From the NCBI GenBank assembly GCA_965237525.1, contig CBDEFO010000004.1:32001-96000 (forward strand): 64,000 nucleotides of DNA, given 5' to 3'. The DNA comes from Candidatus Latescibacterota bacterium (lineage in GTDB: Bacteria; Latescibacterota; CBDEFO01). The notes beneath the pieces were generated by a model, which was not told the DNA's origin, did no database searches, and saw only the letters and a list, made by a program, of their open reading frames with translations. The position numbers and the translations under genes were made by a program. Every line of letters begins with the position of its first letter. Within the stretch, counting starts at the first letter, position 1. This document shows positions 1 through 64,000 of this stretch, in pieces.

Positions 1-94
1 CAGTTGAAGGAGTTGGGATTGAAGCTGAGTTCACAGACCACAAATAAGTAAACAGCAAGCAGGGATAGGAGACGGTGCCCTGACTACGGTCCAC

Positions 95-751
95 CTATTC
101 TGCCGCCTCTCTTATCGCTTTTATATTACGGGGGGGACCACCCTCCCTTTTGAAGACGGAGGATCCGGCTACGAGTATGTCTACACCCACTTCTGTGACT
201 TCTCTTGCATTTTCGACGCCGATCCCTCCGTCAACTTCTATCTCTGTGTCGAAGCCCTCCCGGTCGATCCAGGCTCTCAGTTGCTTTATCTTATCTACAG
301 ATTCGGGGATGAAAGGCTGTCCTCCGAAGCCGGGTTCGACGGACATTATAAGGGCTAAGTCAATAGATGACAAAAAGGGACTGAGAGCCTCAGTCGGAGT
401 CTTGGGGCTTATCGCCACACCTGCGGATAGTCCACTGTCTTTAATGCGCTTGATTAAGCCTTGTACATCTCCTGAGATCTCGGCGTGGACGGTTATGGAA
501 TCTGAGCCTGCGTCTATAAATCTCTCTAAATAGCGTCCGGGGTCAGTTATCATCAAATGAACGTCGAGTTTAAGATCAGTAAGGTTTCCGATCGTCTCGA
601 CGACCATAGAGCCGAAGCTTATGTTGTCCACAAAGTGTCCGTCCATTACGTCCAGATGGATCAGGTCCGCGCCTGCCTCTTCGACGGCCTTGACCTCTTC
701 TGTCAAACGGGAAAAATCTGCAGATAGAAACGATGGAGCTATCTTGACCAT
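95..751 (-). CDS. rpe: ribulose-phosphate 3-epimerase
   Basis: IAPSFLSAD, HLDVMDGHFV, DVHLM, MSVEPGFGGQ and EVDGG motifs. Confidence 0.97.
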   Translation of the reverse strand: MVKIAPSFLSADFSRLTEEVKAVEEAGADLIHLDVMDGHFVDNISFGSMVVETIGNLTDLKLDVHLMITDPGRYLERFIDAGSDSITVHAEISGDVQGLIKRIKDSGLSAGVAISPKTPTEALSPFLSSIDLALIMSVEPGFGGQPFIPESVDKIKQLRAWIDREGFDTEIEVDGGIGVENAREVTEVGVDILVAGSSVFKREGGPPRNIKAIREAAE

Positions 752-785
752 GGGTGCCTCCCGAATCTGTGGTGATCACGGTAAT

Positions 786-814
786 AATATATCCGACAGA
801 CGCATCAATGTCAA
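786..814 (-). promoter_or_regulatory. sigma70-type promoter of rpe
   Basis: TTGACA-17 nt-TATATT on the minus strand just upstream of the start. Confidence 0.6.
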
Positions 815-909
815 TCAAAAAGGGATCAGTTGTTTTTGATTCGGACAAATAAGTTACATTTTTCCCGAGCTTACTCAGGTCTTTGGTGATAAGAATCCAG
901 ACTGCTTCT

Positions 910-957
910 CCCCGATCCGCCCCCGATAGATTCAATCGGGGGTAGACTCAATCGGGG
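910..957. repeat. nested pair of the short CCCCGAT-N7-ATCGGGG palindromes inside a REP-like GATTGCTTC...CATGAC hairpin
   Basis: tccccgat[ccg cccccgatagattcaatcggggg]tagactcaatcgggg. Confidence 0.85.
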
Positions 958-1153
958 CGCTGGCCATGACAGTTCAGAGGACAGGAAAGGACGAAACGGA
1001 AAGGTCATTGCGAGGGGTTCACCCCCAGGCAATCTGGTGGGAGGTGCCCCTGCTGGTGGATCTGTTAACTCCACCCCTACTGTCTACTCTATTTATCTAT
1101 CCTTGAAGCCATTTTAGATGTGGAACGCCCACTGCGAAAGGAGATGAAACGCC

Positions 1154-1999
1154 ATGCCACCTGTAGAATTAGAAGATGAATTTGGAGATATAGTATCGAA
1201 AGCCCGTTTCGGAACGGAAATATCCGCGCTCCAAATATCAGAAAGGACCGGGATCTCATCTACAGAACTCGACCAAATAGAGGGTTACGCCTACGTTCCT
1301 CCCCACGATAAGATAAGACTCCTTGCAGATGTCCTCGGCCTCCATCCCGACAAACTCATCGACTCTGCGCATAAAGCCTGGGTACCCGAGAATCCCCAAG
1401 GTAAAGATACCTCCGGTGTGAGAGTCAAAATGCTGCCTGTCGGCGCCGGCCTTATAGCTAATTGCTACATACTCGGCTGCACAGAGACGAAAATGGGGGC
1501 TTTGATAGATCCCGGAGCTGAGGCTTACAGGATCATCACCGAAGTCGAATCATCAGGTTTGGATTTCCAATACATCCTGCTGACCCACGGACACGGCGAC
1601 CACGTGGGAGCCTTAAAAGCTGCAAAGGATCATCTGAAGGTTCCCGCTCTCATACACAAAAAAGAGTTAGGGCCCGTATCCTCACGGGACATTGACGATA
1701 CAATAGAGGAAGGGGACCACGTTCAAATAGGCAACCTGGCCGTATCGGTAAAGCTCACAGCAGGTCATACTAAAGGAGGCGTTTCTTTCGTCACAGTGGG
1801 AAACTCCTTTACAGGTGATGCGCTATTTGCCGGTTCGATGGGTGGAGCAAGAGGAGGTTGGCCCGGAGCCTACCATGACCAGATCAACTCGGTAAAGGAC
1901 AAGATCCTCTCGCTTTCAGATGAGACGAATCTGTTCTGCGGACACGGACCAGCCACGACAGTCGGGGAGGAAAAGGCACATAATCCCTTCTTTTTATAA
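1154..1999 (+). CDS. XRE-type HTH domain fused to MBL-fold (glyoxalase II-like) metallo-hydrolase
   Basis: N-terminal HTH (GDIVSKAR...ISERTGIS...LDQIE); THGHGDHVG, GHT, GDALF, GHG and EKAHNPF motifs. Confidence 0.85.
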   Translation: MPPVELEDEFGDIVSKARFGTEISALQISERTGISSTELDQIEGYAYVPPHDKIRLLADVLGLHPDKLIDSAHKAWVPENPQGKDTSGVRVKMLPVGAGLIANCYILGCTETKMGALIDPGAEAYRIITEVESSGLDFQYILLTHGHGDHVGALKAAKDHLKVPALIHKKELGPVSSRDIDDTIEEGDHVQIGNLAVSVKLTAGHTKGGVSFVTVGNSFTGDALFAGSMGGARGGWPGAYHDQINSVKDKILSLSDETNLFCGHGPATTVGEEKAHNPFFL

Positions 2000-2017
2000 G
2001 ATACACGAAGCACATAG

Positions 2018-2737
2018 TTAGAAAGAGCTATTGTCCCTTTCCTCTTCCCACAGACTCTTGGTATCCTGTGGAGCATCTTTGCATAGATCGCTCAAGGGGA
2101 TGTCGTAGCGGATGCGGTTGTTGGAAAAGCCCAGTCCTCCTACGACAAATTCGATGTATTCCGTATCCTCTAAGATATTGTGTTCCTTCTTGCCCTTTTG
2201 GTACTCTGTATGGAAAACTAAAGGGATGACAGCAGATCTTTGATCTGAATCCACCTTCTCCATGGGCGGTCTGGCTATCTTGCATGGGACGAAGTTGCTC
2301 CTGTCGTTTTCGACAAATATGTATTTTGACAGATCTTCGGGCAGAGAAATTGCTGCCGGAGCCTGCGACAGAGAATCACCCGTAAACTTTACCGTGAGTA
2401 TCGCGATAAGCTTTTTCTCCTTTTGCGTCTTTTGCGTCTTCTTTTTTATTTCTTCTCTTATCTCTTGTCTGCTGTGTCCCTCCTTACTCATCTTGGCGTA
2501 GACTTTGGCGGCTGTAAGTTCCTCAGTCAGCGGGATAACAGTTATAACAACGTTGCCTTCAAAGACAGATTTTTCGGATATTATCTGGCGGAGTTTAGAG
2601 CTGTAATAACTTTCTGCCCGCAGTGCTTTAGAAGTTGAAACAATAAGGATCATCAGAAAAAATATCGCACAACTTCTCAATTCTTTTCGCCTGCCTTTCT
2701 TATAGGGAAATATAGCGTTAGAGGGAGAAAAACACAA
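2018..2737 (-). CDS. hypothetical exported protein (true start probably downstream of the ORF start)
   Basis: 239-aa ORF with a signal-peptide-like hydrophobic stretch; no family recognised. Confidence 0.6.
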   Translation of the reverse strand: MCFSPSNAIFPYKKGRRKELRSCAIFFLMILIVSTSKALRAESYYSSKLRQIISEKSVFEGNVVITVIPLTEELTAAKVYAKMSKEGHSRQEIREEIKKKTQKTQKEKKLIAILTVKFTGDSLSQAPAAISLPEDLSKYIFVENDRSNFVPCKIARPPMEKVDSDQRSAVIPLVFHTEYQKGKKEHNILEDTEYIEFVVGGLGFSNNRIRYDIPLSDLCKDAPQDTKSLWEEERDNSSF

Positions 2738-2849
2738 GAAAGTAGTGGGGTTCTTGGTAAGACTGAATCTATCGGGAATTTTCTTTATCAGCGGGAGAAT
2801 ATCATTTTATAGCACACAACACTTAATAAGAAATTAAAACAAAAAAAAC

Positions 2850-2878
2850 TTGCACTTTAGGAAGATTCTTTGTATAAT
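2850..2878 (+). promoter_or_regulatory. sigma70-type promoter of the XRE regulator
   Basis: TTGCAC-17 nt-TATAAT. Confidence 0.65.
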
Positions 2879-2926
2879 GAGCGTAGGGAGGGGATTCTGA
2901 AGTTAGCTTAACCCCTAATCTATACG

Positions 2927-3136
2927 GTGGTGATAACGGTGACTGTAGGAGAGAACGTCAGAAAGCACCGAAAGATGCGCGGCCTTAAGCAATATGAGTT
3001 GGCCAAGAAAGTGGGAGTCCACAGGTCGGCAGTCTCGAAGTGGGAGAGTTCCGACCATAGCTTCACTGTGAGCACTCTCAGGAGAATAGCCACGGCGCTG
3101 AATGTATCTGTGGTGGATCTGGTTTCTGATAACTGA
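2927..3136 (+). CDS. small XRE-family HTH transcriptional regulator
   Basis: VGENVRKHRKMRGLKQYELAKKVGVHRSAVSKWE. Confidence 0.88.
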   Translation: MVITVTVGENVRKHRKMRGLKQYELAKKVGVHRSAVSKWESSDHSFTVSTLRRIATALNVSVVDLVSDN

Positions 3137-3147
3137 TTCAGACCTAA

Positions 3148-4666
3148 AAGCCTTGTGAAAAACCCTTAGATTCAGAAAGTAGTATAGAACAAGCATTGAT
3201 AAAGCAGTTCCGATGTATTATATTATGTTATTGATAATATTATACATGGAGGAAACAATGACCCCACAAAAGCAGGAACAGACAAATCCGATGTTTCACT
3301 ATTTTCAGATGGAGGATTTAGTTCCCGAGGATCATATCCTTCGTCAGATTGATGAGGCAGTTGATTTTTCATTTGTACGAGACGTTGTATCAGATTGTTA
3401 TTGCCCTGACAATGGCAGACCCGGTATTGATCCTGAATTAGTTGTTCGAATGATCCTTATTGGCTATCTGTATAATTTGAGTGAGAATCGGCTCTGTCAG
3501 GAAGTGGGGATGCATGCGGCATATCGGTTGTTTTGTCATCAGACATTTGATGATGCGGTTCCGGATAGGAGCACGATCAACAAGCTTCGCAATCACAAGT
3601 GGGCATCCAGTGGGTTGTTTGAACGGATAATGCGTCAGGTAGTCCAGTGTTGCATAGATGTCGGTGTTGTGAGCGGTAAACACCTTAGTGTCGACGGCAC
3701 TCAGATACAAGCTGATGCTTCAGTGAAAAGTATTGAGCCGATAGAACCCCCTGTTTCTCTTGATGATTATCTCAAGGGAATCGGTTTTGAAGGTGATAAG
3801 ACAAAGGGTAGGTCCGGGCATCCTCAGGATAAAGACTTTCATGGTGAAAAGTGGACGAACCAAACACACCGTTCGACTACAGACCCCGACGCGCGCTTAT
3901 ACAGCAAATCGAAGGGCAAAGGGGCTTTTCTCTCGTTTATGGGCCATGATCTGATCGACACAAAAAGCAGAGTAATCCTTGAGACTCAGGGCACGCAGGC
4001 GACAGGGACAGCAGAGCCCGAAAGTGCCCTTAAGATGGTAGATGACCTTGAAACATACACCATGCCCAAAGACATTCAGACACTTAGTGCCGATACCGGT
4101 TACGGTTCTGGTAATTTTATCGCTGATGTACTTGACCGGGGAATCATACCCCATATTCCTCTGCGAGCCGATGAGAAGATTGAACCGATTCCTACATGGA
4201 AAAACAAGACAAATTCAGCACATATTCAGGCCGAACGGGATAGAAAAGTGCGAGAGGCGAAAGCCAGAAATCATGCACGGTCTATCTCATTAACAGCTGA
4301 CTACAAACTCTCCCGGAGACTCCGTAAACGCAGTGAACATATCTTTGCTGAAGCCAGGCAACAACACGGTATGGGACGAGCCCGTTATAGAGGACCAGCC
4401 TCACTGAATGAACAGTTGAATCTTGTTGCAACAGTACAGAATCTCAAGAGGCTTGTATCTTTCATAAGAAGGGGGAAAGCGTCTATGTGTGCCCTGTCTG
4501 TCAAAGACAGTGCATCCTGTTCTTCAAACAGCTCCTATTCCTTGCTGACCAGAACTCTGATAAGACTATTTTGCTTATTCCACAGCAAAACGATACGATA
4601 TGCTACTCTTTGACCCATAATCGGCGCTTCAGACGCTGCCTGGGACATAACTATTTCACAAGGCTT
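3148..4666 (+). mobile_element. IS1182-family element, copy 1 (transposase about 3258..4613)
   Basis: TIR AAGCCTTGTGAAA; 4-bp TSD CTAA/CTAA; GRPGIDP, VDGT, ADTGY and RKRSEHIFAE motifs. Confidence 0.93.
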
Positions 4667-4937
4667 CTAAATATCAATAACTTTACTATGCCGAACCATT
4701 CAGCCTACATTCTGACCGAAAAGACGTGTAAAACGCCTGTTAAGTGAAAATACTTTTGTTCTGTCTCTACAAACAGATATAATTATCGCGAGCGTGACGG
4801 ATAAGACAAGTACACGCACCAAATGGAAATAGCAACTATTAGCAGTGAAAGCAACGGACTTGAGCCTGATCAGTTTCATAAGAGTAGGGAAACCTTAAAA
4901 AGGTAAAGAGAAGTTCTTCAAATTTGGGGGAGAACAC

Positions 4938-6809
4938 ATGAACACTACCAAAGCCTTAGAATTTGCGCTTACCAGAACAGCAGCAGTGACGTGGACTATC
5001 TTTCAGACCTTCAATAGAATTAAGCCTGGTAATCCTGTTCAGCCAAAGTGGGCACCCCAGCCCCTTATGAAGAGCAAGGAACGTTCCAGACCCAAATTAG
5101 GTTGGCCAAGAGAGACGGACTCTCTCTGTCCCAAGTGCGTCAAAGAGGTAAGGGAAAAGATACTCTCCGGCGAGGAGGACTTGAGCCTCCTGACTGAAGG
5201 GCACCCCGGAGAGATCAAAGCTAGTATCCTCCAAAAGGACGGCAAGATAGTAATGGAGAAGACCTGTCCTAAGCACGGGCTCTTCACGGACACAATATCC
5301 ATAGACCCCAAATTCTTCGATCGCATCGAAAGGCTCTATCCAGGCAGGGACTTCAAAGCGATCACAGATACCCTTCACAACCATGGCACATCCTCCATCC
5401 AGTACGGCAGAGGCTCTGTCCTTACCGTTGACCTGACCAACCGCTGCAATATGATGTGCGATCCCTGCTTTATGGACGCAAACCAGGTCGGCTACGTCCA
5501 CGAACTGACGTTTGATGAGATAAAAAAGATATTAGACGACTCACTTACTATTAAGCCCAAAAGGCAAATGTCCATCCAGTTCTCAGGCGGGGAACCCACC
5601 ATCTCGCCCATTTTCCTGGAATCAGTAGCCTACGCCGAAGAGATAGGCTACTTCAGCATACAGGCTGCTACAAACGGAATACGCTTTGCACAGGAGCCAG
5701 GATTTGCCGAGAAGGCCAGAGATGCGGGATTGAGGATCGCCTACCTCCAGTTCGACGGCGTGGGAAACAAGAACCACGCCCACAGAAAAATCAGCAATCT
5801 TTTCGACGTTAAATTAAGGGCAATCGAAAACCTTTACAAAGCTGGAATAGATGTCGTGCTGGTGGTTACTATAGTCAACACGATCAACGACGACCAGGTC
5901 GGACCTGTTATAGACTTTGCAGTCGAAAACGCCAACAAGATCAGCTTTATCGCCTTTCAGCCAGTATCTTTCACGGGAAGAGACGAAGACATCACAGACG
6001 AACTGAGAGAAAGACAAAGATACACGCTGTCTCACCTTGCGCACGACGCCAAGACGCAGACAGGCATCACCGAGCCCTTGAGGGACTGGTTCCCCATCTC
6101 AGCCGCAGGAGCAATTGCAGATCTGACAGACCTAATAAAAGGAGCGGGATCAGACTGGGGCACGATGAAGTGCGGATGCCATCCCAACTGCGGTATCTCG
6201 ACCGCTCTTCTGGTCAACAAGAATACAAAAGAGTGGGCCCCGCTCCCCCAGGTCATAAACGTCGAACGCTTCTTTGAAGACATAAAAGTCATGACCGACA
6301 CAAACAGAGGCCCGGCGCTAACCAAATTCCAGATTGCCCTTTCACTTCTGAGAAACTACAACCCCGACAAAGCGCCCGGAAATTTCAAACTCAGAGACCT
6401 GCTGAAGAAGTTTGACAAACAGAGTGGGGGGTCACTTGGGGGCAAGCTCGGAGGAGAAGACAACGAAAACAGAAAAGAGGACGAGTGGCTAATCCTCTTC
6501 ATCGCCGGAATGTGGTTTCAGGACCTCTTCACCTACGACTTCCGCCGCACAGAGATGTGCATTATCCCCTACGCCACGCAGATGGGAGAAATTTCCTTCT
6601 GCGCTTACAACACCGGCGTTGGGTGGAGGCAGATAATCGAGAAGATGTTCATGAACGCCACCACGCGCGACTGGTTCAAGGAAAAGGGCAGACATCCGGT
6701 CTACGCCAACATGAGGGATGTACCCCTGCCCGAATATGATTCTCCTATAACTAGCGCAGTCCCTACTGACAAAGACAGCCTCCTTCAAATTGAGATACCT
6801 AAACGTTAA
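4938..6809 (+). CDS. tes: radical SAM protein of the tetraether lipid synthase (Tes/MJ0619) family
   Basis: N-terminal SLCPKC...KTCPKHG metal site; LTNRCNMMCDPCFMDANQVGYVHE; QFSGGEPT; QAATNG; YLQFDG; CHPNCG; FCAYN. Confidence 0.75.
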   Translation: MNTTKALEFALTRTAAVTWTIFQTFNRIKPGNPVQPKWAPQPLMKSKERSRPKLGWPRETDSLCPKCVKEVREKILSGEEDLSLLTEGHPGEIKASILQKDGKIVMEKTCPKHGLFTDTISIDPKFFDRIERLYPGRDFKAITDTLHNHGTSSIQYGRGSVLTVDLTNRCNMMCDPCFMDANQVGYVHELTFDEIKKILDDSLTIKPKRQMSIQFSGGEPTISPIFLESVAYAEEIGYFSIQAATNGIRFAQEPGFAEKARDAGLRIAYLQFDGVGNKNHAHRKISNLFDVKLRAIENLYKAGIDVVLVVTIVNTINDDQVGPVIDFAVENANKISFIAFQPVSFTGRDEDITDELRERQRYTLSHLAHDAKTQTGITEPLRDWFPISAAGAIADLTDLIKGAGSDWGTMKCGCHPNCGISTALLVNKNTKEWAPLPQVINVERFFEDIKVMTDTNRGPALTKFQIALSLLRNYNPDKAPGNFKLRDLLKKFDKQSGGSLGGKLGGEDNENRKEDEWLILFIAGMWFQDLFTYDFRRTEMCIIPYATQMGEISFCAYNTGVGWRQIIEKMFMNATTRDWFKEKGRHPVYANMRDVPLPEYDSPITSAVPTDKDSLLQIEIPKR

Positions 6810-7017
6810 CCTGAACTCGAACTGGAGGAAGCTATCGCTTGAATTAAGAATCTGTCAAGGGGCTCGGCACGACTCGACTTAAGGCGCGTGGCGCGCGGGT
6901 CCCCAGCAGATATACGAATAACGGCGATGCAGACTATGTGAGGTCTTACAGCCGTGGAGTATGACATAGATTCAAAAATAGCTACATAACTTCGGAAGTT
7001 TTTTTGTCTCGTATTAG

Positions 7018-8536
7018 AAGCCTTGTGAAATAGTTATGTCCCAGGCAGCGTCTGAAGCGCCGATTATGGGTCAAAGAGTAGCATATCGTATCGTTTTGCT
7101 GTGGAATAAGCAAAATAGTCTTATCAGAGTTCTGGTCAGCAAGGAACAGGAGCTGTTTGAAGAACAGGATGCACTGTCTTTGACAGACAGGGCACACATA
7201 GACGCTTTCCCCCTTCTTATGAAAGATACAAGCCTCTTGAGATTCTGTACTGTTGCAACAAGATTCAACTGTTCATTCAGTGAGGCTGGTCCTCTGTAAC
7301 GGGCTCGTCCCATACCGTGTTGTTGCCTGGCTTCAGCAAAGATATGTTCACTGCGTTTACGGAGTCTCCGGGAGAGTTTGTAGTCAGCTGTTAATGAGAT
7401 AGACCGTGCATGATTTCTGGCTTTCGCCTCTCGCACTTTTCTATCCCGTTCGGCCTGAATATGTGCTGGATTTGTCTTGTTTTTCCATGTAGGAATCGGT
7501 TCAATCTTCTCATCGGCTCGCAGAGGAATATGGGGTATGATTCCCCGGTCAAGTACATCAGCGATAAAATTACCAGAACCGTAACCGGTATCGGCACTAA
7601 GTGTCTGAATGTCTTTGGGCATGGTGTATGTTTCAAGGTCATCTACCATCTTAAGGGCACTTTCGGGCTCTGCTGTCCCTGTCGCCTGCGTGCCCTGAGT
7701 CTCAAGGATTACTCTGCTTTTTGTGTCGATCAGATCATGGCCCATAAACGAGAGAAAAGCCCCTTTGCCCTTCGATTTGCTGTATAAGCGCGCGTCGGGG
7801 TCTGTAGTCGAACGGTGTGTTTGGTTCGTCCACTTTTCACCATGAAAGTCTTTATCCTGAGGATGCCCGGACCTACCCTTTGTCTTATCACCTTCAAAAC
7901 CGATTCCCTTGAGATAATCATCAAGAGAAACAGGGGGTTCTATCGGCTCAATACTTTTCACTGAAGCATCAGCTTGTATCTGAGTGCCGTCGACACTAAG
8001 GTGTTTACCGCTCACAAGACCGACATCTATGCAACACTGGACTACCTGACGCATTATCCGTTCAAACAACCCACTGGATGCCCACTTGTGATTGCGAAGC
8101 TTGTTGATCGTGCTCCTATCCGGAACCGCATCATCAAATGTCTGATGACAAAACAACCGATATGCCGCATGCATCCCCACTTCCTGACAGAGCCGATTCT
8201 CACTCAAATTATACAGATAGCCAATAAGGATCATTCGAACAACTAATTCAGGATCAATACCGGGTCTGCCATTGTCAGGGCAATAACAATCTGATACAAC
8301 GTCTCGTACAAATGAAAAATCAACTGCCTCATCAATCTGACGAAGGATATGATCCTCGGGAACTAAATCCTCCATCTGAAAATAGTGAAACATCGGATTT
8401 GTCTGTTCCTGCTTTTGTGGGGTCATTGTTTCCTCCATGTATAATATTATCAATAACATAATATAATACATCGGAGCTGCTTTATCAATGCTTGTTTTAT
8501 ACTATTTTCTGAATCTAAGGGTTTTTCACAAGGCTT
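7018..8536 (-). mobile_element. IS1182-family element, copy 2
   Basis: near-identical to copy 1; flanks TTAG/TTAA do not match. Confidence 0.93.
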
Positions 8537-8540
8537 TTAA

Positions 8541-8760
8541 AGTGCGGAAACTATCGTTCTTTATCCACAATTTTCAGGATGCAGATGATCTTGACCTTGA
8601 GAGGATAGAGATGTGTTCTTTCCACTGCGCCACTTCCGATGGGTCTGTCTCTATGTGTCTTCACAATGCCAAAAGGGACGATTTCATATTGCCCCATGTA
8701 GAACCGATGTCGAGAAACACAGGAGGAGAACGATGGCAAAGTACAGAGTTGGGATTGTAG
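8541..8760 (+). pseudogene. C-terminal remnant of a radical SAM protein cut by IS1182
   Basis: LSFFIHNFQDADDLDLERIEMCSF...SMCLHNAKRDDFIL; no start outside the IS. Confidence 0.55.
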
Positions 8761-8918
8761 GTTGCACAGGCATTGCGGCACGCAGGAGAGAAGACGGTCT
8801 TAATCTCCCGTTAGGAGAAGAGATGCCTGGTTCTCACGCCGCGGCGCATGCTATTGAGCCTTCCACCCAGGTTGTGGCAGTATGCGATATTCTGCAAAGA
8901 CAGGAAATACGAGGGTAG
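8733..8918 (+). pseudogene. truncated Gfo/Idh/MocA oxidoreductase (N-terminus only)
   Basis: RBS GGAGGAG; MAKYRVGIVGC...HA...VVAVCDI, then an early stop. Confidence 0.75.
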
Positions 8919-8934
8919 ATTTGCCCCTTCGAGG

Positions 8935-9225
8935 CTAACCGGCTATCGCTTGTACCCTTGTGGCAAACTCGAAATCGTTCTGGCTGATCCCGTCCACGTC
9001 GTGGGTGACAAGATCTATCGTTACTCTATTGTAGACATTGAACCACTCCGGATGATGGTTCAGGGATTCTGCCACAAGTGCGACACTTGCCATAAACCCG
9101 AACGCCTCTACGAACGACCCGAACTGGAAGGTCTTGTGGAGCTTTCCCTCGACGATCTCCCAGCCCTCAAGACCTGATAACTGTTCCTCTATCTCTTTAT
9201 CGGTGAGTTTTTCTAACTTTGGCAT
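8935..9225 (-). CDS. phhB: pterin-4-alpha-carbinolamine dehydratase
   Basis: AFGFM...AESLNHHPEWFNVYNRVTIDLVTHD. Confidence 0.92.
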   Translation of the reverse strand: MPKLEKLTDKEIEEQLSGLEGWEIVEGKLHKTFQFGSFVEAFGFMASVALVAESLNHHPEWFNVYNRVTIDLVTHDVDGISQNDFEFATRVQAIAG

Positions 9226-9402
9226 CTGCAACCTCCTCGGTTTTGTCCTGCGAGTCTCTATCTGTATGCACAATTATAACAAAGTCCCACGCGAAGCTCA
9301 AGAGTGAATTTTGCGGATTCTCCATTTTGCGTTTACACAATGTATTTATGCAATTCTGTATGAAACGGCTATGTGACAGCTCTTATTAAGAGGTCATCTG
9401 TT

Positions 9403-10056
9403 ATGTCAAAACGGGTATTATTTCTGATATTGATTGTAATTGCACCTCATTTTAATTGTGCGAAACATTCACATGTAAGGCATTGGACTGAAAAAACAGA
9501 ATGGACCTACGAACAAACAGATTCGTTAATTCTTGAAAGAAAAATCATAGAATACGCTGAATTGTTAGATAATTTGCGTGCTGAGTCTGCGAGATATGCA
9601 GGCTTTGATAATGCACTGCCTGCAAATCTCTCGGAATATACTAATCTTAATAAAAACTCAATTTTGAGGATTGTTGCAATAACACGTGATAAGGAAGAGC
9701 TTCCAATAAAGAATGCATACATAGATTACTCAGGTAGGAAAGTAAAATTAGAAGAAATGTTAACCACGTTCACCGAAGTAAAGGATGGAATCGTGAAGAG
9801 AGTCTTGGGAGGTCACCGTCAGGATTTCTTCTATTTATTCCCGATTTATCTGCAATTGAGAGAATGTGAGTTGTTAATTGATTGGAATAAGAATAGAGAA
9901 GCCTTCAGCATAGGGAAATTTCCGATGGGAATAGGTTTACGATTTATTGTTGACGATGAAAATGTGGAGGATCAAAATTACGAAGTCAAGAGTAAATCGC
10001 TCAAAGAGATTCTAAGGAGAGAGTTTTCCGTCTTCATTAAAAGCCTTGTGAAATAG
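9403..10056 (+). CDS. AT-rich hypothetical lipoprotein whose 3' end runs into IS1182
   Basis: signal peptide ending FNC; last codons and stop lie in the IS TIR. Confidence 0.6.
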   Translation: MSKRVLFLILIVIAPHFNCAKHSHVRHWTEKTEWTYEQTDSLILERKIIEYAELLDNLRAESARYAGFDNALPANLSEYTNLNKNSILRIVAITRDKEELPIKNAYIDYSGRKVKLEEMLTTFTEVKDGIVKRVLGGHRQDFFYLFPIYLQLRECELLIDWNKNREAFSIGKFPMGIGLRFIVDDENVEDQNYEVKSKSLKEILRREFSVFIKSLVK

Positions 10057-11559
10057 TTATGTCCCAGGCAGCGTCTGAAGCGCCGATTATGGGTCAAAGA
10101 GTAGCATATCGTATCGTTTTGCTGTGGAATAAGCAAAATAGTCTTATCAGAGTTCTGGTCAGCAAGGAACAGGAGCTGTTTGAAGAACAGGATGCACTGT
10201 CTTTGACAGACAGGGCACACATAGGCGCTTTCCCCCTTCTTATGAAAGATACAAGCCTCTTGAGATTCTGTACTGTTGCAACAAGATTCAACTGTTCATT
10301 CAGTGAGGCTGGTCCTCTATAACGGGCTCGTCCCATACCGTGTTGTTGCCTGGCTTCAGCAAAGATATGTTCACTGCGTTTACGGAGTCTCCGGGAGAGT
10401 TTGTAGTCAGCTGTTAATGAGATAGACCGTGCATGATTTCTGGCTTTCGCCTCTCGCACTTTTCTATCCCGTTCGGCCTGAATATGTGCTGGATTTGTCT
10501 TGTTTTTCCATGTAGGAATCGGTTCAATCTTCTCATCGGCTCGCAGAGGAATATGGGGTATGATTCCCCGGTCAAGTACATCAGCGATAAAATTACCAGA
10601 ACCGTAACCGGTATCGGCACTAAGTGTCTGAATGTCTTTGGGCATGGTGTATGTTTCAAGGTCATCTACCATCTTAAGGGCACTTTCGGGCTCTGCTGTC
10701 CCTGTCGCCTGCGTGCCCTGAGTCTCAAGGATTACTCTGCTTTTTGTGTCGATCAGATCATGGCCCATAAACGAGAGAAAAGCCCCTTTGCCCTTCGATT
10801 TGCTGTATAAGCGCGCGTCGGGGTCTGTAGTCGAACGGTGTGTTTGGTTCGTCCACTTTTCACCATGAAAGTCTTTATCCTGAGGATGCCCGGACCTACC
10901 CTTTGTCTTATCACCTTCAAAACCGATTCCCTTGAGATAATCATCAAGAGAAACAGGGGGTTCTATCGGCTCAATACTTTTCACTGAAGCATCAGCTTGT
11001 ATCTGAGTGCCGTCGACACTAAGGTGTTTACCGCTCACAAGACCGACATCTATGCAACACTGGACTACCTGACGCATTATCCGTTCAAACAACCCACTGG
11101 ATGCCCACTTGTGATTGCGAAGCTTGTTGATCGTGCTCCTATCCGGAACCGCATCATCAAATGTCTGATGACAAAACAACCGATATGCCGCATGCATCCC
11201 CACTTCCTGACAGAGCCGATTCTCACTCAAATTATACAGATAGCCAATAAGGATCATTCGAACAACTAATTCAGGATCAATACCGGGTCTGCCATTGTCA
11301 GGGCAATAACAATCTGATACAACGTCTCGTACAAATGAAAAATCAACTGCCTCATCAATCTGACGAAGGATATGATCCTCGGGAACTAAATCCTCCATCT
11401 GAAAATAGTGAAACATCGGATTTGTCTGTTCCTGCTTTTGTGGGGTCATTGTTTCCTCCATGTATAATATTATCAATAACATAATATAATACATCGGAGC
11501 TGCTTTATCAATGCTTGTTCTATACTACTTTCTGAATCTAAGGGTTTTTCACAAGGCTT
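10041..11559 (-). mobile_element. IS1182-family element, copy 3
   Basis: near-identical copy; flanks TTAA/CTAA do not match. Confidence 0.93.
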
Positions 11560-11678
11560 CTAATGCACAACCAAAATGATAGACTCGTTTGGGTTTTATA
11601 CGTGCTTTCTCCGCCGCAAAGCGCCAAGTTGCAGTAGTCTGGGGCCGTTCTGTTCATTGCTCTGGCGCAAGGTAGGCG

Positions 11679-12964
11679 CATACCGCTCCCCTTGACAGAG
11701 CGAAAATATTTCGCAAATTGGGGTTTGAGAAGGGAGGTCAAATTGTCAAGCCCCGAAGTGAAGGATGGTAAGCGCTGGACGGCGACCCGTAAGGTGGAGG
11801 TGGTGTTGGCTGTTTTGAAAGGGGCGAATGCATCAGAGGTATGTTGGAAGAATGGAATCAGCCAGTCACAGGCGTATGCCTGGCGTGATAGTTTCCTGGA
11901 AGGAGGCCAGGAGAGTCTGAAGTCTCGGCGTGGTCGCAAGGATCCGAAGGAGCGGGAGGTCAGCCGGTTGGAGCGTAAGGTAGGGCAGTTAACCCTCCAG
12001 TTGGAGATACTCGAGGAGGTAGCCCGTCTAAAAAAAACGAAGCGGTTGCCTTGAGTGGGCGGTTTTTGGGTCGAGGCTATTCCCACAAGGTGGTAGCTAT
12101 GGCTTTGGCTTTGCATCGTTCGACTCTGTATAGGCTCAGGTATAGAGGTGTCAGTTCTTCTGTCGAAGAGTCTGTGATAGATGAACAGCTTGCTTTTCGT
12201 GTTCGAGGGATACTCGACCAAGAAGAGGCATTTGGTCACAGGCGGGTTTGGGCGCATCTTCGTTTCAAGGAAGGGGAATGTGTCAACATCAAGAAGGTTC
12301 ATAGGATAATGAAGCTTAAGGGGTGGCAGTGTAAGCTGTGGAATCCCCGATAGAATCAATCGGGGACCCCGGGAGAAAGGGGCCACAGGTTGCCCAGAAG
12401 CGTTCTGTGATGGATCGTCCTGACAGTCTCTGGTCGGCTGACTTGACCAGGATCTATTGTGGGGAAGACGGTTGGTGTCCTCTTATTGCGGTGGTGGACA
12501 ACGGGAGTCGGGAGGTTCCCGGGTATCGTTTTAGTCGAAAAGGGAGGGCACTGGAGGCCACAGATGCCCTGGATCGGGCTGTGATCTCTCGATACACTTC
12601 CAAGGAAGTTGTCCCCCAGGGTCTCACTTTGCGCTCTGACAATGGTTCCATCTTTTTGGCTCGGGCCTATTTGGCGAGTACCGAATATTGGGGAATTCGT
12701 CAGGAATACATACCAAGTGGTAAGCCCGATTGGAACGGTGTTGTAGAGCGTTTTTTCAGGACCCTCAAGCAAGAGTGTGTTTGGCTTCACAAGTTTGAAT
12801 CCTTTGAACAGGCTGAGAAGATCATATCTCAGTGGATCGATAATTACAACAACAACAGGCTTCATTCATCCCTGGGATATAAGACCCCAGAAGAGTGGAG
12901 AAAACAATTCTAATCTACTACCCCAGGTTGCTTAATTGATGTCGCTTTCCAAGGGGGTAGTACA
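11679..12964 (+). mobile_element. IS3-family element, copy 1 (orfA about 11743..12054; orfB 12051..12913 split by a palindrome at 12344-12366)
   Basis: HTH orfA, A8 slippery run, rve core WSADLT/SDNGS/ERFFRTLKQE/HSSLGYKTP; imperfect TIRs. Confidence 0.9.
12344..12366. repeat. short palindrome in IS3 orfB (also 15204-15226 and 40226-40250)
   Basis: TCCCCGATAGAATCAATCGGGGA. Confidence 0.9.
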
Positions 12965-12977
12965 GAAAGGAGATGAC

Positions 12978-14237
12978 ATGCTGTCGATCAGATCAAACGT
13001 AGCCTGGAAGGTAGGTGCGGTCTGTGCGCTGTTGATCGGCATGGCCGCGGCGTGCGGCGATGATTCGGTTAGCGGTCCTGAGCCGACCCCGGACGCCGCC
13101 ACCCCGCTGAAGATCGGTCTGCTGCTGCATTTCAGCGAGGGATCGATCGAGTTGGCCGTCGTTTGGCGGCGGGCCTTCGAGCTGGCGATCAAGCACATCA
13201 ACGGAGGAGGAGGCGTGTTTGGGCGGCCGGTTGAGGTGCTCGTGGAAGATTCCACCCTCGACCCCGTGGCGGACGTGGCGCGGCGCATGATCGAGGTCGA
13301 GGGTGTTCACGTCATCGTTGGCCCCATCACCAGCGCGGATGCGCTCCTTGTCGCGGAGCAAGTGACCGGCTCTGCGAGCATACCCACCATTAGCCCTTCG
13401 GCCACCTCCCCAAGGCTCACGGAGGCTGCGGATCACGACTTCCTCTTCCGTACCGCTCTATCCGACAACGCCCAGGGGCCCGTCCTCGCACGCGTCACGC
13501 GAGAGCGAGGCTTCACCAACGTCGGCGTAGTCTACCGCGATGATGCCTGGGGGCAGGGCCTCTCCAGGTCTTTTGAAGAGGCCTGGACAGGGCCTCTTCA
13601 GGTCGCCGCAATCGATCCCGGCCAGACTACTTTCCTCCCCCAGTTGCGGCAGACGGCGGGCGAGGAAGCCCAGGCCCTCGTCGTCATCACCTTCGAGGCG
13701 GAAGCTGTGACCCTTATCCGGGAGGCGATCGAGAACGGCCTGTACGACAAATTCACGTTCGGCGACGCCCTGAAGAGCCTTGAGTTGGTCAGAGCCATTG
13801 GGGGCGAGCACCTCGGAGGCATGTACGGCACGGCGGGGGCGACTGCCCCGGATAACGCGGCTTCAGCCGCATGGGATAGTTCATACATCGCGGAATACGG
13901 CGAACTACCGGTGTTCGTCTACGTCAAGGAGGCCTATGACGCCACTGTCGCGCTCGCACTCGCGGCCCAGGCCGCCGGCAGCGTCGACGGGGCCGCCATC
14001 CGCGACCGGCTGCGCGCCATCGGCGGCGAGCCGGGCGAGGTCGTGATCGCTGGTCCGGAAGGTGTTGCCTCCGCTCTTCGCATCCTCGCGGAGGGCGGGG
14101 AGGTCGACTACGAGGGCGCCGCCGTCACGCTGGACTGGGATGAGAACGGCGACCTGAGCCGCGGCCATATCGGCATCTGGCGTTTCACCGAAGATGAGCA
14201 GATCGAAGACCTCGAGGCGGTCGCGTTCGAGTATTAG
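12978..14237 (+). CDS. branched-chain amino-acid type ABC substrate-binding lipoprotein (high GC, orphan)
   Basis: lipobox MAAAC; LKIGLL, INGGGGVFGRPVE, ISPSATSP, FLFRT. Confidence 0.88.
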   Translation: MLSIRSNVAWKVGAVCALLIGMAAACGDDSVSGPEPTPDAATPLKIGLLLHFSEGSIELAVVWRRAFELAIKHINGGGGVFGRPVEVLVEDSTLDPVADVARRMIEVEGVHVIVGPITSADALLVAEQVTGSASIPTISPSATSPRLTEAADHDFLFRTALSDNAQGPVLARVTRERGFTNVGVVYRDDAWGQGLSRSFEEAWTGPLQVAAIDPGQTTFLPQLRQTAGEEAQALVVITFEAEAVTLIREAIENGLYDKFTFGDALKSLELVRAIGGEHLGGMYGTAGATAPDNAASAAWDSSYIAEYGELPVFVYVKEAYDATVALALAAQAAGSVDGAAIRDRLRAIGGEPGEVVIAGPEGVASALRILAEGGEVDYEGAAVTLDWDENGDLSRGHIGIWRFTEDEQIEDLEAVAFEY

Positions 14238-14242
14238 ACCCA

Positions 14243-14505
14243 CGACCACCATTAACGAGTTCGACGTTGAGCAGGCTGCGCTTGGCTGGCTGCAGGGCCT
14301 CGGCTGGCGTGTGGCCCAGGGGCCGGACATTGCCTCGGAGCGTGCCGACTACGGGGCGGTGGTGCTGGAGCGGCGGCGGGGCGCGCCTCCCGCCCGGCTC
14401 AACCCGGGAGCTGCCCGCCGAGGCGTTGGAGGACGTCTTGCGCAGGCTGACCAGACCGGAAGGACCGACCCTGCAACCGCGCCTTCCACCGGATGCTGGT
14501 GGAGC
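14243..14505 (+). pseudogene. hsdR: frameshifted N-terminal fragment of type I restriction subunit R
   Basis: EFDVEQAALGWLQGLGW...ERADYGAVVLERR...LNP.LPAEALED...RAFHRMLV across shifted frames. Confidence 0.7.
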
Positions 14506-14544
14506 GCCCGTCACAGATGAACAGGGAAGAGGGAAGAAGGGAAA

Positions 14545-15732
14545 CATACCGCTCCCCTTGACAGAGCGAAAATATTTCGCAAATTGGGGTTTGAGAAGGG
14601 AGGTCAAATTGTCAAGCCCCGAAGTGAAAGATGGTAAGCGCTGGACGGCGACCCGTAAGGTAGAGGTGGTGTTGGCTGTTTTGAAAGGAGCGAATGTATC
14701 AGAGGTGTGTCGGAAGAATGGAATTAGCCAGTCACAGGCGTATGCCTGGCGTGATAGTTTCTTAGAAAGAGGCCAGGAGAGTCTGAAGTCTCGGCGTGGT
14801 CGCAAGGATCCGAAGGAGCGGGAGGTCAGCCGGTTGGAGCGTAAGGTAGGGCAGTTAACCCTCCAGTTGGAGATACTTGAGGAGGTAGCCCGTCTAAAAA
14901 AAACGAAGCGGTTGCCTTGAGTGGGCGGTTTTTGGGTCGAGGCTATTCCCGTAAGGTGGTAGCTTTGGCTTTGCATCGTTCGACTCTGTATAGGCTCAGG
15001 GATAGAGGTGTCAGTTCTTCTGTCAAAGAGCCTGTGATAGATGAACAGCTTGCTTTTCGTGTTCGAGGGATACTCGACCAAGAAGAGGCATTTGGTCACA
15101 GGCGGGTTTGGGCGCATCTTCGTTTCAAGGAAGGGGCATGTGTTAACATCAAGAAGGTTCATAGGATAATGAAGCTTAAGGGGTGGCAGTGTAAGCTGTG
15201 GAATCCCCGATAGAATCAATCGGGGACCCCGGGAGAAAGGGGTCACAGGTTGTCCAGAAGCGTTCTGTGATGGATCATCCTGACAGTCTCTGGTCGGCTG
15301 ACTTGACCAAGATCTATTGTGGAAAAGACGGTTGGTGTCCTCTTATTGTGGTGGTGGACAACGGGAGTCGGGAGGTTGCCGGGTATCGTTTTAGTCGAAG
15401 AGGGAGCGCACTGGAGGCCACAGATGCCCTGGATCGGGCCGTGATCTCTCGATACACCTCCAAGGAGGCTGTCCCCCAGGGTCTCACTTTGCGCTCTGAC
15501 AACGGCTCGATCTTTTTGGCTCGGACCTATTTGGCCAGTACCGAATATTGGGGAATTCGTCAGGAGTACATACCAAGTGGTAAGCCCGATTGGAACGGTG
15601 TTGTAGAGCGTTTTTTCAGGACCCTCAAGCAAGAGTGTGTTTGGCTTCACAATCTTGGATCCCTTGAACAGGCTGAGAAGATCATATCTCAGTGGATCGA
15701 TAATTACAACAAGAACAGGCTTCATTCATCCC
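14545..15732 (+). mobile_element. IS3-family element, copy 2, right end missing
   Basis: identity to copy 1 stops at CATTCATCCC, next to a nested palindrome. Confidence 0.9.
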
Positions 15733-15768
15733 GCCGCCGAATGATTCTATCGGGGGTTCAATCGGGGA
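15733..15768. repeat. degenerate nested short palindrome at the IS3 truncation point
   Basis: gccgccgaatgattctatcggggg-ttcaatcgggga. Confidence 0.7.
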
Positions 15769-15926
15769 CTCAAGAGAAGGGAGAAGGTGTCCCTGTATAC
15801 CGGGCGAACACGTGGAGAAAGCATTCATCTGTTGTAGGGGCAGACCCGTGTGTCTGCCCTGAAATGATGACTACAATGTGAGGAGGAACCCTTCCTTGAT
15901 TCCTTGAACCGAAAGGAGCACCAGAT

Positions 15927-16934
15927 ATGAGCGCATTTTCAAAGTGGGAAATACTAATCGAAAAGGCAGAAACGTTCCGCAAACAAGTTCAGTATGAGAA
16001 AGCAGTTAAGGTTGGCAAAGAGGCTTTGAAAGTAGCTGAGAACACTTTCGGTCCAGACCATCCCGATGTGGCGACCTCCCTGAACGGTCTGGCGGGACTT
16101 TATGTGGCTCAGGGCAAGTATGCCGAGGCTGAACCCCCTTTCAAGCAGGCACTGGCAATAAGGGAAGAAGTCCTTGGCAAAGACCATCCCGATGTGGCGA
16201 CCTCATTGAACGATCTGGCGGTACTTTACAGAGTTCAAGGCAAGTATGACGAGGCTGAACCCCTATTCAAGCGGTCACTGGCAATAAGGGAAGAAGTCCT
16301 TGGCAAAGACCACCCCGATGTGGCGGGCTCACTGAACAATCTGGCGGTACTTTATGGTTCTCAGGGCAAGTATGACGAGGCTGAACCCCTATTCAAGCGG
16401 TCACTGGCAATAAGGGAAGAAGTCCTTGGCAAAGACCATCCCGATGTGGCGACCTCATTGAACGATCTGGCGGTACTTTATGCTTCTCAGGGCAAGTATG
16501 CCGAGGCTGAACCCCTTTTCAAGCGGGCACTGGCAATAAGGGAAGAAGTCCTTGGCAAAGACCATCCCGATGTGGCGACCTCCCTGAACAGTCTGGGGTT
16601 ACTTTACAGAGATCAGGGCAAGTATGCCGAGGCTGAACCCCTTTTCAAGCGGGCACTGGCAATAAGGGAAGAAGTCCTTGGCAAAGACCATCCCGATGTG
16701 GCGACCTCCCTGAACGGTCTGGCGGGACTTTATGTGGCTCAGGGCAAGTATGCCGAGGCTGAACCCCTTTACAAGCGGTCACTGGCAATAAAGGAAAAAG
16801 CCCTTGGGCCAGATCACCCCGATGTGGCTACTGTGTTGGAGAATATGGCGGAACTTTACAGAGATCTTGGTAAAGAAGATGAAGCCAAGAGGTTGGCCGA
16901 ACGTGCGAGAAGAATTCGTTCAAGAAACCAGTGA
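15927..16934 (+). CDS. 42-aa TPR repeat protein (6 repeats plus cap), no signal peptide
   Basis: 126-bp tandem units encoding HPDVATSLNxLAxLYxxQGKYxEAEPLFKRxLAIREEVLGKD. Confidence 0.93.
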   Translation: MSAFSKWEILIEKAETFRKQVQYEKAVKVGKEALKVAENTFGPDHPDVATSLNGLAGLYVAQGKYAEAEPPFKQALAIREEVLGKDHPDVATSLNDLAVLYRVQGKYDEAEPLFKRSLAIREEVLGKDHPDVAGSLNNLAVLYGSQGKYDEAEPLFKRSLAIREEVLGKDHPDVATSLNDLAVLYASQGKYAEAEPLFKRALAIREEVLGKDHPDVATSLNSLGLLYRDQGKYAEAEPLFKRALAIREEVLGKDHPDVATSLNGLAGLYVAQGKYAEAEPLYKRSLAIKEKALGPDHPDVATVLENMAELYRDLGKEDEAKRLAERARRIRSRNQ

Positions 16935-16988
16935 TGGCAATATGGCACAAATTCACCTTCGGAGAATTTCCATTTTACGGATAGCGCA

Positions 16989-17997
16989 ATGGCAAGGATA
17001 AGGGACATCGGAATAAAGATAGGCGACCTTGAAACGGGAGAACTCAACTCCATCTCTGACGTCGAGGGCACGAAAGCAGGGCACGTTGACATAGGTCATG
17101 ACGGAACGCCCTTAAGGACCGGAATAACTGCCGTAGTGCCCCCTCGACAGGAGAAGAGAAGAAAACTCTTCATCGGTAGATAAGGCGTCAAAGACTGGGA
17201 CGGAATGACAGGCTTGAGCGTAGCTGAGGACTTTGGGACGTTCTCATCTCCCGTAGTTTTGACGAGTGCTGCAAGCGTGGGCTGCCCATAGACGCCGGAT
17301 GGCCACCCGTCGTGATAGGCCTGGACGATTCCTATCTGAACGACCCTGAAAAGGAAAGAGAGATAAAGGAGGACATCCTCTTTGAATGCTTCCAGAAAGC
17401 GCAAGGAGAAAAAGTGGAAGAGGGAAACGTGGGAATCGGAAGAGGACTGTGCGCCTTCGGACTAAAAGTTGGAATCGGGCAATCGTCCAGAAAAGTCCAG
17501 GGCTACGCCGTAGGCATCCTTGTAGCGTCCAACGGAGGAATCAGGAGGAGCCTGACTGTGGATGGAGTTCCGGTCGGAAGACATCTCTCTGCGCCCCAGC
17601 CACAGGGCATGCTCACAAGGTCAATCGTGGCAGTAACCGCCACAGACGCCCCTTTGACCCCAAAGCCAGTTGGACCACCTTTCGGAGATGACCGGAGCAG
17701 GTTTGATAAAAACGGGGTTCATAGACGCTCATATAGACCAGGGATTGATAGTTTCTTTTTCCACTTCAAATTCCATAGACGCTCCCTTCGAGAATCAAAA
17801 GACCTACAGAATCAGATCTGTTCCCCAAGGAAGACCTCTATCCTCTCTTCGACGCTGCCATAGAAGCTGCTCAAGAGGCCGGATTGAACTCACTTACCAC
17901 ATCGAAAAGTGCAGAAGGCAAGGACGGACGAAGGATAGAGGCGATACCCCAAGATCAGCTCGTCGCAATAATGCGAATATACAAGGGGATCGACTGA
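16989..17997 (+). pseudogene. DmpA/P1 (S58) peptidase family, broken
   Basis: GELNSISDVEG...RTGITAV; TAA at 17181, 49-bp deletion relative to the second copy, further frameshifts. Confidence 0.85.
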
Positions 17998-18022
17998 TCA
18001 TGCCCGAACCATTTCTTTCAAC

Positions 18023-18238
18023 TTATCTATCTGCTCTTGCCTTCCCAGAACGATGAGCATATCTCCTTCCTTCAACTCTTATCGATTCGACTATACCCAG
18101 TTGATGCGCCTCGATCCCCATCCGTTCTACGGCGTAGTTGTTGAATATAGGGACGTGTATCCCGGTTAACGTAAACGAGAGCGCAAATACCGAAATAGCA
18201 AGCAAGATAAAGTTTCGTCTGATCTGGTCCGAATTCAA
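18023..18238 (-). pseudogene. N-terminal fragment of an MFS transporter
   Basis: one TM helix plus IFNNY...QLGIVESIR, then loss of homology. Confidence 0.6.
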
Positions 18239-18394
18239 GGCTACCTATTCTTCGAATAGACAAAAAATGTTGATGTTGAGAATATAATTGGTTATACTAA
18301 AAGGCGACATTAAACTTAGCAATATAGAAGAGTAATGTCAAGCTTAAACACCTTTTGTCCTTACAATTTCAGTTTGGGGAATATGAGATTGCTT

Positions 18395-18418
18395 CCCCCC
18401 GATTGAATCTATGGGGGA
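18395..18418. repeat. short palindrome, reverse orientation, after GAGATTGCTT
   Basis: ccccccgattgaatctatggggga. Confidence 0.75.
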
Positions 18419-18572
18419 CTCAAGGGAAGGGAAGAGGTGGGCCTGTATACTGGGCGAATACGCGAGTTGCCCCCTACATTCATCAGTTGTAGGGGCAGAC
18501 CCGTGTGTCTGCCCTGAAATAAGGTTACAGTTGTGAGCTCAGTATATCAGTGAGCCGAAAGGAGCACCAGAA

Positions 18573-20021
18573 ATGAGAGTATTTTCAAAAGTTTTCGTCA
18601 TTGCATCCCTATGCTTATCGTTTGCCGCAACTGCTTTTTCCCAAGAAACGTTATGGGAAATACTAATCGAAAAGGAAGAAACGTTCCGCGAACAAGGTCA
18701 GTATGAGAAAGCAGTTAAGGTTGCTAAAAAGGCTTTGAAAGTAGCTGAGGAAACTTTCGGTTCAGACCACCCCAATGTGGCGACCTCCCTGAACGGTCTG
18801 GGGTTACTTTATTATTTCCAGGGCAAGTATGACGAGGCTGAGCCACTTTATGAGCGGTCACTGGCAATAGACGAGAAAGCCCTTGGCAAAGACCATCCCA
18901 GTGTGGCGACCATCCTGAACAATCTGGCGGGACTTTACCAAGATCAGGGAAATTATGTGGTGGCTGAGCCACTTTATGAGCGGTCACTGGCAATAAGGGA
19001 AGAAGCTCTTGGGAAAGACCATCCCAGTGTGGCGACCACCCTGAACAATCTGGCGGGACTTTACCAAGATCAGGGAAATTATGTGGTGGCTGAGCCACTT
19101 TATGAGCGGTCACTGGCAATAGACGAGAAAGTCCTTGGCAAAGACCATCCCAGTGTGGCGACCACCCTGAACAATCTGGCGGCACTTTACAGAGATCAGG
19201 GCAAGTATGCCGAGGCTGAGCCCCTTTACAAACGGGCACTGGCAATAAGGGAAAAAGCCCTCGGAAAAGACCATCCCGCTGTGGCGACCTCCCTGAACGG
19301 TCTGGGGTTACTTTACAGAGATCAGGGCAAGGATGCCGAGGCTGAGCCCCTTCACAAGCGGGCACTGGCAATATGCGAGAAAGCCCTTGGAAACGATCAC
19401 CCCCACGTGGCGGCCTCCCTGAATAATCTGGCGTTGCTTTATAAGATTCAGGGCAAGTATGTCGAGGCTGAACCCCTTTACAAGGGGGCACTGGCAATAT
19501 ACGAGAAAGCCCTTGGGCCAGATCACCCCGATATGGCGACCTCCCTGGACAATCTGGCGTTACTTTATCATTATCAGGGCAAGTATGTCGAGGCTGAGCC
19601 CCTTCACAAGCGGGCACTGGCAATATACGAGAAAGCCCTTGGAAAAGACCATCCCAGTGTGGCGGGATCCCTGAACAATCTGGCGTTGCTTTATAAGATT
19701 CAGGGCAAGTATGTCGAGGCTGAACCCCTTCACAAGCGGGCACTGGCAATATACGAGAAAGCCCTTGGAAAAGACCATCCCAGTGTGGCGGGATCCCTGA
19801 ACAATCTGGCGGGACTTTATGATAGTCAGGGCAAGTATGACGAGGCTGAGCCCCTTTACAGGCGGTCACTGGCAATAAAGGAAAAAGCCCTTGGGCCAGA
19901 TCACCCCGATGTGGCTACTGTGTTGGAGAATATGGTGGAACTTTACAGAGATCTTGGTAAAGAAGATGAAGCCAAGAGGTTGGCCGAACGTGCAAAGGGA
20001 ATTCGTTTAAGAAACCAGTAA
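18573..20021 (+). CDS. secreted 42-aa TPR repeat protein (9 repeats plus cap)
   Basis: signal peptide MRVFSKVFVIASLCLSFAATAFS; 126-bp repeats; paralog of 15927..16934. Confidence 0.93.
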   Translation: MRVFSKVFVIASLCLSFAATAFSQETLWEILIEKEETFREQGQYEKAVKVAKKALKVAEETFGSDHPNVATSLNGLGLLYYFQGKYDEAEPLYERSLAIDEKALGKDHPSVATILNNLAGLYQDQGNYVVAEPLYERSLAIREEALGKDHPSVATTLNNLAGLYQDQGNYVVAEPLYERSLAIDEKVLGKDHPSVATTLNNLAALYRDQGKYAEAEPLYKRALAIREKALGKDHPAVATSLNGLGLLYRDQGKDAEAEPLHKRALAICEKALGNDHPHVAASLNNLALLYKIQGKYVEAEPLYKGALAIYEKALGPDHPDMATSLDNLALLYHYQGKYVEAEPLHKRALAIYEKALGKDHPSVAGSLNNLALLYKIQGKYVEAEPLHKRALAIYEKALGKDHPSVAGSLNNLAGLYDSQGKYDEAEPLYRRSLAIKEKALGPDHPDVATVLENMVELYRDLGKEDEAKRLAERAKGIRLRNQ

Positions 20022-20075
20022 TAGAGGTAACGCACGAATAAGACTTCGGAGAATTTACATTTTACGGATAGCGCA

Positions 20076-20642
20076 ATGGCAAGGACAAGGGACATCGGCA
20101 TAAAAATAGGCGACCTTGAAACGGGAGAACTCAACTCCATCTCTGACGTCGAGGGCACGAAAGCAGGGCACGTTGACATAGGTCATGACGGAACGCCCTT
20201 AAGGACCGGAATAACTGCCGTAGTGCCCCCTCGACAGGGGAAGAGGAGAAAACTCTTCATCGGAAGATACGGCGTCAAAGACCGGGACGGAATGACAGGC
20301 TTGAGCGTAGCTGAGGACTTCGGGAGGTTCTCGTCTCCCGTAGTTTTGACGAGTGCTGCAAGCGTGGGCGTCGTCTATAACGCCTGCATAACCTACGGAC
20401 ACAAAAGAGACCGTGGGCTGCCCATAGACGCCGGATGGCCACCCGTCGTGATAGGCCTGGACGATTCCTATCTGAATGACCCTGAAAAGGAAAGAGAGAT
20501 AAAGGAGGACATCCTCTTTGAATGCTTCCAGAAAGCGCAAGGAGAAAAAGTGGAAGAGGGAGACGCGGGAATCGGAAGAGGACTGTGGGCTTTCTCCTAT
20601 AAAGTGTTACGGAGACTTCGAGAATGTACGATTCGACCTTGA
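20076..20642 (+). pseudogene. second DmpA/P1 peptidase copy, 3'-truncated near 20590
   Basis: near-identical to 16989 onward, diverges after GIGRGL. Confidence 0.85.
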
Positions 20643-20684
20643 GTCCAAAAGGATGATCGCGGTGGCAAAGAAGGTATACTGCTA

Positions 20685-23180
20685 ATGTTCAAAGTGACCT
20701 CTATATGCGTTGGTGTGATGGTGGTTTTCCTGGCGTCGAGAGTTATCGCGCTACCTCCCGGGCGGCATCCAGTTCTCCTCTACGAAGAGGTTGATATTCC
20801 GGTCATCAAAGATAGGATCGAAAGGGAGCCTTACGCCTCGTGGTGGGCCTGGATAAAGGGAAAGTCCGATGAAGCTCTCTCCAAATCGGCAGGCCAGTTG
20901 GGGGATGAAAGGCAAAAGACGAGGTTTGCAAAGGCATTGGCGTTCGCATATATGATTACACAGGATTCGACCTACGCTCAGAAAGCAATAGATGTTATGA
21001 AGGCTGTGAAGTTCCCTCCCAGAGGGGGTAACCTGGGTGAGCCTCATGCCGAAGCAGAGGGGGCGGCTAACTATTTTGAGGCCTACGATATGCTGTATAA
21101 TTATCTCAGAGGTGATTTGGACTCTGATGGGACTATAAGGGCGATAGCCGCAGAAGAGGCCGACAGGCTCTACGGAGGGCTTTTTGTACAGTTGGGATTC
21201 TTCAAGATACCCCTTTGGCAGACTCCTCACAAGGACAACTGGCATATCAGGGCTTACTCAGCACTCGGAATGGGGGCGATCGTTCTGTCGGATTACGTAG
21301 GGGAAAGTTCGACTCCCGACCAGTGGGACGAAAGGGCCAGATCAGTGGTTATGGAGACTATGGATTATCAGATAGATGCAAATGGAGGATACGCCGAGGG
21401 ACCCTTCTACAGCCAATATGCAGCGGATATATATATGCCCTATCTGTTGGCTTTGAAGAGATTCTCAGGCGAGGACCTTTTGAATGATTCCAAGATCCAC
21501 TCTATGCACGATTGGTCTTTGAATATAAGGTTGCCAGATGGATCGAGGCCAAATGTGGACGATGCGCATCTGTCGTATTTCTTCGGGAATTACCTATCCT
21601 CAGTTTATCCAGACGGAGCAGTGCATGCCTGGGACTGGGGTAACGCAAGAGAGCTATACGCCGCCGATTTCTACAGGGTCGACGCTATAGTCTTATACGA
21701 CGACAGCATCGAGCCTGGTGAGCCAGATTTCAATCCGACGATATTTATGCCCGAAGCCGGTGATGCCGTATTCAGGAGCGACTGGTCGAGGGACGCTATA
21801 TATATGCTCTTAAGGGGAGAGCACGGAAAGGCAAGGACTAACGGTCTTTCACACGAGCACCCCGACGGCATCAGCTTTATCATCTTCGCCTACGGAGAGA
21901 TGTTAGCTCTGGACGCTGGATATATCGAGTTCGCACAGCACCACAAGGTCAACAAAGCGCTTAACCACAACCTCATCTTGGTCGATGGGAAGGGGCCTCC
22001 TCTAATCGAATTGTTGGGTAACGTTATAGGAGCAGGGGTGGATGCGACTATCAGTAACTTCTTCAGCACGAACTTCCTAGACTACGCGGAAGTGAAGGCA
22101 AGGTACCAGAATACGAATTTCGTAAGGAGCGTGTTCTTTGCGGATAATAAGTACTTCGTGATAATAGACGATATTGATGCTGGGGCGGTGCATACGTACG
22201 AATGGCTTCTGCACGGCAACGGAGGCGGCACGAGTGGTGGGGAATTTGAATCCAGGGAGAAAGGCGTAAAATGGAGGATCAACGATGTGGAGCTTATAGC
22301 CTACATAGCAGCTCCTAACAATGCAAAGATGATCCTAGAGGAGGGAGGCACAGCGGGTGTTCACTCCTTCAGCTACAGGCAGGAGTTGACGCATACAGTC
22401 TTGAAGGCGAGGGCTTCGGGAGAAGATTTGAAATTTCTGAGCGTGCTCTATCCTAAAGCTGTAGATAGCGATGAGCCTGAGATCATCGCGCTGGCCGCAG
22501 AAGGAGGAAGAGGAGTAAAGGTGAATGAAGATGTGATAGCGTACAAAAATAGGGACTCGGCGGGTTTAAGCTTACATAGTTTAAGTGCAGACAACGATAC
22601 CGTTCGGACAGATGGTGAAGCACTATTTGTTAAGTCGTCCCCGCGTCTGCAGCCCGCATTTGAACTGTTCGACAGAAACTCCTTCCCAGCGTGGCTCGGC
22701 TGGGGATCTGTAGGTAGATTCAGCGTTCTGGGCGGAAGATTCCTGAAAGTGGGATCTGACAGTCTATTTAGTTCATCGGAGAAGATAAGACTTGCGCTCG
22801 ATGCGAATGAGCTGGAATCCTCATTAGAGGGATATTTTAGCGGTCAAAATCCCTTCAGTCTAAAGTTGTGGACAACGCTGGAACCAGATTCAGTCTATGT
22901 AAATGACGCGCCCCTGGACTTTTCCTTCTCTCCCAAAAGTGACATCCTGACCTTAAATCTTCAGGGACAGGGAACTCTAAAGATGGTCCTTATACCTGTC
23001 AGGAGTGATTTCAACAGAGACCGTGATGTCGGTCTCGGAGATTTTGTACTATTCCTCGATGTCTTCGGATCATCCGCCGGGACAACGAATTATAGTCCTA
23101 TATTTGATTTAGACGAAGACGGTGAAGTCGGTTTGAGCGATTTTGTGATCTTTCTGGACGATTTTGGCAGCAGTGTATGA
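20685..23180 (+). CDS. secreted heparinase II/III-family polysaccharide lyase with C-terminal dockerin/EF-hand-like domain
   Basis: DNWH, YAEGPFY, FRSDWS, HEHPD, LDAGY, HNLILVDG; twin DFNRDRDVGLGDF/DLDEDGEVGLSDF repeats. Confidence 0.82.
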   Translation: MFKVTSICVGVMVVFLASRVIALPPGRHPVLLYEEVDIPVIKDRIEREPYASWWAWIKGKSDEALSKSAGQLGDERQKTRFAKALAFAYMITQDSTYAQKAIDVMKAVKFPPRGGNLGEPHAEAEGAANYFEAYDMLYNYLRGDLDSDGTIRAIAAEEADRLYGGLFVQLGFFKIPLWQTPHKDNWHIRAYSALGMGAIVLSDYVGESSTPDQWDERARSVVMETMDYQIDANGGYAEGPFYSQYAADIYMPYLLALKRFSGEDLLNDSKIHSMHDWSLNIRLPDGSRPNVDDAHLSYFFGNYLSSVYPDGAVHAWDWGNARELYAADFYRVDAIVLYDDSIEPGEPDFNPTIFMPEAGDAVFRSDWSRDAIYMLLRGEHGKARTNGLSHEHPDGISFIIFAYGEMLALDAGYIEFAQHHKVNKALNHNLILVDGKGPPLIELLGNVIGAGVDATISNFFSTNFLDYAEVKARYQNTNFVRSVFFADNKYFVIIDDIDAGAVHTYEWLLHGNGGGTSGGEFESREKGVKWRINDVELIAYIAAPNNAKMILEEGGTAGVHSFSYRQELTHTVLKARASGEDLKFLSVLYPKAVDSDEPEIIALAAEGGRGVKVNEDVIAYKNRDSAGLSLHSLSADNDTVRTDGEALFVKSSPRLQPAFELFDRNSFPAWLGWGSVGRFSVLGGRFLKVGSDSLFSSSEKIRLALDANELESSLEGYFSGQNPFSLKLWTTLEPDSVYVNDAPLDFSFSPKSDILTLNLQGQGTLKMVLIPVRSDFNRDRDVGLGDFVLFLDVFGSSAGTTNYSPIFDLDEDGEVGLSDFVIFLDDFGSSV

Positions 23181-23270
23181 GTAACAGGTGAACGGAGATG
23201 AGAGAACATGTCCCTATCTGCTGGACAGACAAGAATGTCTGTTTTACTTGCGAGATTGTTTGGCTGCCCC

Positions 23271-23969
23271 CTATTGGTCGGGTATATCGCCTTCCGCAAT
23301 AAGAGCCTCATCCCGGTATATCTTTTCATTGGTAGAGTTAAATTCATGTTTGACACTTATCTTCATGTCATAGATGGAATATATCGACCATTTTACCGGA
23401 ACATAACAATGTGAATCCGACTTCCTCCGTTCCTCTCTAGTTTCTATTTGAAAAGACGTAAGAAGATGGCGGGCGTCCACAAATATTTTAAGGTCCTTGT
23501 TGTCTGCCGGAGGGGAGAAATAAAAAGGCCTCTGAGATGTCCCGATATTCTTAATGTTATAAGTCTTGACCTCGAGGTAGGTAGGTCTACCATAGTTATC
23601 TTCTAGATAGAGATCTGGGTAGCCACCGGGCTTCTTTTTGCCAGCCTTAGTCGAAGGTGTATCCACAAGCAAACCTAATTCTTTGAGGGAATCACGCACA
23701 TAAGTCTCTATATCATTCCCCACTTCATTTGTCCTGCCACGGTATATACCGTCCCTATTGGCTCTAACTCCAGCCTTATATGCTGCCTTTTCCAAAAAGC
23801 TAAGGAGTTCTTCGTCTTGCTTATTACCACAAGGATCAAAGGGGATAACCTCACAGTCTGTAAGGGCTTTGATAGCTAGATAAAAGGGAATACCCTGAAT
23901 CCTATCAAAGAATGTCTTAACTGTGTCTTCAAGATCCCTTATGAGTTTGTCCTTATGGTTTTCAGGCAT
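23271..23969 (-). CDS. putative type II restriction endonuclease
   Basis: NEVGNDIE...GYPDLY...YLEVKT PD-(D/E)xK motif; directly downstream of an MTase remnant. Confidence 0.7.
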   Translation of the reverse strand: MPENHKDKLIRDLEDTVKTFFDRIQGIPFYLAIKALTDCEVIPFDPCGNKQDEELLSFLEKAAYKAGVRANRDGIYRGRTNEVGNDIETYVRDSLKELGLLVDTPSTKAGKKKPGGYPDLYLEDNYGRPTYLEVKTYNIKNIGTSQRPFYFSPPADNKDLKIFVDARHLLTSFQIETREERRKSDSHCYVPVKWSIYSIYDMKISVKHEFNSTNEKIYRDEALIAEGDIPDQ

Positions 23970-23971
23970 AA

Positions 23972-24365
23972 TCAGTTCTGCTTCCTGTAAATCTGGATAA
24001 ATTCTTCCTGAATGACATTGTATAAGCCGAAAATGATCTTATCTGCTTCCTCAATGAGCTCGAATCCAGCCTTTTTACAGGACTCTTTAGCACACTTAGA
24101 AGTTTCCACTTCTTCACCTTGGTAGGTAACATTACCGATGACTACAACGCATCATTTACCAGGTTTTAAAACTCTATACATATGCTTGAAGCACTGATCC
24201 ATGTCCATATTGTAAAGCCCAAAGCGTTCAACACCGTGGCCCCTTACCCCTATAAAGTTATCCTGTATAGTTTCTAAATTCTTACCCATAGCCTCAAGAG
24301 CGTGTGCATCGTTCTTAACATAGTTAAGGGCTATGGAATAAGGTGGAGAAGTAATAATACCATTG
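23972..24365 (-). pseudogene. C-terminal remnant of an N4-cytosine-type DNA methyltransferase
   Basis: manual translation GIITSPPYSIALNY...YRVLKPGK*CVVVIGN; 5' part replaced by high-GC DNA. Confidence 0.8.
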
Positions 24366-24369
24366 GAGT

Positions 24370-25374
24370 GTCGGCGCAGCCGTCCGCATCGAGGATTTCT
24401 ACGACAGGTTCGGCACCACGATGAACAGCAAGCTGTCGGGACGGTACGCCTTCACCGATGCGTTCGCAGTGCGCGGCGGCGTCAGCAGCGGGTTCCGCGC
24501 TCCGACGCCCGGCCAGCAGAATGTGCTGAACGTGACAACCGAGTTCGATTACGAAATCGGAGACCTGATCAACAATGGCGCGATCCCGTCGACCTCCCGG
24601 TTGGCGGCGCTCCGGGGCGGCATGCCGCTGCAGCCTGAAAATTCGATCAACTACTCCGTCGGAACGGTGGTCGACAGCGGCACTTTCATGTTCACGGCGG
24701 ACTACTTCCGCATCGACGTAGACAACCGGCTCACGCTTACGCGGAACTACAACCTCACACCCGACGAAAAAGCGACGCTGATTGCCGACGGGGTTGCGGA
24801 GGCCGGCAACCTGACGGCGTTCCGCTTCTTCGTGAATGACTTCACGACGCGGACACAGGGAATCGACATCGTCTCGACCTGGACCCCGCTGGCTATCGGC
24901 GGGCGGACGACGTTCAGCGGCGTCTACAACTTCACCGACACCGAGGTCACCGACCACACCCCGGAGCATATCGACGCGGACTGTATCGCCGCCCTGACGT
25001 TGGGACTGCCCCGGACGCGCTGGAACATCGGGGCCAACCACACCGAGGACCATTGGACCCTCATGGCGCGTCTACACTACTACCGTGCGTACTGGGATCG
25101 CGAGGACGCGCGCGCGCAACTGGGTAGCGCCATGTCGTACCTGTTTCCGCTTTACTCCGGCAAGCCGTTGGTCGACCTGGAGGTCGGCTTCCCGTTGAAC
25201 AATGTCACGCTGTCGGTCGGCGCCCAGAACATCTTCAACACCTACCCTGACGAGAACCGCACCGCCGTCGATGGCGGCAACGTCAATCGGTACGGCCAGT
25301 TCGGGCCGTTCGGCTTCAACGGCGGCTACTACTACGTGCGCATCAACTACGGGTGGGGCTCCGCCGGCATGTAG
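24370..25374 (+). pseudogene. C-terminal part of a TonB-dependent receptor (high GC)
   Basis: SSGFRAPT, LQPENS, DYFRIDV, VGAQNIFNTYP, FGFNGGYYYVRINY; 5' portion absent. Confidence 0.85.
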
Positions 25375-26228
25375 CTAGCAGGACGCAAGATCGCCGGGGC
25401 ATTCGGGCGAACCCGAACGCCCCGGGTTGCGGTCTCGAAGAACGCTCGGCTCTGCGTCAGATCAGTTGTTTTCCACGGGGAGCAGTCCACTTCGCGCGCC
25501 CGCGGCGAATGGGATGGTCACCAACAGGCCGGTCACCAGTGCCCAGGTGACCGGGGGACGATTCGTCAAGCCTCGACGCATTTCGTGACTCCAGATTGAG
25601 AGGCGGGATCTTCGTCACAGTCCGGCAGTATGGCAGCCGTTGAATCGGCCGGCGTACTTAGGCGGACAAGCGGACCGCTCGTCGCGGCAGACGGCAATCA
25701 CTCCGTCGTGCGGCGCATCAAGCCGCTGCGCGGCTCCTTCACTCCGTTACGGCTCTTCGAGTGGCCCGCCGAGTAGTGTCTCAGTTTGAAATTTCAGGAT
25801 GTTAACCCGTGTCTGGGCTGGCCCCACGGTGGGTGGCAGGGAGCCGTTGACGCGCCTGGCGTGCTGCGGCTATCCGGGGTCTTCCAGGTGGTGATGGGGG
25901 ACCACCTCCCTAATTATTTGGCATAAATGCTAGGTTTTTGTGCTGTTTGTCTGTGTTATCTACAGTTCTGCCCCAATTTTTTGAGTTCGTCTGAGCCGAG
26001 TTCTGGGCTTTGGGGGGTGGGGGTGTTGCTACGTTGGTACTCGATGGTGAGCCAATGTTTCTTCCCTGGCGAGAAGGGCGCCAGCGGCGAGAGGAAGATG
26101 GCCGTCTTGACACGCGGCGACGTCAAACGGCGGTCGGTCAGCCCAGGTTCGTTCAGAATCAGGAGGGCGGTCCAACTGGTGGGAGGTCCTACACCGCCTC
26201 GAGTTGTTCGTACTCTGCTTCCGGAAGC

Positions 26229-26610
26229 TCAGGAGCCATTCCGGGTCCACACGACCCCAATCAGTCTGGGAATCCCCACCAGGAGGAGATACGGGATCAG
26301 GCCATAGAGCAGGACCCCCGGAGGGCCAAATAGCCCCCCCACGAGGCTCCCGGCGACCGCAACGGGGGTGGCCAGGAACGTCGCGCCCAGCAGCAGCGTG
26401 CGGAACCGACCGGTCGTGCCGCGGAGAAGGCGTTCCACCACCCAGCCAATGACCCAGCCCGTGACGAAGAACAGACCCAGCCCGATCCACATCAGCGGAT
26501 TCACCAACTGCAGCTGGGCCGTGCTGTCTCCAAAGCGGTAGAGCGCGAGGAGGGTTTGCAGGGCCACCATGCCCGCCCCGCATCGCACTGGGATCCCCCA
26601 GGCGCACCAT
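26229..26610 (-). CDS. hypothetical membrane protein, start uncertain
   Basis: several hydrophobic helices in the 3' half of ORF 26229..26864. Confidence 0.4.
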
Positions 26611-27077
26611 GTCACCATGGGATCACCAGCCAGACACGGGCTCGCAATCGCCGAAACCGCCAAGCGTGTGTCGTTGACATCTGGGTTCTGGATGGTGCTG
26701 GCTCTTGCACGACGTGCGAACCTCCGGTGAGTACGTTCCAGCCGGGATTTCCATTTTGGCCGTCCAGGTCGGCACTGGTATACACCAAACGCCCTTCCGG
26801 ACCTAGGTGCCTCTGAGCCGTAGCCTTCAGGCGGCGCAACGGCGGCCGGGTGGGCTGGGGCCACGAGTGGTGCCCGATTCCCAGCCGGCTGCCCGGACCC
26901 TGTCCGAGTGGTCGCGCATCGAAGCCGTGCCGGTCGGCACCCTCACGCTGACCCTGGATGATTCGAGCACACGCCCCCTGGCAAGAGATCGGCCGTGCAT
27001 ATTTGTGTTTATTCATCGTTCGAGGGGTGATTATCTACTTGACTAACTTTCACCGAGGGACGTAATATATGAGCGGA

Positions 27078-28263
27078 TTAGGTGAGTTGGAGCTTGGCTT
27101 TCAGGTACTCCATGCCCCGGTCGCCCTTGATGCGGTTACAGGACCCACAGAGCAACTGGAGATTCTCCAAGTGATCGGTGCCGCCCTTTGCTCGGGAGAT
27201 GATGTGATCGACTTCCAGGTGTCGCGCCTCGAAGTGGGTATCGCACCCGGCGCAGTTTCCTCCCTGGCTGCCGTAGAGTGTCTGTCTGTGCGTTCGAGGG
27301 ACCGCGAGTGCGCCGATGTCCGTCCGGCGCAGAACGTCTTTTCTGTGGACGATCTCGCGCCACAGGCCCTGCCTGTCTTCGATACGGGATACGACCAACT
27401 CCGCAGCCCTGCTCGAGACGTCAATTCCGGTCCAATTTCTACCAAGGTCCTCGGCGGCCACGCATGTTGTGGCGCATCCACAGAACGGGTCCAGCACCAT
27501 ATCACCCTCGTTCGAGCTGGCGCGGATGATCCGCTTCAAGAGAGCTATGGGTTTCTGCGTTGGATAGCCGGTTTTCTCCGTCGAGAAACTCTTGATCATG
27601 ATCGAATCGAGCACATCTTCGGAATGACAATTCCACGTATCCTCAATAGGGATTCCCTTGCCGGTCGGCTTCTTCCCGTCGCGGCGTACATAGTCTTTCC
27701 GGTAAGGGATGTACTCTTTATTGAACCCTCCTATTGCTTTGTCGCTTTTCAGGTAGTAGAAGATCGTTTCATGGTTGCGAATCCATCCGAGTTTCTGAGT
27801 CTTGAACCCAGAGATCCACCCTATCCGCCAAACAATTTCATTGCGGAAGTTCTGGTGCCCGAAGACCGCATCCATGACGAGCTTAAGGTAATGGCTCATT
27901 GTGGGATCGCAGTGCAGATAGATCGAACCCGTAGGCTTGAGGAGCCGCTGTATCTCCAAGAGGCGTGCAGCCATGTAAACGAGATAGGACTTGTCGCTTG
28001 GGGTCACGGCAGCGAGCAGGACTCGGTACAACACCGGGTGCTTGGCTTCAATCAGGTTGGATCCACTCGACATCTACATCGGAGAGGGTCCACGTGTCCT
28101 TGAACGCCGCTCCGGCGGCCTTGGAGCCTATGGGAGCGGAATAGTCCGCTTTCGAGTTGAATGGAGGATCGAGGTAGATCAGGTCCACGGACTCGGAATT
28201 CATGCCCCGCATGACATAGAGGCAGTCGCCGGTCCAGATCGTCTTGGGCTCCCAGTTGATCAC
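27078..28263 (-). pseudogene. adenine DNA methyltransferase fused to C-terminal HNH nuclease, one frameshift near 28060
   Basis: IYLDPPF, YPTQKP, DPFCGCATT; CAGC...EVDHII...GGTDHLENLQLLCGSCN. Confidence 0.87.
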
Positions 28264-29150
28264 CTAGGCGACCAGCTGGGAGTATTTGAGCTTGCCCGGT
28301 GTCCATGATGCGACGGAGGGGGTATCGCGGAAGATGTGCGGGTTGTCACGGTTGTTGTACCGCCACTCAAGCTCTTCCAGGTAGCGGTCCATATGCTTGA
28401 CGCTCATCTTGTGGAACGTGCCGACGATGGAGCGCTTGAACAGGCTCCACACGCCCTCGATGCTGTTGGTGTGGACGTCGCCGATCACCCATTCCTCGGC
28501 GGAGTGATTCACGGTCTCATGGCGTGTGTCATCGTCACTGATCCCGATATAACTCTTGAGATCGTCGGTGTAGATTGCTTCCGCCTCGTCCTTCACGGTG
28601 CGCCGTACGAACTCATGGAGCGTGTCACGCCTCACGTTGGGGATGCGCTCGACGCGGACGCGGCCTCCGCGCTCGATGGCTCCGGCCACCCAGTACTTGT
28701 GTCGCGCCAGTTCTCACCCTTGCTCTTACCGCCGACCATCGTCTCGTCCACTTCTACGACTCCGACCAACGTAGGGCCAGAGAACGGATTGTTGCTCATT
28801 GCCTCTCGGATCCGGTGGCAGAGGAACCAAGCCGTTTTGTACGCGACCCCCAAGGTGCGCTTAAGCTGATTGGCGCTCATGCCCTTCTTGGACTCGCACA
28901 TGAGGTAGATGGCCAGGAACCACTTGCGGAGCGGCAGGTGCGATCCGTGCATAATGGTGCCGGTTGTCACGCTGAACCGATAGTCGCAGCCCCGGCAGCC
29001 CCACAGGTTGTATTCCCCGAGGTCGTGAATGTCCGTGTCACCGCACCGGATGCAGCAGACGCCTTCGGGCCAGCGCAGCGATTCCAGCAGGTTCCGGCAG
29101 GCTTCATCGTTGTTGTAGCGGTCGATCAACTTAATGAGGTTCATAGCCAT
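28264..29150 (-). pseudogene. IS1595 transposase A, frameshifted near 28700
   Basis: RWPEG, CxxC zinc ribbon, VEVDET, YTDD, VNHS, HTNSIEGVWS. Confidence 0.9.
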
Positions 29151-29328
29151 GACTCAGATTTCCAGGAAAAAGCGCAAGCTGCCTAAGAACGTGACGGAAC
29201 TTCCCGACCACGAGCTTATGGAGTGGTTGTTCGGCAAGCGCGTTATGAAGGAGATGGACGCGATTGTAGCCGAGCGGTCAGAGCCGGAAGTTGTAGCGTC
29301 CCAATACGATACGATGTCCATAGACTAA
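29149..29328 (+). CDS. small basic protein divergent from transposase A (59 aa)
   Basis: MTQISRKKRKLPKNVTELPDHELMEWLFGKRVMKEMD; homologous ORF at the same position in element B. Confidence 0.65.
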   Translation: MTQISRKKRKLPKNVTELPDHELMEWLFGKRVMKEMDAIVAERSEPEVVASQYDTMSID

Positions 29329-29371
29329 ATATAAGGACTTGGGCACCGTTAGTCAAGTAGATAATCACCCC

Positions 29372-29509
29372 TGCTTCCAGTGAGATCAGATCCAATCCCA
29401 GAGTGAAACAAGCCACTCAAGCTCTCGCAACCATCTCGAAACCCGCACGAGATTCCGCATCCAGCCACACTACATCCCCTCTTATTCTTTGTCAAGTGCA
29501 TAATTACCC
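29372..29509 (+). mobile_element. orphan right end of IS1595 element B
   Basis: near-identical to 34868-35005 including the TIR. Confidence 0.9.
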
Positions 29510-29760
29510 ATCATTCTCCTCTGCCTTCGCTGGTATTTTCGCTTCAAACTGAGTTATCGAGATCTGGCCGCGATTTTAGGCGAGCGGGGTTTATCGATTT
29601 CGCACTCCACGATTTTGCGTTGGGTGGTTCGCTATGCGGACACGTGTGAAAAGCGCTGGTACTGATTCGAGCACCCGGTGGGTGGGAGCTGGCGGGTGGA
29701 TGAAACGTTTACCAAGGTGCGGGGCCAGTTGATGTATCTGTACCGCGCAGTGGATGGACG
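29510..29760 (+). pseudogene. IS6-family transposase remnant
   Basis: IILLCLRWYFRFKLSYRDL...HSTILRWV...GSWRVDETFTKVRGQLMYLYRAVD with an internal stop. Confidence 0.85.
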
Positions 29761-29813
29761 TCGGCGACGTGGGATCGAGCCATTCATCGAACTGCGGTCC
29801 GTGGCTTTTCTCT

Positions 29814-32735
29814 TCAGATGTTCTGCGTGCAGTCGCAGACTGGCCAATTTGAACAACCCAGGAACGGTCCGTGCTTTCCGCTTTTCGCTTGGAGCCATCC
29901 GTTGTCGCATTTCGGACATCCCTGGACGGACCGGCCACAGTCGGGGCAATGGAAACTACCGTTGGCCTTGGCCAGCAGTCCCGTGCCGCAGTGGGGACAG
30001 GCGGACTGTGTGTACTCGCAGTACGGATAGTGCGAGCAGCCGTAGAACGTGCCCCGGTCCCGAGCCTTTTCTCTACGCTCAAGGCGTCCGTGTATGCATT
30101 CGGGGCAGGGGACTTCCCTTCCCGGCAGCCGACCGAAAACGGTGACACCATAGCCGTCCTTTATTAACTCCATGACGAATGAGGAAGGCCACCTGCCGTC
30201 CGCCAAGGGAAAGACGCGACGCTTGGCGCGGGTGATGGCGACATAGAGCAGGCGCCGCTCTTCCGCGTTCGGATGCCCTTCGGGCGCCGCGAGGACGAGA
30301 TCAAGCAGCGGGTCATCGGCGATCTCGGCGGGGAAGCCATATTTTCCGGAGCACAGGCCGAGCACTACAGCGTAATCGGCTTCGAGCCCTTTTGAACCGT
30401 GCACGGTCATGTACGAGAGCCGTAGATTGGGATGTTCCCTCTCCAGCTCGACCATGTTCTCCGGCTTCAAGTGGTTGTACCGGCCCAGCAGCAAGACAGT
30501 GGACGTTCCGTCGTTCGTAGCCGCGTCAGCGCCGATTGCTTTCAGTGCCTCCCTCAAAAGACCGGGGTATTCCTCTCCGGGAAGGCCAACATGCACACAA
30601 GGCCCATCCGTCTGGTGTATGGAGGAGACATTCTTGCGAATCTGCGTGGGGTTGCTGAGGACGAATTTAGTTGAAACGGCGGCGATGCTGTCGGCACACC
30701 GGAATGTCGTCTCCAGGTTGATGTGCTCGCTCTCGCCGAAGCGCTCCCGGAACTCTCGCATGATCGCGATGTCCGAGCCGGTAAATCGGTAGATTGCCTG
30801 CCAATCGTCACCGACGGCGAACAGTTGGGCGGTCTTGGACGTGTCCAGCAACGCCTTCAGCAGTCGTGCTCTCCCTGGCGAGATGTCCTGAAACTCGTCG
30901 ACTAGGATGTATCCGAACGGGGAGCTGTAGCGTCCGCTCTCCACGTGTTCCGTAGCTTTGCTAATCATGTCGTGAAAGTCGATCCGCCCCAGTCGGGTGA
31001 GTGCTTCCTGGTAGCGCTCGAAGATCGGCTGGAATACGGTAACGAACGCCTCCGCTCGCGGGCGGTTGGGAGCTTTCGCGGCCCGTCGGGCTACGTCATG
31101 GACGGAGAGCTGAGCCCCTTTGTAGTGCTGAAGGAAGGTCGCAACCAAACGGGTGAACGAATCCCTTTGACCTTGCTGTTGTAGGAGGGCAAGGATGTCC
31201 TCACGCGATAGCGGAGATAGCGTCACGTCATGGTCAGCCAATTTCGTGGCCAAGTTCTCGGTCAACTTGTCGACGGCCTTTTCGTGGCTGAAGGTTTCAA
31301 TAAGGACGGTGCCATGTTCAGCATGGAGCCGCCGCTTCCAGTCCATCGACTTGAGATACTTCTCGCGGTCTATGAATGGAGGCGTATTGCCCGAAGCAGA
31401 GAGTGCGAAATGTTCGATGTAAATCCCGGCGTCTAGCAGGTAGAAGTCGGGCTCGTATTGCCGTTTCTCGGGCGTGGCCGTTTCGTGCTCGTAGAAGCGT
31501 TCGTATTCGTAGCGCACACCGGCCAGGTAGAGAAAGTTGGCGATTTCGCATTCCTCGAAGCTCTTGAGCTTCTCGCCTTTTAACGAGCGGATCTCGTTTT
31601 TCTGCATGTAGTCCCAGTACTCGCCTTGGGTTCGAAAGTCGTGCTCTCTTTGGTAAGGAGCAAAGTACTCCTGGAAGTACGTCTGCATCACCTTGGAGAA
31701 TTGCGGGTCGACGATCAGGTCGTCGATGATGCGCTTTAGGAGGTCGATCAGGGCCTTGTGGTCCTCGGCTACCTTGGCTAGTGCCGGGCGCTTGCCCTCC
31801 GCTTCGCCGATGATGGACATACCCAAGCTGTGAAAAGTTCGAACGGTGAGATGGCTCCCCGTCTCATCGCCAAGGCGGCTGCGGACCCTCTTCTCCATCT
31901 CCCTCTGGGCGTCTTTCGCGAATGCCAGCAGCAGCAGTTCTGGCGGACGTCGATAACGTTTGCGGATCAGCCAGCCAGCCTTGGCCACGATCACGGAGGT
32001 TTTTCCGCTGCCTGCGGCGGCGACGACCAGGTTGCGGTCCTCGTCGATGACCACCGCTCTTCGTTGCTCTTCGGTGAGCGGTCTTACCTCGATCCTGTCG
32101 AAGAAATCCCTTGATCGGACCAGCTCGTTGACCACAAAGGTGTCGTTGGCTTGCGCCCGCCACACTGTGGAGTCTCTCAAGAAGTTCTGTATGGTCTTCA
32201 ACATTCGGATTTCTGAGGTGCCAGCCAGCTTGTCGGGCCATCGAGAGGGGAACGGGGCTATCCCGTCCTTAGCGTCACGTTCGAGGTCGGAAAAGACGCT
32301 GCGGGTCATGTACCTGGGTGGGTCCGCAAGCCGAGCCAAGCGATTGTCGACGGAACGGAGTGTCCCGACGTGTGTAGCCAGCGTTCTTCGCCACCAGCCG
32401 ACCCTTGCTCTTTCCAGTGCGTCGGCGAACGCCTGTGTGTCGAGCCGCGACAGCCCCGATACCGCGACTTCCCCGGAGGCGACACGGATTCGCATGCCGC
32501 TCCAGAACCACCCGGTAGCTATCTCGGACGTCTCGATCTCCCGAAAGGGGATTTTCACCGATCCGAACGTGCGCGTCAGGGTCAAGTTGTCTGCACTCAC
32601 CGTGGCGGCCTTGGCGTCTCTTGGATGAAGGAATGCGAACATGAACGATGCCAACCCGGCCCGTTCGACATGCAGCGGGCTCCCAGAAGTCAAATTGCGT
32701 AAGCGCGGTTGGGGTACGGACCGTTTTTCCTTCAT
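29814..32735 (-). CDS. DNA helicase IV-like UvrD/SF1 helicase with nuclease-like insert and C-terminal topoisomerase-type zinc ribbons
   Basis: AAAGSGKT, LVDEFQD, VGDDWQAIY, TVHGSKGLE, EERRLLYVAITRA; YEPDFYL..IYIEHF; several CxxC, FYGCS and FLGCS. Confidence 0.85.
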   Translation of the reverse strand: MKEKRSVPQPRLRNLTSGSPLHVERAGLASFMFAFLHPRDAKAATVSADNLTLTRTFGSVKIPFREIETSEIATGWFWSGMRIRVASGEVAVSGLSRLDTQAFADALERARVGWWRRTLATHVGTLRSVDNRLARLADPPRYMTRSVFSDLERDAKDGIAPFPSRWPDKLAGTSEIRMLKTIQNFLRDSTVWRAQANDTFVVNELVRSRDFFDRIEVRPLTEEQRRAVVIDEDRNLVVAAAGSGKTSVIVAKAGWLIRKRYRRPPELLLLAFAKDAQREMEKRVRSRLGDETGSHLTVRTFHSLGMSIIGEAEGKRPALAKVAEDHKALIDLLKRIIDDLIVDPQFSKVMQTYFQEYFAPYQREHDFRTQGEYWDYMQKNEIRSLKGEKLKSFEECEIANFLYLAGVRYEYERFYEHETATPEKRQYEPDFYLLDAGIYIEHFALSASGNTPPFIDREKYLKSMDWKRRLHAEHGTVLIETFSHEKAVDKLTENLATKLADHDVTLSPLSREDILALLQQQGQRDSFTRLVATFLQHYKGAQLSVHDVARRAAKAPNRPRAEAFVTVFQPIFERYQEALTRLGRIDFHDMISKATEHVESGRYSSPFGYILVDEFQDISPGRARLLKALLDTSKTAQLFAVGDDWQAIYRFTGSDIAIMREFRERFGESEHINLETTFRCADSIAAVSTKFVLSNPTQIRKNVSSIHQTDGPCVHVGLPGEEYPGLLREALKAIGADAATNDGTSTVLLLGRYNHLKPENMVELEREHPNLRLSYMTVHGSKGLEADYAVVLGLCSGKYGFPAEIADDPLLDLVLAAPEGHPNAEERRLLYVAITRAKRRVFPLADGRWPSSFVMELIKDGYGVTVFGRLPGREVPCPECIHGRLERREKARDRGTFYGCSHYPYCEYTQSACPHCGTGLLAKANGSFHCPDCGRSVQGCPKCDNGWLQAKSGKHGPFLGCSNWPVCDCTQNI

Positions 32736-32884
32736 TCGAAATTCCTCAAATCAAATCCCTCCAAGCCGCGTTCTCGAATGGTCCAGAATGAGTCAACCCA
32801 CAGTCTTACAATGATTTCCAACGTGCTCCTCGGCCGCGACCCGTCGATTTGGTAATTATGCACTTGACAAAGCTAAGACATCTG

Positions 32885-33063
32885 TTATAGACTTGTAGGC
32901 ATGGAAACATCGGTATCATCCTTCGAGTCGCCGGTGAGCTTGTCAAGTTCTCCATCACCTTGTCCCCGAATAGGGTTCGCATCAGGTGCCGGTCGCCTCG
33001 GGAGAGCGCATCATCCGGCAGTTTGCGTTTACGCCGCTTCTTTGGAGAGGAGTTCTGAACCAT
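32885..33063 (-). pseudogene. small basic protein divergent from transposase B, probable frameshift near 32948
   Basis: MVQNSSPKKRRKRKLPDDALSRGDRHLMRTLFGDKVME, continuing ELDKLTGD...TSL* in a shifted frame. Confidence 0.55.
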
Positions 33064-33893
33064 GATGAACCTCATTGCTTTAATGGAAAAGTTTAAGGAC
33101 GATGAAGATTGCCGAGAGGCCCTGGAAAAACTTCGCTGGCCTAACGGAGTGGCCTGCACCCGCTGCGGAGACATGGAAGTGCTCGAACTTCCCAAACAAA
33201 AGCGATGGGAGTGCAGGGGATGCGGATACCAATTCTCCGTGACCTCTGGCACCATCATGCACGATTCCCACCTGCCCCTCCGCAAGTGGTTCATCGCCAT
33301 CTACCTCATGTGCGTCTCTAAGAAAGGCATCTCTGCCATCGCATCAGAGAGGCCATGGGCAACGATCCCTTTGAAGGGCCGACTCTGTTTGGCATCGTCG
33401 AAGTGGACGAAACCCTGGTCGGTGGAAAAAAACGAAACATCGGATCGGGAAGCAGAGAAGGTAAGACGTCGGTGGCCGGGGCCATACAGCGTGGAGGCCA
33501 GGTCAGAATTGAGCGCGTACCAAACATCCGAAAGGAAACCTTCCACAGCTTCATCAAGCGGAACATCAAGGACGAAGCCGAGGCCATCTACACCGATGAC
33601 CTCAAGTCCTACCTGGGCATCGGAGACGCTGATACTCGACATGAGACTGTCATCACTCCGAGGAGGAGTGGGTTGTCGGTGACGTTCACACCAACTCTAT
33701 CGAAGGGGTCTGGAGCCTGTTCAAGCGCTCCATTATCGAAACCTTCCACAAGATGAGCGCGAAGCACCTGGATCGTTACCTGGAAGAACTGGAGTGGAGA
33801 CACAATAACCGTAACAACCCCAACATCTTCATTGATGCCCTTCGCAGGGTCATGACAACTGAAAATCTCACCTATCGGAAGCTGGTGGCTTAG
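33062..33893 (+). pseudogene. IS1595 transposase B, with deletion and frameshifts
   Basis: same motifs as transposase A spread over three frames. Confidence 0.9.
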
Positions 33894-33928
33894 TATCAGG
33901 GGAGGGATCTTTTCCCTCTTGATCTCCT

Positions 33929-34156
33929 TCATGATGGGGCTCCTCTAGTCCTCACTTCCCCTGCTCTCCTCAACCATGCCTTAACACACTGCCACTTGTC
34001 CCCGGAGTAACGGAAGTCCAGTGAGGGGTCGGCCTTCTCCGTCAAATAACTAAACAAGACAAGTGCATCTAAATCGGTTGGATTGTTGATTCCTTCCTCT
34101 GTCACCCAGCGATCCCACTTGGCTAGTATGAGGCGTTCGGCCTTGGCTTGTTTCAT
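33929..34156 (-). CDS. hypothetical passenger protein (75 aa)
   Basis: ORF inside element B. Confidence 0.5.
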   Translation of the reverse strand: MKQAKAERLILAKWDRWVTEEGINNPTDLDALVLFSYLTEKADPSLDFRYSGDKWQCVKAWLRRAGEVRTRGAPS

Positions 34157-34323
34157 TTTAGCTTGCTCATCATTGGCTACTCATAGTCAGGAACCAGTTT
34201 TACGGTGGAAACGCACCTTGTCTTTCCATTCAGGGGCCAAAGAATGCTGTGACAAAATCCATCCGTTCCTCGCTGTCTTCTGAGGGAGATTGTCTCCGGC
34301 CCAGATGGTCTGATTTAGCCCAA

Positions 34324-34956
34324 TTAGGGTTGCTCATCATCGGTATCGGTTTCAGGCCAGATCTGGTGCAGGTCTTCGCTTCGGACACGAAGTCCCCAGA
34401 ACATCTTTGAAGGTGGAGTCCGGGTTTCCGATGGAGAAAGGACGAAGGACACACCTTGTAAGGCGCTCGGATTTTTTGGAACATTGATTTCCCTTGGAAT
34501 TAGTCTCTGGCACTGAGGCGGCGAAACGATCTGTATGTCTCCTCCTCTACCAAGCCTGCCAACCACAGGTAGATCCCCGCTGCACATCTTCTTATGTAGC
34601 AGATCGAAAAAGTACCGACCCGAAACACCTGAAGATCTGAAACTGTGATTCACGTTCTCCCAAAAAAGTCGGAGTGCTTCTTTGATAGGCATGTCGTAAT
34701 TCTCAATCCTGGCTGCTTTCCTAAGCTCCCTTCTGTCTACCAGCAACATGGTCAACCCAAAAATAGTTACCGCACCACCCAGCAAACCCGGCCAGTGAGT
34801 TATCGTGAAGGTGAAAGCATCGGTGAAGTATTGCCATATAATCCCTATACCTCCAACAAATAACTCCTGCTTCCAGTGAGATCGGATCCAATCCCAGAGT
34901 GAAACAAGCCACTCAAGCTCTCGCAACCATCTCGAAACCCGCACGAGATTCCGCAT
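34324..34956 (-). CDS. hypothetical membrane-anchored passenger protein
   Basis: N-terminal hydrophobic helices; follows a TIR-embedded promoter. Confidence 0.55.
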   Translation of the reverse strand: MRNLVRVSRWLRELEWLVSLWDWIRSHWKQELFVGGIGIIWQYFTDAFTFTITHWPGLLGGAVTIFGLTMLLVDRRELRKAARIENYDMPIKEALRLFWENVNHSFRSSGVSGRYFFDLLHKKMCSGDLPVVGRLGRGGDIQIVSPPQCQRLIPREINVPKNPSALQGVSFVLSPSETRTPPSKMFWGLRVRSEDLHQIWPETDTDDEQP

Positions 34957-35013
34957 CCGGCCACACTACATCCCCTCTTATTCTTTGTCAAGTGCATAAT
35001 TACCCAAAGATCT

Positions 35014-35955
35014 CTATACGTCTCTTACTTCTCCCGCATCTTCCAGAGGCCTGTAGGTTTCGGGTTGGTCCACCTTCAGAGCATCAATGACAAACTGCGT
35101 CCACGTGCCGTGAGTCCAAAAGTCTCCGGCCTCCAGAAGATATTGAACCGCTTTTTCCTGGTCCCCTTCCTTATAATATTTTAGAGCCTCCTTAAACTCT
35201 TCCCCCGCCTTTTCCAATAGTTTTTTCGCCTCTGGTCTTGGGAACGTCCCCTTCCGTAAAGACTCCTCAATTATAGAACCCTCCCACTCGAACTTTCCGT
35301 CCGTCAGGTTCTCGAAATAATACTCGTAAACCTTCCAGGGCTTGTCCTTGTAGTGCTCATATACTCCCTGTTCGGTGAATTTCTTCCTGCCCTCTTTTTC
35401 ATCTAAGACAGCAGCTTCGGCTACTTTTCGCCCCAGGTCCCTTGACCTTTCCACCATCTTAGCCATCTGAGCCGTATGAGCGGGAATTCCGCCTATGTAT
35501 TTCAGCTTCATAGTGAAAGCCCACTTGCAGATCTCTTGGGTCGCCATAAGCTGAAAGCCCTGATTTGTGGCACACGAGATCGATCCGAATGGAATCCCAT
35601 TGATGTCATCCGACCAGTGGAAGGGATAGAGCCGCTCAAAGTAAGTGTGAGCCATAGCTGACGGGCTCCAAAACTGCACCGGATCTGCCAAGATAACACC
35701 GTTTGCATTCTTCGTCTTAACGAAGATTTCACCTTCTCCTTGCTGTCCGAAGTCATCCCTTAAACAGCAACCTTTCCCGTCATTTTTGAGGCACCAGAAA
35801 CTGCTTAAGCAGGGACCGAACTTATAGTTGGCCAGATGGAGCATCTCCACTTCGGCGCCCTCGACTTCTGATGCCGCCTGAATCGCTTCTTTCAGAAGCG
35901 TCCCTGTGTTGCCTCTCCTTCTTCGTGTGCACAAAACCCCTAACACTTTTGCCAT
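35014..35955 (-). CDS. flavodoxin-fold NAD(P)H-dependent FMN reductase / iron-sulfur flavoprotein with C-terminal extension
   Basis: RRRGNTGTLL, PCLSSFWC...C, ILADPVQFW. Confidence 0.8.
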   Translation of the reverse strand: MAKVLGVLCTRRRRGNTGTLLKEAIQAASEVEGAEVEMLHLANYKFGPCLSSFWCLKNDGKGCCLRDDFGQQGEGEIFVKTKNANGVILADPVQFWSPSAMAHTYFERLYPFHWSDDINGIPFGSISCATNQGFQLMATQEICKWAFTMKLKYIGGIPAHTAQMAKMVERSRDLGRKVAEAAVLDEKEGRKKFTEQGVYEHYKDKPWKVYEYYFENLTDGKFEWEGSIIEESLRKGTFPRPEAKKLLEKAGEEFKEALKYYKEGDQEKAVQYLLEAGDFWTHGTWTQFVIDALKVDQPETYRPLEDAGEVRDV

Positions 35956-35975
35956 AAGTTCCCCCTGGTTGTACG

Positions 35976-37013
35976 TTACCCTCCTCTGGTATGCATTTCG
36001 CGGTGAGAGTCTTGTTTGAGCTCTTCTGCCGGGTAGAGGATGCCCCTCTGGGAAAGTCCCCTTCTTTCTTCTGCCCCACGGTCGCTTCTCCCGTTCCATC
36101 TACGTAAAATTATAGACTCGATCTCTTCTTTTGAAACACCGTCGCGCAGAGATTGCTTCAGATCGGTTCCGTCGCCTGCGTATAGACACAAATACCACAT
36201 ACCATCTGCCGTGATCCTGCTCCTGTCGCAGGATCTGCAGAACGGAGTTGTTGTTGAAGCGATGATACCAAAGACGGTTCCGTCCAACAGAATGTACCGA
36301 TCAGCAGGCGCTGAACCGTTTTGGGCCAAGGGCTCGATCGGCCCGTAATGTCTTTCCAGTGTTTCGAGAATTTCCCTCCGGGAGAAGACTTTGTTTATCG
36401 TCCACCTGGTCGCTCCACCGACGTCCATGTACTCGATGAAGCGGACCTCAGCAGAAACCTGTTTTCCGTATGTAATCAGATCCGTAATTTCATCGTCGTT
36501 GTACCCGCGAATGACTACTGTGTTGATCTTAGATCCTTTGAAGCCTGCCTGCAAAGCCGCTTCGATTCCCGCAAGCACTTTTTCGTGGCTACCGCTTCGG
36601 GTCAACGCCTTGAAACGATCAGGTCTAAGAGTATCCAAGCTAATCGTAATGCGTTCGAGTCCGGCATCGTAGAGCGACTGCGCGTGTTCTGTCATTAAAG
36701 ACCCGTTCGTTGTCATAGACAGATCCTTGATGCGAGCGTTTCTTGCAAGCATCCTGACCAAGTCCTCAAGACCTTTGCGCAAGAGCGGCTCTCCACCGGT
36801 CAGCCGCACTTTTTCTACGCCAATCCCGCTGAAGACATCTACAAGTTCGCTGATCTCTTGGAAGGTGAGGATGTCATCATAGTTAATCCACGTGTACTCA
36901 TCCTCAGGCATACAGTATTGACAGCGCAGGTTGCATCTGTCTGTAACTGATACGCGAAGGCTTTTAAGTGGCCTGCCAAATTCGTCTGTTATCTTATCCA
37001 AAGTTCTAAACAT
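35976..37013 (-). CDS. moaA: GTP 3',8-cyclase
   Basis: SVTDRCNLRCQYCMP, FCRSCDRSR, C-terminal GG. Confidence 0.96.
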   Translation of the reverse strand: MFRTLDKITDEFGRPLKSLRVSVTDRCNLRCQYCMPEDEYTWINYDDILTFQEISELVDVFSGIGVEKVRLTGGEPLLRKGLEDLVRMLARNARIKDLSMTTNGSLMTEHAQSLYDAGLERITISLDTLRPDRFKALTRSGSHEKVLAGIEAALQAGFKGSKINTVVIRGYNDDEITDLITYGKQVSAEVRFIEYMDVGGATRWTINKVFSRREILETLERHYGPIEPLAQNGSAPADRYILLDGTVFGIIASTTTPFCRSCDRSRITADGMWYLCLYAGDGTDLKQSLRDGVSKEEIESIILRRWNGRSDRGAEERRGLSQRGILYPAEELKQDSHREMHTRGG

Positions 37014-37032
37014 TCATTCTAAAAGTGACGTC

Positions 37033-37260
37033 TTAAGGATATAACTGCTCTCCTGTTTCCTCATCGTAAAGGAAGACAGCATCCACAGGGCAGGACTCGG
37101 CGGCCTCCCACAAAGTTTCATCATCAGCGCCGTGCTCATCAACAACAATCGCTATCTCCTCACCATCAAAATCAAAGACCTCAGGGGCTACATCTATGCA
37201 TGTTCCCGCACCGATGCAAAGATCCCTTTTGACCCCTACTTTCATCCTGACCTCCGTCAA
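37033..37260 (-). CDS. ferredoxin, 3Fe-4S type
   Basis: CIGAGTC...APEVF...AAESCPVDA. Confidence 0.9.
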   Translation of the reverse strand: MTEVRMKVGVKRDLCIGAGTCIDVAPEVFDFDGEEIAIVVDEHGADDETLWEAAESCPVDAVFLYDEETGEQLYP

Positions 37261-37300
37261 TTCGTTGTAAACACCTAAACTATAACCTGAACAGTATCAG

Positions 37301-37745
37301 TTAGCTCTTCCCTTTCCTTGAGCACAGGACACTCCATACATCCCTCTTTTCGATTTTTGTATTGCAGGGCAGGCACTCCTTTATGATCTCGTCAATATCC
37401 ATAATATCATGTCTTATATTCACATACTGTTCGATTTTGGAGTCGAGGTGACGTATCTGAAGCTCTAAGATTTCCAATACCTTTACGGCTAAATCGCCTC
37501 CCCATGTCACTCCGCTTTTTCAGGGTGAGTATTTCCCTTATACTCTCCAGCTCAAAGTCTGAAGCTTTCAAATTCTTTATGATTTTCAGCTTCTTCAACT
37601 GATCCATCCAATAGAGACGGAATCCTCCCTCGCTGCGCTCTACCGGGTCTATCATGCCCAACTCTTCATAGTAGCGCAATGTCCGAGTGGTGACGCCAGC
37701 CTACTTTGCCAGATCACCTATCTTTATCAAGGTCCTATTTGTCAT
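37301..37745 (-). pseudogene. MerR-family regulator with in-frame TAG and a frameshift
   Basis: MTNRTLIKIGDLAK*AGVTTRTLRYYEELG...RSEGGFRLY. Confidence 0.85.
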
Positions 37746-37801
37746 AAATAAAAACCATGCCGAAAAAGAAAAGCGCTTAACAGTAATGTAGACTTTGTTT
37801 A

Positions 37802-37830
37802 ATTATAACTAACTTTTACGTAAAAGTCAA
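37802..37830 (-). promoter_or_regulatory. promoter with overlapping 16-bp palindromic operator
   Basis: TTGACT-17 nt-TATAAT containing ACTTTTACGTAAAAGT (37812-37827). Confidence 0.8.
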
Positions 37831-37904
37831 TGTTCGTTTTTTGAGAGCAGAAGAGTAAAGACACATGGTATCCACCCTCATGGGATAATTTTGCCTATAT
37901 TTAG

Positions 37905-39423
37905 AAGCCTTGTGAAATAGTTATGTCCCAGGCAGCGTCTGAAGCGCCGATTATGGGTCAAAGAGTAGCATATCGTATCGTTTTGCTGTGGAATAAGCAA
38001 AATAGTCTTATCAGAGTTCTGGTCAGCAAGGAACAGGAGCTGTTTGAAGAACAGGATGCACTGTCTTTGACAGGCAGGGCACACATAGACGCTTTCCCCC
38101 TTCTTATGAAAGATACAAGCCTCTTGAGATTCTGTACTGTTGCAACAAGATTCAACTGTTCATTCAGTGAGGCTGGTCCTCTATAACGGGCTCGTCCCAT
38201 ACCGTGTTGTTGCCTGGCTTCAGCAAAGATATGTTCACTGCGTTTACGGAGTCTCCGGGAGAGTTTGTAGTCAGCTGTTAATGAGATAGACCGTGCATGA
38301 TTTCTGGCTTTCGCCTCTCGCACTTTTCTATCCCGTTCGGCCTGAATATGTGCTGAATTTGTCTTGTTTTTCCATGTAGGAATCGGTTCAATCTTCTCAT
38401 CGGCTCGCAGAGGAATATGGGGTATGATTCCCCGGTCAAGTACATCAGCGATAAAATTACCAGAACCGTAACCGGTATCGGCACTAAGTGTCTGAATGTC
38501 TTTGGGCATGGTGTATGTTTCAAGGTCATCTACCATCTTAAGGGCACTTTCGGGCTCTGCTGTCCCTGTCGCCTGCGTGCCCTGAGTCTCAAGGATTACT
38601 CTGCTTTTTGTGTCGATCAGATCATGGCCCATAAACGAGAGAAAAGCCCCTTTGCCCTTCGATTTGCTGTATAAGCGCGCGTCGGGGTCTGTAGTCGAAC
38701 GGTGTGTTTGGTTCGTCCACTTTTCACCATGAAAGTCTTTATCCTGAGGATGCCCGGACCTACCCTTTGTCTTATCACCTTCAAAACCGATTCCCTTGAG
38801 ATAATCATCAAGAGAAACAGGGGGTTCTATCGGCTCAATACTTTTCACTGAAGCATCAGCTTGTATCTGAGTGCCGTCGACACTAAGGTGTTTACCGCTC
38901 ACAAGACCGACATCTATGCAACACTGGACTACCTGACGCATTATCCGTTCAAACAACCCACTGGATGCCCACTTGTGATTGCGAAGCTTGTTGATCGTGC
39001 TCCTATCCGGAACCGCATCATCAAATGTCTGATGACAAAACAACCGATATGCCGCATGCATCCCCACTTCCTGACAGAGCCGATTCTCACTCAAATTATA
39101 CAGATAGCCAATAAGGATCATTCGAACAACTAATTCAGGATCAATACCGGGTCTGCCATTGTCAGGGCAATAACAATCTGATACAACGTCTCGTACAAAT
39201 GAAAAATCAACTGCCTCATCAATCTGACGAAGGATATGATCCTCGGGAACTAAATCCTCCATCTGAAAATAGTGAAACATCGGATTTGTCTGTTCCTGCT
39301 TTTGTGGGGTCATTGTTTCCTCCATGTATAATATTATCAATAACATAATATAATACATCGGAACTGCTTTATCAATGCTTGTTCTATACTACTTTCTGAA
39401 TCTAAGGGTTTTTCACAAGGCTT
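37905..39423 (-). mobile_element. IS1182-family element, copy 4
   Basis: TSD TTAG/TTAG. Confidence 0.93.
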
Positions 39424-39554
39424 TTAGGTTAGGATCGAAAAAAGGAGGGTAGATACACATGGAGAATGCAATTACTTATAGCGATGTTCTTGCTCTTAAT
39501 CCTAATCCTGTTGATCTGCGTATCAAGATGGTTCAGGCTGCTCAACAATACGGT

Positions 39555-40834
39555 CATACCGCTCCCCTTGACAGAGCGAAAATATTTCGCAAATTGGGGT
39601 TTGAGAAGGGAGGTCAAATTGTCAAGCCCCGAAGTGAAAGATGGTAAGCGCTGGACGGCGACCCGTAAGGTAGAGGTGGTGTTGGCTGTTTTGAAAGGAG
39701 CGAATGTATCAGAGGTGTGTCGGAAGAATGGAATTAGCCAGTCACAGGCGTATGCCTGGCGTGATAGTTTCCTGGAAGGAGGGCAGGAGAGTCTGAAGTC
39801 TCGGCGTGGTCGCAAGGATCCGAAGGAGTGGGAGGTCAGCCGGTTGGAGCGTAAGGTAGGGCACTTAACCCTCCAGTTGGAGATACTCGAGGAGGTAGCC
39901 CGTCTAAAAAAAACGAAGCGGTTGCCTTGAGTGGGCGGTTTTTGGGTCGAGGCTATTCCCGTAAGGTGGTAGCTTTGGCTTTGGGTTTGCATCGTTCGAC
40001 TCTGTATAGGCTTAGGGATAGAGGTGTCAGTTCTTCTGTCGAAGAGTCTATGATTGATGAACAGCTTGCTTTTCGTGTTCGAGGGATACTCGACCAAGAA
40101 GAGGCATTTGGTCACAGGCGGGTTTGGGCGCATCTTCGTTTCAAGGAAGGGGCATATGTCAACATCAAGAAGGTTCATAGGATAATGAAGCTTAAGGGGT
40201 GGCAGTGTAAGCTGTGGAAGGAGAATCCCCGATAAGAATCCAATCGGGGACCCGGGAGAAAGGGGCCACAGGTTGCCCGGAAGCGTTCTGTGATGGATCG
40301 TCCTGACAGTCTCTGGTCGGCGGCTGACTTGACCAAGATCTATTGTGGGGAAGACGGTTGGTGTCCTCTTATTGCGGTGGTGGACAACGGGAGTCGGGAG
40401 GTTCCTGGGTATTGTTTTAGTCGAAAAGGGAGGGCACTGGAGGCCACAGATGCCCTGGATCGGGCCGTGATCTCTCGATACACCTGCAAAGAGGCTGTCC
40501 CCCAGGGTCTCACTTTGCGCTCTGACAATGGTTCCTTCTTTTTGGCGAGTACCGAATATTGGGGAATTCGTCAGGAGTACATACCAAGTGGTAAGCCCGA
40601 GTGGAACGGTGTTGTAGAGCGTTTTTTCAGGACCCTCAAGCAAGAGTGTGTTTGGCTTCACAAGTTTGAATCCTTTGAATAGGCTGAGAAGATCATATCT
40701 CAGTGGATCGATAATTACAACAAGACCAGGCTTCATTCATCCCTGGGATATAAGACCCCGGAAGAGTGGAGAAAACAATTTTATCTACTACCCCAGGTTG
40801 CTTAATTGATGTCGCTTTCCAGGGGGGCAGTACA
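39555..40834 (+). mobile_element. IS3-family element, copy 3 (degenerate orfB)
   Basis: 4-bp TSD CGGT/CGGT; removal rejoins AAQQYG-VSYAAR. Confidence 0.92.
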
Positions 40835-42003
40835 CGGTGTCTCGTATGCTGCAAGGGCTTTTAATACAACACGCAAGAGCATAAGAAAATGGCTGAAACG
40901 TTATCTTGAAGACCGATCCTTGAAGAGTCTAGAAAATCATACGAAATCACCGATAAACCCTCACTGTTTGTTACCGGAGGAGATCAGAAAGCTCATCGTA
41001 AAGTTCCGACAGACCCATCCTTCTTTGGGATATCCGTATCTATTGGGCTTTCTGCAAAAACAAAATGTTCCAACTGACCAAATCCCCTCCAAGCCGACTG
41101 CCTATGCTATCTGGAAAAAACACAATCTCATAAAGAAACGCAGGCGAAAATGGAGGAGAAAGAAACTTGTCTGCCAGTGGAAAAAGAAACTACGCCCCTT
41201 TGAATATATCCAGATCGATGTCAAACATCTGTGCGATATCCCCAACTACCTGAAACAACATTACAAGACAGGTGCCCAACTCCCTATGTTTGAGTATACT
41301 GCCAGAGATATCAAGACAGGCGGTCTCTTCGTAAGCCTGGCAGACGAACAGAGCCTGATCAACTCCTGCATCTTCGCCGAAGCATTACTCCAACACCTGG
41401 AAGACCACAAGGTCTATCCACGAAAGATCCAGACCGACAACGGAACAGAATTCGTCAATACAAAAGATGCCCTCAAAAAGACCCTCTTTAGCGACCTCAT
41501 CCAACAAAGCGGCATAGCACATAAACGCATCCCACCAGGGGCTACCACATACCAATCCGATGTAGAACGCGCCCACGGCCTAATCGAATATGAATTCTAC
41601 GACACCCTCAAGATTACCAACCGTGCCAACCTCTGCCGGAAACTCCAAACCTATCAATGGTTGTTCAATACCCAAAGACATAATAGCTATAAAGACTTCA
41701 AAACCCCCTTACAAATAACCACCCAACACCAACCCACAGAAAACCTCAATCCTCAACTTTTTGACTTCCCTGTCTTGATTCTCGACTCTCTTCTCTCTAT
41801 CTTTATCAAAGGTGGATACCATGTGCCTTTACCCGACACGTTTTTTGAGAGCAAAGAGAGCAATTTACGTATAGGGTAAAAAAGGTTGGGCAAGATTGTA
41901 AAGACCCAAATAGAACAGCTAACCGGAATAATTCACAAAAAAAGGCTGTGTATTAATTAAGGGATTGTATTATATTATAGTTATGACGTTTAACCGCCTT
42001 CGG

Positions 42004-42340
42004 TGTCATTGCGAGCCGGAGGCGAAGCAATCTCGATGCTGTGGTAGATGTAATACTCTCGGGCTCTCATAGGAGACCACTATAAAACCTTGAGATTGCT
42101 TCCCCGATAGACTCAATCGGGGACCGCTTTGCTCCTCGCGATGACTCCACCAAGTTTATGAACTAATCGGGCTAAGAATGTCTGTGCTACGAAACACATA
42201 TAAAAAGGGAGGTCAGACATTCCTGTCTGACCATTGCCTCCTAAGTATGGTGCACCTGTCTAGTGACTGCCAGATTGCTTCGCCCACTTCGTGGCTGGCT
42301 GCCACCCCCGCAAAGCGGCCACGCCGCCTCGCAATGACGC
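42004..42340. repeat. cluster of REP-like hairpins with the short palindrome at 42101-42123
   Basis: GTCATTGCGAG...GAAGCAATCTC, GAGATTGCT...CTCGCGATGAC, GGTCAGACATTCCTGTCTGACC. Confidence 0.8.
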
Positions 42341-42390
42341 ATTAGGGTGAAGGCGGTGCTCCGCTTACTATCCACTTATTCAGTTTACGC

Positions 42391-43731
42391 TTATTTCAAG
42401 AGCGATTTTGCTATCTTTAGAACCTTATCCAGCACTTGTGATGGATTTTTCCCCAGTATCCTGACCATCGGCTCTTTTCCCCAGCCGCCTTGGTCGTAAA
42501 TCGCGTCCAGGACCTTTCCGCTTTGTTCTATAGCCCTTTCCACACCCCAAGCCAATGATGAACCCTCTAAATCTTTGATATCCTCTGGCTCTTCCCTACG
42601 ATCGAAGCTCCCGATCTCAAATCCCAGGTCCGCACAGCGCTCTACTATCTCCGGTGAATATCTGATGTTCATAGCTGATCTCACAGAAGGATCGTATCTC
42701 ATCGCCGTCAGGATAATCCTTGAGATATGGTGTGAGATTCCGAACTGGGGGTCAAAGACATAAGAGATCAGATCTTTGTGTCTGATCAACCTCCCCGGAA
42801 AGGACGCTACATCCTCCGGGCCTTCGGCAAAAGGCAGGGCCCCTCCTAAATTAGATTGCACCTCCGGCATCAGATGCGCTGCGTTACCTTCTTTGAGCCT
42901 TTGGGCTGCTTCCTTCAGATCCTGGACTACACTATACCTTTCCATTTCTCTTCCCAAAGGGGCGTAGTGATTGGTGGGGCCGCGTCCTTTTCCTATATCC
43001 AGTGAAAATCTGATAGCCGAAGTTACAAACTTTTTGGCCTTGTTGATAGCTTCCTTCAGAGGAATATCCTGCGCCAGGAACGTCGCTATGGCCGCCGAAT
43101 AAGTGCATCCTGTGCCGTGCGTGTTCTTAGTATCTATTCTTTCTGACTCAAATCTATAGAGCCCATCTCCATCGAACAGGATGTCCACTGCCGGGCCATG
43201 TAAATGCCCTCCCTTTATCAGGATATTTCTGGCTCCCCTGTTGTATATCCTCTTAGCCGCTTCCTCCATATCTTTCGTATCTTTAATATGGATGCCGGAG
43301 AGCACGCAAGCTTCAGGTATGTTGGGTGTGACAAGGAAAGATCGGGGTATCAGCTCATCTGAGAGTGCCTTTTCTGCTCCCTCGGTTAAGAGACTGCTGT
43401 TGTCCTTTGCCACCATCACAGGGTCCACGACCACGTTCGGGATTTGATGCTCTTTGATCTTTTGTGATACAAGCTTAATGACATCCCGATTAGCCATCAT
43501 CCCGGTCTTTGCCGCGTCAGTCCCTATGTCCAGAACCACGGAATCTATCTGCTGTGCCACAAAATCTGGGGAAACCTCGTATATCCCCTGAACGCCTGAG
43601 GTATTTTGAGCGGTAAGTGCCGTCACTGCGCTCGTGCCGAATGCGCCCAAGACGGTTATTGTCTTTAAATCGGCCTGTATACCTGCGCCTCCGCCAGAAT
43701 CCGATCCTGCGATGGTGAGCACTTTCTTAAT
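42391..43731 (-). CDS. thiD: HMP/HMP-P kinase fused to ThiN-type thiamine-phosphate synthase domain
   Basis: LTIAGSDSGGGAGIQAD, HGTGC; C-terminal PEVQSN...SAMNIRY...GWGKEPM. Confidence 0.93.
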   Translation of the reverse strand: MKKVLTIAGSDSGGGAGIQADLKTITVLGAFGTSAVTALTAQNTSGVQGIYEVSPDFVAQQIDSVVLDIGTDAAKTGMMANRDVIKLVSQKIKEHQIPNVVVDPVMVAKDNSSLLTEGAEKALSDELIPRSFLVTPNIPEACVLSGIHIKDTKDMEEAAKRIYNRGARNILIKGGHLHGPAVDILFDGDGLYRFESERIDTKNTHGTGCTYSAAIATFLAQDIPLKEAINKAKKFVTSAIRFSLDIGKGRGPTNHYAPLGREMERYSVVQDLKEAAQRLKEGNAAHLMPEVQSNLGGALPFAEGPEDVASFPGRLIRHKDLISYVFDPQFGISHHISRIILTAMRYDPSVRSAMNIRYSPEIVERCADLGFEIGSFDRREEPEDIKDLEGSSLAWGVERAIEQSGKVLDAIYDQGGWGKEPMVRILGKNPSQVLDKVLKIAKSLLK

Positions 43732-43740
43732 AGAATTCCC

Positions 43741-43917
43741 CTAACCGACCTTGAAGAACCTGTCCCTAGATCCCCCATATTCTACTATCTTTATCTCCAC
43801 AGGCTTGTAGCACTTTGGGCAATTTCCAGTATAGGCCGTCTTGGAGTCGTTGATGTAGGCCCTTCCATAGACCTTGCAGCACTCAAATACAATACCTAAG
43901 AAATCCCTTTTCTTCAT
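43741..43917 (-). CDS. small Cys-rich conserved hypothetical protein
   Basis: FLGIVFECCKVY...AYTGNCPKC...RFF. Confidence 0.7.
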   Translation of the reverse strand: MKKRDFLGIVFECCKVYGRAYINDSKTAYTGNCPKCYKPVEIKIVEYGGSRDRFFKVG

Positions 43918-44065
43918 AGATCTTACCTTCATCTGGTCCGGCACGATGCGGAAGACTCCTTTTCCCCCAAGAAAGTTCTTCGACCACTTCGACAATTGGT
44001 GCCCTCCGCAAAAAGGGCTGGCAGCAGCGCACGCAGCGCCCACGCCGCCTTTTTGATGTCCCGAA

Positions 44066-45565
44066 TCACGAAATTCCAAAACTTTTGATCTTTCTATACA
44101 GCGTTCTTTCTCCTATACCCAAGATTTGTGCAGCTTTCCTTCGATTTCCACCTACAGATCTCAGCACCTTGATAATATGCTCTTTTTCTATCTCACCGAG
44201 AGACTTTACGTTCTCTTTCTCCGCTATTTCCTCAGCCCTTTCTACCGTGCTATCCTCCGTAAAATAGGTATCTTGTGGAGTGTAGATAGCCGAATCTTCC
44301 AGGCTTCTTCTTTTGTCCGATGTAACGTATCTTTTGAGCTCATCTATATCGGATTTTAAGCCTACAATGGCTCTGTAGATCAGTTCTCTCTCCGATTGCT
44401 CGGGCGTCTTGTTGAGAGGGATCGGTAGATTTCTGTCCGAGGCTATGTCTCGGTTTAAATGGCCATATACGTCGTCAGCAGTTATGTACAGATCCTGTGA
44501 AAGTACCATCATACTTTCGATAGTGTGCTTCAACTCTCTTATATTCCCAGGCCACGAGTAATTTGTCAAGACGTCTACAGCCTCATCTGAGATACCTTTA
44601 AAATCTATTTTGTTTTCTTCAGCGTAGTTTTTGATAAAGTAATGTGCCAAAAGGGGAATGTCCTCCACTCTTTCTCTCAAAGGAGGCATCCTTATTTCCA
44701 CTACCCTTAATCTGTAGAAAAGGTCTCTCCTGAACTCTCCTTGTGCTACCCTCTCCCGTAAGTTCTTATTCGTGGCGGTTATCGTTCTTGCATCTACTCT
44801 TATAGGCAAGTCTCCGCCCACCTTTATAAACTCCTTTTCGTCCAGAACGTGCAGGAGTTTGACCTGCATCATTAAGGACATCTCTCCGATCTCATCCAGG
44901 AATATCGTCCCTTGGTCTGCGGCTTCGAAGTAGCCCTTCCTTTGAGACAGGGCCCCGGTAAATGCTCCCTTTTCGTGGCCAAAAAGTTCGCTTTCTAACA
45001 GATTTTCAGGTATAGCCCCGCAGTTAACATGGAGGAATCGTCCCTTTCTGCCGCTGTAATGGTGAATTGATATTGCTGCAAGGTCTTTGCCCGTTCCGCT
45101 TTCGCCCGAAATCAATACGTTCACATTTGTGCGGGCTATCTGAACGATGGTTTCAATTATCTCACTTATCAGCTCGGACTTTCCTAATATGGGACATTCA
45201 TCCAGAAATCTTTTTCTGCTGATTGTCTTCTCTACTATCTCCCGGAGTTTGTCACCGTCTATCGGCTTTTCCAAAAAATCGTCCGCGTCCACGTTCACAG
45301 AGCCGTTCTGCATCAGGGCCAGAACAAAAATAGGACGATCGTTCTGGCCCTTTTGAGGAGAAAATTGCGCCATTTCCTCGTTTGGAAGGGACGAATCGAC
45401 TACAACCATATCCGCCTTGCCTCGCTTTACGAGTCCGAGCCCCACATTGGCGTTATCTACTGCTATGACCTCGTGGCCGTCCTCCCCAAGCGTTGATGAA
45501 ATTGACCTTTTTACCTGGTCGTCATCCGTCACTACTAAAACTTTAAATCTGTTTTCAACTGCCAT
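44066..45565 (-). CDS. sigma54-dependent NtrC-family transcriptional regulator
   Basis: receiver-like N-terminus; GESGTGK, ELFGHEKGAFTGA, WPGNIREL, Fis HTH. Confidence 0.93.
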   Translation of the reverse strand: MAVENRFKVLVVTDDDQVKRSISSTLGEDGHEVIAVDNANVGLGLVKRGKADMVVVDSSLPNEEMAQFSPQKGQNDRPIFVLALMQNGSVNVDADDFLEKPIDGDKLREIVEKTISRKRFLDECPILGKSELISEIIETIVQIARTNVNVLISGESGTGKDLAAISIHHYSGRKGRFLHVNCGAIPENLLESELFGHEKGAFTGALSQRKGYFEAADQGTIFLDEIGEMSLMMQVKLLHVLDEKEFIKVGGDLPIRVDARTITATNKNLRERVAQGEFRRDLFYRLRVVEIRMPPLRERVEDIPLLAHYFIKNYAEENKIDFKGISDEAVDVLTNYSWPGNIRELKHTIESMMVLSQDLYITADDVYGHLNRDIASDRNLPIPLNKTPEQSERELIYRAIVGLKSDIDELKRYVTSDKRRSLEDSAIYTPQDTYFTEDSTVERAEEIAEKENVKSLGEIEKEHIIKVLRSVGGNRRKAAQILGIGERTLYRKIKSFGIS

Positions 45566-45584
45566 ATCCACAAGACTTCTCAAG

Positions 45585-46265
45585 TTAAATAGCTATATCT
45601 TCCTTTGATTCTCTCTTTTTAAGTATTATTACGTTCTTCCCTTCAGTTGAGATGAAGCCCTGATGTTCTAATCTCTTGAGGACTCTGGAGACTGTCTCCC
45701 GCGTCGTTGCTGACATATTTGCCAGCACCTGATGGGTTGGACGGTTCTGTATCATTATGCCATCTTCGACGCTAACTCCGTGCTCCTGAGCCAACTGCTG
45801 CAGCGTTCCGGCAACTCGTCACGTTACGTCTAAGAGCGCCAACCCCTCTATCTTTTGATCTGCTTTCCTCAAACGAGAGGCAAGAATAGCCATCACCTGG
45901 GCTGCAATACGGGGGATCCTTTCAATCAGTCGGATGAAATCCCCGCGCCTTAAAATCAAAAGTTCACTTTCCTCTATAGCCACTACAGTGGCTGATCGCG
46001 GCCTGCCGTCTAAAAGAGACATCTCACCGAAGAAATCCCCCTTGCTGAGTATGTCCAGTATGGGCTCTTTTCCATCTTCGCTTAAGATCGTCACCTTGAC
46101 CCTCCCCTTGTCTATAATAAACAGTGTATCCCCTTCCTCCTCAGCTAGCAGGATTACAGTGTTCTTGGGGAAGGTCTTGTAGAGAGCTACACTGGCTAAT
46201 GCCTCCAATTCATCCTCTTTTAGCTCCTGAAAAAGCGGGACATGCTTGAGCAGATTAGGTTCCAT
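45585..46265 (-). pseudogene. Crp/Fnr regulator split by an in-frame TGA at 45819-45821
   Basis: FGEMSLLDGRPRSAT...DVT*RVAG...TRETVSRVL in one frame. Confidence 0.88.
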
Positions 46266-46293
46266 ATAGAGGTCACTCCTATGCAGTGTAAGG

Positions 46294-46878
46294 TTATACG
46301 TTGACTTTTGGCCCTATGATCTCATCAATTAGTCCGTATTCTACCGCCTCTTCTGCTGACACGTAGAAGTTCCTGTCTGTATCTGCATCAATCTTATCCT
46401 TAGGTTGCCCAGTATGCTTCACAAAGATCTGATTTATCTCGTCTCTTAATTTTATTATCTCCTTAGCTTCGATCTCGATGTCCGAGGCGGGACTGGTAAC
46501 CCTGCCCATAATGAGGGGTTGGTGTATCATCATCCTCGAATGAGGCCAAGCGTACCGTTTTCCAGAAGTTCCGGCTGCCAGCAGCACCGCTCCCATACTC
46601 ATAGCTATGCCCATACATATTGTAGATATATCTGGCTCTATGTTCTGCATCGCGTCGTATATTGCCAACCCTGAGGATATGCTCCCTCCTGGGCTGTTGA
46701 TGTACACAGAAATATCCTTGGCGGAATCTTCAGATTCCAAAAACAAAAGCTTTCCAACCACATCCTTGGATATCTCGTCGTCAATAGGGCCCCACAGAAA
46801 TATTCTCCTTGTCTTTAGGAACTTGGACATTACGTCGTGTTCCCGGATTATCTCCACTAAATTTCTATCTTCCTCCAT
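46294..46878 (-). CDS. clpP: ATP-dependent Clp protease proteolytic subunit
   Basis: YINSPGG, AMSMGA, MIHQP, EYGLID. Confidence 0.95.
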   Translation of the reverse strand: MEEDRNLVEIIREHDVMSKFLKTRRIFLWGPIDDEISKDVVGKLLFLESEDSAKDISVYINSPGGSISSGLAIYDAMQNIEPDISTICMGIAMSMGAVLLAAGTSGKRYAWPHSRMMIHQPLIMGRVTSPASDIEIEAKEIIKLRDEINQIFVKHTGQPKDKIDADTDRNFYVSAEEAVEYGLIDEIIGPKVNV

Positions 46879-46925
46879 ATCTTGAATTTACCTCCTTTAT
46901 TGCGTGCTTTGCAATATTAACTTTA

Positions 46926-47621
46926 TCAGCCATGTTGCACAGATTTTGCATTATATTGCGCTAAAGAGAAATAAAAGATGGTGCTTACCACAGCTTCAAG
47001 AGGAGTCAGAAACGTGTGTGCTATAACGACACCTGTCCCCCACCTTTCTGCTGTAGGGAAGATGAGCTTTACAAAATGATCAGTAAGAAGATTAATTGTA
47101 ACCACTGTGCACAGCATCGCAAGTCCCATCCAGAAGGCCCTCCACCAATTGCCTTTTATAATTTCTCTGCTCTTTTGGAGCGCTTTTAGATATGATTCTC
47201 CCTCTATTACCACAACCTGATTTATAAAGAAAAACCACACGCCCAAGATAATCCCGGGCACTATCAAGAGTATAAGTCCCGCCAGTATGAACGATCCCGC
47301 CAAGAGCCAAGTTAAAAGGAGCCTCAAGAAGAGCCGCAGTGAGAAGGTCCCGAAGGCATCAGCTATTGTCGCTTCTTTTCCTGAATAGACCCGCCATACA
47401 AAGCCTATAAATACAAGTGAACTTAAAACCTCAATAGGAGCCTGCCACAGTCCTGGAGGTGAATCCTCTGTCCTAAAGAGATTAACTATAATAAAACAGG
47501 GTAGATAGATCAGGACCGAAATGGTCATCAGCTGGGGAAAATACTCATTATAGAACCCCAGGCTCTGTCTTAAGAGGTCTCTGTACAACGTAAGATAGTC
47601 GTCTATTGTGCCGCTGGACAT
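46926..47621 (-). CDS. multi-pass membrane protein
   Basis: about 5-6 TM helices; LLIVPGI...ALQKSREIIKGNWW motif. Confidence 0.75.
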   Translation of the reverse strand: MSSGTIDDYLTLYRDLLRQSLGFYNEYFPQLMTISVLIYLPCFIIVNLFRTEDSPPGLWQAPIEVLSSLVFIGFVWRVYSGKEATIADAFGTFSLRLFLRLLLTWLLAGSFILAGLILLIVPGIILGVWFFFINQVVVIEGESYLKALQKSREIIKGNWWRAFWMGLAMLCTVVTINLLTDHFVKLIFPTAERWGTGVVIAHTFLTPLEAVVSTIFYFSLAQYNAKSVQHG

Positions 47622-47694
47622 ATCGGAAATTTAGCAGCTTGAATCTAAAAAAACGGCATCTCTATTATCAAGATAAACCTTTATTATTTTCGGG

Positions 47695-48087
47695 TCAAGC
47701 CTTTTCTTTCCCGGCGTCTTGGCCGCTCTTGACAAGCAGCCAATTATTCCCCGGTGACCAGTCCATCTTTATAAGCCTGAACAAGCCTTTCAACTTGCCG
47801 CCGTTTAGCTCAAACAAAACGGACTCCAGGCTCCTTTCTTTCAACACATAGCTCCCCTTGTCCCATATCTCCACTTTTCCTGCGCCGTACTCTCCCTCTT
47901 CGATGGTCCCCTCAAAGTCGATGTAGTCCAGATCGTGGTCCTCCACTTCTATCGCCAATCTCTTGACGCCTTTCTTGTCGGTGGGTTCCTTAGGTACAGC
48001 CCAGGATTTGAGAACGCCGTCCATTTCGAGTCTGAAATCGTAGTGAAGATTCCTGGCGCTGTGCTTTTGTATGACGAATCTTGCCAT
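47695..48087 (-). CDS. stand-alone LigD 3'-phosphoesterase domain protein
   Basis: FVIQKHSARNLHYDFRLE..GVLKSWAVPK...EDH...YGAG. Confidence 0.92.
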   Translation of the reverse strand: MARFVIQKHSARNLHYDFRLEMDGVLKSWAVPKEPTDKKGVKRLAIEVEDHDLDYIDFEGTIEEGEYGAGKVEIWDKGSYVLKERSLESVLFELNGGKLKGLFRLIKMDWSPGNNWLLVKSGQDAGKEKA

Positions 48088-48232
48088 TAACCTAACCCCT
48101 TTGTATTTCCATAACAAAAGATAACAGACGTTACGAATAGAAGCAAGGAAAAAGGGACTCTTAGACCTTATACTCACTCTGAAAAGCTTAGATTACAGAC
48201 TCTTAGAAGGACTTAGCTTTGAAGGTAAAACC

Positions 48233-48261
48233 TTGACAAAATGAGAATATGACCTTATTAT
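48233..48261 (+). promoter_or_regulatory. sigma70-type promoter upstream of the clpX-like gene
   Basis: TTGACA-17 nt-TATTAT. Confidence 0.65.
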
Positions 48262-48307
48262 TAGTATTGAGAAGTTTGACGCCTATATAATCAAAAGGAT
48301 TTTGACT

Positions 48308-49828
48308 ATGCAAAACAGAATACCCAACCCCGCAGAGCTTCAAGAGGAACTCAAAGAGTTCCTCTCGCAAAAATACGGTCAGGAGGTAAATGTTGTAATC
48401 CCTGAAGGACAGACCGCAGGTTCTCAGGAGGGACAACAGACGACGGAGGAAAGACCTGCTCAAATCGACTTCGATCTGAAACCTGAGGAATTAGAAGAAT
48501 ATCTGAACCGCTTCCTTATCAAACAGCTGGATGCAAAGGAGATACTTGCAACCAAGATCTGCACGCACTTCCACAGGATGAAGCTAGAAAACAAGGAGCA
48601 GGGGACTTCCGTCGGAGATATAAAGAACAATATCATAATGATAGGCCCCACAGGCGTCGGGAAGACCTATGTCATAAAGCTTATAGCTCAAAAAATTGGT
48701 GTTCCTTTCGTCAAGGGAGATGCCACTAAGTTCAGTGAGACGGGATACGTGGGAGGAGACGTTGAGGATCTGGTACGAGATCTTGTGACCGAAGCCAAGG
48801 GAGATATAGAGCTTGCCCAATATGGGATAATCTACATAGACGAGATAGACAAAATAGCCACCGCCGGCACTATCGTGGGACCCGACGTCTCCAGGACAGG
48901 CGTTCAGCGCAACCTCTTGAAACTTATGGAGGAGACGGAGGTGGATCTTAAAGCGCCACACGATATGACGGCGCAGATGGAATCGATGATGCAGTTCCAA
49001 AGGACAGGAAAAGTGGAAAGAAAGAAAATAAACACCCGAAACATCCTGTTCATTGTAAGCGGAGCTTTTACAGGTTTGGAGGACATAATAGGGAAGAGGA
49101 TCAACAAAAAGCCTGTGGGATTCACCGCGGATGCTCATACAAAAAAGAAGGATGATAACACAGAGGACCTCAAGCAGGTAAAATCAGAGGATCTCATAAA
49201 CTACGGGTTTGAATCCGAATTCATCGGAAGACTGCCTATGGTGGCAGTTCTGGAGCATTTAGGAGAGGACGACCTCTACCAGATTCTGAAAAACCCCAAT
49301 AGTCCAGTGATACTGGGCAAAAAGATGGACTTCAAAGCCTACGGTATAGAGATAGAGTTCGACGATGAAGCCCTTAGGAGCATAGCTAAGAAGGCCATAA
49401 AGGAAAAGACCGGAGCCAGGGGACTGGTCAGCGTCTGCGAAAGGGCACTGCTGAAATTTGAAAAGAGATTTCCCTCAACTGACGTAAAGTATCTTAGGGT
49501 AACAAAGGAGATAGTGAAAGACCCGGACGTCGAGATTGAAAAGCTCCTCAACTTTGACTCTATAAGAAAATACAAAGACGACTTTTCCAGAGAGAACAAC
49601 ATAGAGATAGATTTCTCAAAGGCGGCGATAGGGACTATACTTCAGAAGGCCAGGGAGATCGGCACAGATGCCAGGACGTTATGTTCGGATATGCTCGCCG
49701 ATTACGGTCACGGACTCAAGCTTATGGATGTGGACAAATTTACAGTTACACCAGAGGTCGTAACGGACCCTAAAGCGTATATGGATAATCTGATAAAGGA
49801 ATTTTACAGTAACAGTAAAGACAAGTAA
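48308..49828 (+). CDS. clpX: ClpX-like AAA+ ATPase lacking the N-terminal zinc finger
   Basis: GPTGVGKT, ETGYVGGDVE, IDEIDK, PVGF loop, TGARGL. Confidence 0.8.
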   Translation: MQNRIPNPAELQEELKEFLSQKYGQEVNVVIPEGQTAGSQEGQQTTEERPAQIDFDLKPEELEEYLNRFLIKQLDAKEILATKICTHFHRMKLENKEQGTSVGDIKNNIIMIGPTGVGKTYVIKLIAQKIGVPFVKGDATKFSETGYVGGDVEDLVRDLVTEAKGDIELAQYGIIYIDEIDKIATAGTIVGPDVSRTGVQRNLLKLMEETEVDLKAPHDMTAQMESMMQFQRTGKVERKKINTRNILFIVSGAFTGLEDIIGKRINKKPVGFTADAHTKKKDDNTEDLKQVKSEDLINYGFESEFIGRLPMVAVLEHLGEDDLYQILKNPNSPVILGKKMDFKAYGIEIEFDDEALRSIAKKAIKEKTGARGLVSVCERALLKFEKRFPSTDVKYLRVTKEIVKDPDVEIEKLLNFDSIRKYKDDFSRENNIEIDFSKAAIGTILQKAREIGTDARTLCSDMLADYGHGLKLMDVDKFTVTPEVVTDPKAYMDNLIKEFYSNSKDK

Positions 49829-49865
49829 GTAGTAATAGAGTTTGAGCCTACAACTTAGCGAGGTG

Positions 49866-51008
49866 ATGATAGACCACAGGGAAGACTTTCAATACGAAAT
49901 TATAGCAGTGGATAAGGACACAAAAGCCCGAGCCGGGATATTAAGGACGCTTAATGGCGAGGTGCCCACACCCGTCTTTATGCCTGTGGGCACTCAGGCG
50001 ACGGTCAAGACTATGTCTCAAGGAGAACTTGAGGATATGGGCGCACAAATAATCCTGTGCAATACATATCACCTATATCTCAGACCTGGCCACGAGCTTA
50101 TCGAAAAAGCAGGAGGGCTCCACAAGTTCATAAGCTGGGACCGTTCTATCCTGACCGACAGCGGGGGCTATCAGGTCTTCAGCCTCGCCGATCTGAACAA
50201 AGTAACCGAAGAAGGAGTGTCATTTCAGTCGCACTTCGACGGCTCATACCATCTTTTGACGCCTGAACGTGCAGTGGAGATACAGCACGCTTTAGGTGCG
50301 GATATAATCATGGTGTTCGACGAGTGCACGTCCTATCCCTGCTCTTACGAGCACGCTAAGGGATCGTCGGAAATGACCTTAAGGTGGGCCCAGCGATCTA
50401 TTAATAGGCATAGGGCTCTTTTGGAGGAATCTGGGAAGAGGCAGGCTCTCTTCGGGATAGTTCAGGGCAGTGTCTATCCAGATCTGAGAGTAAAGAGCGC
50501 AGAGCGCCTGATGGAATTGGACCTGCCCGGGTACGCAATAGGAGGACTTGCAGTCGGCGAGCCGAAATCCAAATTGTGGGAGATAGTAGATTGCACAGCC
50601 GAGTTATTACCCGCGGACAGACCCCGATACCTTATGGGTGTCGGTCACCCTGACGATCTGGTAGAGGGTGTCGCAAGGGGAGTGGACATGTTCGACTGTG
50701 TGATTCCGTCTAGGAATGCGCGCAACGGCACGATATTCACTCGGAAGGGCAAGATGGTGCTCAAAAATGCCCAGTACGCCCACGACTTTTCTCCAATAGA
50801 CCCACAATGTCCCTGTGCCACCTGCCGCCGCTACTGTCGCGCTTATATCCGCCATCTGTTCCAGACAGGGGAGATACTCGCGCTGAGGCTTGCCACATTT
50901 CACAGCCTCTATTTTTTCCTGGAGACGATGCGTCAGATGCGCCAGTCCATAATAGAAGGAAAATTTTCTGAGTGGAGAGCCGAATTTTACTCGGAATATG
51001 AGGGGTAG
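49866..51008 (+). CDS. tgt: queuine tRNA-ribosyltransferase
   Basis: [28 protein letters not shown]. Confidence 0.97.
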
Positions 51009-51271
51009 AGTTCTGGATAGAGTACCCAAATTAGTAGACAGTTAACCACATACAAGATAAAGGGTGCAAGATCGCCTCTACGAGTTCAGGGGAGGGCACT
51101 TGGCTGTGCTTTGATGTCAACACCTCATGCACCCTAAGAAAGAGCCCAGGGGCTGAGCAACCCAGTCCGTAGTACAGTTTCTGAGCAGACACGCGGGTCT
51201 GCCAGACAATGCGGGACGAATTTGGAATTCCAGTTGACAGTGCCAACCAAAATTAAAGTCAGGGGGTTCGC

Positions 51272-51583
51272 TTGATTGACCAAGTCTACGCAATGACGCC
51301 ACCGGGAGGAGAATCCGGTGGAGCGGGAATACTCACCTTTCTTCCTCTAATAGTTATCTTTCTGATCTTCTACTTCCTTATCATACGTCCTCAGCACAGA
51401 AAGCAAAAAGAACATCAGGAGCTTATTAGGAACTTGAGAAAAGGGGACAAGGTCGTAACTACAGGAGGCATACACGGTTCCATAGTCGGAATCAATGAGA
51501 AAGATGATATCTTAGTTCTGAGGATAGCCGATAATGTGAAAGTAGAGGTCTCACGATCGGCGGTATCAAAACTTAAAGAATAG
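51272..51583 (+). CDS. yajC: preprotein translocase subunit
   Basis: FYFLIIRPQ...GDKVVTTGGIHG. Confidence 0.95.
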   Translation: MIDQVYAMTPPGGESGGAGILTFLPLIVIFLIFYFLIIRPQHRKQKEHQELIRNLRKGDKVVTTGGIHGSIVGINEKDDILVLRIADNVKVEVSRSAVSKLKE

Positions 51584-51594
51584 ACAGTCCGAAT

Positions 51595-52545
51595 ATGAGA
51601 TTGATCTTCATGGGGACGCCCGATTTTGCCGTTCCGTCTCTTGGGAGGATTGCAGGGAGCAGGCACGATTGTGTGTGTGTTGTGACTCGTCCGGACACAC
51701 CAAAAGGAAGAGGACAGAAGCTTTCACCGTCCCCGGTTAAGCTGGAAGCGCAAAGACTCAATATCCCCACAATGCAGCCTGAAAACCTCAAAGATCCCCA
51801 TTTCCACTCTGCCCTTTCCGACGCTCGACCCGATCTTTTTGTAGTCGTAGCCTTTAGAATCCTGCCTCTTTCGGTTCTGATGATACCACGATTGTGTTCG
51901 CTTAACCTACATGCGTCTATATTGCCCAAGTACAGAGGAGCGGCGCCCATAAACTGGGCCATCATAAATGGTGAAAAGGAGACGGGTCTTACGACATTCG
52001 TAATAGACGAAAAGGTTGACACCGGGGACATAATCCTGCAGGAGAAAGTCGAAATAGGCGATGACGAGACGGCAGGAGAGCTTTACAACAGACTGAAAGC
52101 CGAAGGTGCAGATCTGCTCGTGGAGACTATAGATCTTTTAGAAGCAGGAAAGTCTACACGTATCCCTCAATCCCCGATAGACTCCATCGGGGACAAAGCG
52201 GGAGCGACAAAAGCCCCTAAGATTAAGAAGGAAAACGGCAGGATTGATTGGAATAAAGACCCAGAGACGATAAGGAACCTGATAAGGGGAACAAATCCGT
52301 ACCCTGGAGCATTCACTACTTGGAGGGATAAGGAACTTAAAATACATAGAGCTGCTCGTGAGGAGCGAGAATGTAAAAGTAAGCCGGGGGAGATTATAGT
52401 ATCTGATCCCAAGGGTGGGATAGTAGTAGCCACTGGAGGGGGTTTTCTCCGGCTTTTGGAGGTTCAACCTGCCGGTAAAAAGAAGATGACCGCCTCTGAA
52501 TTTGTCCGCGGCTACAGGTTGTCTCAAAAAGAAAAATTCGAATAG
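51595..52545 (+). CDS. fmt: methionyl-tRNA formyltransferase with a 7-aa palindrome-encoded insertion
   Basis: FMGTPDFA, NLHASILPKYRGAAPI, DTGD. Confidence 0.96.
   Translation: MRLIFMGTPDFAVPSLGRIAGSRHDCVCVVTRPDTPKGRGQKLSPSPVKLEAQRLNIPTMQPENLKDPHFHSALSDARPDLFVVVAFRILPLSVLMIPRLCSLNLHASILPKYRGAAPINWAIINGEKETGLTTFVIDEKVDTGDIILQEKVEIGDDETAGELYNRLKAEGADLLVETIDLLEAGKSTRIPQSPIDSIGDKAGATKAPKIKKENGRIDWNKDPETIRNLIRGTNPYPGAFTTWRDKELKIHRAAREERECKSKPGEIIVSDPKGGIVVATGGGFLRLLEVQPAGKKKMTASEFVRGYRLSQKEKFE
52171..52193. repeat. short palindrome in frame within fmt
   Basis: TCC CCG ATA GAC TCC ATC GGG GA encodes SPIDSIG. Confidence 0.9.
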
Positions 52546-52573
52546 TGAAGTTCAAAATCAGGGGGTTAAATCG

Positions 52574-53280
52574 ATGTATCCTCTATTCTTCTTCCCGTTA
52601 TCTTGGGACCCCACCTTCATCCTTTTAATTCCTGCCATAATCCTCACCCTCTACGCTCAGGCTAAGATAAAGAGCGCATATGCCAAATACAGTAAGGTTT
52701 ACGCGCAAGGAGTGGACTGACCGGCGCACAGGTCGCAAGGAGGCTCTTAGACCATGACAATCTTAATAATGTGGCAGTGGAGATGATAGATGGTGAGCTG
52801 ACGGACCATTACGATCCGCGCCAGAATGTTATGAAGCTTTCGGAGGGCGTCTATTCCTCAAGGTCTGTGGCCGCCATAGGCGTCGCCGCACACGAGACAG
52901 GACACGCGATCCAGCATGCCGCAGGATACGCCCCACTGTCTTTGAGGAACAGCATAGTGCCCGTAGACAGGCTTCGGATCTAAATTAGCATGGCCCTGTT
53001 CATAGGAGGCTTCGTCTTCGGATATGAACCCCTGATGGACCTGGGCATAGCCTTGTTTACCCTGGCTATGGTTTTCACTTTGTGATTTTGCCCGTCGAAT
53101 TTAACGCCAGCAGCAGAGCCATAAAGATCCTTACAGGAAGGGGATGTCTGGCTCAGGAGGAGATAAAGTCCGCCAGGAAAGTCTTAAACGCCTCGGCCCT
53201 GAGCCTATCATGCGTCAGCGGCTGTGGCTGTCATCCACCTTATCCGTTTGCTCATACTGAGAGGCGCCTCAGACTACTGA
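52574..53280 (+). pseudogene. YugP-like neutral zinc metallopeptidase, multiply frameshifted
   Basis: LTDHYDP, AAHETGHAIQ, LPVEFNAS in different frames. Confidence 0.88.
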
Positions 53281-53303
53281 ACATAGTAGACAGTAGAAAG
53301 GTG

Positions 53304-53443
53304 AGATTGCTTCGGGGTTTCACCCCTTGCAATGACTGAAGCCGAAGCCCGGCAACGTCATTACGAATCCTCTAAACCGTCATTGCGCGCAGCCCCAATT
53401 AAACCCCCGATTGACTCTATGGGGGTCGGGGGGAAACAATCTC
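53304..53443. repeat. REP-like hairpins containing a nested short palindrome (53404-53425)
   Basis: GAGATTGCTTC...GCAATGAC; GTCATTGCG...cccccgattgactctatggggg...CAATCTC. Confidence 0.75.
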
Positions 53444-53529
53444 GTAGTCAATACAGGGCATCCTCCCTACGTTCTTACAGGGCATCGCCCGACCTTCTTA
53501 GCGGGCATCCTCCCCTACCTTCGTGCTGT

Positions 53530-54402
53530 CTACTTAACAGAGGAGACTGACGACGCTCCTCTGTTTTGGTCATTCAGTCCCCAGTCGTATTCGTAGTATT
53601 TAATCTTGTAGTTGTCTTTAGCAAATTCTATCTTCTCTTTTTTGTCGTCTGCTATGTAGAGCTTGATGTAGTCCAGTATATGAGCATCCTCCACGTTGAA
53701 GTTCTCTTTATACCAGTCCCTAAAGTCATCTGCGTACCAGTCGAAGATGGAGGACAGGTACACGATTTTGTTCTCCGCATCTATCTTGACATTGCGTTCC
53801 TCGTTTATGAAGTGCCGGGCCGATTCTTCGAGCCTACCCTCCAGGTTATGGGCAAGAAAGGCTTTCGTTTCAAGGCGCGGGCATCCCAGAGAGGCGCAGC
53901 TTATGGCAAAGTGTATCCTCGGCTCTTTGAACTTTTCCCTTACTATGTCGTCCTCTATGTGTTTGAGCGAGTATTTGTTGCCACCTGCGTTGAATTTGAT
54001 CATCCAGAAGAAGCCTTTAAGCATCTTGATGCTAAGAACGCTGTCTGTGGGATAGTTATCCACAACTCCTTTGATGACGAAGGCGTTGTATGCGTTGATC
54101 CAGTAAGCCAATCTGTCATCTCTTGTAGGGAATGCATCCGGATCTTTTTCAGGGCTGTAGCTTTGCAGCAAATCTATATAGGTTTCGAGGTCTTCCGAAT
54201 CCCCTTTTAAAGTGGTGTAGTCCACCATTCCTTTACTATCTGTAAACCGCATTAAGGCTCTGTCGATCGGTTCGTGGGTGAAGGGATCCTGGGATTTCCT
54301 CTTTTCGTCGTCTTTGCATCCTGATACTAATAGCGAAATACTCAGAATCGTGGCGGATACAAAGGTAGCTAAAAGCAAGGAACCCCATCTGTAGGAAATC
54401 AT
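53530..54402 (-). CDS. DUF547-family lipoprotein
   Basis: lipobox LVSGC; LAYWINAYN, EPRIHFAISCASLGCP, YDWGLN. Confidence 0.9.
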   Translation of the reverse strand: MISYRWGSLLLATFVSATILSISLLVSGCKDDEKRKSQDPFTHEPIDRALMRFTDSKGMVDYTTLKGDSEDLETYIDLLQSYSPEKDPDAFPTRDDRLAYWINAYNAFVIKGVVDNYPTDSVLSIKMLKGFFWMIKFNAGGNKYSLKHIEDDIVREKFKEPRIHFAISCASLGCPRLETKAFLAHNLEGRLEESARHFINEERNVKIDAENKIVYLSSIFDWYADDFRDWYKENFNVEDAHILDYIKLYIADDKKEKIEFAKDNYKIKYYEYDWGLNDQNRGASSVSSVK

Positions 54403-54612
54403 ACCTTACCGGCCTCCAGGGAGAGCAAGCCTCTGTGTCTTTTCTTAAGTTTCGGGTCAAAATGGTCTGGAGCTGACAATAGAGATCCAGAATAGTAAGT
54501 AGCAAACAGTAGACAAGGCAGTCTATATGAGGTTGCTTCGCAGACCCTTCGCTTGGCTCTGGGCTTCGGCTCGCGATGATGACTTAGAAAGGAGAGATTG
54601 GGGCCACGTCTA

Positions 54613-54635
54613 TCCCCGTTAGATTCAATCGGGGG
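54613..54635. repeat. short palindrome within heptamer CTACTGA-type repeats
   Basis: tccccgttagattcaatcggggg. Confidence 0.85.
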
Positions 54636-54661
54636 CTACTGACTACTGTTTACTTAGCTAA

Positions 54662-55144
54662 CTATTCAGGCACGGCGAACTTGAAGACAAATCCGGTTAT
54701 CTTCCATTCATTGTCCACCTTTTCCAGCATCCAGAAGTTAAAGTGGTCGAACTCCCTTGGCATCTCTGTCTCTTTGTGTGTGGTCTTGCCCTGTTCCTGA
54801 GTTACTACATAGGCTCTGTTGTTTCTGGCCTCAGTTTTGGTGGCGGTCCTTTTGAGATCGTATTCCACCTTGGAGAACCTCTCTTCGAGGTAGTCCTTGA
54901 ATTCATCCAGGTCGCTAAACAGGATTCGCCACTCCCTGGGATCAGCCTTTTCGACCCCATCGTACCCTGTGAAGTGAGGCTGATAGTGCTCCGTTATCTT
55001 CTCAATGTCACCCCTTTTCCATCCTATCTTCTCGTCTTCCAATACCTTGCGGATGGCTATGGCATCTTTCGTCTGGGCGTGGGCAAGAGAAAACGTCGCA
55101 GTGAAAACAAAGACAAAAGTAGTGAACAAGACAGTGATCTTCAT
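54662..55144 (-). CDS. secreted NTF2/SnoaL-like protein
   Basis: signal peptide; AIRKVL...WMLEKVDNEWKI. Confidence 0.7.
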   Translation of the reverse strand: MKITVLFTTFVFVFTATFSLAHAQTKDAIAIRKVLEDEKIGWKRGDIEKITEHYQPHFTGYDGVEKADPREWRILFSDLDEFKDYLEERFSKVEYDLKRTATKTEARNNRAYVVTQEQGKTTHKETEMPREFDHFNFWMLEKVDNEWKITGFVFKFAVPE

Positions 55145-55265
55145 CGTTGTTCTCCTCCTTTCCTGTAGTCTGTGTAGGGCGAATCCAAGTGACAGCGTGC
55201 AGAGCGATGTCGCTACAAGCCACAAAGTGGTTCGCCCAGATTTCAGAGCAGACCCGCGGGTCTAC

Positions 55266-56338
55266 CTACTGTCTGTTTGCATAGACATCTTTGAGCATTT
55301 TAAGGACATCGAAACTGTAAGGGCAGACCTCGTCGCATGCTTTGAGGTCTTCGCACGATTCGACCTGCTCTCTGTAAGATTCATATTCTTCTTTAGCCCA
55401 TTCGTAGCCGAATCTCGTGTGGCAGTCGTAGCCGAACATTATCTTTTGAACGGGAATACCATTTGAATAGGGGTGGCACAGTGCACAGCTCCTGCACGGC
55501 CCCAGTCCCAGGGCTTCGACTTTCTCCACGATGTCCCGACGCTCCGCAGAAGACAGCTTTTCGATAATATGTCCGACGGCGACATTCTCCTCTGCCATCT
55601 GGGGCGTGCTCATCCCGGAAAGAACCGCGCTGACACCGTCGTGAGAAAGTATGTAGAGGAGAGCGGCCTGTCCGGGCGTGTCTGCGTAAGGACCCAAAAT
55701 CTCTTTGAAGACTCCCCACTCCTGTGTAAGGTGTCCGTTGTAGGTCGGATAGTTGACAAAGACCCCGATGTTCTTCTCTTTGGCCAGCGGTATGATCTCC
55801 TCATCGACTCTCTCGGTGCGCACAAGGTTGAAAGGAACCTGTATCACATCGAACTCATCCATCTCAATAAGGGTTCTCATTCGATCCAGTGGCATAGGCT
55901 GAAAATGATCGAAGCTTATCCCCACATATCTGGTTAAGCCTCTATCCCTTGCCTTCTGGCACCCTTCCAAAACTCCGCCCGGGCGCATCGTATTGTGAAA
56001 TCTTTCGGGATCGTTGCACCCGTGGACGTAGAAGAGATCTACGTTGTCCAGACCTAAGATCGAAAGACTTGCTTCTATGTCCTTCTGAGCCATATCAGAA
56101 TCCACAGGCTGCGTCTTTGTGGCTATGTAGAAATCCTCTCTGTTTCTTCCCTTTATCCCATGTCCGACCTTCTCCTCGCTGTCGCCGTAGCTCCTGGCGG
56201 TGTCTATGAAATTGATCCCCAAATCAGGGCGCTCTTTACGGTGTCCACAGCAGCATCGAGATGCTCTGACAGACGCGCTGCGCCGAAGGCTACTGCGGTT
56301 ATCTCTAGCCCTGTCCTTCCGAGCGTTCTCTTTTCCAT
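55266..56338 (-). pseudogene. aldo/keto reductase with C-terminal Fe-S-like motif, frameshift near 56225
   Basis: MEKRTLGRTGLE in a different frame from GINFIDTARSYG. Confidence 0.85.
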
Positions 56339-56344
56339 TCCAAC

Positions 56345-57876
56345 TTAATCTTCCCTCCGATATTTGCTTACAACTTTTGAAACTTCTGAGAATTTGTCTT
56401 TCAGGGCCGGATAGAGGGATCTGAAGACCGAGTAGAAATCCCTGTACGTCCTGACATTTTCCTCTATCGGCTCTGTCGAATCCACAACCTTTACTAACTC
56501 CTCAGCGGCTTCCACGAGGTTGTCGAAGAGTCCCGCTCCCACGCTGGCCATCAGCGCGGCTCCGAAGGCGGGACCCTCTTTAACATTGACCCTCACCACG
56601 GGAGCACCGTAGATATCCGCCTGCAGCTGGCGCCAGAAGGCGCTTTTTGCCCCTCCTCCTGTCGCTCTGATCTCCTCCATTTCGAGTCCCAACTCTCTCA
56701 TTATCTCTATAGAATCGTTCATAGCATAGGTGATCCCCTCGAGGACGGAGCGGACTATGTGCTCTCTTTTGTGCCTTGCCGTTATGCCGAAGAAGACGCC
56801 TTTGGCATCTGCGTCCTGATGCGGGGTCCTTTCGCCCGTAAGATAAGGCAGAAAGATCAGTCCCTCACAGCCTTGGGGAGCCCGTGACGCTTCCTCTGTG
56901 AGCAGATCGTAGGAATCCACTCCCCTGAGCCTTTCCATCTCCTTATGACCCGAGACGTCCCTGAACCATCTTAACGAATTTCCGGCCGAGAGCGTCACTC
57001 CCATCAGATACCAGCTCTGGGGGACGCTGTGACAGAACGAATGGACCCTCATCTGTGGATCCACCTTAAGATCAGCGCTGTGAGCAAAGACTACTCCGGA
57101 GGTTCCGATGCTGGATAAGACCCTCCCCTCTAAGACTATTCCTGTCCCCGTGGCTCCGCAGGTGTTGTCCGCTCCGCCACCGACGACGAGAGTTCCAGTT
57201 TTAAGCCCCGTCGCCTTTGCAACATCTTCTGTAACCTTTCCGCATACGTCTGCAGATTCGCAGACATCAGGGAGGATGTCCCGTGGAATATCTATCTTGC
57301 CTAAGAATTCATCTGACCATTTTCTCCCTCTGACATCGAACAGGAGCGTCCCCGCTGCGTCTGAGACCTCCATCGCTTTTTCGCCTGTGAGCCTGAACCT
57401 TACGTAATCCTTGGGGAGCAACAGTGTTTTTAGCCTCTCGTAATTCTCCGGCTCGTTGTCCCTTAGCCAAATCACTTTGGGAGCGGTGAAACCCTCTAAG
57501 GCTGGATTCGCGACCAATTTAGCGAGGCTCTCTTTTCCTACGACTTCCGTAATCCATCGGCACTCTCTAGATGTCCTGCCGTCGTTCCACAGGATCGCAG
57601 GTCTTATAACGTGGTCGTTTTCGTCCAGAAAGACCGCGCTATGCATCTGGCCCGAAAGACCTATGCATTTTATATCCGCGGCATCAGCCCCTCCGATCAC
57701 GTGTCTTATGGACTTTATGGTCCCTCTCCACCAGTCCTCCGGATCCTGCTCGCTCCACCCCGGATGAGGTGTGTACAGGGGATATTCAACTGTGGAACTT
57801 GCAACTGTGGTGCCCTCTTCGTCTATCAATATAGTCTTTACGCCCGTAGTTCCAACGTCGATTCCCAGAAGGTAGG
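56345..57876 (-). pseudogene. xylB: xylulokinase, separated from its start (ATG at 60711) by an IS
   Basis: LGIDVGT, GLSGQMH, PYLTGERTP; removing 57877-60707 restores MAYLLGID with an RBS. Confidence 0.9.
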
Positions 57877-60701
57877 GGTTATTTATCAAATGAAATCGGT
57901 GCACTTCTCTTTCGATCTTTGATTGATCTTGAATGATAGGTTTTCGACAATCTTTGGTTTCTGTTCTTTTTCAAAATGGATGTATAATTGTTCTTCTTTT
58001 AGGTTCCATTCAGCCAGGACAAAGTAGTTGGTGTAAGAGGAGGGAAGAGATACTTTCTCATTTAGGACATCGATAAAGGCTTTATCTGTCTGTTCTGTGT
58101 CCTGTTTGACTTGTCTGATAAAATAGGTCTTGGGAATGAAATCTTTCTCGTTTGACTTCTCTTGCTTAGGTGGACGGTAGCCGGTGTATCTCTGTGATGA
58201 AAGATTAAACCATTCTAACTTCTGATCAACTTCTTGTAAGCTTTTGAACTGAATTCTGTTCCAGAACTTCCTTGAAAATACAGAATTGTTGCCTTCTATA
58301 GATGCTTGAGAAAAGGGCCTTCTGGGAACGGCAAATATCGGAATCACTTGATTTTTCAAGAGAAACTGCATTGCTTTGCTGACATTCCTTTTACCTGAAA
58401 CACTGCCAATAGTCGCCGAGCAATTGTCCACCTTAACGAAATCTGGTTTTTCAAACCTGTCAAAGAAAGACTGACACTTCTCGATAAAGTTAGTTGCTGT
58501 TTGACCGTCAACCCGCCGAAAATACCTTAACTTAGGCTCTTTCTTAAAGGAAAATCCAACGAAGTTGACCGGCTCAGTTCTGCCGGTAAGATACTTTTTA
58601 CCAATAAAGTCTGATTCTAGGACTCTGCCTCCTGAAAGATAGTAAATGGTATACTCTGGATAACAAAGATAACGAGATGCACCCTTGTTTTTACCTTTCT
58701 TCCTTCTCTGGGAAAGTCCTAAATCTGAAAGCATTCTGCCGATAGTCGGCAACGACGGAGGAGGGGTGCTAGAATATCGATTCCTCCATTCTTGTTCAAT
58801 AACAGTGGCTCCTGAATAGAACTGATAAGGATCGTCCTCTAAGCTATGGTAAATCTCTTTGATTCTCTGTTCGTCAACTTTAGCCAATTTTCGCCTTTTT
58901 CCTTTTGGCCAACCCCGATTATCCATGGCAAAATCCTGATCCAGAGATTTAGTCCAAGCCGTAACGAAATCATTGGAAACTCTCGCTTGTTTGATAACTT
59001 CTCGCTTTGACATTTCTTTCTTAAAATACATCTCGTTGACTTCTTGTCTTAATACGGCCAATCTCTCTTTGTCCATAGGACTCCGTAGATTAAAGTTAAG
59101 ACAATCAACTCAACTTAATCTACTAAAAGCCTTGTGAAATAGTTATGTCCCAGGCAGCGTCTGAAGCGCCGATTATGGGTCAAAGAGTAGCATATCGTAT
59201 CGTTTTGCTGTGGAATAAGCAAAATAGTCTTATCAGAGTTCTGGTCAGCAAGGAACAGGAGCTGTTTGAAGAACAGGATGCACTGTCTTTGACAGACAGG
59301 GCACACATAGACGCTTTCCCCCTTCTTATGAAAGATACAAGCCTCTTGAGATTCTGTACTGTTGCAACAAGATTCAACTGTTCATTCAGTGAGGCTGGTC
59401 CTCTGTAACGGGCTCGTCCCATACCGTGTTGTTGCCTGGCTTCAGCAAAGATATGTTCACTGCGTTTACGGAGTCTCCGGGAGAGTTTGTAGTCAGCTGT
59501 TAATGAGATAGACCGTGCATGATTTCTGGCTTTCGCCTCTCGCACTTTTCTATCCCGTTCGGCCTGAATATGTGCTGAATTTGTCTTGTTTTTCCATGTA
59601 GGAATCGGTTCAATCTTCTCATCGGCTCGCAGAGGAATATGGGGTATGATTCCCCGGTCAAGTACATCAGCGATAAAATTACCAGAACCGTAACCGGTAT
59701 CGGCACTAAGTGTCTGAATGTCTTTGGGCATGGTGTATGTTTCAAGGTCATCTACCATCTTAAGGGCACTTTCGGGCTCTGCTGTCCCTGTCGCCTGCGT
59801 GCCCTGAGTCTCAAGGATTACTCTGCTTTTTGTGTCGATCAGATCATGGCCCATAAACGAGAGAAAAGCCCCTTTGCCCTTCGATTTGCTGTATAAGCGC
59901 GCGTCGGGGTCTGTAGTCGAACGGTGTGTTTGGTTCGTCCACTTTTCACCATGAAAGTCTTTATCCTGAGGATGCCCGGACCTACCCTTTGTCTTATCAC
60001 CTTCAAAACCGATTCCCTTGAGATAATCATCAAGAGAAACAGGGGGTTCTATCGGCTCAATACTTTTCACTGAAGCATCAGCTTGTATCTGAGTGCCGTC
60101 GACACTAAGGTGTTTACCGCTCACAAGACCGACATCTATGCAACACTGGACTACCTGACGCATTATCCGTTCAAACAACCCACTGGATGCCCACTTGTGA
60201 TTGCGAAGCTTGTTGATCGTGCTCCTATCCGGAACCGCATCATCAAATGTCTGATGACAAAACAACCGATATGCCGCATGCATCCCCACTTCCTGACAGA
60301 GCCGATTCTCACTCAAATTATACAGATAGCCAATAAGGATCATTCGAACAACTAATTCAGGATCAATACCGGGTCTGCCATTGTCAGGGCAATAACAATC
60401 TGATACAACGTCTCGTACAAATGAAAAATCAACTGCCTCATCAATCTGACGAAGGATATGATCCTCGGGAACTAAATCCTCCATCTGAAAATAGTGAAAC
60501 ACCGGATTTGTCTGTTCCTGCTTTTGTGGGGTCATTGTTTCCTCCATGTATAATATTATCAATAACATAATATAATACATCGGAGCTGCTTTATCAATGC
60601 TTGTTCTATACTACTTTCTGAATCTAAGGGTTTTTCACAAGGCTTCTAATACTCTAAACAAAGATCAAATTAGGTGCACCGATTTCATTTGATATTCAAC
60701 C
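57877..60701 (-). mobile_element. unclassified DDE (rve-type, IS481-like) element, transposase 57886..59076, carrying IS1182 copy 5
   Basis: 28-bp TIR GGTTnnnTATCAAATGAAATCGGTGCAC; 6-bp TSD GGTAGG; ESD/VDN/IEG triad. Confidence 0.9.
59127..60645 (-). mobile_element. IS1182-family element, copy 5
   Basis: TSD CTAA/CTAA. Confidence 0.93.
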
Positions 60702-60750
60702 GGTAGGCCATGCGTCTCCTTCCGTTTCCGCAGATCCACGTGTCAGACAG

Positions 60751-60775
60751 GTCCCCGATAGATTCAATCGGGGAC
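60751..60775. repeat. short palindrome inserted in a TGTCAGACAG REP hairpin
   Basis: gtccccgatagattcaatcggggac; uninterrupted tgtcagacagtctgaca at 60843. Confidence 0.9.
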
Positions 60776-60878
60776 TGAGCCACCACAAGAGTGCGCTGAT
60801 AATGTAGTTAGTAGGACAGACATGTTTGTCTGTCCATTTGCATGTCAGACAGTCTGACACACCACGCACGGGTTCGAC

Positions 60879-62186
<1,308 letters not shown>

Positions 62187-62205
62187 TCACTTCATTATAG
62201 ATTTC

Positions 62206-63585
62206 TCAAGCCCTGTTCAATGCGGTTCTGAATGCATCTGCTATAGTATCCGCTTCGGACTCCGTCAGAACTAACGGCGGAGAGACGAAAAGGATATTCT
62301 CCGGATCGAACGAAGCATAGGCTACTCTTCCAACCAGGACGCCTTCTTCTTTGATGTGCCTTTGGATCTTAAGGACAGATTCGGTGTCCAGCGGAGTCTT
62401 GCTGTCTTTGTCTTTGACCAGTTCCAGGGCGATCATCAATCCCTTTCCCCTGACGTCACCTACAATCGGAAGTTCTAAAAGCTGCTTCAGTCTGCCGAGA
62501 AGGTAAGTTCCGATCTTTTCGGAGTTTTCCCACAGCCTTTCGGCAAGGAGTATGTCCAGATTAGCTAGAGCGGCGACACAGCAGACGGGGTGTCCGCCGT
62601 AGGTGCTGACCTGGGAGAATTCTCTGTGATCTTCAGGTTCTCCGAGGAACGCCTCAAAGACAGGTGATGTGGTTACACACGCTCCTAAAGGAAGGTAACC
62701 GCTGCTTATGCCTTTGGCTAAAGTGATGATGTCGGGCTCAACCTTCCATCTCTGGCAGGCGAACAGCGTTCCAGTCCTGCCGAAGCCAGTGATCACTTCA
62801 TCCAGAATCAAAAGGAGATCGTAGCGGTCGCAGATCTCCCGGAGCTTTGGAAGATAATCGTCGGGGGGCACAATGACTCCGCCGCCGCCTATGATCGGCT
62901 CTGCGATGACGGCTATCACAGTCTCGGGCCCCTCGTTCTCTATGATCCTTTCAATATCGTCGGCGCACGCTACGTTGCACTCTGGATACGAAAGACCCAA
63001 TGGACAGCGATAGCAGTAGGGAGGATGGGCGTGATGGAATCCCGGAACCAAAGGCTCAAACTTAGCACGTCTGGGCGTCTGCCCGGTCGCCGACATCGCT
63101 CCGAAGGTGAACCCGTGGTATCCTCGATAGCGGGCGATGACCTTGTAGCGGTTCTGACCAGGGAATTTCTGCCGACCGTACTGTCTTGCTATCTTCAGTG
63201 CTGTCTCGTTGGCCTCAGATCCGCTGTTTGAGAAGAAAACATGGTTCAGATCCCCGGGCAGCATGGAGCTTAATCTGTCCGCCAGACGCGTTGCCGGGAT
63301 ATTAAGCTGCGAATGGGGATAGTAAGATAGCGTCTTCATTTGCTGGTAGACCGCATCTGCGATCTCCTGGCGGCCGTAGCCGACATTCACGTTCCATAGA
63401 CCGGCATAGGCGTCCAGATACTCGTTTCCTTCGTAGTCGATTAATTTTGTCCCACGACCCTCTTTAATCAGCATCAGGTTCTGCTTTTCCAGCAGTCTGT
63501 GCTGAAATAGCGGATGCCAGACGTGTTCCCGATCCAGCTTTAGATAGTCTTCCAACGATGCATTTTCATTTGAAAGCGGTTCCAT
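62206..63585 (-). CDS. class III PLP-dependent aminotransferase
   Basis: SGSEANE, YHG, DEVITGFGRTG, AKGISSGYLP. Confidence 0.93.
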   Translation of the reverse strand: MEPLSNENASLEDYLKLDREHVWHPLFQHRLLEKQNLMLIKEGRGTKLIDYEGNEYLDAYAGLWNVNVGYGRQEIADAVYQQMKTLSYYPHSQLNIPATRLADRLSSMLPGDLNHVFFSNSGSEANETALKIARQYGRQKFPGQNRYKVIARYRGYHGFTFGAMSATGQTPRRAKFEPLVPGFHHAHPPYCYRCPLGLSYPECNVACADDIERIIENEGPETVIAVIAEPIIGGGGVIVPPDDYLPKLREICDRYDLLLILDEVITGFGRTGTLFACQRWKVEPDIITLAKGISSGYLPLGACVTTSPVFEAFLGEPEDHREFSQVSTYGGHPVCCVAALANLDILLAERLWENSEKIGTYLLGRLKQLLELPIVGDVRGKGLMIALELVKDKDSKTPLDTESVLKIQRHIKEEGVLVGRVAYASFDPENILFVSPPLVLTESEADTIADAFRTALNRA

Positions 63586-63782
63586 TTAGTCCCCCTATAA
63601 TACTCATATCCGTAGTAGCACTGTATCTCTGTGGAGGCAAATGTAAGTTATTGCCAATGTCTTGTCAAGCAAAAGAATTAAGGCACTGACAATAATTGAA
63701 TAACGGTTGATATTTACTTGACTCTGGGAGTGAGATTGGGTACTTTACTATAGCAAAAAAGACCACGAGAGGAGTTGAACTC

Positions 63783-64000
63783 TTGACAGTTAAATGGAAG
63801 CATCCTGGCGGGAAACTCAGAGAAGAAGGTTCAGCCAGTCTTACAGAAGGAGAACTCCTCGCCATTCTGATCTCAACAGGCATTCCCGGAAGATCCGCTG
63901 AGAAAATAGCTGAAGAAGTACTCGAAAGGTTCGGTTCACTTGAAGGGCTGGCGAATCAGCCACTTGAGAAATTACTGGAGATCAAGGGCCTATCTGATGT
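63783..64000 (+). CDS. RadC/UPF0758 N-terminal domain protein, runs off the window
   Basis: manual translation WKHPGGKLREEGSASLTEGELLAILISTG...SAEKIAEEVLERFGSL...IKGLS; RBS GAGGAG. Confidence 0.8.
   Translation, partial: MTVKWKHPGGKLREEGSASLTEGELLAILISTGIPGRSAEKIAEEVLERFGSLEGLANQPLEKLLEIKGLSD

Follow-up and report, generated by a model that had tools for sequence, protein, structure and literature searches.

The self-regulation of IS elements, either by an antisense unit or by a small element-encoded protein, is of a known kind. In IS10/Tn10, the short non-coding antisense RNA-OUT controls RNA-IN through an overlap of about 35 nt. In IS1, the small basic repressor InsA binds the inverted repeats that hold the transposase promoter; it corresponds to the N-terminal zinc-finger/HTH portion of the transposase reading frame and is encoded on the same strand. 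The IS1 family is said to be related to IS1595, the family of the elements that we examine here. The ISNwi1 subgroup (ISfinder) has ends of the form ggnnatTAT, and its members measure 1080-1200 bp without passenger genes and 1750-4750 bp with them. In IS200, the art200 sRNA is encoded opposite the 5' UTR of tnpA and base-pairs with tnpA, as the abstract of PMC4513863 states. Finally, the part of PMC8101967 that describes the IS1595 family (citing Siguier et al. 2009) credits these elements with "a single transposase gene", 8-bp target duplications and a terminal GG.

In this work, we examine two IS1595-family elements, A and B, found in the window, a stretch of 64,000 nt from a Candidatus Latescibacterota bacterium (contig CBDEFO010000004.1, positions 32,001 to 96,000). 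An earlier note, made from these letters alone, had proposed that a small ORF divergent from the transposase and antisense to its leader is a conserved accessory-protein gene, and this is strongly supported by the comparative evidence that we detail below. These elements resemble the IS1595 family, as PMC8101967 describes it, by their Zn-ribbon and DDE_Tnp_IS1595 domains, by their GGnnATTAT... ends and, in relatives, by the 8-bp duplications. However, they are not single-gene IS: their clade, which covers at least eight phyla and hundreds of clusters, carries a second conserved core gene, and the long left end that passes as non-coding in annotations is this gene.

How does this gene compare to the described systems? 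As in IS10, the 5' end of the transposase mRNA, with its ribosome site and start codon, would have its complement in an outward transcript, and the transposase promoter lies near the end of the element. Unlike RNA-OUT, the antisense unit is here a conserved protein-coding one, and it covers the whole leader of about 170 nt. The likeness to InsA, a regulator of the sort that we propose here to work in trans, is that of a small basic protein encoded by the element, with the promoter located in the left inverted repeat, but the gene is here divergent and antisense, and its product has neither a zinc finger nor a recognised HTH, and no sequence similarity to InsA. The elements carry variable passenger genes, as ISNwi1 elements do, and their ends (GGTAATTAT / GGGGTGATTAT) and lengths (1155-4012 bp) fit the description of this subgroup given above. 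As for art200, it is likewise encoded opposite the transposase 5' UTR, but it is a non-coding Hfq-binding sRNA from which no protein is produced, in another IS family with another type of transposase.

The earlier note knew no description of such a layout, and our searches agree with it: no small ORF or antisense control was found described among the IS1595 and ISNwi1 publications listed, and none of the publications on IS1595 with antisense, judged by their titles, deals with such control; an earlier mention of the ORF may exist in Siguier et al. 2009, ISfinder or TnPedia. What we rate as new is the predicted combination of both kinds of self-regulation, together with an unnamed family of small proteins. 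The layout itself is unusual, with a protein-coding gene antisense to the entire transposase leader, interlocked starts, and a stop that sits on the transposase promoter.

Two decayed elements in the window

The region of interest consists of two diverged, dead IS1595-family elements with passenger genes (Table 1). The Zn-ribbon family PF12760 is matched at E 5e-9 in A and 5.5e-14 in B, and PF12762 (DDE_Tnp_IS1595) at E 5e-31 in A; both transposases are frameshifted. In A, the Zn-ribbon part lies at 28632-29150 and the DDE part at 28264-28689, and in B the transposase shows a 55-column gap relative to A and at least two frame changes. The inverted repeat of A is AGGGGTGATTATCTACTTGACTAAC with its complement, and the repeats start with GG in both elements. 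No matching flanks were found around A or B when 8-bp target duplications were looked for; such duplications are found in the related 1681-bp element that is described below. The passenger gene of A is frameshifted as well and split into two ORFs (27078-28073 and 28048-28263).

Table 1. Features of elements A and B and of their immediate surroundings in the window
Feature	Position	Strand	Remarks
Element A	27023-29372		Bounded by perfect 25-nt inverted repeats
Right inverted repeat of A	27023-27047		25 nt, perfect complement of 29348-29372
Passenger gene of A	27078-28263	-	N6/N4 DNA methylase fused to HNH endonuclease
IS1595-family transposase of A	28264-29150	-	Frameshift near 28690
Shine-Dalgarno-like GAGG	29136-29139	+	9 nt before the ATG of small ORF A, inside Asn-Leu codons of the transposase
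Small ORF A	29149-29328	+	59 aa, intact; basic N-terminal tail, helix 20-44
Predicted transposase promoter of A	29328-29356	-	TTGACT-17-TATATT
Left inverted repeat of A	29348-29372
Solo end fragment of a B-type element	29363-29510		148 nt, abuts A; 97% identical to 34859-35006
Small ORF B	32806-33063	-	Decayed; family-like part roughly 32950-33063
Element B	32848-35007		25-nt inverted repeats, 96% complementary
Left inverted repeat of B	32848-32872
Predicted transposase promoter of B	32864-32893	+	TTGACA-18-TAGACT; alternative TATAGA, spacer 16
IS1595-family transposase of B	33062-33893	+	Broken
Passenger ORFs of B	33929-34956	-	75 aa and 210 aa, without Pfam family
Right inverted repeat of B	34983-35007

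In both elements, the first in-frame ATG of the transposase and the ATG of the divergent small ORF share a single CATG, and the coordinates given for this in the earlier note are confirmed. In A this CATG lies at 29148-29151 (transposase on the minus strand, from 29150) and in B at 33061-33064 (transposase on the plus strand, from 33062). Small ORF A also has an in-frame ATG upstream, at 29134, which would give a protein of 64 aa. The two peptides align as had been claimed, with 16 identities over 38 aa (42%, pairwise E 1e-8), and the DNA under the two small ORFs is only 48% identical, against 71-73% in the transposase genes. Four predicted proteins from the databases resemble small ORF A, at 93, 73, 71 and 93% identity, and none of them is named.

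It had also been claimed that each small ORF ends at the -10 box of the transposase promoter. This stands for A, whose TAA (29326-29328) overlaps the -10 hexamer TATATT (29333-29328) by one base, within the only sigma-70-like site of the element A region, the -35 of which lies in the left inverted repeat. It does not stand for B as it is: this ORF reads through the inverted repeat to 32806, and a stop inside the -10 region (32885-32887) is found only in another frame. The peptide of B departs from the family alignment after about residue 40 and reaches the -10 only after a change of frame, so that B is to be seen as a decayed copy and A as the intact one, which fits the frameshift that had been thought probable in B.

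Elements A and B lie within a cluster of IS remnants. One more of these is probably the interrupted short frame at 29540-29760 (plus strand), which reads LSISHSTILRWVVRYADTCEKRW, a stop, and then VDETFTKVRGQLMYLYRAVD and, judged by eye, resembles part of an IS6-type transposase. Between A and B, an ORF of 973 aa (29814-32735, minus strand) carries a GSGKT Walker-A motif and Cys-rich C-terminal repeats; by eye, it resembles a helicase of the UvrD/Rep type that carries zinc-ribbon repeats. Elsewhere, a DNA methylase passenger related to that of A (for which an HNH nuclease is also noted) is found in the Gammaproteobacteria locus L007; these passengers would be IS-borne orphan methylases/nucleases. 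In the genome to which the window belongs, the small ORF is found in A and B only. The same genome carries, on contigs C3, C4, C7 and C8, about 12 full-length IS1595-family transposases of other subgroups, and the small basic ORF is absent from all eight that were examined, three of which have a repeat core of the family type at 55-107 nt from the transposase match.

A small gene conserved as a protein

Related loci were fetched by the transposase N-terminus, with one genome per species, which gave 80 loci at 44-82% identity and, with A and B, 82 sources. A jackhmmer search was started from the A peptide against all the antisense stop-to-stop peptides found up to 1 kb upstream of the transposases, and it matched the peptide in 57 of these 82 sources, which belong to at least eight phyla; every match lies upstream of the transposase, on the opposite strand. 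The layout shared by A and B is more than a matter of chance, since the same peptide recurs in so many related sources. The 25 sources in which the jackhmmer profile found no match are L010, L042, L043, L050, L055, L062-L070 and L072-L082. Four of them (L042, L043, L050 and L055), which are nested among ORF-bearing elements, carry at the same antisense position a basic peptide of 39-47 aa with the pattern MKAPRK...PL..VPLRKLV..., to which the profile has no match, and which is probably either a very diverged member of the family or a replacement. On a 60-row transposase tree (quick IQ-TREE), the presence of the ORF needs two changes, when shuffling gives a mean of 17.7 and none of 500 shuffles is as low; the ORF-bearing sources form one part of the tree.

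Judged on comparative sequence data, the small ORF is a real gene that is conserved as a protein, and the support comes from conservation at the amino-acid level and a periodicity by codon position, from dN/dS values that are low between close relatives, from Shine-Dalgarno sites, from a linkage that holds in both directions, and from the retention of the ORF across one transposase clade. The differences by codon position over 11 pairs number 93/77/172, so that third positions vary most. The dN/dS values of the five closest pairs are 0.29, 0.22, 0.00, 0.12 and 0.26; the median is 0.63 over 338 pairs, most pairwise values being saturated and uninformative. Any one of the other five frames is open across the span of the ORF in just 3-16 of the 43 loci (the loci were selected for the small ORF's own frame being open, and its count is no evidence). 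In many loci, an AGGAG or GGAGG is found 5-9 nt before the ATG of the small ORF.

These data bear on the reading in which only the antisense RNA matters and the open frame is a by-product, the peptide having no function. Non-coding antisense RNAs directed against the 5' end of a transposase mRNA are known in IS10. The same is reported for IS200 in the abstract of PMC4513863, and the small protein has no protein-family match, which would suit such a reading. However, the amino-acid pattern has been conserved between genes whose DNA is only 48% identical; the excess of third-position differences, the close-pair dN/dS of 0-0.29, the good Shine-Dalgarno sites and a frame that is open in nearly all the intact elements, unlike the five others, all speak for a translated product, and we consider an RNA-only role very improbable.

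Among 1.84 billion representative proteins, a search with the family profile retrieved 523 cluster representatives at E<=1e-3, 19 of them at E<=1e-10, and nearly all of the best 150 of these 523 matches are stand-alone proteins of 42-72 aa. In three longer proteins, P0020 (489 aa), P0060 (317 aa) and P0034 (165 aa), the small-protein domain stands at the C-terminal end, and one of the three has a weak MalT-like TPR match; these long proteins may have arisen by fusion to a passenger that lies upstream, or be run-ons of the gene calls. A reciprocal metagenome scan, seeded with the small protein alone (8-row alignment), led to 17 loci, and 15 of them have, directly upstream, a divergent IS1595 transposase that is 64-75% identical to that of L016. 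In the two others (L097 and L099), the contigs are too short to show the transposase; a passenger ORF precedes the small ORF on its strand, and a sequence resembling the inverted repeat follows just downstream. A tblastn search of the peptide against 72,556 plasmids gave no match, and the nearest transposases on plasmids reach no more than 43% identity.

Anatomy of the leader

In most of the ORF-bearing loci, the distance from the inverted-repeat core ATTATnnACTTGAC to the transposase downstream is 173-267 nt, and more where an insert is present, but it is only 44-116 nt in the loci without small ORF. The extra length of the ORF-bearing leaders is thus the gene itself, which fills the approximately 170 nt between the IRL promoter (TTGAC-17-TAnnnT) and the transposase start. 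A TTGAC-(16-18)-TAnnnT site was found in 38 of 42 loci, by a scan that took the best of three spacers and for which the chance expectation is about 5%.

The interlocked layout described in the earlier note is real, but it is less uniform than was claimed. At the distal end of the gene, the stop overlaps the -10 hexamer in 19 of 42 loci, lies exactly 17 nt after TTGAC in 15, and is found up to 30 nt downstream of the -10 in 14. At the proximal end, the CATG is shared with the transposase ATG in 21 of 45 distinct ORFs; 14 others start at 0-27 nt from this ATG, one starts at 39 nt, and one overlaps the transposase by more than the CATG. The last eight start 244-546 nt away, across a variable insert and still beside the repeat, and thus the overlap of the start codons is not essential.

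When the CATG is shared, the Shine-Dalgarno sequence of the transposase (GGGAG) is often found in codons 4-5 of the small ORF, and that of the small ORF (GAGG) in Asn-Leu codons of the transposase. Such motifs are present at 14 of 27 CATG-type starts for the transposase and at 16 of 27 for the small ORF; in about half of the loci of this class, each gene has its ribosome-binding site in the first codons of the other. The conserved first five codons of the small ORF (MAQTP) may be held by the ribosome site of the transposase rather than by the function of the protein.

This overlap of the first codons with the transposase ribosome site, together with a GC-rich region that favours chance ORFs, could suggest that the conservation reflects a constraint on the transposase leader, such as RNA structure or binding sites, and that the ORF is an artefact of gene finding. 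Yet the leader does not fold better than its shuffles (z 0.13), and its single Rfam match reaches 13 bits, where the gathering score is 53.5, so that a structured RNA was not retained. The periodicity is found in the antisense frame while few sense frames are open, and a profile built on the peptide finds the family across phyla. With this, an artefact is hardly credible.

As for the expression of the small gene, IS10-type antisense control relies on an outward promoter inside the element; a scan of the 260 nt upstream of the small gene for a sigma-70-like promoter was negative in 39 of 45 loci, the window among them, and the matches to the sigma-70 pattern in the six other loci are at scattered positions. 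A metatranscriptome run (X20, with 0.04 of the sampled words) gave contigs on the conserved parts of the transposase only, at less than 95% likeness, and none over 29026-29457; these contigs come from a mixed community and prove nothing on expression either way.

The small protein

The family members are 39-67 codons long. They share a Lys/Arg-rich start, the pattern (E/D)(L/M)(T/P)(D/T)xE(L/A)(M/A)xx(L/I/V)F(G/P)K, an amphipathic stretch, and a variable and often basic tail. The median pI of the family is 10.3 and the median net charge is +8; the protein of element A is atypical in being acidic (pI 5.8), and this is due to its tail. AF2 models made with the family alignment give, for protein A, a disordered basic tail and one helix (pLDDT 72) and, for the L016 member, two helices, 20-28 and 30-50, between which a conserved Gly/Pro position (Gly29) makes a kink (pLDDT 75).

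The protein has no Pfam match below E 0.03 and none in NCBIfam, its best match in a PDB sequence profile search is at E 0.31, and Foldseek returns nothing from the PDB at E<=10. In the ESM Atlas, it finds only clusters of "hypothetical protein", at 0.84. The known small DNA-binding folds that were considered (RHH, HTH, excisionase) gave neither a profile match nor a fold match.

A predicted brake on transposase synthesis

We consider it more probable than not that this gene of 39-67 codons, encoding a basic helical protein and conserved head-to-head with the transposase and antisense to its whole leader as part of the core of an IS1595 clade, is a brake on the transposase. Transcribed outward from inside the transposase gene, its mRNA would be fully complementary to the transposase leader, ribosome site and start codon, over about 180 nt that comprise both ribosome sites, and the pairing of the two mRNAs would block the translation of the transposase. 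Moreover, convergent transcription across the -10/-35 boxes and the inverted repeat would interfere with the transcription of the transposase and with the use of this end. We propose the resulting decrease of transposase synthesis by analogy with IS10 RNA-OUT and IS200 art200; the mutual antisense control and the regulatory role that the earlier note had attributed to the small gene remain, in this sense, predictions.

With its Lys/Arg tail and its helix-kink-helix, the protein would be a trans-acting factor that most likely binds either nucleic acid (DNA of the inverted repeat and promoter, or RNA of the leader) or the transposase. A protein acting in trans would confer a copy-number-dependent damping. 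The full scheme, in which a single outward transcript silences the transposase by pairing with its whole leader and also encodes the small basic protein acting in trans, would provide a sizeable and so far overlooked clade of two-gene IS1595 elements with a two-layer, copy-number-sensing brake, a possibility that we regard as tentative and rather doubtful. If true, it would be a new way for an IS to limit its own activity, in which a single transcript combines antisense RNA with the message for a small protein, and if the control is real, it would give a name to a family of small proteins that is now annotated only as hypothetical.

A core gene of the mobile unit and its passengers

The small gene travels inside the mobile unit. 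One Xanthomonadales genome contains at least ten copies of a 1681-bp element with common ends (GGTAATTATGCCCTTGAC), which carries the small ORF, a transposase of 297 aa and a passenger of 170 aa. Of the ten fetched copies (L016-L021, L024, L028, L034 and L048, inserted in AT-rich 8-bp targets), six have perfect 8-bp target duplications. In L024 and L034 the flanks are swapped, one's left flank being identical to the other's right flank, a sign of recombination between two copies. The 52 elements that could be delimited range from 1155 to 4012 bp, and the minimal forms, L009 (1155 bp) and L038 (1297 bp), retain the small ORF. With passengers that differ from locus to locus and a small ORF that is present in 57 of 82 sources, these elements depart from the single-gene description of the family.

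Such a retention in every intact element of the clade, from the element with at least ten copies to the minimal 1155-bp forms, would also be expected if the small protein were a positive accessory factor, for instance a basic helper that bends DNA or binds the ends and assembles the transposase on the repeats. The protein is basic with a disordered tail, as are many architectural DNA binders, and its gene stays beside the inverted repeat even when it is apart from the transposase. However, the sister IS1595 clades transpose without the small ORF, with repeats located 44-116 nt from the transposase, no DNA-binding domain is recognised, and the antisense geometry reads more easily as inhibitory, so that we find a helper unlikely.

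The passengers raise another question, namely whether the gene has anything to do with the control of transposition, or is instead the last one of an outward unit that serves the host, the passengers, the maintenance of the element or the expression of flanking genes. In L097 and L099, a passenger ORF is found directly upstream on the same strand, and the passengers of L016 and of window element B are also on the strand of the small gene. No terminator-like site was found between the stop of ORF A and the end of element A, so that transcripts would run into the flanking DNA. But the passengers change between loci and the small gene does not, being present even in passenger-free elements, and its position over the transposase leader and promoter is conserved, which makes such an unrelated function quite improbable.

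In L003, L004, L005, L008, L012, L030, L052 and L039, mostly from Gemmatimonadota, the start of the small ORF and the ATG of the transposase are separated by 244-546 nt of variable sequence, which often carries an antisense ORF of its own starting at the CATG. L004 and L030, although closely related, differ in their inserts, and the head-to-head junction thus looks like a second site of passenger uptake.
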